Source: Octopus vulgaris (Eukaryota). Taken from it: 64,000 nucleotides of DNA. This document shows, piece by piece, positions 1-64,000 of the stretch. The notes under the pieces are model-generated. The model was not told the origin of the DNA and searched no databases. It was given only the letters and a program-made list of their open reading frames with translations. Numbering within the stretch: position 1 is the stretch's first letter; each line of letters begins with the position of its first letter. The position numbers and the translations under genes were made by a program. Location of the stretch: NCBI GenBank assembly GCA_951406725.2, contig OX597824.1, forward strand, positions 35,712,001 to 35,776,000. Reading direction: 5' to 3'.

Positions 1-51
<51 letters not shown>

Positions 52-316
52 ACACACATACACACGCACGCACATAGTCATATGCATGCACGGCTATACT
101 CGCAAAATATAAAAGGAAGTACGAATGTATATTCTACGCAAATATCAACTTACAATGAGTTAATAAATTATTATTTTGATATTCATAGAAATATTAACTC
201 TAATCATTGTATGTGTAGGTGTTTGTGTGTGTATGTGTGTGTGTGCTTATGCACATACACACATATACATATACATAGATACGTGTGTACGTGTATGTGT
301 GTGTGTGTGTGTGTGT
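1..316. repeat. (CA)n/(TG)n microsatellite region
   Basis: Direct (CA)n at 1-72 and (TG)n at ~220-316; representative of dozens of (TA)n, (CA)n, (GA)n, (TATG)n, (TAA)n, (TAG)n and (CAT)n tracts in the window. Confidence 0.95.
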
Positions 317-522
317 AAAACAGCGTATGTGTAGGAAGAAAAGAAGGATGGGTTATGCATGATCTACACATCCGCAGCCACAGTCATATATATACATACA
401 CAATTACGTATAAACATATGCACACATACGCACGCACATACACACACAGACACATAGAGACGTGCGTGTGCATATATGATTTTTGGCCCATAGTTCTTTC
501 TCATTTTCACCATTCTCTGAAG

Positions 523-561
523 TGTGTTCCACTGAAAATATTTGCTGTATATTATAACAAG
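523..561 (+). other. Candidate 39-nt internal exon (CVPLKIFAVYYNK if phase 0)
   Basis: Pyrimidine tract ttctttctcattttcaccattctctgaag before it, perfect donor AAG|GTAAGT at 561/562; no protein family recognised. Confidence 0.2.
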
Positions 562-1215
562 GTAAGTTTTAACGGTACCGCCCAACTCATAACATCTTCA
601 ATTTAAACCAACCACATGTTATATTGCTGTGTTACTATATTGCTGTATTATATTTGCCTTATTTATTCTTTCTGCAAATGATTCTTCTACCATTTCTGAT
701 ACTCAATTACCAGCATATCCGTTTTGGCTTCCCATATCCAATCTCTTTCTCGATTTTATTCCTTCTCCACATCCTTGGATTTTTCCCTCCCTTTACCTTA
801 TATGGTCCTTGGAGATTACCTCATTAGTAAAAGTTATTTCTTTCATTCCTCGTTATCATCATCATCATCATCGTTATCGTTGTTGTTATTATTATCATCG
901 TCATCGTCATCGTCGTCGTTATCACCATCATCATCATCATCATACTTCAGAAAGGAAAATAATAAGCAATTCCTGCATTTTTATTCTCGACTATTTCTTT
1001 CTCTGACTTTCCAAATTCTTGCTACAAAGGTTGTTTGGGGTGGAGGGGTTTGTGGGTGGGGTTCCGTTTATACTGTTATGTTGCTTTCTGACCCTTTGCC
1101 CCCTTTGCTTCCACGAGTGAAGGTATGGCAATATGATTGAATTCCTGACGAGGCTGTTCAATTCAAGATTTATGGTGGTTCCAAACTGTAGAAACTAAAT
1201 AACACTGTCTCTCTG

Positions 1216-1324
<109 letters not shown>

Positions 1325-1596
1325 ACGTCTCCTGTTTGGGTCTTTTCTCCTTTCGCTTAGCAACAATATGTTTCTAGGTTCGATCCTACTATAAGACTTT
1401 GAAAATGAAAGTAGGTAGATGGAAATTGTGCTGAATCTCGTCGAGTGAACTTAAGATGTAATTCACCAGTAGGTTTAATACCATCAGCTAACCTTGATTG
1501 ACTTTAGCGGGTTCCACTCTATTGCAAGTATTTTGACCAGGGGATAAGCTATCTCTCTTCCTCCCACCAAACTTGAAGGCAGTTTGCCAAAAGAGA

Positions 1597-1657
<61 letters not shown>

Positions 1658-2873
1658 CTAAGACATATAAAAATAACAAATCATTCAGTATACATGTGAT
1701 AAATTGCTGGAAGAAACCTGAAATAAATTATACGTTTATATTTAGATTAAATTTTATGTAAACATTTCCTTTATCTTAGAACACGACTAAATTTTGTAGA
1801 AGCTTGAATCGACTTCAATACAGAGCTGGTGCTTATTTTCTCAAAGTCGGTGGAATGAAAAGCAAAGTAAGGTCAGGTGAGACTTGGAATCGGAGCTGTA
1901 AAATAACAAACAAGTTAAACTAAAACATCCAGTTCGGCGCTCTGCTGATGCATTCATCAAAACTCTAATACTGGGATTAAATTATTTTCGTAGATGATTA
2001 GTTAAGTATCAGGAAACGTGTAGGCAGTTGTTTGAAGTGCAGTGTAGCCGTAAATAATTTCTACAGCAAACATACAAATATCGACATAAGAAATGCTTAG
2101 TCTTACATATTTTGGCAGCGTTTGTGCTTAAAATGATAGCTTCTTCAGAACCACACGGTTCCAGGTTCAGTCCCATTGCGCGGTACTCGGGCTAATTGTT
2201 TCCAACAATAGCTTCAGATTCCTGTAATGGAAAGTTGTATCGAGATCCAGTGTGTGTGCGTGCGCGCGCGCGCGCGTGTATGTGTGTGTGTCTAACGCCG
2301 GAAAATTAAAGAAATTCGTGGTTTGCCATTCTCATCTCACTGCCAATAATGGAGTTAGGTAGTGATAGGTCTTTGCGAAATTTGCAACCGCTGACGACGT
2401 TATAATTCACAAATTCCGATATAAAATAAATAAATAAATAAATATGGACGCAATGATCTCCACTGGAAATACCTATAACAATACTCAAGTGTGACACCAC
2501 CAACTGCGACCAGATATATATACACAGAGTAAACTGAATGACTAATACTGTATTTAACAAAGAGAAATATTTGATAGCTGGAAAGTATTTAAACAAAATG
2601 TACAAAAATTAAAGTAAATACGAGGAAATTTAACAAATGTATCTAATGAATTCATATAAACATGGGCAGGAAAGAAATCGTTAAAAACATGTGCAGCCAC
2701 ACATCTGCGCATGTGCGCCTGTCTGTATGTAATTTATTTAAACTGAAGACCTCCATGGATATATTAGATTATTCAAAGAAGTTGTAAACATTTAGTTAAA
2801 GTGAAAACAATTGATTGTTGCAACTAAAGGCTGCTGTCTCTGCCGCAAAAACTTCCAAAACATTTATACTAAG

Positions 2874-3260
2874 TCGTGGCTGTGTGATAAGAAGCTTGCC
2901 TCTCAACCACATGGTTCCGGATTTCAGTCCCACTGCGTGGTACTTTGAGCAAGCGTCTTTCTGCTATAGACTTGGGCCGACCGAAGCCTTGTGAGTGTAT
3001 TTGGTAGACGGAAACTGTAAGAAGCCCGTCGTATACATATTTCTTTGTTTGTATGTTCGTGTGTCTATCTGTCTATGTTAGTCTCCGACCACCGCTTGAC
3101 AACCAGTGCTGGTGTGTTTACGTCCCCGTAACTTTGCGAGTCGGCAAAAGAAACATGTTCCAGGCTTAAAGAAGAAACATAAGTACTCGGGTCGATTCAT
3201 TCGACTATAAATCCTTCAAGGTGGGCCCCAGCATGACCGCAACTGAAACGAGTAAAAGAT
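2874..3260 (+). mobile_element. SINE family B (tRNA-derived, CORE-like)
   Basis: A-box gtggctgtgtg, B-box-like ggatttcagtccc, CORE-like actttgagcaagcg, tail gaaacgagtaaaagat; similar copies at 23392, 60177, 63135. Confidence 0.85.
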
Positions 3261-3275
3261 AAATGATGACGATGT

Positions 3276-3676
3276 CTTCTTTTCTACTCTGGGCTCAAGA
3301 CCCGAAATTTTTGGGGAAAGGACCAGTCGATTAGATCGATCTCAGTACGCAACTGGTACTTAATTTATCGACACCGAAATGATGAAAGGCAAAGTCGACC
3401 TCGGCAGAATTTAAACTCAGAACGTAAATACAGACGAAATATCTATTTATTTACTACCCACAAGGGGCTAAACACAAAGAGGACAAACAGGGACAGACAA
3501 ACGGAATAAGTCGATTATATCGACCCCAGTGCGTAACTGGTACTTAATTTATCGACCTCGAAAGGATGAAAGGCAAAGTCGACCTTGGCGGAATTTGAAC
3601 TCAGAACGTAACGGCAGACGAAATATCGCTTAGCATTTCGCCCGGCGTGCTAACGATTCTGCCAGCTAGCCTCCCT
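3276..3676 (-). mobile_element. SINE family A (tRNA-derived, Meta-domain-like), dimer
   Basis: Two tandem units, each with the gcctttcatcctttcggggtcgataaattaagtacc-type domain; 13-bp TSD atgatgacgatgt at 3263-3275 and 3677-3689. Confidence 0.9.
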
Positions 3677-3961
3677 ATGATGACGATGTATTAACAGAAG
3701 CAATGGAGAACTTATATGTTTCAAGTATTTTTCTCTTTAACGTTTTCTGTTAAAATCCCGACCTTGTCTTTCATCACCTCTGCAGCCAACAAAGTAAATA
3801 TCAAATATGGAATGAATCAATGTATCGATTATATCTCTGTCTTCCAAATATTTTACCTTGTGTTAATGTAAGATGATTGCAATCTAGTAAAATAGTCACT
3901 GAGTGAAAGTTGTATATATGAGATGATTTCACTTGCAATTGTAAGATAAACCAGGACGTGT

Positions 3962-4380
3962 TTTTATTTGTTTATTGCCCGCAAGGGGCTAAACATAGAG
4001 GAGACAAACAAGGACAGACAAATGGATTTAGTCGATTATATTGACCCCAGTGCATAAATGGTACTTATTTAATCGACCCAGAAAGGATGAAAGGCAAAGT
4101 CGACCTCGGCGGAATTTGAACTCAGAACGTAGCGGCAGACGAAATACCTATTTCTTTACTATCCACAAGAGGCTAAACACAGAGAGGACAAGCAAGGACA
4201 GACAAACGGATTAAGACGATTATATCGACCCCAGTGCGTAACTGGTACTTATTTAATCGACCCCGAAAGGATGAAAGGCAAAATCGACCTCGGTGGAATT
4301 TGAACTTAGAACGTAGCGGCAGACGAAATGCCGCTAAGCATTTCGCCCGGCGTGCTAACGATTCTGCCAGCTCGACACTT
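3962..4380 (-). mobile_element. SINE family A, dimer
   Basis: Two tandem units; TSD ataaaccaggac(g/c)tgt at 3946-3961 and 4381-4396. Confidence 0.9.
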
Positions 4381-4736
4381 ATAAACCAGGACCTGTATTG
4401 AATGACAAGACCACCCAAGACAATTTGAAGTTCTGATCTAATGCTGAATATTGGAATGGTTTCCTGATGCCCTATCGATGCTTGTTGATATAAGCTTTAA
4501 CTCAGCCTCACAAACTACACTACACCATTACACCATTCCATTAATGTGAGAGAAGTAGGCTGTACTGCCACTGTACCTGTTTCAAACAAAATGTTCTGAG
4601 CCGTGGAGACAACACAGCACCGGTGGCAGTCTTCAACTTCCAACTTAATTTATCATAATTGTTTCACAAACTCCAGCCTCCAGAATTTATCTCATTTCTT
4701 AAGTAGTTTGTACATTGCATTATTTTGATGTCGCTG

Positions 4737-4788
4737 TCATCACTGCCATCATCATCACCACCACCATCACCATCATCTTCATCACAAC

Positions 4789-4826
<38 letters not shown>

Positions 4827-4968
4827 CCATCATCATCACCATCATCATCATCATCATCATCATCACTACCACCACTACAACCATCACCATCATTATCATC
4901 ATCATCATCGTCATCACCACCACCACCACCACCACCACCACCATCATTATCATCATCATCATCATTGT
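4737..4968. repeat. (CAT)n/(CAC)n microsatellite
   Basis: Direct; source of the poly-I, poly-M and poly-S ORFs. Confidence 0.95.
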
Positions 4969-5261
4969 CACTATTTTCCAGGAGTTTGATATGGAAGTGT
5001 AGCTTATCTCTGGAGTAATTTTACAGTCCATTTGTTGGTTCTGCCTGTTTAAGTATGATTTATTTCCATCCCAGTCCCTTAATATCTGCAGCACTGTAGA
5101 GAATAGGAGGATATGGCTTAGAGTGGGACCCTTACCCTTACTTCATATTTTATCTTAGCTTCCTTCACCCCTATCACCTAACGATATTCCATATCAAATG
5201 TTGACCAATACACTTTCAACAACTCGTAACATTTATAACCAAGGCACAGTAATGACACATA

Positions 5262-5597
5262 GATACATACATACATACACACATAAATAAATGTATGTAT
5301 GTATGTATGTATGTATGTATGTATGTATGTATGTATGTGTGTATGATGAATGTATGAATGAATGTATGTATGTATGTATGTATGTATGAATGTATGTATG
5401 TATGTATGTATGTTTGTATGTATGTATGTATGAATGTATGTATGTATGTATGTATGAATGTATGTATGTATGTATGTATGTATGTATGTATGAATGTATG
5501 TATGTATGTATGTATGTATGTATGTATGTATGTATGTATGTATGTATGTATGTATGTATGAATGTATGTATGAATGTATGTATGCATGTATGTATGT
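5262..5597. repeat. (TATG)n microsatellite
   Basis: Direct; source of the YIHT/MYVC ORFs. Confidence 0.95.
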
Positions 5598-7129
5598 AAG
5601 CAAACAGTTGCTTAAAGTCTCTGATGTTAATATCTTATTCTTTTTCCATTGAGATTCAATTTCAAGTTCCTTGTCACTGTTATAATCACTGAGCTGTTCC
5701 ATTCCCCTACTTTATAATATGACATACGACGATTCGTCTGTTAACGTTGTCTTCATATATCATTCATAACTCATTATATACAATCATCCATTCGCTCATT
5801 TATTTCCCGCATCTAATCGCCCATTGCGATCATATTAACTCCCCATGCACACATACACTAACACACCTCTGTAGCGGACACTTCTTCCATTTTTCTTATC
5901 TTATGATATCGTTTGATAAATATTTCATTTTTTTTTTTTTATTTTCCTATTGATGTTTGACTGTGATTTATTAAACGATCAAATTAAAGTTTCTTCTGAT
6001 GAAACTCGTTCTTATAAAAAAAGAAATAAATTCCCTCACACCCACCCGCCTTCATTCATTTCTGCCTTTCCTAGTCCTAGTTCTAATCGCTCCCTCATCT
6101 TTACTAATTTTCCAGCCATCCTCTTAATCATCATTCAGAAAGTACTGCTTCCATTCTTGGTATGTACACCATCCCAACTATTATCCTCAACACTTTATAT
6201 TCCACTCAAACAATTCACCGCACTTCCGTCCTCATTGTTACCAATATTCCATACCGTTAATACAAGCTTCTATGTTTATTCCTTCTTATCACTATTACCG
6301 CCACCGCCACCACCACCACCACCACTATCACTATCACCATCGCCTCATCCCTTTCAAATGATTCACTATCATCTCTGCTCCTGTCACTTTTAACACTGAT
6401 GCAATATTCCTTCGTGAAGTAATAATTTGCAATCTTATTTCTCGACATTTGTGACTCTTTCTGTATTTCCTGTTTCATATTACATAACAGAAGATGCTGG
6501 AAGGATTTTTTTTGCTTTTTTGTTGCTTTGTTTTGTTTTGTTTTGTTTGTTTGTTTTTTGCTTCGTTTTTTTTTTAATTTTTTTTTTTTTTCATGATTTG
6601 TGGAGGAAATTCATAAGTTCGTCGCTTCCTTCTGAATTATGTTAAGTAATCGGATTAGCGACTGTGGATATCTATAGGTCCAAATCTAATTCATTGCCAG
6701 TAATACCATCAAAAAGTAATTTCTTGCAGCCAATGCAGCAGAGTGCACAAATGTTTCAGCACGAAACTAAGTCCATTATAGTCTTCAATTTGATTTCATT
6801 ACGTTTTGAATTCAAACCATCAGTGTTTGCTTCGTCCACATTTCTGCAAGGACGATTTTAAATATTCTTTACTAGTCAACATTTCCCTCATCTTAGAATG
6901 TATTATAATACTTCATCTTAGAATATATTATAATACATATTGTCCACGTAGATGGGAATTTCTCGTTCCCAAGGATCATTTTTCACCTGGTGACGTCTGA
7001 TGTTAAAGTACTTATAAGGCATTGAAGTCGCTACAACCGACTAGCATCCACGCAGCCTTAAAAGAAAATTCACTTGGTGCCAATTTAAACAATATATAAG
7101 TTTTACAGAGTCGCTAAAAATGAATATTG

Positions 7130-7346
7130 ATTTCAAATTTTGGCATAAAGCTAGCAAGTTCGGAGCATGGAGTAAGTCAATTACATCGACTCGACCTCGC
7201 TATTCAGCTGCTACTTATTTTATTGACCACGAAAGGATGAAAAGCAAAGTCGATCTTAGTGGAATTTGAACTCAGACCGTAAAGACGGTCGAAATACCAC
7301 TGAGCATTTTGCCCGGCGTGCTAACTATTCTGCCAGCTCACCGCCG
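7130..7346 (-). mobile_element. SINE family A monomer
   Basis: Reverse complement of the ggcggtgagctggcagaa head, B-box gagttcaaattcc and Meta-like domain. Confidence 0.85.
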
Positions 7347-8090
7347 TTGCTAACAGGAATATTAGTTCATGTTAACGATCACATAGACCCAGAAGTGAAG
7401 CTGCTGGTACAATGAACAAGCAGTGAAGTTTTCAGTTTCCGATTAAAGAGAATTCACTTCATTTAAAACCCTTGAGAAAACCATGAACACCGTGCATCTA
7501 ATTTTCCTTGAACATATTAGGGTTACGTAAGGTCTGCATAAACGAGAATTAGCGTAACCATTCCATTTGTGAACGTTCTTATTTTTTTCTTAATTCGTCC
7601 TTAAATTCAGTCTTTAACAACAATTACTTCGATACAACTAACTAAAACAGTTAGTCAATCTTTTGAACTTCATAAGACATGAAGGATTAAATAAAAAATT
7701 TCATTTGCAGTTACCATGAAAAGTTCAAAACAAAAGAGAACTCTTTAATCTAACAAAAAAATAATAATACAGTTTTAAAAGTAAACTATTACCTACATTC
7801 TTTTATTAAATCGTACTGGGGTTTGGCAAAATTAGGAATAACACCTTTTTAAACGATGAAGTATTACTCTGTATGTGTATACATACATACATACATACAT
7901 ACATACATACATACATACATACATACATACATACATACATACATACATACATACATACATACATACATACATACATACATACGTACACACATATATACAT
8001 ACACACACATGTGTGTGTTTATATGTGTATATATATATATTTATACATTATACACACACATATGCATATGTGTGCATACATATATAATAT

Positions 8091-8156
<66 letters not shown>

Positions 8157-8349
8157 AAATGTGGAGGTTTAGTTCTAGGTACGCTAGGCAAGTGCTGTAA
8201 CGGATTACTAGAGCTCCATGATTATAGCCGAGACGGTAGTTATGGGGCCATTGTAGATTTCCGATATAGCGGATATATAATTATTAAAGAGGACAACAAA
8301 CGTTAAGGCATGACAAGCATCTCAAGTCATATACATTAATGGAAAAAAA

Positions 8350-8795
8350 GATTCAAAGGCTAGCAGCTGTTTCTGGGATATCCCAGAATATGATATATTC
8401 CGATATCGGAGACAAATAAAGGAAAATGATAAGGGTACAGATTAAGGAAATGATGACATAGAGGACAGAAGAGTAGGAATAAGGAGATGAAGAAAGGAAA
8501 GAAAAAAGAAGCAGTTCAACTTTCTAGTCCTTAGGTGCAATCTTTTGTAACCTACATGGATTTACACAGGATTGCATCAAAGGACTTACGGACTTACTTC
8601 TACAGGATCAGAAAGTTGAACTGTGAACTTTTATTCCTCTTTTTTTCTTCTCTTTCTTCATCCCCTTATTTCTTCTCTCCTGTCCTATATCGTCATTTCA
8701 GTAATCTGTACTCTTCTCATTTTCCCTATTTGTCTCCGATGACGGAATATCTCGTACTCTAGGATTTCCCAGAAACAGCTGTAAGAGTTTGAATT
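8350..8795. mobile_element. Fold-back non-coding PLE-like element with a hammerhead-like motif on each arm
   Basis: Imperfect inverted arms ~8350-8535 and ~8603-8795; + strand motif CCGATGA(8736)-stem II-A-GAAA(8772)-CAGCTG-TA; decayed inverted copy at ~8360-8412. Confidence 0.6.
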
Positions 8796-9021
8796 GTATG
8801 TATGTATGTATGTATGTATGTATGTATGCATACATTCAATCACACTTATTAAAATTAATTGTTGTAAATCCAAGCCTTCCTGTTTGTGCAACATATGTGT
8901 AGGAGCTAACGAGCGTAATTTTCCCCCTGAAGAAACAAATATACCTTTAGTATATTTTCATACTGATATAGCGATAAAGTGTATAGAAGGTTTTCTGTAT
9001 TCCTCCACTGAATATTGATCT

Positions 9022-9229
9022 CAAGTTTTGGCATAAGGGTAGCAATTTCTGGGCCGGGGATAAGTCGATTACATCGACCCCAATCCTCAAGGGGTACTTA
9101 TTTTATCGATCCTGAAAGGATGAAAGGCAAAGTCGACTTCGGCGGTATTTGAACTCAAAACGTAAAGACGGGTGAAATATGCTAAGCATTTTGCCCGGCG
9201 TGCTAACGATTCTGCCACTCGCCGCCTTA
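9022..9229 (-). mobile_element. SINE family A monomer
   Basis: Family A head, B-box and Meta-like domain. Confidence 0.85.
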
Positions 9230-9747
9230 ACTCTCACTGAATGTATTGAGATTGCTTTACACTAGACATTATTCATTTTACTGCTAATGTCTGTTTAAAC
9301 CAGCACGGGGTAGTTTGCTCCAGGGAAAGTTCTAATTACCTACATCGTTGCCGTTTACGTTTTTAATTGAGGAATAATTAACACTTTTTAATTAGTGAGT
9401 CATTAATACCCTCAATCCTAATATAAAATGTGCTGTCAGTGACTGCCGTTATTCTATTTAGTCACAGGCAAGGGAACGGCATGAGTATGTCGACGAAATA
9501 CAAGGTTTACTCCCTCCTGACTTTTGTCGATTATCATTACAAAACATTCGAGATTTAAGTTGTTTAGTTTGTCCATATTTATTAAACGTTATCCTTCAGA
9601 TCTGCCGTTTAATTTGTCAACTCGTGGATCTTTTTATATAAAAACATAGTAACGCACATGACTTGATGACTTTATCGCTAAGATAGAAGGGAACCTCTAC
9701 ATGGTTGCCGTATATTCTGGAAATAACAAACACCTCATACACACATA

Positions 9748-9966
9748 TATTTCTTTACTACCCACAAGGGGCTAAACACAAAGGGGACAAACAAGGACAG
9801 ACAAAGGGGTTAAGTCGATTACATTGACCCCAGTGCGTAACTGGTACCCCGAAAGGATGAAAGGCAAAGTCGACCGCGGCGGAATTTGAACTCGGAACGT
9901 AACGACAGATGAAATACGGCTATGCATTTCGCCCGGCGTGCTAACGATTCTGCCAGCTGGCCGCCT
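9748..9966 (-). mobile_element. SINE family A monomer
   Basis: Full head to aaagaaata tail; flanked by the direct repeat catacacacatata. Confidence 0.88.
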
Positions 9967-10139
9967 CATACACACATATACACACCCCTTCCATCTTGAA
10001 ATAGATAATAGTCCTTGATAGACAGTATGATGGTCCTGCTTTTGATCATAATAAGTCTGTATGCGCAATCAGAGGTGTCCGCGAGGTAGGTTTAAAAACA
10101 ACCATCACAATTTATCCTGTCCTGTATTTTATTGCGTTT

Positions 10140-10267
10140 TCAAGTAAGACTGTCACTGCGATTATCTGGTTTGTCTGAGACAATAACCTCCAGCACAGTG
10201 AATAAATCCGTGAATCCATCCCCATGGATCTCGGCACGATGTTCGCCAGCGTCGGCGTCGAAAATAT
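10140..10267 (-). CDS. Candidate terminal coding exon (D)IFDADAGEHRAEIHGDGFTDLFTVLEVIVSDKPDNRSDSLT*
   Basis: Acceptor cttcctcttacttttcttctggtctctaccag, coding-like GC-rich codons, stop at 10142-10140, AATAAA at 10133-10128; product not recognised. Confidence 0.33.
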
Positions 10268-10687
10268 CTGGTAGAGACCAGAAGAAAAGTAAGAGGAAGT
10301 ACAAGTTTTATCAATATTCACCATTCTGGAAATTAACGTGGGTGGGCTATCATTGCTATGTCAAAAGTAAGTTACACTCACCAACGAAAAATGGCACTTT
10401 ACAATGGATCTACTGTTTATTTCTCTCTCTTTCTCTCCCCCCGTATTCTCCATCTCATGCCCATTCGCTCACCATGTATTGTGTTCTCCATCCTGATTCC
10501 AACCAACCATAGACACTAATTAATCCCCATATATCAAGAACCCAAATGCCAAATACGCTTCTATAATATTATATTATACATACATACATCCTTGCAACTA
10601 TTAATTAATAAAATCACAATCAATATATAACAGAGCGGGTATATTTTTATGCCGTCAAACAATATACTACGAATTATGGGATATAAC

Positions 10688-10752
10688 TAGTCAGAATGTT
10701 ACCGTCGGTTTCTCGCTGAATATTGACAGCTCCTCGGATATGCTGGCTGGAA
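10688..10752 (-). ncRNA. Hammerhead-like motif (variant core)
   Basis: CCGAGGA-GCTG/CAGC stem II-GA-GAAA-CCGACGG-TA, with an imperfect flanking stem I. Confidence 0.4.
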
Positions 10753-11529
10753 ATGCATAGCCTCATTAGCAGCAGAGGTAAAGAAAGTCTGGGTTGACTA
10801 GATCGTAATAAAAGATGCGGAATAAAATTTAATACACAAGTATTCAGGTAGAACAGCTAAACCCTTCATGGTTGCACTCGAATAACAGAAATCAGTGAAA
10901 AACTAACTAAAAGGAAAGAATTTGTATTTTTATGAATTTGTGTGCATACATAGATGTGTAATATATATTCAAATATACTGTGTGCGCGCGCATGTGCATG
11001 TATCGATAAACCATGTGTGATAACAAAAGACCACAATATTGTGTGGAATAGACAATATTTATTGAACGATACGGTGACTTTCATTAGTGCTTCGGGTTCC
11101 TGTGTCAAGAATTCGATTATCATAGCACATTTGCAGCTGTTTTTAGTCCGGTTTACTTAATGCCACCACTAACAAAAACTGCCATATGTACTGGGCTGGC
11201 AACAGCTGAAGGCGTGCAATGATCATCGAATTGTTGACATAGAAACTTAAAGTCCTGAATGTAAGCCTCCATATCTGTATCATTTAATTAATGTTTGTGT
11301 GTACGCGCGCGCGTGCATGTGTGTGCTGTATATTTAATGTTTTCAACATGTTTTGGCCGTTTAACTCAGACATATTTTTCTCTCTTCATCTATTTATTCT
11401 TTCTATACAAGAGTACAGTCTCGAAACATTAAAAGCTTCTTCCATTTTCCTTATCTTCAACAATCTAATACAACCTGTTTATTGTTTTTTCACCTCTCGT
11501 TGTGTTTTCTTTATTTTCGGATCATACGT

Positions 11530-11563
<34 letters not shown>

Positions 11564-11801
11564 TATATTGATTATTTCAGACTCACCGAGTGTGCTTGAC
11601 TAACGTTAGTTACACGAAGCCTTTGGGTATTGGGAGATAATCGTTTAACCATGTTGCCAAAACACTATTTTATTAATACACTTACACACACGCACACGCA
11701 CACACACGCACGCACACGCACACACACATATTTACGTTTGTATCCATGTATATGTATATGTACATGTATATATAAAGATATACATCTACACACATATTTG
11801 T

Positions 11802-11846
<45 letters not shown>

Positions 11847-11878
11847 AACACGCACACCTAGACACACATGTGTATACA

Positions 11879-11910
<32 letters not shown>

Positions 11911-13049
11911 GGTATTGGTTTACCGTTCCGTAAGCAATTGACGTAAATGCACTAAGCAGTAAAAGAAATAATCAGGAGATTATTAATTATATTTGCTTTG
12001 GTTAAGTTACTATTTTCACGCTTTAATCACCAACGTAAATGTTGTATATCATCTACGACAATGACGTCAATTGTTTCATCTAAATAAATTGTGATTCTAA
12101 GTGAAGTAACCACAGAAATGATTTACAACAGTCCGTGAAGAACAAGATTTGAATGGGAAAAGCCAGAGAGTTTACTTGTCTTACAAACAGTAAAATAGTG
12201 TTTTTTCATGTTCCTAAAGATATTGCAGCTGATATCATATCATACCCAGTCGTTTGACAAAAAAAAGGGAAGGACGCTTTCGATAAATGTCACCAATGAA
12301 GTCGTGTATTCTGAGAATATCCAGAACTTTTTTAATTGCTAAAAAGCGAAAAGTTCCTGATTTTTGATAAAGCCGAATTCTCCTTCTAATGCGTTTATAA
12401 ATGTCTACCGGAGAAGTAAATGTCCTTGGATGATAACTATTACCAGTTCTATAACTATTGGGATACATTTACACTGGATTTCTATTCCAAGACTATCCTA
12501 ATTGTTATAATTATCAAATTCGTTTTAATCTCGTTCCACTCTCCATTATAATGCTCTTCTTTTAATTTTCTCTAAAATTACTTCCTTTGGAGCTTCTGTC
12601 TTTCATATCTTTTTCACAGTATTTACTAAACAAGAACAGTTAAAATTGCGATATAAATCTGATTAAAACTTCTCCGTGATGTAATCTTGATGTAAAAATT
12701 CATCCTTTTTAATATCACTGACGCATTCTTTTAGTCATTAAATTATATCATAAGACGTTTTTGATAATCAAAAATTGTTAATTCATCAAGACATGCTTGT
12801 CAAGAAACGCTAATATCTGGAAATAAAAAGATCAGAAGTTAGGTCTGAAACTTTTGGAAATCACCGTGGCTAAACAGAAAAGGTAAATTATTAATTATTC
12901 TATTTGCATTAGGTTTCTCATTTCTCCTTTATTTGAAAGTACTTCTAAATAACTGTAACCAAAAATGCCTTTTGGAAACTAAGGTTTCCTCACGCAAATT
13001 ATATTCGTAATATTCCTGCGCACGCTCAAAGAATCAACAAAACATACTT

Positions 13050-14330
13050 CGTGGAACCATCAACGTGAATGCTCAACCTGCTAGACATATCCTTATATTT
13101 CAAGAACTTTCTTCAGAATCCGAGTCGTTCCTAGTAAGTCTGTCTTCTAAAGATGTTCTGTACGTAACTCACTTGCAGATTTCTCAGTCCATGTTTTTAT
13201 TTCTGTTGTTACTGTTCCCAAGACATCAAAATCTACTAGCATTGGTCTGACTTTTTTCGTGCCTCGCATTTTGTAAATTTGTCTCTGTTTTCATAAGGTT
13301 CGACCTTTTTTTTTATCTTTTTCACACAAACTGTTATTCGCAGGTAATCCTACATTAGGTTTTTGACAGACGCATTTTCCTCTTTTTCAAATATAACAAT
13401 ACCAAGTCTTCTTCTCATGTCTTTTACAACCACATTCGATGTTGAAGCTCCGAAGTAGTTTCACTTCATCTGATTCTATCAGAGTCGGGCTGGTGCTCAT
13501 AATACTCTTATGTTCTCTTAAGTTTGTTTCTCGTACAACTTCTACTGTACAATTGGGACAAGGTTATTCTGCCTACTTTTGTACTAATATACTTATTGCA
13601 CACACTCACAATACGACTGACTTTCATTCTATACAGTTTATAGAATTCTGTCAACGGTTATGTCGTTGTTATATCTCACATAATTGATTCCAAGAGATTA
13701 CACTTGTACTGCACGTAATAAAGCCAAATCTTCCTAGCCATTCCAATGACGCTTATTCCGCTCCTTCTCTCCCACTTCTGTTATCAATTAGTCGAATATT
13801 GATTTAATCCGTTTACTTTTTTCTTCTTCCGTTCTTTTCTTACCATTCTTTTCAATGCAAACTTCAGTCTGGAAAATGCCACATTGTTTCATTGCCATCA
13901 ACCAGGATACAACACGGTGCTTTATGAACCAAACAAGATTGTTTTCTTCTTTTTAAACAGTTTTCACAATTTATCAAACTGCTGATTCTGAGAAGATAAA
14001 TTTCGTCGACGTCACGTTTTGGATACAGCGCACCATTCACAGCCATTATCTTTCGTCTATTAACGGTGCATTACTCCTAATCACTTCTTTTGCTTCAGTT
14101 GATACTCCCAATTATGTGCTTCATCATCGAAGCAGCCCACTAGTTCATTGTCTGCTCTTTTTCATTCAATTTTCTTTAAAAAAAAATACTTCGATCTTCT
14201 AAAATATTCTTTTTTAAAAGCATTTTTCAGTTCATTTTCTTTGAACTGCTTCCAAAGCACTTCAAAATGTATATCCACCCCACCTTTCATCTCCCTCACA
14301 TTTTTCGTCTAACTTTTTCTCCTTGTGTTC
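13050..14330 (-). mobile_element. Decayed R4/Dong-clade non-LTR retrotransposon (RT C-terminus to REL endonuclease)
   Basis: Remnant motifs GALYPKRDVDEIYL (cf. ALHPKSDVDRLY), YEHQP and LGTVT..W.EK...EHL*KTDLLGTTRILKKVLE; many stops and frameshifts. Confidence 0.75.
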
Positions 14331-14344
14331 TTTCTGTTCAAACC

Positions 14345-14385
<41 letters not shown>

Positions 14386-14689
14386 GAAACAGTCTTCAAA
14401 CACTAAGGTTTGAAATAATATGTCACTATTATTAATATCATGTGGAAACATTTTAATTGATGGTATCAACAGTAGTAACATAGGTGGTTCGCAGGCAAAA
14501 GGCATTACTTAGCTATAAATTACAAATCAGCGAGAAACGTAAGGATGCAGAAAAGCATCAAACTGCTAGAAATAAGAGTTAAAGTCTTAATTAAACCACC
14601 GTTTGAAGCAAATAAAAGATAAATAGACAATGTATTCATTAAATGTGTAGGAATGAATTTCTGGATCAATGATAGTGTTTTTAAATGTG

Positions 14690-15240
14690 TGGGGAGCCAG
14701 AGACAATGTGATTTATTGTTTCTTCTTCATCTCCACATATTCTACAGTTACTTGTTATGTTTCTTTTCATAATATGTTTTTGGTAATTTCTAGTAGGGAC
14801 GCCTTGGTCTTGTACTGCAATTAAAAATCCTTCAGTTTCTGTTTTGAGTCCTTCGCTTCTCAGCCATTGTTAGAATCTTGCTTTGTCTATTTCTTTTACA
14901 TTTAGTTTAACCCAATATTTGCCATGAAGGGGCTTTTCTTGCCATCGCTTTATCATGATCCGTTGCTGTTCTAGATTTAGTTTGGATTTCATTTGTTTTA
15001 CAGCTTTTGTTGTTTCTTCTTTTTCTTCATAATTTTTAGGTAGTATGGCTTCTTGTTTGTATTTGTCAGCTTCCTTAAGGACTGAAAACAGTTTTTTTTT
15101 TGTTCGTGTTTTGTGACTATTTGAATTAGTTTTCCTTGCTTCTGAAGTAGATATTTTTGTAGCCCTATGGTGGTTATTTTGTAATAGTTTTCTAGTTGTA
15201 TAAGGCCTCTACCACCTTCTATACGTTGTATATATAACCT
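14690..15240 (-). mobile_element. R4/Dong-clade LINE fragment (post-RT region and CCHC knuckle)
   Basis: RLYIQRIEGGRGLIQLE...WQEKPLHGKY...WLRSEGLKTETEGFLIAVQDQ...CRICGDEEETINHIVSG, with one in-frame stop. Confidence 0.88.
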
Positions 15241-15407
15241 GAAATACTCACAGCTTATTTTGCTGGGTATGATGGAAAGTGTCAGCTGTCCACAGCCAGT
15301 AGACTAAGGTGACATTTGTTAACTGGTCATGCGTCAATAACCCTGCGGAGAATTTTTGCAGTTCCAAGCAATTATGATTTTTGTAGGTATTCTACCTTTA
15401 TTATTAT

Positions 15408-15592
15408 TATAGCACACCGGGCAAAATGCTGAGCGGTATTTTGCCTGTCGCTACGTTGTGAATTGAAATTCTGCCGGGGTCGACTTTGCCTTTCATCCTT
15501 TTGGGGTTTGATAAATTAAGTACCAGTGGAACACTGGGGTCGATGTGATTGACTAGTTCCCTCCACCAATTTGGGGCTTTGTTCCTATAGTA
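15408..15592 (+). mobile_element. SINE family A (5'-truncated)
   Basis: B-box and Meta-like domain. Confidence 0.8.
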
Positions 15593-16009
15593 TATTATTA
15601 TTGTTGTTGTTGTTGTTTTGTTCTGTTTATAACTAAGACATTCCGAACATTTCGATATCTGTTCCATCACCCCAAGAAGGTTTTTCGTTATTTTTGTTTG
15701 TAACTGGTTCAATATGGCCAACTGTGAAGTAGCGGAGGTGGATATTGGTCACAAATACGTCTTCCGATACATTGAAAACACGAGGAATGATTTTGAAAAG
15801 CAGATAAATGAAAGGAAAAGTATGCAATGAAACAGATTTATCGGCCTGCATAGTAAAATGTTGGTTTTAGAAATGTAGAGTTGTAAAGGTGATGTACTGA
15901 GGACCGTGACCGGTGGTAGAGGGGAGAGGAAAGGACTTCATACGTTTGGAAACATCCCTAGAATGATCTCGCCCGATGAGTGGAAGATTGGAATGGTATA
16001 ATCGCCGCA

Positions 16010-16227
16010 GGCGGTGAGCTGGCACGCCGGGCGAAATGCGTAGCCGTATTTCGTCTGTCGTTACGTTGTGAGTTCAAATTCCGCCGAGGTCGACTTTGCC
16101 TTTCATCCATTCGGGGTCGATAAATTAAGTACTAGTTACTCACTGGGTTGATGTAATCGACTTAATACCTATGTCTGTCCTTGTTTGTCCCCTCTATGTT
16201 TAGCCCCTTGTGGGTAATAAAGAAATA
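16010..16227 (+). mobile_element. SINE family A monomer
   Basis: 15-bp TSD ggtataatcgccgca at 15995-16009 and 16228-16242. Confidence 0.92.
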
Positions 16228-17075
16228 GGTATAATCGCCGCACGGTTTGTTGTAGACCATGAGTGTAAGTGGTTTGTATATTATTGGACAGCAAGTTATA
16301 AACCTGAAGATTTAGAGGTTCCTGGCATTTTAGCTTTTAGGAATCAATGATGTTATTCTCCCACTTGTAAGCACCTAAGTGTTGATTCTGATCTGTTTAA
16401 CCAACTTAGATAACGCTCCCACCACGTACACATGGATACTGGGTAAGGTATTTCAGCCAAAAAATATTAACCTTGTCAATTTCTTGCTGTTCTTAATGCG
16501 TTAATAAGATTTTTCTCGCCCCGACATTGGGCTCGAACGGTAAAGGGAGTTCATGTATTTTTGTCCCCACCCCCTTTTTTTTTATTCATTTCTATTATTA
16601 TTTTATTGTCTTTAATGTTTTTGTTCCACACTTTCCCCTCTATGCTTCAGTTTCTTTTTATATCCATGTGGTTACCATTACACTTTTTTAATATCCCTAT
16701 AAAATCTAATGATATTTCATTCCAGTACCTTGTTCTCCTGGAAGAATCGCTCCCGTTATTCCAACCGCATTATCCTTCATCTTACTTCCAGATTATCTTC
16801 ATTTTTATTGATATTTTTTATTTGAGTCGTTTTATATATATTCATTTCACGTTAGATCCTCTCTTTTCAGTTCACTAACAGTAGGTTTTTTTTGTCTTTT
16901 GTCAATTTATGTAGAATATTTTCTTTAACTTTGATGGGTGGGCAGAGTAGCTGAGGAGAGTTTCTTGCATTACTCTGTTATATCTGCTTATTCCTTCTAA
17001 GAACTGTTTGCTAGTATCTCTTCTTTGTTTTACCTCGATCCCTGTTTATTGACTTTGGTATTTTCTCTTCCCCTC

Positions 17076-17265
<190 letters not shown>

Positions 17266-17267
17266 TT

Positions 17268-17408
17268 AAGGCGGCGAGCTGGCAGAATCGTTAGCACGCT
17301 GGACGAAATGCTTAGTGGTATTTCGCCCGTTGCTACGTTCTTAGTTCATATTCCGCTGGGGTCGATGAAATCGACTAGTCCCCTCCCTTGTGCCTTTAGT
17401 AGAAAGGA
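17268..17408 (+). mobile_element. SINE family A, internally deleted
   Basis: Head aaggcggcgagctggcagaatcg; central domain deleted. Confidence 0.8.
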
Positions 17409-18311
17409 TTATTATCATCATTATCATTATTATTAGATTCGATGAAATTGCTACTAGTTATGAACTGAAGCTGTCTAATCGACTATATCACTAGATGTGT
17501 ATCTCAGTGGCAATGTAAGAAATTAATTATCCTTGTTCTTTTTTACCATAGGAGAACGGGTTATTTTAATAAATCTTGATAATATTGACTCCAAAAACAC
17601 ATTCTCATCCGTTCAATTTGTAGATAACTGTGAAAAAAAAATAGGTAAAAGGGACAAGCTATTTCTGGTTATGTTTCTTCGGAAGTCTTTCCTCCAATTG
17701 ATAAAGTATTTCATTATATGACTTCCATCATTTGATATTCTTCCTTCTACTAGCAATGACAACATCAATCAACGGTCACATTTTGTGCTGAGATAGTTGT
17801 ATAATTAAAATGGCGACTCGTTCACTTATTTCCATCTCCCACCGTACATATTCCACCAGCCTTTGCAATTTTCTCATGTTTACGCTGATAATATTTTCCT
17901 CTTATCGTTAAACCGTATTACCTAAAAATTTACCACTAATGGATGCAATTGTTTAGTTGAGTCTGTAAATTATTAACTACAAGCTATCTAATAACTATAT
18001 CGTCTGCCATTTCAACCCATCCTCAATGTGTGCACACTCTAGAGTTCACATCTTGTTTTAGAATCCTTACACTGATTCATAGTCTCAGTCCAGCTAACTT
18101 AAGCTAGCTTCTTTTAATGTCACAATTTAGTTTAACAGAACGGAGCAGTTCCACATAGAACCAGACTGGTTAAATTATTCATTTATTTCTTTGTTTGCCC
18201 TAATAGTTTCCTTTATAAATCTTGATTGTTTCTACAATATTCTTGTTATTATTGTTGCAACTACTATCTTTACTTTATGGATTACTGATGCCAATATATT
18301 TAGTTATTTCT

Positions 18312-18525
18312 AAGGTGGCGAGCTGGCAGAATTGTTATCACGCCGAGCAAAATATTTGCATCATTTCGTCCATCTTTACGTTCTGAGTTTAAATTCCATC
18401 GATGTCGACGTTGCCTTTTATCATTTCGGAATTCATAAAATAAGTACAGGCTGAGCACCGTGATAGATGTAATTTACTTATCCCCTACTCCGAAATTTCT
18501 GGCCTTTAGCCAAAATTTGAAACCA
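18312..18525 (+). mobile_element. SINE family A monomer (diverged)
   Basis: Head and Meta-like domain; flanked by the direct repeat ccaatatat..ttagtta. Confidence 0.8.
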
Positions 18526-19298
18526 ATATATTTAGTTACTTCTTTATCTTGTTGGTGCTTTGCTAACAGACTTTCGTGCTCGATTCACGATGTATATTCT
18601 ACATATCTAAAGACCATAGTTCACATCCTGCGTTCGATTTCCTTTCTGTGGAAAAGGCCTAATCTCTGATAGTCCATGTATGGAATTGCCTACAGATACC
18701 ATGAGTAAGTACAGCTCACTTCTGCACGCCATTCGAGCATTGCATTGAATGGCGTGCATTCTCTATGTCCTAGAGAAGGTAACGGAGAGTCAGAGTAAAT
18801 TAAAATTAATCTCAGATCAGAGCCATTAATTGTGTTAATCTAATGTTCATTTGAATCGGGAGTCTTGATTTTGATTATGGTCTACATACGACAGTTGTAC
18901 AACATACTCTTGTATCACACAACTAATATTTTCCACGACTACGGAATATTTCATTAAGTTTTATTCATGTATGGTTTGCCGTTTAAGTTCCTATATTATT
19001 TCCATGTTTATTTTATCACTTCTCTTTTACTTTTGAAATTTATCTCTTTGTTAATTGCACTTCTTGTCAATGATTGCACTCTTTCCTTTAAATTATTTAT
19101 TTTCATTGTATTTACACTTCCTTCAAAGCAATTTGCTAGATAACCAACTGTATGTCGTAAAGTAGAACTCTCATCACTGATGCTTTTATGTCAATACAGG
19201 GTTTTCTTGAATGAACACTGAGTGGCTTAAATATTTAAAACAATACTAAGAGAAAACATACAGAGACACCTGCTACGTGAAATCTCAAGAGTACGCAT

Positions 19299-19354
<56 letters not shown>

Positions 19355-20732
19355 TGTGTCGCAGCAGCACTACCTTAAACATGTAAGTAGCAGTGTATCA
19401 ATGAGTGCCTTTGCGAGCAATAATTAAGAACTTACAAATTGTTTAATGCTGAAGACGAATCTTATTTTTATAATGTAGTTATTTTGGCAGATAAAATATC
19501 TGTGAATCGCAATGGAACAGATATGTATATGTTTCAACAGTTTAGAAGTTCATCACTTTTTTTTTTTTTCCAAGTTTATAAACCGTATGAAAGTTAGTCT
19601 TCTATATCTGTTGTGTCTGCAACTGGAAGGATAAACACAGAGGAAGTCAATCTCACTATATTTGATATACATAATTACTTGACAAAAGCTTTCAAAACTT
19701 TGAATGTTCTTGTGTATCGTCGGTGCAAACTACTCAAAATCAATTCTAGAGAAGAATTATAGGAAAATATGATTTTCTATGCTTCTAAATTCCATAACAA
19801 ACCTGACTTGCTGCGATGAATCTACGGTTTGGTGACACCAGTTAATTTCCACCTTATTAAGGTTGATATTCCTGTTGTTTAGATTCCAAATAAAAGTTGG
19901 TCCAAATGTGATTCCTAAATGAATGGAAATACTGGGAATATCGAGTTCTGAAAGTGTTCGATGTCATTTTAAAGTGTTTTCGAAACAGTATTTGTATTCA
20001 TTATAGCGCAATAAATAATGCTTTTGGTGGTTTATCATGTATAAGTACTCATTCATTCGAGTCAGCACAATTACATTATATAGAAAGCTGGTTAGCAGTC
20101 AAAACGTACAGTTTGGATGTACTCAAGCTAGATATCTGTCTAGTGCTAGGTGTAGTAGAATAAGAACCTTTAATGCGCTTTTGGTTAATTATCTATAAAT
20201 ACTTATAGTGAGATGTTTTTTCAGGCGTTTAAAGAAAACTTGCTCCTAAGGTTAGGACTTCTATATAGAAAACGCTAGGGATTATATCAGATTATATTCT
20301 TATTTCTGTTGTTGGTTTTACTGATGTTGGATTATGGATTATCTCTTCCGAATCTAATTTTATCAGTAAAACCATTACATTTCAAAATATCCATGCAGTA
20401 GCGGAGAGGTATGAAAATTAGTCTCGTTCACTGAGAGTTAAGAAACATGATATTCTTAACATAACCAACTAAAATATAGTTTGGAAGGTCGAAAGATCTA
20501 TTAATCCCGTCTATCGACATATCGCGTTTCTTGAACAGTGAAAGTTGTGCGTTGATAAAATGGAGTGTGACATCAAATTAGTATTTGGGTGTGTTGTTGT
20601 TGTTGTTGTTGTTGCTGCTGCTACTACCGCTGCTGTTTTGGTTTATTTAACCCCAGGTCAACCCTGATCAGCAGACCAATGATCAAAGTACTTACAGTAG
20701 TGACTGTGACTCGTTAATATTTCGTGGGTGGA

Positions 20733-20935
20733 AGGCAGTGAGCTGGGAGAAACGTTAGCACGCCGGGCGAAATGCTTAGCGGTATTTCGTCTGTTTTTAC
20801 GTTCTAAGTTCAAATTCTGCCAAGGTTGACTTTGCCTTTCATCCTTCCATTAGGTACCAGTTGCGTACTGGGGTCGATCTAATCGACTGGCCCTCTCCCT
20901 AAAATTTCGAACCTTGTGCCTTGAGCTGAAAAGAA
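20733..20935 (+). mobile_element. SINE family A monomer
   Basis: Head and B-box; flanked by the direct repeat aatatttcgtg. Confidence 0.85.
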
Positions 20936-21950
20936 TATTTCGTGAGTGTGAGCTGGGGAGTGACTAGGATTCAAGGATTACGTTATCTAAGGCTTTCATC
21001 CATTTTAACAAAGTGATTTTTGGGAATTGGGCAATTGTTTCTACCAAGTCGAGGAGTTCACACACAAGCAACAAACAACATATTTCTATAAGTTCAATAC
21101 ATCCGCGCGAGCGAGCGCACGTGTGTGTGTGAGAGAGAGAGAGAGAAATGAAGAAAGGAAGAAAGAAGGAAAGAATGAATGAAAAGAAGAAAGAAGGAAA
21201 GAAAATGAATGAAAAGAAGAAAGAAAGAAAGAAAAGAAGGAAGGAAGGAAGAAGGAAAGAAAGAATGAATGAAAGGAAGAAGGAAAGAAAGGAAGGAAGA
21301 AAGAAAGAAGGAAAGAGCGAGCGAGCAAGCGAGTGTGCTATTTTAATAGAAATATGACCAAAATTCTTGTATGGTGACATTGACAATCTAATTCAGTATT
21401 ACTGCCAGCAAATTTAATTATATCGGGAAGAATTGTGTATTGTACAGCAAAACTAAAGCATTAAGAAATCCAACCTTGTTCACATATGTTTTCTGTTAAG
21501 TTTGTTTTCCCGAGTTACATAAGTTTCGAGACCTTAATGTCACTAATTAAGTGTTGAATCTCCGCACCAAAGCACGTCATGCTAAATAAGTTTTGGATGT
21601 AATTGACTTTTCCATACCTACGAATATAGGAGAACGAGTTACAAAATATCGTTTTGGTATGATAAAATAGTTAAAACAGGAGTACGAATCTATGGTAGTG
21701 TGCCAGCTTGTATACATGTATATGCGTATGGATATGTTTGCATATATGAATGTGTGTCTAAATATATGTATATAATACTGATGTGCATGTGCGTGTATTA
21801 TTATAAATGTATGTATATGCATGTGTATATGCACACATGTAAAGTTATTATGTGTGTATATATATATGTGTGTGTGTGTGTGTATACATATATGCATAAA
21901 CATACATACAAGTAACCGCGTGCATGCATACATACATACATACATACATT

Positions 21951-22190
21951 ATGGCTGCCCCCTCGTTATCGAGTATGGCCATTGCACGAAGCTTAACTGT
22001 TACTGGTGCTGTGATCGAATGCGACATTTTAACCCAGCTAAAGATCTACAATGTCTTGTACAAAATTGGCAACTAAAACCTTTACTGGTAATAGCCGGCT
22101 GTAGTTGTAACTGGGCTTCATGTACCTTTGCATGTCGTTTAATTCCTCCTGCCGAATTACACTCTCTTCCACATGCCCGACATACATACA
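21951..22190 (-). mobile_element. 5'-truncated RTE-clade LINE 3' end (two C2H2 fingers and 3' stem-loop) in (TATG)n
   Basis: CRACGRECNSAGGIKRHAKVH and CQFCTRHCRSLAGLKCRIRSQH*, typical of RTE ORF C-termini; tail ctcgataacgaggggcagcc then (TATG)n. Confidence 0.75.
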
Positions 22191-22368
22191 TACATATTAA
22201 TTAGAAGCGCACTAAGCAGCACTGAAAAATATAAAATATAGGCGATTACAATCATATTTAACATGTTCGTGTACACACAGAAAGACTTGTGCTGCAGTGC
22301 TGCAGAAATAGTCTCGAGAATAAAAATTCTTCTTATACACAGTGAAAGTGAACATGTTGGGCTATGAA

Positions 22369-22445
22369 TGACGTCACCGGACTATCGGACGCATTCGTTT
22401 CTGCGTCGTTTCACGTCGTCAGATGTAGTACAGTCTGGCCAATGT
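22369..22445. promoter_or_regulatory. CpG-rich segment with CRE palindrome and CCAAT
   Basis: TGACGTCA at 22369-22376, about 9 CpGs in 55 bp, CCAAT at 22439-22443. Confidence 0.25.
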
Positions 22446-22684
22446 TATTTTGCTGACTGCTGTTTCTCTCAACATCTGTCTCTCTTTCACTCTGTCTGTC
22501 TCTTTCTCTCTTTCATTCTCTCTCCGCCACCCTCACCGGTTATCATTTCATTTGTCTTTATGCCACCTCTCCTCATACCAGTTCCCTTCTTTCTCTTTCA
22601 ACCCTGACAGCAAAGCCACTGTTATCACATCTTTCAACTGACATTCAGTCATACTTTGAACAGCGCTCGTCAATTTTACTTTAA

Positions 22685-22724
<40 letters not shown>

Positions 22725-23291
22725 ACAAATGTTTGAATGACTATATATACAATATATGTCTGCACGTATATATGTACAATGTATGTACATGATCACATGA
22801 TCGACCAGATTATCACCGTTTTCAATGAGTGTAAGAAACTTTAAGGTTACAGATTTTACACATGCTTTTATATACTATATTCAACAATTCTGCGTACTTT
22901 GCAAAAAAATCCGCGAAAAATAATATTATCATTTTTACAAGAAACTCGCTAATAAACATCTATTTTGTTCATAACTTTCCAAACCACTTTTACTGTGAGG
23001 TTTAAGACTGTATGTGAAAATAACATTTCACTTGTTAATTATATGCCCTTATCTCCACTTTATGCAATAACAGCGTGTATAAAAATCAGTAATTTTTACT
23101 AATTAACTTTGCTATCAACCACTTAAGACAGTGGCATACGGATCAAGTAGATGTAAAATTAAATGAGCGTGTGGTCACTAAAAATGATTTATGTCTGCTG
23201 GAAGAAAATGGAATATATATTTATTTTAAAGTACATATCTTAAATTTTCACATGCCGCTTCCTACACACACTCTCTCAAATACGCGCGAGT

Positions 23292-23346
<55 letters not shown>

Positions 23347-23391
23347 CACAAATAATAATGATATATATGTATCATATTGATATATTTATAT

Positions 23392-23800
23392 CAGGAGTGG
23401 CTGCGTGGTAAGTAGCTTGTTTACGAACCACATGGTTCTGGGTTCAGTCCCACTGCGTGGCACCTTGGGCAAGTGTTTTCTACTATAGCCCCGGGCCGGC
23501 CAATGCCTTGTGAGTGGATTTGGTAGACGGAAACTGAAAGAAGCCCGTCGTATATATGTATATTTATATATGTATGCGTGTGTGTGTTTGTGTGTCTGTG
23601 TTTGTCCTCCTAGCATTGCTTGACAACCGATGCTGGTATGTTTATGTCCCCATTACTTAGCGGTTCTGCAAAAGAGACCGATGGAATAAGTACTGGGCTT
23701 ACAAAAAGAATAAGTCCCGGGGTCGAGTTGCTCGATTAAAAGGCGGTGCTCCAGCATGGCCGCGGTCAGATTACTGAAACAAGTAAAAGAGTAAAGAGTA
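23392..23800 (+). mobile_element. SINE family B full length
   Basis: gtggctgcgtggtaag A-box, gggttcagtccc B-box, accttgggcaagt CORE-like motif, internal (TG)n, tail gagtaaagagta. Confidence 0.9.
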
Positions 23801-24267
23801 TATATATATCCTCTCGAGAATATATTTTTCTGCTATTCTCCATTGCCCAGAAATAGTCACTTAGGCACTGATTGTTCTCACCACAAAGAGTATAGTTTTA
23901 AATGCCTGTGCCTCATGAGTCGCTGGTTGTATTTACTCGGTCATTGTTTTAATTTGCAACGTAACCCAGTGTTCATTCACGAAAAAGCTTCTGTATCTCT
24001 CAAGCCATTCTAATATCTAGCAACAACGGCGAGAGAGTTGTGGCTGATGTACCACTTCCAGTATGTCAGTGCCCGCTTTATTTCCCAGCTTTCATGTAGC
24101 AGGAAATTCTGTGTAGGTCCACTCGCCTAGCACACATACTTACACTCATAAACGCATATATATATATATAATGGGAAGCTTTATGAAAATAGACAAAAGA
24201 CGAAGGCAGGTGGGAAACAAACAAACAATTGTATTAGTATGGCGCTCAGGAAATATAAATAAAACAA

Positions 24268-24306
24268 GTCTTTAACGTTTCGAGCCTACGCTCTTCAACA
24301 GAAAGA
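24268..24306 (-). ncRNA. Minimal type I hammerhead-like motif
   Basis: tcttt-CTGTTGA-A-GAGC gtag GCTC-GAAA-CG-TT-aaaga; stems I and II pair. Confidence 0.65.
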
Positions 24307-24476
24307 TACACAGAGAGAAAAAAAAACACAGAAAGAAGGAGAGAAAACAAATGCGTGCAGTAACTAACGAATCAACATGGCGATCTGATTTCGGCCAGAG
24401 GTCAAAGATCAAACATGAGACGCGAGAGCGAAATAAGGGGAGATAATAGGGTTGATAATAGGGTTGAATGACCAGC

Positions 24477-24551
24477 TATTAGTGCGTATGAGAGGTCTGG
24501 ACGTGTGCATGTATAGGGTTGGTGTATGTATTAGTATGTATTAGTATGTAT

Positions 24552-24594
<43 letters not shown>

Positions 24595-24842
24595 AGAGAG
24601 TATTAGTGCGTATGAGAGGTCTGGACGTGCGTATGTATAGGGTTGGTGTATGTATTAGTATGTATTAGTATGTATTAGTACGTATTAGTATGTATAAGTG
24701 TGTGTGTGTGTGTGTATGAGAGAGTATAAGTGCGTATGAGAGGTCTAGACGTGTGTATGTATAGGGTTGGTGTATGTATTAGTATGTATTAGTATGTATT
24801 AGTACGTATTAGTATGTATTAGTTGGTGTATGTATTAGTATG
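24477..24842. repeat. ~124-bp tandem repeat x3 in the PLE 3' UTR
   Basis: Units start with tattagtgcgtatgagaggtc-like sequence at ~24477, 24601 and 24725. Confidence 0.85.
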
Positions 24843-25399
24843 GCACATCATATATGATGTGATGTGTAAAGTCGTGTGGTGTAGTGTGGAGAGAGGAGAA
24901 GAGGGGGAGGGGGAGGAGAGGGGGGAGATGGGGAGAAGGAAGGGGAGGAGGAAGGAGGGAGAGAGAAGGGGAGTGAGGGAGCAGAGGGAAGGGGAAGAGG
25001 GAAGGAGGGAGGGAGGGAGAAAGAGGGAAGAAGGGAAGGGGAGTAGGGGTGAAAGGATGAAGGACTGAAGAAGTAGGGGAGGGGGGAAGGATAGGTGAGG
25101 AGGGGGAGGGGGTTAGATGAGGAGGGGGGAGAGTTGAGACCAAATGGCGAATAAGAGCGAAGAGAGAAGATTAATTCCTGTTCACGGCGCAAACGGGAAT
25201 CCGGATGGCCTCTATGTAAGGACAAACCGAACACAGATAGGTGTTGCAAGGAGTGACCGGTGGAGCGGAAATGGCGTGAGACCGGTGTGTCGTTCGCAAG
25301 GTGGATGTCACGAAGGTGTTCCGCGAACCGGTCAGCCAAGCGGCGTCCCGTTTGTCCGATGTACAAGGAATGGCAGAGAGAGCAAGAGACGCAATATAT

Positions 25400-25447
<48 letters not shown>

Positions 25448-25481
25448 TGTGTGTATGAACATTTTTATGGTTCTGTTGTCA

Positions 25482-25707
25482 CGAGCTGGCAGAAACGTTA
25501 GCGCGCTGGGCGAAATGCTTAGCGGTATTTCGTCTGTCGTTACGTTCTGAGTTCAAATTCCGCCGAGGTCGACTTTGCCTTTAATCCTTTCGGGGTCGAT
25601 TAAATAAGTACCAGTTACGCACTGGGGTCGATATAATCGACTTAATCCGTTTGTCTGTCCTTGTTTGTTCCCTCTATGTTTAGCCCCTTGTGGGCAGCAA
25701 AGAAATA
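25482..25707 (+). mobile_element. SINE family A monomer
   Basis: Near-consensus copy. Confidence 0.9.
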
Positions 25708-25821
25708 TATATATATTGTACAAGCAATCAAAGAACTAAAAATATTCAGTAAATAGTAGTCTCCCACTATCGTTTGTCACGAGATTCTACATATATAAAC
25801 ATACATTTTCATTAGTATATA

Positions 25822-26051
25822 CAGGGTTGGCCAAAAGTCACCTGATAGTAAATCAAAACCATTTAATTCCAAGATTTTTTATGTTGGACAACTGAACGAA
25901 TCTAATAAAATCATCTAAATATGAAACATGAGGAAAACTGGTCAAACTGAAGTCCTTCTTGAGCGATACATTTTTCCATTGGAGTCAATACAGAATTACA
26001 GATAATATTTAAGGAATTTTGGTTACTGTCGGGTGACTTTTGGCCAGCCTG
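25822..26051. mobile_element. Tc1/mariner-type MITE
   Basis: ~30-bp TIRs cagggttggccaaaagtcacctgatagtaa / ttactgtcgggtgacttttggccagcctg, with TA on the left flank. Confidence 0.8.
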
Positions 26052-26117
26052 TGTTATGTTAAGATCGTATGTTATTTGCATTTATTGTACGCCTGTATAT
26101 ATATATACATATACATA

Positions 26118-26176
<59 letters not shown>

Positions 26177-26207
26177 CTATATATATATATATGTATATAC
26201 ACACATA

Positions 26208-26252
<45 letters not shown>

Positions 26253-26496
26253 GTGCATAAAATCAAGTTTTGTAGAAAATTAAACGATTTTTCATATACA
26301 TATGCGTATGTGTGTATGCGCATGTGCGAGTATATGAATGTATATATGTGTGTGCGTGCGCGCGCATATGCGTGAGAGTGTGTGTACTATAAAATTTTTT
26401 AAAAAATAGTTTTTTTCCTATATTTTATACATTTTTAACTAGCAATTAATGGTCGGAACATAAAGCATTCGCATTCTTTGACATAAATATTTATAC

Positions 26497-26552
<56 letters not shown>

Positions 26553-27090
26553 GTGTTCTGCATGTCTGACTGACTGTATGTATAACATAATAAAAAAGGA
26601 AAAATCAAATGTAATCGTTATTGGGACACTGCAGAAGTGATCGCTTTCAAGTTGTGTGTCAAGGGGATTCGTACTTTGGAGAAATGAAATGGCTCTACCG
26701 GGAATCGAAAGCGATCTGTTGACGTGGCTCGGCAACATTCGAGAAATTTGCACGCACACAGAGGCATACACATGTGTGTGTGTATGTATATATATATGTG
26801 TGTGTGTGTGTGTGTGCGCGTGGTGTGTGTGTGTTATACATATATATATATATAGATATATTGTATATATATATGTATATATATATATATATTTATACAT
26901 ATATATACATACACACACACACATACATATATATATGTATACACACACACATATACATACATTACACTCACATACACACACGCGCGCATACACACACGCG
27001 CGCATACACACACGCGCGCATACACACACGCGCGCATACACACACGCGCACTCACACGCACACATATATATATACATATAATATATATAT

Positions 27091-27159
<69 letters not shown>

Positions 27160-27937
27160 GGAAATATGCCAACGTGGGTGGGTGTATTTATGTATGAGAA
27201 AAAAAGGATATATATATATACAATGTGTGTGTGTGTGTGTGTAGACAGATAGACAGACAGATAGATAGATAGATAGACAGACAGAAAGAAAGAAGGAAAG
27301 ACAGAAAGAAAAAAGAAAGAAAGAAAGAAGGGAAGAAAGAAAGTAAGAAATGTCAGTATTATTATGTCTGTGTAATAGCACCAACCTAGCTAATATCCAG
27401 TTTTATAGTGGTCAGTTACGGGTGAAATTCTGCAGTTTCAAATTGGTTTTTCAGTATGCCTATTCTATTAGCCTGCTTTATGATATGACTTTCCAACTGA
27501 CTGCCAATCCACCCGCTGCGTTTGAAATTAGTGTAGAAGTGTGATATTAAAGCCCATATCACATCAAACAATATCTTGTTCTGGTCAATTTAACCTCTCC
27601 TCTTGAGCGCAGTCTTCAGTTAGAAGCATCAACTTGTTGACGCCACTGCTGGAAGTCTTGCGAAACTAGGTCTCGCCCAAAGTACAGTTAATCGAATTTG
27701 AACAGCTATTTTCTTGTGCTTCTGCCCAACATAATAGAGATTACGACAAGAAATATTATAGAATCTTATTATTTAGTCATGTATATCATGATTAAAGGGT
27801 TAACTGACCCGAAATCATTCGCTAGTTTTAAATTTGAATATATCGACATACATTTATTTACAAGTACATGTGTTTGTATCCATGTATAAATGCATGTGTA
27901 GATAATATATGTACACGCGTTAATATCAGGTTAAACT

Positions 27938-28073
27938 ATTCCGCCGAGGTCGACTTTGCCTTTCATCCTTTCGGGGTCGATAAATTAAGTACCAGTTGTG
28001 TATTGGGGTCGACTTAATCGACTGGTCCCTTCCCCAAAAATTTCGGGTCTTGTGCCTAGGGTAGAAAAAGAAT
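27938..28073 (+). mobile_element. SINE family A, 5'-truncated
   Basis: Meta-like domain and second tail type. Confidence 0.85.
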
Positions 28074-28116
28074 ATCTAAATAAACTAATATGAAGGTATG
28101 CATGTTTTGTTTTTTG

Positions 28117-28203
<87 letters not shown>

Positions 28204-28344
28204 TACGTTTGTATGTATATCAAAATATTAACCATACAGAAACCTAGTTTTATTCTCATGCGGATGTACACGATTATGTATGTATGTATGTATGTATGTA
28301 TGTATGTATGTATGTATGTATGTATGTATGTATGTATGTATGTA

Positions 28345-28375
<31 letters not shown>

Positions 28376-29098
28376 GTCTATGAGTATGTGCGTGTAAATG
28401 AGTGAGAGAGAGAAAACGGGTATTATTTGTTGGATCACAAAATAGTTTTGTAGGAAATGAGATCTGGCGATAATTTTTCTTATAAGTTCAACTATCCTCC
28501 CCAACTTCAGATGTGTAACTGCTGTTACAAGACTATTCGTGACTATTATTAATTCATTTGTAACATTATGTTTTATAAACTCGCTTTTTTATTTACTCTA
28601 TAGGCCATATTATTTTCCCACCGACCAGCTCTTCTTGAACAGGTTTGCCACCGATATTATCGCTGTATTCTCCTCTTCTGCTTCTCTTTCTCTTGACCTC
28701 TTTCCCCTTTCTGTTGCTGTTTTCTTTTCATTTCACGTTTGTTGCTGCTACCTTTGCTCTATAACTCCACATCCACCCTCGCTTCACATTTAATGTCTTC
28801 TTGGAGACAGTCTACACTTGATTTTCCTCATCATTTTTCCTTACTTTAAACATTTCACCTTTTCTTTTAATCTTGTTATTTTTCCCTTCACATATTTTTT
28901 TCTTTAAGTTTTTTTTTTTATTATTATTCGACCTACTTTATTTCCATTGCATTTTCTAAAGCCATCGTTTGAATCGAAGTCCTTTCACCTACATTGCAAC
29001 AAACTCTGCGATAATCACCTTTATTATTACCTACGTTCATAAAGGTTAACAAACAATATTAATCATACAAACATTGCCATCAATTATAACGTTAGATT

Positions 29099-29315
29099 AA
29101 GACAGCGGCCTGGTAGAATCGTTACCGTGCCGGTTTAATGCTTAGCGATATTTCGTCCGTCTTTATGTTCTGAGTTTAAATTCTGCCGAGGTCGACTTCG
29201 TCTTTCATCCTTTCAGGGTTGATAAAATAAGTACCAGTTGAGCTCTGGGGGCGATGTAATCGACTTAACCCCACCTTGTCTGAAATTTCTGGCCTTGCAC
29301 CAAAAATTGAAATCC
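29099..29315 (+). mobile_element. SINE family A monomer
   Basis: Flanked by the direct repeat aattataacgttagatt. Confidence 0.88.
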
Positions 29316-29519
29316 AAATTATAACGTTAGATTTGTTTTGTTTATTTCATAGCATTGTTATTACTACACAATGTGTCCTTGTAACTGTTACAACTGAAGG
29401 TTGGCCACAGAGAGCCATCGTTCATTAACTGTTCCAGCATGACCGTAGTCTAACGAATAAAACGAGTACCAGCTAACAGAAAAGTCAGCTTAGAGAACAT
29501 ATTCCAGTCTGTTCTCTTA

Positions 29520-29915
29520 TCTTTTACTTGATTCAGTCTGCGCCCATGATGGAGTACTGCCTCGCAAAATTTTCATCAAATGAATCGACACCAGTCCTAA
29601 TTATGTTAAAGACCGGTACTTATTCCATTGGTCTCTTTTGCCGGACCGCTCAGTTACGGGCACAACAACACCGATTCTCAAGTACTGATGGAGGTCAAAC
29701 ACAGACACGAAGACACACACACACGTGTGTGTGTGTGTGTGTATTTCACGACGGGACTCTTCACTTTCCGACTACCACATCCAATCACAAGACTTTGGTT
29801 GAGCCGAGAATATAATTTTTTTTAAAAATCACTTGCTTAAGGTGCTACGCAGTGGGACTGAGCTCGCAACTATGTAGCCGGGAAGCAAACTTCTTACCAT
29901 ATAACCACGTCTGCG
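29520..29915 (-). mobile_element. SINE family B (diverged)
   Basis: Reverse complement of the family B head and body. Confidence 0.78.
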
Positions 29916-31069
29916 TCTATATGCTTATTTCATATGTGTTGATAAATAGACTGAAGTGCTTGACATTTTCTGATCACTAACCCCCATCCTCAGGCACGAA
30001 ATGTAACTCCAGAATGCATAAATGCTAGATAGGTGGCTGTCAGTATATTTTAATACATGAAGCATTAAAAAAACTGATGTAGAAGAAAAAAAATCCAATT
30101 ATTGGTCCACGAATAACATTATTGCTTGAGTGGCGTTTCAATTACGCATTTTTAAACATAGTGTCTATAGAACCAGATTACACAATGTGTTCATTTTTAA
30201 GGCAGTCGGGTATGATTTGTAAATGCGGCTGCTATTTTCAGCAATTCAAACAGCCGCTTCATTGGTTGGCGAATATTGGAAAAAATTGGCAGGATATGTT
30301 TTTTAATTTCTAAATCTCTTTATCTTCCTTCCACAGTTGTGCTACCCACAATTTATTGTTGATATACGAGCGCCATCTTGTTTCCTGTTGAAAGTTATCC
30401 TAAATTTCTCGACGCTAAAAGCATCAAAGAAAATAGAACTTTTCTGCAGCAATTTCTACGTCGTCTGAATCTATTTTCCGACATTATTAGAAGTAAATTT
30501 TGACCGTTTTCTTCGATTATTTCCTTCCCCTTTGGAACTAATGCCTGATTTTATAAATCGCTTTTTTAAAAACCAAACTTCATGGAGATGTTCAAAGAAC
30601 TTAAATATATTTCAGAATTTAATAAAATGAAGAATTTAAGAGAGAAAAATGTCAAAGCGGTGTTTACGTAAACAGCGAACCATATGTTTACTGTGATGTT
30701 TGTTTAGAGTGTTTTCAGAAAATTTGGTGCTCTTACATCTATACGGATATCTAGAGTCGCATGTGCGCACACACACACAAGCACAGACACATTCACACAC
30801 TCAGTTTCGTTAAGGTTACAAACATAAACAAGTATGGGTGTAACTACTAGCTGGATCACACACACACAGATGAGAAACAGGCGCATGCATGTATGCACAT
30901 ATATAAATATATGTATCAAATATGATTTGTAGATGCATTGAGAAAACTATTACCAGAAATTTTTGTGTGCGTGTGTATACACATATGTATGTAAGCATTC
31001 ATATTATATAAACACATAGATGCGCATACATAAATACACATATAAGCATATATATGTGTGTGTGTGTAT

Positions 31070-31104
<35 letters not shown>

Positions 31105-31161
31105 AATAGACAGATAAAACTTACTTGGAAGAGGATGCGTGGCGTTCAATCATATAATAAT

Positions 31162-31203
<42 letters not shown>

Positions 31204-31232
31204 TATATACATACGTATATGTACATACTTAC

Positions 31233-31292
<60 letters not shown>

Positions 31293-31315
31293 GTGTGTGT
31301 GTTTGTGTGTGTGTG

Positions 31316-31952
31316 GGCACAGGACGTCATGAAACGTGTACAACAACAAAAAATACGAAGTACGAGTACATAGAATATGAACTATTTTTTCGAACAACGA
31401 AAGACACAAATGGAAAACAAGACAAACAACATAAAGAACGACCCTTCCTCAGTTGTTGGCTGTTTTTCTACGCTCGTATTTCGAGCATTTAACAACAATA
31501 TATGCTTTCGATAAAACAGTTTATCCCGCAAAGCAATTTAAATAAAATTTTGCAGATGGTCAAAATTGGTAACACAAACAGGACAGTGAAAACAAATAGG
31601 AAGGGCGGCTAAGCCTAAACGAGGTTGTGGTGGCGAACGCGTAAATCAAGCTTGGACAGGAGATAGACAAGAACATGTCTTCCTTGTTCCAGCTACAACA
31701 GAGAGAAAGAAAGAAACACAAGTTAGGAGAAGAAAGATGGCCGATGGTCACGTGGGAGCCACGTGAGCAAGGGATGAGGAATGAGGGAGAGAGAGTGTGA
31801 CAGAGTAATAGGATAGAATAGTGGGAGAAGAATAAGAGAAAGAAAGAGAGAAAAGCGAAAGAGTAAAAATATCGTATAGAGTGCGTATCAGGATTATTAC
31901 GATAAAACTTACTTGGAAGAGGATGCGTGGTGTTCAAACAAATAATAGTGTA

Positions 31953-31957
<5 letters not shown>
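31316..31957 (-). mobile_element. Non-coding PLE-like derivative with a degenerate hammerhead-like fold
   Basis: Microsatellite-flanked; CT-rich tract, then ctgtttt..agcat/atgct..GAAA..aaaacag at 31459-31519; same layout as the PLE at 24172. Confidence 0.4.
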
Positions 31958-32004
<47 letters not shown>

Positions 32005-32419
32005 ATATATATACACACACACACACACAGATTAAGATAAACCTACTTGGAAACGGATGCGTGGCGTTCAATCAAATAATAATATAAATAATATATATGC
32101 ATATACACACACACAAAATATGCATACACACACACACACGCACAGAATAAATATCGACATACAGACATATAGATTCGTCATTGTCAATCAACAGTCATAA
32201 ATTGTGTGTGTTTTTATGTGCATATATGTATATGTGTATATATATATGCATGTATACAAACACACACACACATACAAGTATATGTATGTGTGTGTGTGTG
32301 TGCACACGTTTGTACGTGCTTGCGCACACATGCGTGTACGTACGTATGTAAGTATCCATGTATATATTCACATGCTTCTTGACCAGCCAGTTGATAATTG
32401 CTTATCTATAAAACCAAAT

Positions 32420-33510
32420 AAAATCACTCGAAAATCATAGACGATGCCAGGTTATCATAGTGTGATTCGCTAACATAAGTCACGTGAGTCATCAGCAAAG
32501 GTAGATAGATTATTGGAAATGTTTTCTGAAACAAGTTAAAGAATATATCTACTCGTAGAGAGGCGACTGTATTTCAGTTAACAGGGAAATTCAGATTTCT
32601 TAAATACTTACATTGTCTGTAGTTCTGCAGGAACATGGATAGTTTTGAAAGTCTGAGGTTTGTAATTCTTGCATGAAGCTTGTAATTTCCCGCATGAAAA
32701 CAAGAAGAAAAGCTTAGTTCCTATATTTAAGATAGATATACTCTATTTTCTTCCCTACAATCTTTTGGAAATTAGATATATTTCTGTAATGATGTAGCTT
32801 GCTCTTGTTTCAAGAACTAAATGCTTGGATGTGCTGTGTGTATCTGATCTTAAAAGTATTTTCGGTTAAAGCAATATACATGTTTACCACGCTGTCCACA
32901 GCTTCTACTCTGTATATTATTTTTTACAGTAGGTATCTTTACTTAGTCGTGTCTCAAAATTGATGTTCCGGTTGGATTTTCTGGGTAACATTTATGGATT
33001 TTTGGTAGTAATTATAGACTTGAGACCCTATTCCCATATTTCTCATGCAGCTGTTGGCAGCCTTAATAGAATGTTTATTGAAGAATTTGTGATATCCGTG
33101 TCTAGTGGGGAAGCGCGTACTAATCAGTGTTAGAATGATCATAGCTACATTTGTAGATACATTTAAACTATGGAGAGGATTATAACATGTTATTTTCTCT
33201 TCCTACTTTAGTATTATTTGATATGGGTTGGTCTATGTGTTTTTGCTTCTTAAATTTATTTGTTACTAGTTCTCTATTGCGATATGAAGTAGTTTTATCA
33301 AATATTTCTCTGTTTGATGATAGATAAATTTAATATGCATCTGCTAATATTCCCTGCAATGTAAGATGATTGGTGAAAGGTTGACTCTTTTACTTATACA
33401 TGTATATTTTGTTTCTACCTTTCTTTCCCGAGAGTGTATACTTGTATTTAAATTTGTGATTGCATCCTGGAAATTTGTTATCTTTACTGTTGTATTTGTT
33501 GTATTTTTAA
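32420..33510 (-). mobile_element. Decayed Penelope-like element (RT thumb/linker and GIY-YIG)
   Basis: RKITCYNPLHSLNVSTN (cf. RNIIWFNPP), RFPTRHGYHKFFNKHSIKAANSCMRN, IIYRV...MYIALTENTFKIRYTQH; CTGATGA core at 32495-32489 downstream. Confidence 0.8.
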
Positions 33511-33619
33511 ACAAATTCTTTGAAAATGCTAGTCAGTGATTTTGTCCATGCCATGCACATACATGATGTGGGATACGTCGTGTCCGCCGTATATGTATAT
33601 GTGTGTATATATATGTGTG

Positions 33620-33670
<51 letters not shown>

Positions 33671-34009
33671 ATATATATGTAGGTATATATATATGTATGC
33701 ATAAGCATATATATTTTATTTATTTATTCATTTATATATAGCGTAAACATAGTAAGTGGTTATAATAACCGACTAAGGGATAAAATATCCGTATGTACTA
33801 TCGATATCAGTTACTCGTGCTATCGTCGGGTATTGGTGTGCAGGCTCACTGTGCACGTAGAGTGCAGGTAGCAACAGGATAAAAACGAGAGTTTATCAGG
33901 AAACAAATACAGATGATCAGGAAGTGGAGAAAACCTCAGAATTGTTTAATCTGAGGTTTTCTCTATTTTCTGATTATTTATGTGTGTATACACACACACA
34001 CATATATAT

Positions 34010-34077
<68 letters not shown>

Positions 34078-34083
<6 letters not shown>

Positions 34084-34492
34084 ATATACACAAGGAAACT
34101 ACATGAGCAACTACATCGCTAAAAATAAAAGTCAAAAATACTTCTGTGCCATCGAATAGTCACAAATCTACTACAGACATGATAGGGAAAAATTTCAGTG
34201 AACAATAATAACGTCTTACTTCTGCTAAGAAAATTTTAGTATTGTTAGCTGGCAGATTTCGGCTGATGAGAAATCAGGCACCTATTTGGCGCTAAATTTC
34301 GAAACCAGTACCAAGTTGACCAGCATTACTTGTTCCAACCTAGCAGAGGTAAGACGTTATTATTGTTCACTGAAATTTTTTCCTATTATGTCTGTAGTAG
34401 ATTTGTGACTATTCGGTGGCACAGAAGTATTTTTGACTTCTATTTTTAGCGACGTAGGGTATAATGTAGTATCCTTGTGTATATATATACAT
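34078..34492. mobile_element. Fold-back element: ~150-bp inverted arms around a hammerhead
   Basis: Arms 34078-34227 and 34341-34492 (inner ~117 bp differ at 6 positions); (TA)n-rich flanks. Confidence 0.85.
34249..34323 (+). ncRNA. Type I hammerhead ribozyme motif
   Basis: CTGATGA 34263-34269, stem II GAAAT/ATTTC, GAAA 34301-34304, CCAG, TA (34309-34310); imperfect stem I ctggcagatttcgg/ccaagttgaccag. Confidence 0.7.
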
Positions 34493-34577
34493 ATCTAATA
34501 TTGTATGTATATATTTTACTAATTTGTCTGTACGGTCGATAATTCGCTTGCCACTCGTGACGGTATTTTTATACCAT

Positions 34578-34706
<129 letters not shown>

Positions 34707-34923
34707 CATACGTGCATACATACATGATAAAAATACAATTGAAATGTAGTCAAGATTCACTAGACAGATTCAGTTCTTTCATTATTATTGGGAAAAGAGA
34801 AAGTGTCAACTCGCTTTATGAGTTCATTTTTAAACTAAAGCCAGCGTTAGTCCAGGTGCTAATCGCTTGTGCACATGAATTACACATCTTGGGTTTTAGG
34901 GCTGTTTACACTTTTATTACCAA

Positions 34924-35308
34924 CTAGCAGTATCGCCCGGCGTTGCTCAGGTTTGTAAGGGAAATAACTATAAAGCATTTTTAGAGAGTTATAGCCAAAA
35001 AAATAGCAAAAAAATGGAAAAAAAAATGATGGTAAATTTTTTTTGAGAGTTAAAAAAGGTGGAGTTGCGTCCCCTAGACGGTCTGTGGTTTGGGTTTCTG
35101 ATTCTCGACCCCATGTCGAATTTATCGATTTTTTCAGAACTGGGGGAACTTTTCAAAATTTTCGCTGCGTTAGTTTTGAATTATGACATTGGGCTATGTG
35201 TGTGTCAAGTTTCATCAGAATCGGTTGAAAGCCGTGGTCAGAGTGAGGGTACGAGAAAACAGACACACAGAAAACGCACAGACAAACTGCCGTTTATATA
35301 GAGAGAGA
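34924..35308 (-). mobile_element. Non-autonomous Helitron
   Basis: On the - strand A|TC(35308)...subterminal hairpin cctgagcaacgccggg...CTAG(34924)|T, inserted at AT without a TSD. Confidence 0.8.
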
Positions 35309-35364
35309 TTATGTACTCATATTTATTCTTGTATCAATCGCTCTTCTTGTTTCCTGATGTTTTT

Positions 35365-35536
35365 ATATTATTATTATTATTATTATTATTATTATCCTCC
35401 TCCTCCTCCTCCTCCCACTCCTACTTTTTCTTTTTTTTTCTTCTCCTTCTTGTCCTCCTCCTCCTTTTTACTACTACTACAACCACCACCATCACCACTA
35501 CCACTTCTACTAATACCACCACCTCCACCACGACTA

Positions 35537-35568
<32 letters not shown>

Positions 35569-35613
35569 TTACTACTACTACTACTACAACTATTACTACT
35601 ACTACTACTACTA

Positions 35614-35668
<55 letters not shown>

Positions 35669-35692
35669 AACTACTACTACTACCACCACCAT

Positions 35693-35742
<50 letters not shown>
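35365..35742. repeat. (TTA)n/(CCT)n/(CTA)n compound microsatellite
   Basis: Direct; explains the 243-aa poly-Y ORF. Confidence 0.95.
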
Positions 35743-35745
<3 letters not shown>

Positions 35746-36521
35746 TTTCTTCTTGATGGTGGTGGTTTTCTTGTCATCGTTGTTGAAGTTGATGTTTATG
35801 CCGGTACTGCTGTTTTATATCACTTTGGCGTTATCCCATAACTTTTACGTTTTTTTCATTATAGCTAACCCCTACACATTTGTTACAATGCTTCTCCGAA
35901 AGATCTTTGGATAAATTCCCTCTTTTTTTTTTTAGCTTTGACAAGTAAATTTTTAGGATGGACGCCATTACCGGTACCACGCCCCTCATAACTTTCTACT
36001 AACGCTCCTCCCTCTTCAAACATTAAACTTGTTGACAATTATAATAAAAATATTTGTCCGCCGACTGCAGACAACGAAGGAAAATCACAGTTCCTCCCCT
36101 AATTAAGGGAGACACTGACAGTTTTTAAGCCTTCTTTTTCCCCCAAAAAACATCTTAAACAATTATAACGATAAAAACTCTAAATTACGCAAAAATAATG
36201 AAAATAAAGTAAACTTACTGGGTGTGGATATTTAGGATCAGAGCAGCTTGGAGATGATTACGATGATGAGGAAGAGGAAGATAGTGGTAATGAGGATTAT
36301 GACAACGTCGACGACGATGACGACGACGATGGTGGTGGTGTGGTGGTAGTGGTGGTGATTGAGATGCTGCTGCTGCTGATCCTTTTATGGCCACAAGGGC
36401 TCATATATATATAATACAAAACGTAATAGAAAAAATATATGGGATGTAGATGTATATATATATATATATATACATATATATACATACATATAGATAGATA
36501 GATAGATATACATATTTATAT

Positions 36522-36574
<53 letters not shown>

Positions 36575-37243
36575 CATACATACAGTACATATATACATAC
36601 AATATATATATATACACACTCACAGATATATGTGAGTGTGTATGTATGTATGTATGTATGTATGTATGTATGTATGTATGTATGTATGTATGTATAAACG
36701 GACGAGGAACAAAAATGTACAGCATATATTTAAATTTTCAAATTGGCTCTAGAAGTACGCTGAGAAACTCAGTGTTTTGTGGAGTGCAATGTAGTTATGA
36801 GAACATGTTTTTTTTTTCATACATACAGTCTAGTTGTGAGTCGCTATGTTTTAAAATGTACGAAGAACATACATTTATATGAAGAACATACAATGAATAC
36901 CGCCACCAATATATATGCGTGTAGTTATATAGTGTCTAGTCTCTAGCTATATAGGTGAGTGGGAAAGTCTGAACAAACAAAAAATCGAAGGAAGAGACGT
37001 ATTAGAGACAAAAAAAGTTTTTAATACACTAGGTAAAAATGCATGCGAATATAGATTACAAACAGTTCACAGTTATCCATACGCATGTCTGTGTATATCA
37101 CTACGTTTAATTCATAATTTGAGTGTTTGTGTCTGTGTGCGTGTGTATATGTGTGCATTTATGTACGTATGTGTGTGTGTGTGTGTGTGTGCGTGCGTGT
37201 CTATGTGTGCACGTATGTATGTATATATATATATATATATATA

Positions 37244-37275
<32 letters not shown>

Positions 37276-37744
37276 TAATAATAATAAATGCCAAAACGAA
37301 TTTCTGTATGTCACACTTTGACTCCATCTCTCTCACTATTCAATGACACCTCTACTTTTCCTCATGTTGGGGTGAGAGTAATAATAGACATAGAGATTTT
37401 GAGGGCGGTAGCAGATTGACGATTGTGATGGTAATGGGGTGATAGTGATAGTATGAGCTGTAGTTGTGATACAGGCGGAAGAGACGGTGATGACGATGGT
37501 GGTGGTGATAGCCGAGGCGGTCAGAGATGACGGTGATAGCAAGCGACGTGAAAGACAGAGGTGATGGTGGTGGAAAGGAAGGTAGTGAAGTCGAAGGTAT
37601 TGATGGTGGTGGCGTCAGAAGTTTGAATAGTGTGTGCATGGCAGTTGTGGTGGCAATAGAAGTGATATGGGTGATAGTGATGGTAGAAAAGGATCAACAG
37701 AAAGAGAGAGAGAGAGGTTACATAGAAAAAGCTGTACTGACACA

Positions 37745-37905
37745 CGAATGGGAAGACGAAGACAGGTGGTGTAGAAAACAAACAGATGTATTAGTATAAC
37801 GCTCAGGAAGTGAAAAAGTCTTACGTTTCGAGCCTACGCTCTTCCATAGAAAGGAACAAACAAGGAGAGAAGAAAATGTGTGTAGTGACTACCGACCTAT
37901 CATGG
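37745..37905 (-). mobile_element. Mini-PLE 3' end with hammerhead-like motif
   Basis: CTATGGA-A-GAGCgtagGCTC-GAAACGTA at 37849-37822, then cctgagcg; homologous to 24172-24385; abuts (TA)n. Confidence 0.7.
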
Positions 37906-37972
<67 letters not shown>

Positions 37973-38110
37973 TACGGTGATGCAAGCAGGAAAAAGAGAA
38001 CTGAAAATATGAGTACATGTATACTTTTATTAACATTTAGCGGAAGCAACAGAATGACTCAAGGTCCGAGATTTTCATGTGTATGCATGTGTACACACAC
38101 GCACACACAC

Positions 38111-38151
<41 letters not shown>

Positions 38152-38165
38152 CAGATAGTTATATA

Positions 38166-39381
38166 TTGGATCATCCCATAAATAATGCGGTTTTTTAATA
38201 CTTATTTTACTTTTTTCAAAATCAAGATAAACAAAGTTTTTAATCTAAAATATACTCTCCTTCATTTTCTATAATGCTCTTCTATCTATGTTATAGACTT
38301 GCGAGGCCTCTCTTCCAAAATTCACTCATCCGTGATGATAAATACACTTCCAGTACTGACCTCGTCTACAGAATTCATATTTTTCCCGTGCGAAATGAAT
38401 AGTAATCAGGTGGGGCAATGTCCAGCGAATATGGTGGCTGGGGCATCGTTTCCCACTAAAACAGCTCCAATCTTTGGAACGTCATCCTCTCTATGTGGCC
38501 GAGCATTATCCTGATGGAAGAACACCTTTCGTCTTGAAGCTAAACATGGTTGTTTTTCTTCCAGCGCTGACTTAAGCCACTCAAGCTGCTCTCAGTAGAT
38601 GCCTTTTGTTATCGTTTGGTTTGGGTTTAAAAGTTCAAAGTAGACTAAACATTTCATATCCCACCAGATAACAACACCTTACGTGGGTGAAGATCTTGAT
38701 GTCGGTGTTTCTCCTTTCCCTACCCAATGTCTTCGGCGTTTGACATTTTTATAGAGAACTCATTTCTCGTCACCAAACACTATTCGGTCCAAAATTGGTC
38801 CATTCGTGAGACGTGACAGCAAAGAAGAGCACACATTCACTCACTGTGTGTGATCAGACACGGAAGGTCTGTGAAGAATCCTTTGACCCAATTTGCTGAC
38901 TTTTCCGATTGCACACAGGTGTCGATGAATGACTGAATGACCAAATCCAAGTTTTTCTGCTAGTTCATCAACAGTTACGGTGGGATTTTGTTCCACCAGG
39001 GTTTGCAAGACGTCCTCGTCGAGCTCTATAGATCTTCCAGGACGCGGCTCGGTTTTCTAAGCTGTAGTTTCCGACTCGGAATTTCGCTTATTGTCCGATC
39101 CCCATATACTGCATTAATATTCCTCGCACTTTCCATTGCGTTGTTGCCTTCATTGAACTCATAAAGCAAAATATGCCGAATATGCTCCTTTGTCACTTCC
39201 ATTATAGCTTTGAAAAATTAACTGTTAAAATTAAACTGCCCTCTTCAAAGCTTGCATTACGAATAAGTAAAACGAGGTAAAATTACTACCTGCTTTTATA
39301 GCAAGTTGATGCAGGTAGTTCATTCCCTTCCCCTCCGACTTTTAGTTCATGCAATTGAAAAGAAAAAAACCATTATCCCAA
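38166..39381 (-). mobile_element. Mariner transposon with pseudogenised transposase (ATG at 39202)
   Basis: MEVTKEHIRHILLYEF, LDRIVFGDEK and FFHQDNARPH motifs; left TIR ttggatcatcccataaataatgcgg, partly deleted right TIR ending cccaa, TA flanks. Confidence 0.9.
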
Positions 39382-39445
39382 TATATATGTATGTGTGAGC
39401 GTGTATGTATGTGTGTGTATAAGTATGTAAGTGTATATATGTATG

Positions 39446-39477
<32 letters not shown>

Positions 39478-39520
39478 AGTATATATATTTATGCATAAAT
39501 ATGTATGTGTGTGTATAATA

Positions 39521-39568
<48 letters not shown>

Positions 39569-40243
39569 TATTATACATGTGTTATACATATATGTGTATA
39601 TACATGTATACATACAAGCAAGTTCGTGCGTTTATGCACTGTTGTAATATTGGGTTTCATATTCTAACCCAAATAATAGAGATCTTCCCATTGTCTTCGC
39701 AGTGTTTGTTTTAAGGTGACCTATGTTCCATCCTTTACAACGATCCTTTATTTCTTTTAACCGTTCCTAAAATTACTTTCTATTCTGCAGAAGTCTTTCC
39801 TTCTGGAAGTTGATTCAATGTATTAATTTCCATTACGTCTGAAACTATATTTCAATCATGAATATATTTAAAACAGTATCTCTGATAAAAAAGAAAAAAA
39901 AAAATTTCATTCTGACGATTAAGCATGATTTTAAAGTAATATGGTCCACAACCATGTCAAAGAGGTGGAATGGACCTGAAATCTAAGAAAAGCGAGCAAC
40001 CAAAAGGGAAACGTTTCAGAATACATAAAGAAAAAGATTACCCAAACTAAAGCCGTGCTAGGTGAAACCGCGCGAACCGAGTACCGTCTAAACCGAGGGA
40101 CATACATACATACATACATACATACATACATACATACATACATACATACGTACGTACGTACGTACATACATACATACATACATGCATACATACATACATA
40201 CATACATACATACATACATACATACATACATACATACATACAT

Positions 40244-40490
40244 GTGGTTAGAGAAATACAAGAGGTAAAGGATATCTATGGACCATTAATAAGAAGTTTG
40301 ATGATACAGTACCCAAGATACACTTTCGGCTTCATACCTCTTAGTGTTGGAGCAGCTGGGTACATACCAACCCAACTGGTGCAAAGTATGACTGAACTTG
40401 GGTTATTGGGGAGAGAACGCAAACCCTCAATTCATACGCTATAGATGATCACGATATATGAGACTATAAAATTATGGAAGACCTAAAGAT
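40244..40490 (+). mobile_element. R4/Dong-type LINE C-terminal REL fragment
   Basis: KDIYGPLIRSLMIQYPRYTFGFIPLSVGAAGYIP..L..LG; starts directly after (CATA)n. Confidence 0.7.
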
Positions 40491-40496
40491 TTAGAG

Positions 40497-40751
40497 CAGC
40501 GGTTCTCAACCATTTTTTACCTATGGACCTCCTTTCATTCCTATTTTCCTCGGGTGGACCATCGTAGCCATTCGATGTTTGAAAAATCCTATTATATATT
40601 CATCATTAAATATTATTAGGAATTGTATTTAAAAATTGTTAAAATATTTTGTGTGTTATAGAAGTATGACTAATTCATTGCAAATAAATTTTAGTAACAA
40701 AATCTTATGCGGACCCCCAAGGGTCATATAGGCCCTGCTTGAGAATCACTG
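40497..40751. mobile_element. hAT (Charlie-like) MITE
   Basis: TIRs cagcggttctcaa / ttgagaatcactg; 8-bp TSD atttagag / atatagag (7 of 8 match). Confidence 0.85.
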
Positions 40752-40852
40752 ATATAGAGGATGATGAACAAAATAAGATGTTTTTCTTTACAACCTTGCA
40801 AGCAGGAGGCGTCAAAATGTATTTTTAATTCAAAATCCATTTTTGAACAGTA

Positions 40853-40888
<36 letters not shown>

Positions 40889-40979
40889 CATACATACATA
40901 CATACATATATACATACATATATACATACATACACACACACACAGACATACACACACACACATACACACGAGCTGGTAT

Positions 40980-41211
40980 AGGCGGCGAGCTGGCAGAAAC
41001 GTTAGCACGCCGAGCGAAATGCGTAGCCGTATTTCGTCTGTCGTTACGTTCCGAGTTCAAATTCCGCCGAGGTCGACTTTGCTTTTCATCCTCTCGGGGT
41101 CGATAAATTAAGTACCAGTTACACACTGGGGTCGATATAATCGACTTAATCCGTTTGTCTGTCCTTGTTTGTCCCCTCTGTGTTTAGCCCCTTGTGGGTA
41201 GTAAAGAAATA
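40980..41211 (+). mobile_element. SINE family A monomer
   Basis: Near-consensus copy. Confidence 0.92.
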
Positions 41212-41837
41212 TATATATATAAATGTATATATACATAGACGTAGGTGCATACATATATACATGCTCGCAGACGTGTGTTACAAAAGTTGTGACAGTGACT
41301 TCGAAGTCAGTGTCCGCCTCTATTATGTAAAACTATAAAAAAAATTACTCATTAAAAATGTATTGAGTACTTGATCATTTCAATGTAAAATTGCTTATAT
41401 TATTACTCGACAACAGGCGTGTGTGTGTGCATGTATGTGTGTGCGCGTGCGTGTATGTATTTACGCACCTACATTTTTTCAACTGATACGCTTCCTTCCT
41501 AAGTACCCCCACCCCCACACATACTCCCATTATGGAAACCTATCAAGTTATAAACTTGAATGCTACACAAGTAAAGTATCACTGAAGAATAATGCTTGAA
41601 TGTATATCTGTGTAGAGGCAGAAGCATGTATGTGTGTGCATCTTGGACATGTGTGTGGTGAGGAGGGAGAAGTATGCATGTGCGCGCGCATGTGTATTAC
41701 TGTGTACGTGCGTTTGTAATATAACACGTTATTGCTAAGAAGAGGAAAACGAATATGAAGTATACCAAATAACCGAAAAGATGGAGTAGACAAGGTATCC
41801 CGTTAAGGAGATAATAATAATAATGATAATGATGATG

Positions 41838-41934
<97 letters not shown>

Positions 41935-41936
41935 TA

Positions 41937-42460
41937 TAACAATGCTTGTCCATTGGACGCTTTGCAACGAGTAGGAGAAAAAAATTAGTACGACCACAAA
42001 CCCGAAGGCATCATCGAAAATGATAATGCAAAGATCCTGTGGAGTTTTATGATTCAGTGCAACCATGAGATAGAAAATAGGAAGCCATACATAATCTTAA
42101 TTGAGAAAGAAAGTAAACTATGCTGGATCATAGATATAGCATGCCCAGCTGACAAGGTATGCGATAAGGAAGAAAGAAAAGTCGATAGGCATGATAGGTT
42201 AGCTTGGGAGGTAAAGCAGTTGTGGTCGAGGAAAAAGGTGGTAGTAGTATCAATAATTGTCGGAGCTCTAGAAACAGATAGTAAAAATCTCGAGAAGTAC
42301 ATGGAACAAATAGAAGCTGCAATAAGTGTGGCACACTTACAGAAAACAGTACTGCTTGGAACCTCTCGAATACGGAAGGTGCTCGAAAAATAAGAGGTTC
42401 ACAGGTAGTGAACAGCTGACACCGTAGTACATCTCCAGCGTTAGAAGCTGTGCAAAGGCA
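41937..42460 (+). mobile_element. 5'-truncated Dong/R4-clade LINE (REL endonuclease) inserted in (TAA)n
   Basis: YDHKPEGIIENDNAKILW.FMIQCNHEIENRKPYIILI..IIDIACP..EERKVDR..IIVGAL..LQKTVLLGTSRIRKVLEK*; (TAA)n at 41812-41932 and TAA-rich 3' flank. Confidence 0.9.
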
Positions 42461-42603
42461 ATAATAAAAATAATAATCATATTAATGATGATGATGATGA
42501 TGATGATGATGGTGATGATTTCTTTTATGACATATTCCTATGTGCATGTATGTATGTATGTATGCATGTATGTGTATACTTTTATATATATATACATATA
42601 TAC

Positions 42604-42672
<69 letters not shown>

Positions 42673-42687
42673 TGTGTGTGTGTGTGT

Positions 42688-42876
42688 GTGACCGCGTGTG
42701 TACCGTTGGCGATTTTTTTCCTCTGTCTTCCCTTCTGGATCTTTCCTTCTCCTATGTTTCCGACGAAGATCTCCGCTCGAAACGTTAAACCCTCCTTCGT
42801 TCCTGAGCGTCCAATAATACTATATCTGTTTCACGTCCTCGCGTTGTTGTGTTTTTTTGTGCTTTCATGTTTGGAT

Positions 42877-42880
<4 letters not shown>
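42688..42880 (+). mobile_element. Mini-PLE with hammerhead-like motif
   Basis: gttt-CCGACGA(42760)-A-GATC tcc GCTC-GAAA-CG-TT-aaac; 3' end joins (TA)n. Confidence 0.75.
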
Positions 42881-42939
<59 letters not shown>

Positions 42940-42961
42940 CATACATACATACATACATACA

Positions 42962-42994
<33 letters not shown>

Positions 42995-43357
42995 TTATAT
43001 GTATATGAGTGTGTTTCTGTGTGTTTGTAAGTACCAGCGTATGTATGTATGTACGTATCTATATATGTACGTATGTATGTACGTATGCATATATGTATGT
43101 ATGTATGTATGTATGAAAGAAATAACATCCGATCTCAATCAAAACTGCTTGACATCACAAAACTGTTTGACTTCTAGATGCTAACAAGTGCTCTCTCATT
43201 CGTTCTTTCTCCCATTTTGACTCCCTTTCTCTCCCTTTATTTCTTCCCTTATACTTCTTTGACCCCCTCTCGTCGCTCTCACTCACTCTCTCTCTCTCAT
43301 ATATGTGTATGTATGAGAGTGTGTGCATATTTGTGTGTTCGTGTAGAATATATACAT

Positions 43358-43388
<31 letters not shown>

Positions 43389-43456
43389 AATACATAAACG
43401 TATATATATATGCATATATATATATACATATATATATATAGATATACAAATATATG

Positions 43457-43519
<63 letters not shown>

Positions 43520-43524
<5 letters not shown>

Positions 43525-43706
43525 ATCCAAACAAGAAAGCACAAAAAACACAAACACGCGAGGACGTGGAACAAATATAATATTATTGGACGCTCAGGAA
43601 AGAAGGAATGAAGGAGGGATTAACGTTTCGAGCGGAGCTCTTCGTCGGAAACATAGGAGAAGGAAAGAACCAGAGAAAAAAAGATCCAGAGGAAAAAAAA
43701 TCGCCG
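43520..43706 (-). mobile_element. Mini-PLE with hammerhead-like motif (inverted partner of 42688)
   Basis: CCGACGA(43648)-A-GAGC tcc GCTC-GAAA-CG-TT; 3' end joins (TA)n. Confidence 0.75.
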
Positions 43707-44026
43707 TATACATATATGTATACACACACACATATGTATATACATACATATATGCCATCCATATGTATGAATATAAAAAAAGGCTAAATAATAGGTTTAT
43801 ACATTTACTCGTACATTATAGACTTACATCTGTTTCAGATATTTATTTATTATGCTTTAATGGTTCAATTTAATCAATCGATCGATTGATCGATTAAAAG
43901 TATAGTGAACAGCCGTCGCAATGCTATCCTTATCAGAGTCCAACACATCGACTTGTATGTATAATTATATATATATATAGTATCAGAAGTGGAGGAATTT
44001 CAATTATCCCCACGTGGTGAGTTGTA

Positions 44027-44310
44027 ATATATATAAGAAATTAAAGAAGGAAAACGCACACAACGTAGTTTTAATATAAATTTAGGTATATTTTACATTG
44101 TGTTTGTCGACCTGTTTTACTTTCGCTTTCATTTATTCATAAAGTCCACACACAATATAGACAGAACATTTTTCTTAAGAAAATACGTATTTAAATAAGT
44201 TTTAATGTCATGATTAGCGAAAGCGAAACCGGTCGGCAAACAATAAGATATATTAAAAATTATATTAAAACTATGTAAAGTGTGTGCATTTTCTTTCATT
44301 TCTTATATAT
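44027..44310. mobile_element. Fold-back element with a hammerhead-like motif on each arm
   Basis: Arms ~44027-44132 and ~44206-44310; + strand tgtc-ATGATTA-GCgaaaGC-GAAA-CCGG-TC-ggca; (TA)n flanks. Confidence 0.65.
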
Positions 44311-45299
44311 ATATATATATATATATATGCCGGTATGCATGGGCGACTACTGGTCTTCCATAAACAACCTTGCCCGGATATGTGCCTGGGAGGGTAACTT
44401 TCTAGGTGCAATCCCACGGTTAGTCATGGCCGAAGGGAATCTCAACTTGTTCTGTATATAAGAATTCTGTCATTGAACTTACAGCATGTAATTGCGGCGG
44501 CGGCTGTTTTTGCTGCTGCTGCTGCTGCTATTGTTGTTGTTCATGATGCGTATCCCCTAAATCAGTAAACTTTCAATCAAAACTGGTTCAGTGACGAGCA
44601 TCATCCCTTTCAAACGAGTAAGTTATCTAGATAGCTAATTAGTTACTCATTTTTGACCCAATAGAATATACAGAAACAATTTTAAATTTTTAACTATACT
44701 TTAATGTCAGCTAAAACGCCGAGATGCGGCGATTTTGGTTAGTGTAGATTTTTATATTCTTCAAATTTATATGAGACCCCATAAGAGTTAAATTACAGAC
44801 CGTATCCTGAAATGAATGGTAATATTTTACGATTTCTGTAAGCGCGAAATCCCGTAACCTAAGGTGCCAATAAGGCGGGGGTGGAGTCTGTTTATGTGTG
44901 TACGCATGTATTTGTGTATCTGTGAGTAATTCGACTCATTTTTAGACATATCTTAGCATAGATGCAAATATACAGATATGCGCACATATGTTTGTGCGTA
45001 TGTGTGCGCGCGCTCGCGTGTATGTCGCGTGTGTGCGGGTGCGTATGTGTATAATTACATATACAAATACGCACATATAAATACATACACAGCTAATATT
45101 AGACATTTTTTTTCATGACATTTAAATCCTATCCAATTTCAAATCTGTACTCGGCTCGATTCAATATTGCCCGGTGACTGAGTGCTTTAATTAACATTTG
45201 AACCGAATACTGGAAGTATCCCTGAGAAAAGCCGGCAAATTTTCTTATAAACACACTTCAGAGCCTAATGAGATGATGTATAATTAGATGATAGATATG

Positions 45300-45527
45300 A
45301 AGGCGGCGAGCTGGCAGAAACGTTACCACGCCGGGCGAAATGCATAGCCGTATTTCGTCTGCCGTTACGTTCTGAGTTCAAATTCCGCCGAGATCGACTT
45401 TGCCTTTGATCCTTTCGGGATCGATAAATTAAGTACCACTGGGGTCGATGTAATCGAGTTAATCCGTTTGTCTGTCCTTGTTTGTCCCCTCTGTGTGTAG
45501 CCCCTTGTGGGTAGTAAAGAAACAGAT
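45300..45527 (+). mobile_element. SINE family A monomer
   Basis: Near-consensus copy. Confidence 0.9.
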
Positions 45528-45791
45528 ATGATAGAAGGATGGCTTGATTTCTTTTATTATTTGATACCTTGATGCTTTTCTCGTTAATTTCTTATTCCAT
45601 TCATCTCAAATCTTAAGACATTGGACTTGGAATTTATGCTGCTGGGGCTTTTAAGAAACAGTTGAGATTTTAACAAATTCTTTACATTTTTCTATTTCTC
45701 TCTTCAAGACAAAGCAAGACGTGAGAACATGTCTCTATAATACAACACTCCACCTTAGACAGAATAACATTTTAGTTTATTGGAATATAAC

Positions 45792-45831
<40 letters not shown>

Positions 45832-47010
45832 TGGTAGTAGTAGTGGTAGTGGTAGTAGTAGTAGTAGTACTGATAGTGGTAGTGGTAGTAGTAGTAGTAG
45901 TAGTAGTAGTGGAGGTGGTGATCGTGGTGGTCGTCGTCGTCGTGATGGCGGTGGCGATTGGTAATTACTAAGTGTGTCATATATTATACACCTGTGTACC
46001 TGCAGGTCTTCAAGTATAATGTGTGACACACTCAGCAATTGCCAGCTGATACCAGCTTGTACTAATGCACAGAAACAGTTGTAGAGATTTGGACCAAAGC
46101 CCGTTCAATCCATCTTCTTGTATTATAATGTGTATGTGTGAGAGTGTGTTTTAAGCGAAAGAACGTGAAAAAATCTTCAAAGATAGTTCACTATACCATG
46201 AAAATGTGTCAACCTACTCTTAAATACAATTCCTTTCGCCTAAAATAATTATCAAAACATTTCTTGGGTTTGAAACCCTCAAGACAGCCGAATTTCTTTC
46301 TTTTTTTTTTTGTCATCAAGGACAATGTAATTTACCCTCATCCGTTGAAGAGGGATGGTTGACATTGAATGGAGATGACAGAACACATGAACACAAAAGC
46401 AAACACACCGGTATACGGAAATACACACATAAAAATCACATATTTACACACACAAGGTTTTTTGTGGTAACCACTAGTGACATTTTTACTTTATCTTCGG
46501 AGGTGGGGGACTACAGTAGCAAATGTGCGCGTGTGTGTGTTAAGGTGCACAATAGCAGATGTGTACATTCTGAAAGGTTACATACTATTAAAAAAAAATA
46601 ATAAATAAATATTTACCAAGTATTGAAGAGGAAAACGTTCTGGAGGTGCAAACTTGATTCTGTTGATGACAACATGAAGTATTGAAGAACGGCAAATGTC
46701 CGAAACGTGAAGCACCAAATGATCGAGCTTTTGACCGTGGTTTGATTTAATCAAGGTCAACTTAATGCTACATGACAAGGGTCCGCAGAATTTCCCTGAG
46801 AAGTACTTTAAGAATACGGGTGTTTATGGTGGCACTCAGTCACTTGCACGTTGATTTCACGGGCAGACTGTTACGTTGATTAACTGGAACCTTCGTTGTC
46901 GTCATTGACGAAGTGTAAATATATGCATATATGCATATATATACATATAGATATATACATACATACACACACATATATAGTTCAAATGTACAAAGTGTGT
47001 GTGTGTGTAC

Positions 47011-47062
<52 letters not shown>

Positions 47063-47069
47063 TCAAAAT

Positions 47070-47262
47070 GTGACCGCCTGTGTACCGTTGGCGATTTTTT
47101 TCTTCTGTCTTCCCTTCTCTGGATCTTTCCTTCTCCTATGTTTCCGACGAAGACCTCCGCTCGAAACGTTAAACCCTCCTTCTTCCTTTCCTTCCTGAGC
47201 GTCCAATAATACTATATTTGTTCCACGTCCTCGCGTTGTTGTGTTTTCATGTTTGGATTAAC
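47070..47262 (+). mobile_element. Mini-PLE with hammerhead-like motif
   Basis: Same 5' start tgaccgc.tgtgtaccgttggcg as the 42688 copy; motif at 47140-47174. Confidence 0.75.
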
Positions 47263-47282
47263 TTTACACACACACACACACG

Positions 47283-47336
<54 letters not shown>

Positions 47337-47381
47337 TATATACATATATATATATATGAATATATACATATATATATATGA

Positions 47382-47452
<71 letters not shown>

Positions 47453-47561
47453 GGAGTTGAATCTAACAACTGTACCCTAACACTTTTCGTAACTTGTCCC
47501 TGCTATCTACCCTCAACCGTTACCTTTACAAAGGTAAAGAAATCCCCTTCACCACCACCAT

Positions 47562-47627
<66 letters not shown>

Positions 47628-48012
47628 CACCACCACCACCACCACTACCACCATCTTCCACCACCACTACTACTACTCTGAAGAGCTTGTAAATTCCGAA
47701 CCAAATACTTGATAGCATTTAATTTCATTGCTGTAAGTTCGGAGTTCAAATCCTTACGAGATCAATTTTCCTGATTCACTGAAATAAATACCATTAATAT
47801 ACTAGTAAGCCATTTAATCGATTCTCACCCTCTTCTACAAATTTGCGTTTTGTGTCTCAGTTTCAAGTCTTTAATCCTGCTTCAAATTCCATATAAAATG
47901 TTAACCATTTTTTTTTTGTTTTTGTTTTCTTCCTTTTCCTGTTCTTTTATTTAAACAACAATACATCACTTTTAAACTTCTAAATATTACTTTTTTTCTT
48001 TTATCCTTTCAG

Positions 48013-48023
48013 GTTTTCCTTAT
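48013..48023 (+). other. Candidate 11-nt microexon GTTTTCCTTAT
   Basis: tttcag acceptor after ~140 nt with no AG; donor GTAAGT at 48024-48029. Confidence 0.4.
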
Positions 48024-48561
48024 GTAAGTAGAAACATCTTTTCACCTTTATGCATACCACATAATTATCTCTACTTCAAATTTTATTTCTTTCCGGACTC
48101 AACGCAGAAAATACAATTCGAACATTAACCTTTAACACACTGACTTTTCTCTAGGTTTGTTTCCCCTTCCACTGCCCCGTTACTACAGGGAAGAAAATTA
48201 ATATGCTGCCATGATGCACCTACAGTGTGGTAAAGGTTAAGTTGGGCGGTGGATTAGAGGTTATTAACTTTGTGAATTCACTCGACTAAATTTAAATCGT
48301 GCTACTAATTGTTATTTTATTACTTCTATGGTGTCTCTTATATTCTGGGGTTAATCTATCTTCTTCTTTTTATCTTTGTTTTTTTATTTTTATGCATTTA
48401 CGAGCATTGAGTCTGAGAGAATTACCTTAAGTTTTCATAAACTTTAAAAGGAATATTGTAAATTATGTATAGCCGAATGTGGAGTTTCTATGCTTGTCAG
48501 GTCGTCTGTCTTCAGGTTTATGCATTTCAATTATATATTTTTCATTTATTTTAATTGGGTG

Positions 48562-48753
48562 AAGCATCTATATAGTAACTGGCACTCTATAAGCATCTAT
48601 ATAGTAACTGGCACTCTATAAGCATCTATATAGTAACTGGCACTCTATAAGCATTTATATAGTAACTGGCACTCTATAAGCATCTATATAGTAACTGGCA
48701 CTCTATAAGCATCTATATAGTAACTGGCACTCTATAAGCATCTATATAGTAAC
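48562..48753. repeat. 29-bp minisatellite, ~6.6 copies
   Basis: Unit aagcatctatatagtaactggcactctat; copies almost identical. Confidence 0.95.
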
Positions 48754-49026
48754 CGGTTACATCGAGTATTCCAGTTGATCCAATCAATGGAGCAGCTCAC
48801 TCGCAAAATTAATGTGCGAGTGGTTGAGCACTCCACTGACACGCGTACCTTTAGCGTAGTTCTCAGGGAGAATCTGACACATTTGGCCCTTTGAAATACA
48901 GGTACTACTCATTTATGCCGGCTGAGTGGATTGGAGGAACGTGAAATAGAGTGTCATACTCAAGGACACAACGCGCTACCGGGAATCGAACTCGCGAATA
49001 CGCTTAACCACTAAGCCACGCGCCTT
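48754..49026 (-). mobile_element. SINE family C (tRNA head, Deu/Nin-like central domain)
   Basis: Reverse complement: ggcgcgtggcttagtggttaag A-box, gttcgattcccgg B-box, gtggagtgctcaaccactcgcacattaat domain; fragments also at 46795-46920 and 53812-53928. Confidence 0.7.
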
Positions 49027-49191
49027 CAGCTATATAGTTCTGTAAGATACAATTATGAGATTATAGTGTGGATGCTTAACTTAAACAAAGTGATTTTTCG
49101 ATATGCATTTGTATGTTTCATTATTGTGTGGTTGATTAACTCTTTTGATTGCTAAACTAGGTACCTACTGAAACCTCCAGAACTTCATTCT

Positions 49192-49424
49192 TATTTCTTT
49201 ACTGCCCACAAGGGGCTACACACAGAGGGGACAAACAAGGACAGACAAACGGATTAAGTCGATTACATCGATCCCAGTGCGTAACTGGTACTTAATTTAT
49301 CGACCCCGAAGGGATGAAAGGCAAAGTCGACCTCGGCGGAATTTGAACTCACAACGTAACGACAGACGAAATGCCGCTAAGCATTTCGTCCGGCGTGCTA
49401 ACGTTTCTGCCAGCTCACCGCCTT
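49192..49424 (-). mobile_element. SINE family A monomer
   Basis: 16-bp TSD tccagaacttcattct at 49176-49191 and 49425-49440. Confidence 0.93.
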
Positions 49425-49675
49425 TCCAGAACTTCATTCTGCTGGATCTACGTTGCTTTTATATCCCTTTTATATAACTTTTATATTATTTGCATTGATA
49501 AATTGAGTGAATCCTCATATACATGCATGGGGAAAAGTTTTGATGTAAAGTTATGGTATTCACGTTGCGCTTCACTTAATTCTCAATCTAGTATTGATGT
49601 TCGAAAGAATAGTGAGCTTGTCAACCCATCGGGCTCCTTGAGTATTGCTTGAAGTTTCCATTTAGTCAGACTCAT

Positions 49676-50296
49676 GGATCTTTTCCTTTTGAACGGCAGA
49701 TGTCAACACACTTTCTAGTTAACTAAACACTTTTAAACTTCGTATACTGGTAAAATGTGTTTATAAAACATCATTTTCTCTTGGTTTTATTAAGAAAATT
49801 CTATAGTTTGTAAGATATTTCGTCTGAAAATTCGAGCATTTCGGCAATTTTAACCAATCGATTACCTCCATTCAACTAAAATCATTTGCTGTGTCTAAAA
49901 CTGAGACAACATCCTGTAACTAACCCTAAACCTCCCCCCTAACCCAAACCCTAAATCTTTTTTCTTAATTGTTAAATTAATTTAATTCCATTGCTTTAGT
50001 TTTACACGCGTAACAATTAAATTAATTTAACAATTAAGAAAAAAAATTAGGGTTAGGGTTAGGGTTAGGGGGAGGTTTAAGGTTAGTTACAAGATGTTGT
50101 CTCAGTTTTAGACGCAGCAAATGATTTTAGCTCAAAAGAGAGCATAGGATTGGTTGAAATTCGAAAAATTAAACTACGTTAAACAAACAAATTACAATTT
50201 TCTCAAGAAAGCCAAGAGAAAAAAATGTTTTATTTTGACAGATTCTACCAGTATACGGAGTTTAGAAATTGTCTGCCGTTCAAAAGGAAAAGATCT
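49676..50296. mobile_element. Fold-back MITE (Merlin-like) with internal telomere-like repeats
   Basis: Termini ggatcttttccttttgaacggcaga / tctgccgttcaaaaggaaaagatct; perfect 8-bp TSD agactcat at 49668-49675 and 50297-50304; arms ~290-310 bp; (TTAGGG)n at 50048-50069. Confidence 0.88.
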
Positions 50297-50930
50297 AGAC
50301 TCATTAATAAGAAAAATAGTTGTTTATTTCCAGGTGAACGCTTAACGATCCCTCAGAACCCTTCTATTTAGGATCATTTAGTCTTTCGTGGATATCTAAG
50401 ATTGCATTATCTAATGTATCATTTCCTGCCTTTAAACGATGATAGAGTTATTGAAGGGAGACTTAGCTGCTATTTCCAATTGTCGGCTCGCAAGAAAATT
50501 AATATTATCAAAGAACCTTCATAAAAATCTGTCCGATTATGCTTTTATCCGTCACCTATATATTGGAAGAGTACCAGCTATAATATTGAAAAAGATTCCA
50601 TGAGGTTACTCCTCGTTCGTCAGAAAGTTACTGTGGTGTATGCGAGAGATAAGTTTGGTACATACTAATGAAGTCTTGAAGTACTTCCTCATCCAATTTA
50701 CATGCCATGCTTCGCAGGGATGACAAGTCAAAGAGTTGCTCTGTGAGTTGCAGGAGACAGTTTTCTTTAGAGCCTGATAAGCCTTCCATGCCATCTTCAC
50801 CACCATACTCCTTCTCTTCGCTCAGATGGAGACCCTTCAGCGGTAATGGATCCTTCAACACAGCCCGACTCGAACGCTAGAAATAGCAGCTGCTTCTCCC
50901 AACCTTAAAAATATGCTGACACCGTCTTAC

Positions 50931-51030
50931 CCGCTCGGCGACCTGCCTCGAAAAAGGCAGAATGCTGCCCTCGCTGCGCGCGCGTCACTGCTGCCCCTTC
51001 CGGTCAGCTCCCCAGTTGCTGACATCATCC
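50931..51030 (-). promoter_or_regulatory. GC/CpG-rich candidate promoter or first exon
   Basis: CCGGAAG (ETS-like) and GCGCGCGC motifs; donor CGG|GTAAGA at 50931/50930. Confidence 0.3.
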
Positions 51031-51914
51031 CACAGTTACCTTCTGTTTCATAAATAAATCGATTTTCTTTTTTCCGTCCAAACCTATATATGTATATTTG
51101 TCTCAAATTCCATATAAACTGCGTTGGCATAAATCATTTTAGAATAGCGATTCATTCGGGTAAAACTAAGTTATTTTACCTGTTAGCATCAATCCAACCA
51201 GAACACCTTCTTAGGGGATTCAATATATTCACATTCACATAGTTTGCGTCTGTTAAAATATTTTACTAAATCACACCTATAGTTTCCATAGCAATATGTT
51301 GGTGAGGAATGAATATCTCGTCGGACATAGCGCGAGTTTATGGCAATATAATCTAACCAGGATGTGTCTAGTACACACACCCACAGCTACGTGAACGGAA
51401 GCAACAAAGAATTAAGTGTCCTGCCAGAAACTGAACAGCAGATTTGATATCACAACCTAAGTGCCAGCAGGTTGAATAACTTTTCCATTTGTCTATAATC
51501 TCACTTAAAATGGCCGACCCAGAAGCCCACCTACCTAAAACTTATCTATTTGTTGGAAATCCTCCAAACTCTTTAAAACAAAATAGAATTACATCAGTTA
51601 AACATAGAATAAATTTGTACAAAAACGAATGAGAAAAAAAAAAGTCAAAGAATAAAAGACGGTAAAAAGTCTATGAAGGCACCCTGTATTGATATTTCCT
51701 TGGTGGACCGGTTGCAAGGCTAAAAAAACACATTTTCAGTTTCGTCTTTCTGATTTGGTCAGGAAAACAAAAGAAGTGTTCAACTCCACCTTATCGCTTT
51801 TCTTTTTAATGTTTATTGTTTTTTCCTCTTGCACATCCTGTTTAGTTGGTATTCATCCCTTTTAGCAAATCTAGATTTCCTGGTGGTTAAACGGAAATAC
51901 TGCTGCACCCGGAT

Positions 51915-52258
<344 letters not shown>

Positions 52259-52880
52259 ACCATCATCCCCATCATCACCATCCTCATCATTATCATCATC
52301 ATTGTCGTCATCGTCGTCGTCATTATCATCGTCGCACTTATCTATATGAGCTGCGACAACATCTCTATTTCTCAACGCCTTTCCATCACCTTGCACCCAC
52401 TCACATCCCTATTGTTATATACATTCCCACCTACATGAAAAACCCTCTCACATATGTCTTACACATATTCAAACATTCATGTGTGTATATATACATTAAC
52501 ATATTTAGGAAATGTATCGTTATTATGTCAAATACCTTTCGGGTTTGGCGTTGTTTTCTTTTCTTCAAGCACACAATTTTATAAAATAGACTTTATTCCA
52601 ATTCAATGTGTATTTAACGAGATGTGCATTGCGACCGAGATTAACTGAGAGTTTACAGTAAAAATCTCAGTGGTCAACGTACGTACATACATACATACAT
52701 ATATTTTACTTAAACAAGAATATTAATGACTGTGACTTCGAAGCTTCGGCCAGCTAAGCTATTGTCAGTTATATATTAACTATTTCATTTTTTTTAATTT
52801 TTAAATAGTTAATAACTTATTTAAAAATCTTTTTCTAATTATTGTAACTGTATCAAGTAACTTTTACAAAAGGTTTTAAT

Positions 52881-52916
<36 letters not shown>

Positions 52917-53025
52917 TACACATATATATATATATATATATACGCAGTCACACGCACATACACACACACACGGTACGCGCGCGCATGTACATGCGATCAT
53001 ATATATTGTCTAATATACTTTATAT

Positions 53026-53252
53026 CTATTTCTTTACTACTCACAAGGGGCTAAACACAGAGGAGACAAACAAGGACAGACAAAGGGATTAAGTCGATTA
53101 CATCGACCCCAGTGCGTAACTAGTATTTAATTTATCGACCCCGAAAGGATGAAAGGCAAAGTCGACTGTGGCGGAATTTGAACTCAGAACGTAACGGCAG
53201 ACGAAATACGGCTACGTCCGGCGTGCTAACGTTTCTGCCAGCTCGCCGCCTT
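53026..53252 (-). mobile_element. SINE family A monomer
   Basis: TSD atatactttatatc on both flanks. Confidence 0.92.
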
Positions 53253-55149
53253 ATATACTTTATATCGCTGCTTCTTTGTCCCGTGTCAGTCAAAAGCTCC
53301 CGTTGTGAAAAATCGCGATCTCGCCCAGAATAGTAAAAGTATGGCTAATTTCTACATTGCAACGCTATCTATAGTATAATATCTCACACAATTCTTCAAA
53401 TAATATATGCCTGGTTTTCTAATTTTTGCAGGATAAGGTTTTCCGAAATACAGAAATTCGTTTTAAAACGTACCAAAATTATCCAGAAAATTTTTTATCA
53501 ATCATGTAATCAAGATTTATTTTATCTAAAGTAGACTGGAGTAGCTGTGATGTTCACATATGTTACATACACTAATATAAAAGCAGAAGAAGGCGGCGGC
53601 GAGCAGGCAGAATCGTTAGCACGCCGGAAAAAATACTTAGCGGCATTTCGTTCGTCTTCACGTTCTAAGTTCAAATTTCGCCGATGTCAACTTAGCCTTT
53701 CACCGGTCTCTTTTGCCGAACCGCTAAGTTATGGGGACGTAAACACACCAGCATCGGTTGTCAAGCGATGTTGGGGGATGGACAAACACAGACGCACAAA
53801 CATGTACACATGAGAACTACGTTAAGAATATGCACGTTTGTGGAATGCTTAGCCACTTGCACGTTAATCTCACAAGCAGGCTGTTCCGTTGGTCGGAGCA
53901 ACTGGAATACTGGTCATCGTAACCAACCTACTGCCAGTTTATATGTGGATCAAGATATATGAGTACCGTTTTAGAATGTTACTCCATTCGGTCGAGTATT
54001 CGATGATGGTTGGGGGTTGCCTCGAAGACAATTCAGTTAGAGTTTAATGAATAATTTCCACACAATGCAGTAATAATGGTAACTTAGTTGATATCTATCA
54101 CTTCAAGACAACATGTTGGAGGCTGGAAAGCTGTCTTCATTATCATTTAATGGCTGTCGTCGACTGAATCAAGATGTTTTTTGGAATCAGTATTATTGAT
54201 GGAACTGCAACAGTTAAAGGTTGAAGTTCCCTCGGTGAAATTTTACACATGGGAGTGAGAGAGGAGAGACAGAGGGGAGAAAGAGGAGTAGATAGAGAGG
54301 GGAAGAGAGTGGAGAGAGTGACTGGTTCAATGTGGAGATTGGAGACGAACCTACAATTTAATATTTAAACTGAACGAACAAACCACAAGCTGAAGAAACG
54401 GGTGGAATTCATACTTTTATACTTTCTCTTTATTTTCCTATATTTATATTTATATTATTTCATACACATTTCCCATTGCTGCTTATCATCATAGCAAATA
54501 TAATAATCATCTTCGGCAGTAGCAGCAGCAGCAGTAGTAGCAGCAGAATTAATGTTGTTGCTTCTGTTTCTATTGTACTTACTGTTGGTGGTGGCGACGG
54601 CGGTGGCTTTTGTTGTATATCAAAAAGTTACTTGTTTATCTTTGTTCATGGCAAATTAAACAAATGTTTCATATTAATGACCGTTCATATAGAAGTCACT
54701 TGACTGACTTCTCGCTAGTCTCGACGCAGCCTCTTTTATATGATCTCACCCCTGTTTAGACATGTAATATTCTGTAGCTGTATACCCAAATATTTATATT
54801 TATATTTATTTTTATTGTTGTATAAATAAAGAGCAAAGATTCAAACAAACGAAAATAACACAAACAAAACATTGATATTTTTGTCAATGTTTAGCCATAT
54901 GTGACTTTCGTAATAATAATGTTGGTGGCCACCTGTAGCTTTGAGGAATGCTTCAAGTATTCTTTGACATTAATTCAATAGGATTTCAACAATAAGCTTC
55001 ATTAATTCTTGTAACCTATGCATGCTTGGTGGCATTTTCCACATGTCTCACAACTGACGGCTTTATAATCAGTTCCTAGTCAGTATATGTTGCTGCTTTT
55101 AAGCTTCCAATATGGCGGTTATCTAAACAGTATTCATGTAAAGAGTTCT

Positions 55150-55234
55150 TTTATCTTTCGTCTTTCACTTGTTTTCAGTGATTAGTCTGCGGCCATGCTG
55201 GGGCACCGACTTGAAGAAATTTTAGATACACACT

Positions 55235-55297
<63 letters not shown>

Positions 55298-55299
55298 AC

Positions 55300-55330
<31 letters not shown>

Positions 55331-55470
55331 TGCATATACGGCATTCTTCTCCCAGTTTTCGTCTACCAAATCCGCTCAAAAGGCTTTGGTCGGCCCGAGT
55401 AGAAGACACTTGCCCAAGGTGCCGTGCAGTGGGACTTAACCCGGGACCATGTGGTTGGGAAGCAAGCCTG
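55150..55470 (-). mobile_element. SINE family B, interrupted at its head by a family A copy
   Basis: Reverse complement of the B-box/CORE-like region; the head resumes after 55703 (ttaccacacc). Confidence 0.8.
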
Positions 55471-55471
55471 T

Positions 55472-55703
55472 TATTTCTTTATTGCCCACGAGGGGCTAAA
55501 CATAGAGGGGACAAACAAGGACAGACAAAGGGATTAAGTCGATTACATCGACCCTAGTGCGTAACTGGTACTTAATTTATCGACCCCGAAAGGATGAAAG
55601 GCAAAGTTTACCCAAGCGGCATTTGAACTCAGAACGTAAAGACATACGAAATGCCGCCAAGCATTTCGCTCGACGTGTTAAAATTTCTGCCAGATCACCG
55701 CCT
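55472..55703 (-). mobile_element. SINE family A monomer
   Basis: Near-consensus copy. Confidence 0.9.
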
Positions 55704-56102
55704 TTACCACACCGACACATCTGTAGCTTCTTACCACACCGACACACCTGTAGAAATTATTTTCGCTTTAAGACCAGCAGCGATGTCACGTCGATTAAGA
55801 CTATAATTTCCGCAAGCCTCACTTACTATCTTGGAAGCTTGCTTCCAGAAATATTTATGTATTTGGCAAAATCTAACATTGGATGTTTGTGCATAAAATA
55901 CAATCTCATCATCCAGTCTTCTTTTGTATTGTTATACGTTCTCAGAAGACAAGATAATAGAGCCACAGGCATGGCTGTGTCGTTAAGAAACTTGCTCCCA
56001 CTGTACGGCATCTTGGGCAAGCCTCTTCCACTCTAACCTCGGGCCGACCAGTGCCTTGTTGGTGAATTTGTGTGAAAACATGCGTGAGTATGCATGTGTG
56101 TG

Positions 56103-56182
<80 letters not shown>

Positions 56183-56312
56183 GAGTTAAGTCCCACTGCA
56201 CGGCACCTTGGGCAAGTGTCTTCTGCTCGGGCCGACTAAAGCCTTTTGAGCGGATTTGGTAGGCGAAAACTGAGAGAAGCTTGCTATATACATGCATACA
56301 TACCCATTACTA

Positions 56313-56363
<51 letters not shown>

Positions 56364-56412
56364 TTGTATGCGTGTGTGAGTGTGTATGTATGTATCTTTG
56401 TGTATATGTATA

Positions 56413-56445
<33 letters not shown>

Positions 56446-56507
56446 CTTTAGTGACGAGTATAGTGTACTGTTCGTGACCAAATGCGAAGAACCGATTTGA
56501 ACACAGG

Positions 56508-56702
56508 TTGTTGTTTAGCCCTGTTCAAGCAGGCTTATGATTGAAAGTGTTCCAGCCATGGCCACTCTATTTTTATAGACATAGTGTATTTGAAAATGCA
56601 TTATCAAAAGTGTTATCCCTTTTTTTAAAGATGGTAAGAAATGGTTTGTAGAAGATTTCACTGCTATTTCTAGCAAGTCGAGCGACCACGTAGGTGCTCC
56701 TT
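56508..56702 (-). mobile_element. Interspersed repeat family D (SINE-like)
   Basis: gttgtttagccc...ctgctatttctagcaagtcgagcgaccacgtag; related copies at ~9689, 20640, 50340, 57910 and 59128. Confidence 0.65.
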
Positions 56703-57061
56703 CGTTTCTACATTTGTTAGTGTTTTAGACCGTCCGATTGAATACATAAAAACATAGTGAGGAAGTCTCTTTCCCATCTATTTAACAGCTGTCTTTAGCC
56801 AAACAAGTGTTCAAGATTTACTCTGTTGGTGGTCACAGACATCAGCGCTCACCATCTTCATTGATATGTTTGTGTATTCTACTCTAAGTTATTAAACAAT
56901 TACTTAGTGAAGATTTACAGAAGCTGAAGACTATGGCAGAAGTTAAAGAAGAAAAAAAATAATGAATTTGATTTCAATTATCCAAAATTATTGCTCTGCT
57001 TCGTATGAATTCAAACGTTCTTCTACATAACATGCATCATTATGTATCTCAGTTTTATTAT

Positions 57062-57295
57062 GTTTCTTTATTACCCACAAGGGGCTAAACATAGAGGGGA
57101 CAAACAAGGACAGACAAAGGGATTAAGTCGATTATATCGACCCCAGTGCGTAACTGGTACTTAATTTATCGACCCCGAAAGGATGAAAGGCAAAGTCGAC
57201 CTCGGCGGAATTTGAACCCAGAATACTTAACGGCAGACGAAATACGGCTACGCATTTCGCCCGGCGTGCTAACGTTTCTTCCAGCTCGCCGCCTT
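57062..57295 (-). mobile_element. SINE family A monomer
   Basis: Near-consensus; flanked by the approximate direct repeat tcagtttta.tat. Confidence 0.92.
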
Positions 57296-57379
57296 ATTTC
57301 AGTTTTACTATATCCTGAAAACAAACGACGAAACAACTCCACGAACTTTAGCAACAAATTATTATAAAGTATTTGCACA

Positions 57380-57820
57380 CGTGACTATGTGGCAAGAAGC
57401 TTGTTTCCCAGCCACATGATTCCAGGTTCAAGCCCGCTGTTTGGCACATTGGGCAAGTGTCTTCTATTATAGTCTTGGGCTGACCGAAGCTTTCTAAAAG
57501 GATTTGGTGGACAGCAACTGAAAAGTAGCCCGGGGTATACATGCGTGAGTGTGTGTGTGTGTGTGTGCGCCTTCGTGTCTGTGTGTGTGTGCGCGCGCAC
57601 GCCTTCGTGTCTGTGTTTGTCCACCACCACCGCTTGACAACCAGTATTGGTCTGTTAACGTCCCTGTAACTTAGCAGTTCGGCAAAAGTCACCGATAGAA
57701 TAAATACCAAGCTTTTAAAAAAAGTAAATACTAGATTCGATTCTTTCGACTAAAATCTAAAATTCTTCAAAACGGAGCATAGTCGTAGTCTAATGATTGA
57801 AACGAGTAAAAGAAAAAGAG
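57380..57820 (+). mobile_element. SINE family B
   Basis: Head, CORE-like motif, (TG)n and tail. Confidence 0.85.
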
Positions 57821-60176
57821 ATTCTAGTCATTAATTCTATAAATTGTTGTGAAAAGAACGGTGTTTCTTTGTTTTCGTTTTTTGTTTTTGTTTTTTGTTT
57901 TTTGTTACATACCTAAGCTCTAAGTCAACTTGTACGAAAAGACCGAGGAACAAAGGCGTTCCATTTATGACTATTCTGTGTTTTGTAATACCAGCGAACT
58001 ACATTGTCCTACGTATGCTATACTTACGATTGTGTGAAAGATTTTAGGCACATTTTGCTATTATTTCTAATGATCGAACAACATTTTAGAGACTCAAATT
58101 CCCTTATATATATTTTTTTTTGCAGTTAATCAGGAATATATAGATAATATTGGACATGTAGAGTTAAAATGTACATTAAATTTTATATCGTAAATCGGTC
58201 TTTTCTGAAATGCAGAAAAAGAATGAAAAAGTCAAAGTTTGGCTTACGTTGACAATGAGTTGAGTGAGTCTCTGGAAGTAGTAAATAGCGCTAGACGCAA
58301 TTGCGTCTGCAAATGAGAATATTCAAGATTTGTGTAGTGCAACAAAGTTTGTGCCAAACTCAAATAGAATTTTGCAATAAAAAAATAAATAAACGAGACA
58401 AAATTGCTGTTTTTCTTTTTAGCACCATTGCGTGGATATATATAATAAGCGAGTTAACCGAAAGAATTACAAACTTGTATCGCCTATAGACATTTCAGTG
58501 TGTCCCCTTGTAAGAAATATTACAAGTTTTTCCAGATAAAATAACCTAGAATACGTTAAGATCTTAAACAATGTCGTCATTTGTCTATGATTAAGTGTAA
58601 CAATAGATATTCCAGAGAAAATTCTATAATCTTAGGCGGACAACACAAAACATATAAAACCCGATCCCATGAATGCAACAAAAGGATTAACTGTAAGACT
58701 TTATTGAACGGATTTAGTTAAAAGTATTTGAAACAAAAATATGCAGAGGAAAGAATACCTGGGCGGTAACTTTATCTGATTCTTTGGTACATTCGGGAAA
58801 GGTGAGATGAAGACTTGAAATAAAGTGTACTGTTATACTCTACTGACAGCACTTCAGGTATTTGTCAAATGTTCTGTTAAATCAATGTTTTTTTTTGTTT
58901 TTTTTTTTTACAAAGGTTGTGATATTCATTCTCAAAGACATTGACAGGATAATTCTAAATGTTCAAAGTTTAAGAAACTAGCCAATAATCCGAGGCCTTG
59001 ATATGGTTTCACTGTTACATGAGAAATGCATATAAAATATCCCAGCTAAATATTTTCTCTTTAATGTATGATTTGTTCATACCTTTAAAAGTACTATTTT
59101 ATAAATGGTGGTGATGGTTGTTGTTTCTATTGTTTAACCCTAAGTCAACTCTGACTGAACGGACATGTGGTTAAAGATACTCCAGTTGTGGCCATTCTGT
59201 CTTTCTATAAGCTATTACATTGTTCAATGTATTATACTTTCTCTGAAGAAAAGTATAATACAGATGGGTGTGATTTGAGGATGATTTAGCTGTTATTGCT
59301 AGCAGTTTGAGGGACTGCGTAGAGAAACCGTCTTTAGTCTGGTCGAGTACTGAGTGACCGAAGATGTTCAAGTCAGAGTAGCAATTTCTCAGGGTTGCAA
59401 TAATAAATCCATATTTCATATGTTCAGCCCTGATTTCCAAAGGTCACTTGTTTCTTTAAATACGAATTACAGAGGGCGTCTGATATGGAAGCTAGATAAC
59501 CATAAAATAAAGGAAATTACTTCGTTATACTCTAGAGGTAACAACGGGGAACCATTCAAATATCCAGTCTCAAGCCAAAATCATCTGTTTTTACTGGTTA
59601 GCTTCTTTAGCCTCGCTTTAAAAAAATGTGTGTACTAAAACATGTGTACCAGACACAGTGATTATGCAACAGGATTTTTCTCTTTCAAACAGGAAATAAA
59701 CCGAATTAACTAGTATCAGTTTTATTTAAACTTCAACCAGGTATCGATTATTTATTCTCTATAGGTGGAGTGAACAGTAACTTATTACTGTTTGTAGTAT
59801 GCACAATCTGAAGCAAAACCTGAACTGACCTTTCTGATTTGCATAGCAATGCAAGCACTGGATAACGAATTACTTATTAATTAATAGATCAATTACTTAA
59901 TTCATTGATTAATTAATTTATAGAAAAGAGTATAATGGTAGGATAAAGATGTAAGGGGAACGTACAAGCAATGTTTTAGCAAGCATATTTTATTCAGTCT
60001 CGAAAATTAAACTTCGTTATTAAAATTATTGTGTGTTTATGTGTGTGTGCGCGCGTGTGTGTATGTGTGTGTCTGTATTAGAAAGCTAATTATAAACTGG
60101 AAGCTCCTCTTAGTTCAAGTACTCACCACAAGTACTGAGGATTATGTGTTACATTTATTCTAATGTAATGCACTAT

Positions 60177-60628
60177 ACTCTCTTTACTCTTTACCTTGTC
60201 TCAGTGATTTGACTGCGGCCATGCTGGAGCACCGCCTTTAGTCGAGCAAATCGACCACAGGACTTATTCTTTGGAAGCCTAGTACTTATTCTATCGGTCT
60301 CTTTTGCCGAACCGCTAAGTTACGGGGACGTAAACACACCACCATCGGTTGTCAAGCGATGTTGCGGGGACAAACACAGACACACAAACATATACACATA
60401 CATGGATACACACACACACACACACAAACACACATGCACATATATATATATATACATATACATATATTTACTACGGGCTTCTTTCAGTTTCCGTCTACCA
60501 AATCCACTCACAAGGCTTTGGTCGGCCCGAGGCTATAGTAGAAGACATTTTCCCAAGGTGCCACGCAGTGGGAATGAACCCGGAACCATGTGGTTCGTAA
60601 GCAAGCTACTTACCACACAGCCACTCCT
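60177..60628 (-). mobile_element. SINE family B full length
   Basis: Near-consensus reverse complement of 23392-23800. Confidence 0.9.
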
Positions 60629-61785
60629 ATGAGTGTTTTAATAGTGTTGTTATTTTTCATCTCTGATACCATTGGTTTCTAGCAGAAATTTCCGCATTTA
60701 TTCAACAAGAATTTCATCTATGAATGTTACTCCACCGATGACTTTGACGAGAATATGATGCGAAATTACGGTTGCCATGAGATGTGTCAACACCATTAAA
60801 TTAGTTATGTATCAAAGCAAGATTCAAAAGCGCGTATGCGCGCGCGTGTGTATGGATTGATATATACTTTTACGCATGTGTATACACGCCTATACATATA
60901 ATACAAGCACCAGCCGGTGCTCTTTAGATATATAATAACAGTTTACATACCCTCTTCCCCCGGGGACACCCATCGCGTTCATTTCCCCTTCTTTTTTTTA
61001 ATTTCATGCCGCAGCGAACGGTAACCTTCACATGGTGTATCAACAATCAACAAAGAAATGTTTTCTTTGTTGACAATTTAGAAAAACCGGATGCAATAAC
61101 GAAATCGACCAATAAAAGAAGAATATGGAAGACGAAATAACCTATGGAAGCGCAGCGGGGAAAATAATGAAGAGAACACCCAGACATGAAAACGTTTGAC
61201 GGTTAACCAATTCAAACGATAGCTACACACAAAAGAACTTACCTATTTGAATACATAAAAAGCCAGTTGGATATTTTTAAAGACAATAGCCTGAATTATA
61301 ACAGTGTTGTAAAACTGAAGTCACAAGAAAAAGAATCTAGGTTAAATAAACACTATTTTCTGCACCATATATTGAGTACTTTCTTCTTCGCTCGTTTACA
61401 AACTGTAACACTGAAATATTGTGTTACAGTTTGTTGTACTTTATGGTCGTACAATTGTGTAAATATATATTTAATATATATCTACATGTGTTTACATATT
61501 TTCCACATGTGTTTATCTGGATATTATGCACGATTATTAGACACTCAAATATGCACGAAGTCACACAGCCGCACGCGCGCGCACACATATTCAGCAACAA
61601 ATACGTGTATATATTACCCTTTTGCTTGCTCCATCTCATGTCCTTTATGAATAATTGGCAAGAATCTTGAAGTGAAATCATATATTACAACGGTTGTATT
61701 TTGGGTTAGTGATTTTAACCAATATCAAGCACATACACTGCTAGTGAATGGTTATTATTCGCTGTTTATTATTTATATGTGAGGG

Positions 61786-62377
61786 AAGGCGGCAAGTTGG
61801 CAGAATCGTTAGCACGCCGGGCGAAATGCTTAACTGTATTTCGTCTGTCGCTATGTTTGTGAGTTCAAATTCCACCGAGGTCGACTTTGCCTTTCATCCT
61901 TTCGGGGTCGATTAAATAAGTACCAGTTACGCACTGGGGTCGATATAATCGACTTAATCCGTTTGTCTGTTCTTGTTTCTCCTCTCTGTGTTTAGCCCCT
62001 TGTGGGTAGTTAAGAAATAGGTATTTCGTCTGCCGCTACTTTCTGAGTTCAAATTCCGCCGGGGTCGACTTTGCCTTTCATCCTTTCAGGGTCGATTAAA
62101 TAAGTACCAGTTAAGCACTGGGGTCGATATAATCGACTTAATCCGTTTGTCTGTCCTTGTTTATCCTCTCTGTGTTTAGCTCCTTGCGGGTAGTAAAGAA
62201 ATGGGTATTCCGGTATATCGTCTGCTACTACGTTCTGAGTTCAAATTCCGCCGAGGTCCACTTTGCCTTTCATCCTTTCAGGGTTGATGAAATAAGTACC
62301 AGTTACGCACAGGGGTCGATGTAATCGACTAGCCCCCTTCCCCCCAAATTTTCAAGGCCTTGTGCCTAGTGTAGAGA
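61786..62377 (+). mobile_element. SINE family A trimer
   Basis: One head and three ~180-bp units; flanked by the direct repeat tttatatgtg(a/g)gg. Confidence 0.9.
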
Positions 62378-62398
62378 TAATCATTTATATGTGGGGAA

Positions 62399-63025
62399 AG
62401 GAGGCGAGTTGGTAGTATCGTTAGGCGGGCAAAATGCTGATCGGCATTTCGACCGTCTTTACATTTTGAGTTCAAATTCCGCCGAGATCAACTTTACCTT
62501 TCATCCTTTCGGGGTCGATAAAACAAGTACCTGTCGAGCACTGCAGTCAATCTAATCTACCTACCCACTCTCTCAAAATTTCAGGCCTCGTGTCTATTTT
62601 TTATGTGAGTAGAGAATGACCTAGCAGAATCGTTCGCGCGTAAGATTAAAAGCTTAGCGTCATTTCTTCTGGCTCAGTTCTTAGTTGAAAATCCGCCGAG
62701 ATCCTTTCGGGTCGATAAAATAAGTACTAATATAGCGCTGGGGTTGATGTAATTGACTTAACCCCTCCCTCAAAATTTCAGGCTCTGTGCGTAGAGTATA
62801 ACGGAGGTGGAGAGCTGGCAGAATCGTTAGCACGTCGGATAAAATGCTTAGTATAATTTTTTCTGACTCTTTTCGTTCTGAGCTCAAATTCTGCCGAGAT
62901 TAACTTTGTCTTACTTTTTTCTCCGAGTCGACAAAAAATAAAGTAACAGCCAAGTACTGGAGTCGATGTTTTCGACTTTTTTCTCTCTTCAAAATTACCG
63001 ACCTTGTTTCAGGATTAGGAAGAAG
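62399..63025 (+). mobile_element. Three older head-to-tail SINE family A monomers
   Basis: Heads at ~62399, ~62615 and ~62805. Confidence 0.8.
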
Positions 63026-63134
63026 CATTTTTATGTGGTTTTTCTTTTGTACTTCGAATTCCTTCTGTAAAGGAAGGGACGGTTCCTAACAAAGTAGGAA
63101 ACACCTATCATCGCAAACAATTATTCAATTGTAG

Positions 63135-63515
63135 ATGCAGGTATGGCTGTGTGGTAAAAAGCTTGCTTCTTGAGACATTGTTCCGAGTTCAGTCGCACGC
63201 ATGGCACCTTCGGCAAGTGTCTTCTACTATAGCCCCGAACCGACCAAAGCTTGTGAGTGGATTTGGTAGACAGAAACTGAAAGAAGCTCGTCGTATATGC
63301 GTGTGTGGTTATGTGTATGCGTGTGAGTATTTGTGTCTGTGTTTGTCCTCCATCACTGCTTGTCAACTGGTGTTGGTCTGTTTACGTCCCCGTTATCTGG
63401 CGGTTCAACGAAAACTGTCAATAGAATAAGTACCACGCTTTAAAAAAGCGCTGGAATCGACTCGTTCGACTGAAATTCTTCCAGCTTGGCCGCAGTTTCA
63501 TGATTGAAACTAGAA
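63135..63515 (+). mobile_element. SINE family B
   Basis: Head gcaggtatggctgtgtggtaa, CORE-like motif and tail. Confidence 0.85.
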
Positions 63516-64000
63516 AAAGAAAAAAAGAAAATTAAATTGAATTTTAGAAAAATACTTGCATCTCTTAACTATTGTACTTACACACTGTTTTTTTACAGAA
63601 TGTATCACATTCTCAACCCAGTTGTTGTTAAGGTCGGGGTAATCGACAAACTCGAACGAACCACTTCCCATCTTCATACAACTGTAATTATTAATTAAAA
63701 TTTTAATTGTAATTTTGTTTCTGGTAGCTGAATTTTAATTGTAATTTTGAGGTTCTGACAGCTAATGACAGAGCCATTTCAAAAACTGGAATAGCCAAGC
63801 CCGTTATTTCTAAATCCTGACTACGCCCTATGATTCATAACCTGAAACCCCCGGTTTTTCTCCATTGCAAGTAAGACCCTTAGTAAATTAGACTAAGAAC
63901 AAAAACATAGGCATGGAGATATAGTATAAGTAACATAATATAAGTAACAAACCATTGTCCAGAAATACTCGTTTCCAAGCTTTTTCAAGAAGATGCAACC

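Follow-up and report, generated by a model that had tools for sequence, protein, structure and literature searches.

A fold-back holding a hammerhead motif in the Octopus vulgaris genome: probable decayed copy of a dispersed 446-bp retrozyme family

Within a 64,000-nucleotide stretch of Octopus vulgaris contig OX597824.1 (hereafter the window), an inverted repeat at 34078-34492 holds a hammerhead ribozyme motif in its loop. Is this a short element that moves as arm, loop and arm around a self-cleaving centre, or did the fold-back arise when a copy of some other repeat was inserted?

The inverted repeat and its 446-bp family

The first-pass annotation had reported two arms of ~95% identity over their inner 117 bp around a 113-nt loop, and both features were confirmed. 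The inner arms were identical at 111/117 positions (94.9%; 136/150 in the ungapped arm-vs-arm comparison), all six inner differences were transitions, and the loop spans 34228-34340. The predicted fold had an energy of -247.9 kcal/mol (z -27), and an equally good fold was found in 0/100 shuffles. The lack of an ORF also held, as the longest stop-free frame was 59 aa, and no ORF for reverse transcriptase (RT) plus GIY-YIG was found in the element itself. The extent first given to the element was too short, however: the sense copy ends at 34580 and not at 34492, which makes it 89 bp longer. The locus consists of a sense copy (34229-34580), truncated on its 5' side, of an ORF-less 446-bp repeat that is dispersed in the genome, with an inverted partial copy ahead of it. 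Because the sense copy starts at 34229, the loop is the part of that copy without a duplicate in the inverted piece. The features of the locus are:

34002..34088, no strand: (AT)n tract, period 2, 43.5 copies, where the inverted arm ends on its outer side, overlapping the arm's TA-like end site A; likely the split insertion target
34078..34227, minus strand: inverted partial copy that has its end at TA-like site A and covers the unit from about 208 to 350-377
34229..34580, plus strand: 5'-truncated sense copy, unit 88-446, with its end at site B and 89.8% identity to the family majority
34248..34324, plus strand: minimal type I hammerhead, with stem I formed by 34248-34262 and 34311-34324 (internal loop), core, extended stem II and a predicted cut after 34310
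34305..34308, plus strand: stem III tetranucleotide CCAG, where the family version is palindromic CCGG
34341..34492, plus strand: right arm of the hairpin, the sense-copy portion that the inverted piece duplicates
34477..34529, plus strand: TA-like end site A (unit 340-392), the end point of many copies and of this locus's inverted arm
34522..34580, plus strand: "tail" between end sites A and B, found at this end only and overlooked in the first-pass annotation
34581..34706, no strand: (TA)n/(CA)n tract after end site B

A target site duplication, which in animal non-LTR retrozymes exceeds 4 bp when present, would be masked here by the TA tracts on either side. None of the 71 open frames of the window matched Pfam above the curated cut-off, a search that short exons could escape. 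One sequencing run guessed to be RNA yielded five contigs, each <95% alike to the locus and representing other copies, so that they speak neither for nor against expression here. The locus is an ordinary decayed insertion without sign of a host role. Elsewhere, the window contains tandem arrays of 184-bp period at 3982-4329 and 61836-62330 (probably a common dispersed repeat), a 29-bp minisatellite at 48562-48753 (6.6 copies, 98% matches), a 124-bp tandem at 24477-24823, and a short degenerate TTAGGG run at 50047-50086.

We searched the genome of the window (2.8 Gb), and all family counts are lower bounds. The loop gave at least 45 matches from 282 candidates, the 3' part of the unit at least 982 candidates, and the exact core at least 89 matches vs 0 in the control. 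The unit is 446-447 bp long, as read from a 2.5-unit tandem (L061) that holds two hammerheads where the window copy holds one, and it has 34.5% GC, a longest stop-free frame of 60 aa, and no tRNA. Contigs of three public runs labelled with three organisms also contained the family (733, 1149, and 306 records). On this point the original view of the locus is supported: the repeat is non-coding, retrozyme-like and of Penelope type, and its hammerhead is a minimal one of type I.

The 124 loci retrieved for the family came to 94 distinct places after de-duplication. Copies in the family are tandem or 5'-truncated. The copy ran on into a preceding unit, as a partial tandem, in 38/94 places, a value inflated by the last query, which selects for tandems (11/30, 12/30, 5/30, and 28/28 by query). 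Inversion was one-sided: an inverted piece stood at the 5' side in 32/94 places and at the 3' side in 2/94 (p = 3e-8), in keeping with the earlier identification of the inverted arm as the inverted partial pLTR known from Penelope-like elements. The remaining 62/94 places were without a 5' inverted piece. About a third of copies carried a fold-back, each with its own breakpoint, which speaks against a one-off inversion unique to this locus. The inner breakpoints of these copies were scattered, and a whole hammerhead lay between arms of >=100 bp in only 4/94 places; in the other fold-backs it was within the duplex or absent. L081 and L091 (C9, about 47 kb apart) had the same fold-back breakpoints and 98% identical upstream sequence, and are probably a local duplication of one event.

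MITEs and foldback DNA transposons have inverted repeats around a short non-coding centre and occur at TA-rich sites, and the locus had first been described as MITE-shaped. In the 446-bp family, by contrast, the inverted repeats were missing from most copies, were not terminal on both sides, and had no fixed length. The copy search proposed to reveal a common arm-loop-arm layout with common end points found neither among the 94 places. The window hairpin is predicted to be very stable, and one other copy (L034) has nearly the same inner breakpoint (unit 209 vs 208), both of which would suit an element kept in this shape. The scattered breakpoints and one-sided inversions nevertheless largely refute a fixed MITE-like layout for the family. 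They agree with published descriptions of Penelope-like elements, in which copies are truncated at the 5' side or partly tandem, a 5'-truncated copy can stand inverted, and one end carries a tail (parts of PMC8557442 and PMC3846280). MITE identity was rejected as fixed terminal inverted repeats and a common size were not kept among copies.

Hammerhead fold in the family and at the locus

The letters of the hammerhead core, and the cut predicted after 34310, were as first described: CTGATGA (34263-34269), stem II (34270-34274 with 34296-34300), GAAA (34301-34304), CCAG (34305-34308), and TA (34309-34310). The motif fits the consensus published for the minimal hammerheads of Penelope elements, in which stem III is palindromic (part of PMC4209133). 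Rfam hammerhead models, which had been suggested as a check, did not figure among the 40 hits obtained for 33000-35500 at an E-value limit of 10.

The family provides a broader view of the fold. Stem III was CCGG in 46/56 family copies that were not picked by the exact-core pattern, core and CCGG were both intact in 23/34 copies found via flanking queries, and the position of 34307 read G in about 98-99% of contig depth across three sequencing runs. A type I core with stems I and II and a short stem III was supported, with 91.8% of cells paired vs 20-43% in slid controls. One stem I pair was U-A in 43 of the 56 sequences, C-G in 6, U-G in 6, and unpaired in 1, the window copy. These patterns make the hammerhead fold credible at the family level. 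Overall covariation was weak (0.097 vs 0.091, equalled in 21/500 shuffles), and the core letters of copies found by flanking queries had 10 changes vs 16.5 expected (p = 0.06), so there is no clear selection after insertion.

The window copy itself is damaged. Its C-A mismatch in stem I is the sole mismatch at that pair in the family set, and its stem III palindrome is broken, with a predicted CCAG self-duplex of +1.4 kcal/mol vs -8.3 for CCGG. Because of these two changes the window copy is probably inactive. No second hammerhead was found near it, which leaves it without a dimer partner, and such minimal motifs are reported in vitro not to cleave as monomers and to cleave at a low level as dimers (part of PMC4209133). 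On these grounds the self-cleaving loop originally proposed is unlikely at this locus. An element moved or kept as arm-loop-arm, whose transcript would offer Dicer or ADAR a long dsRNA and cleave itself in the loop, is very improbable: the layout is rare, the core change rate is not clearly under background, and stems I and III of the window copy are broken.

Hammerheads are not confined to this family in the genome. We found 483 core matches vs 26 for the control, belonging to several families. A third family (L101-L108, e.g. L103:4705-5172) has a long stem II region, about 450-580 bp common to its loci, and solo hammerheads, and further, rarer cores were seen at L109-L111, L113, and L114.

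Two end sites, paired arms and a young sister family

The end point of a copy is either of two TA-like sites: A, at unit 340-392, or B, from unit 425 onward. For the 446-bp family, the counts for the coarse end-site classing, (TA)5+ proximity, arm similarity, stem III variants by copy type, CpG decay, and the place of the hammerhead in other fold-backs rest on an older locus set in which a few distinct places were merged by 80-mer. In 45 loci picked by their hammerhead, a coarse classing gave 18 ends at A and 27 at B. A (TA)5+ tract lay <=30 bp from the aligned 3' end in 53/74 loci vs 297/2961 control positions (10%); as an alternative to (TA)n targeting, the tracts could have grown from the element's own ends. 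At two-armed loci the outer ends lay at opposite sites in 19/22 classifiable cases (p = 4e-4), with 3 exceptions and 10/32 loci unclassified; L081 and L091 are probably a single event in this set. The window keeps this rule, having its inverted arm at A and its sense copy at B. The tail, about 70 nt long, was present at one end only in 19/22 classifiable loci.

How the two arms relate to each other bears on a fold-back self-priming origin for the inverted arm, in which a cDNA of the same family folds and copies back, or an antisense RNA primes itself. The inverted arm of the window (unit 208-377) repeats sequence wholly contained in the sense copy (88-446), and the two have 7 non-majority letters in common, as self-priming would give, and self-priming on an antisense template has been argued for rotifer Penelope elements (part of PMC3846280). 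Across 21 loci, the two arms resembled one another more than they did the median other copy (Wilcoxon p = 0.004), while in 4/21 they did not; gene conversion between arms could add to their similarity. Each arm carried sequence missing from the other at six loci (L010, L027, L029, L039, L063, and L160), and therefore each arm was made on a template and neither on the other. Such loci, together with L184 and L196 of the young family described below, need two template-directed syntheses and cannot come from pure self-priming. Self-priming also does not predict opposite end sites, and no palindrome was present at the window junction 34227/34229. We consider it an improbable origin of the inverted arm.

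A much younger 360-bp family with the same core (63-67 core matches) had 95-99% identity to one natural unit. We examined 16 of its loci, 6 hand-picked partly for several hits and 10 further places. Of these, 11/16 were two-armed, and opposite end sites were found in 11/11 (unit 210-214 vs 254-259). Arms of one locus had subfamily letters in common, and at L099, L183, and L196 they shared a variant seen nowhere else. At L184 and L196, each arm had sequence that the other was without. The shared private variants and opposite sites point to one RNA having been copied from both cut DNA ends. Tandem arrays that diverge head to head, the largest with 2.4 plus 4.4 units, occurred among L095-L100 and L183-L201 (e.g. 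L095:3335-5777), and one arm at L095 was longer than four units. Isolated pieces of 37-38 bp at L141:6276-6313 and L096:6076-6112 consisted of the young-family tail between the end sites followed by (TA)n, and are apparently tail-only insertions. Judged from these sequences, the 360-bp family is the best candidate for an active retrozyme in the genome and may still be active.

The CCAG form of stem III had an uneven distribution in both families. In the 446-bp family it occurred in 4/20 copies with an inverted piece vs 0/36 without (p = 0.013, post hoc), with CTGG in 1 and 2 copies respectively. In the young family CCAG was found in 5/67 copies vs 1 with CTGG, always in the outermost unit of one arm at a two-armed locus, and its site is the most frequently changed CpG in the unit. 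All CCAG loci in the two families (window 34305-34308, L010, L021, and L064; L095, L096, L099, L100, and L187) had an inverted piece. CpG decay was higher in fold-back copies (29/299 vs 61/917), alongside higher non-CpG change. CCAG could stem from plain decay of a CpG, from a source array that already carried it, or from a change at the time of insertion.

Insertion model and relation to known elements

We judge it very likely that the locus belongs to a 446-bp non-LTR retrozyme family. The fuller account is that it is an old, probably inactive copy, likely inserted by a Penelope enzyme, with a hairpin likely made at insertion, and we regard this as likely overall. Under the model, tandem source copies would be transcribed, and paired hammerheads would cut by means of the CCGG palindrome to release unit-length or circular RNA. 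A Penelope RT/GIY-YIG protein supplied in trans would open (TA)n DNA by cutting its two strands. Each end so formed would then start reverse transcription within one shared RNA, with one start at site B and the second, about 70 nt upstream, at site A. The two cDNAs would stop at variable points and be joined head to head, and where they overlapped the transcript would fold back. At the window, the site-B strand would have reached unit 88 and the site-A strand unit 208, leaving the hammerhead in the loop by chance, with later drift. For this detailed two-ended priming we see about even chances.

The anole Penelope enzyme is reported to cut and extend both DNA strands, and two internal RT start sites bound its tail; that enzyme primes without homology to the target, in contrast with the priming at TA-like sites proposed here (part of PMC11167929). 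We also put forward, more tentatively, that one multimeric or circular RNA was copied from both (TA)n ends, each obligately primed at a different TA-like site, with strand displacement or rolling giving arms of up to four units and the CCAG change possibly part of the process.

Intact 781-aa ORFs with an RT domain plus a GIY-YIG domain at the C terminus are present in the genome. They belong to an abundant young Penelope-like element (L135-L142, e.g. L137:1481-6330) with internal repeats in its 3' region and an overlapping frame of ~480 aa ahead of the ORF that had no Pfam match above the cut-off. This two-frame layout is unusual compared with the single ORF described for Penelope-like elements. 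No canonical hammerhead was found in scans of the 781-aa family. A Penelope-like copy of another family (L141:2321-5483) contained a 766-bp inverted repeat with 100% identity.

A homologous autonomous partner would be expected if the unit were the orphan pLTR of an autonomous Penelope-like element and not a self-standing retrozyme. In support of such a source, truncated Penelope-like elements have been given as the origin of solo minimal hammerheads and of opposite-strand pairs 100-700 bp apart (part of PMC4209133). No autonomous partner was found: the unit had no match beyond TA-like stretches to 28 GIY-YIG loci, with 150 of 6136 GIY-YIG candidates scored, a small share. No RT/GIY-YIG ORF of >=180 aa was found near the hammerhead in 20 loci (19 of other hammerhead families, 1 of the 446-bp family); L111 had a LINE-like RT fragment about 2.4 kb from its hammerhead. 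Against an orphan pLTR, copies that extend 5' (38/94) enter another unit and not coding sequence, almost every upstream match listed linked two loci that have inverted pieces, no shared ORF end appeared, and L061 holds 2.5 units. We consider an orphan pLTR quite improbable.

Like animal non-LTR retrozymes, as described in parts of PMC7229834 and 10.64898/2026.07.22.740005, the 446-bp family has an ORF-less unit within the 150-450 bp range, a type I hammerhead, low GC, and both tandem and solo copies. Unlike them, it is mostly solo or <2.5 units, often has an inverted piece placed head to head, and ends at two fixed sites; Cervera and de la Pena 2020 (PMC7229834) do not use the word "inverted" in their main text. 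Cephalopods are not covered in the text of either paper as consulted. Self-cleavage and linear and circular unit-length RNA characterize retrozymes, and under the model would be expected of the tandem source copies of the 446-bp family. With endonuclease-bearing Penelope-like pLTRs, as far as covered in sections of PMC4209133, PMC3846280, PMC8557442, and PMC11167929, the family has in common a palindromic short stem III, 5' truncation, partial tandems, an inverted 5' copy, a tail at one end, and an AT-rich target. It differs in having no ORF, no homologous autonomous element found, two end sites that both resemble the (TA)n target, and a tail of about 70 nt vs the 30-40 nt described in those sections.

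In L1 twin priming, two target ends prime on one RNA and produce a 5' inversion. The arms of the 446-bp family, by contrast, often overlap to form long inverted duplications, and there is no poly(A) end. We found no literature report of twin priming in Penelope. Our literature search likewise found no description of hammerheads or retrozymes in octopus or other cephalopods; repeat libraries and the PMC7229834 supplement were outside its scope, and the family may already be catalogued there. Animal retrozymes have been argued to be non-autonomous Penelope derivatives, from a sampling that, in the portion of the preprint available to us, included no mollusc (Li, Clavereau and Pollet 2026, bioRxiv 10.64898/2026.07.22.740005). 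With the 446-bp family, the known range of non-LTR retrozymes would seem to take in a cephalopod-type genome, one that holds several such families.

The locus itself is of low interest, and the part worth following is the family-level end-site rule together with the young sister family. The origin of the tandem and inverted ends of Penelope-like elements, and the reason for their preference for microsatellites, is a stated open point (part of PMC8557442), and the 446-bp family and its sister supply genomic counts on the formation of such ends. The hundreds of such hairpins could be substrates for RNA editing or small RNAs. If the more tentative reading is true, retrozyme families would record how Penelope-type inverted repeats are formed, and the 360-bp family would make the mechanism directly testable.
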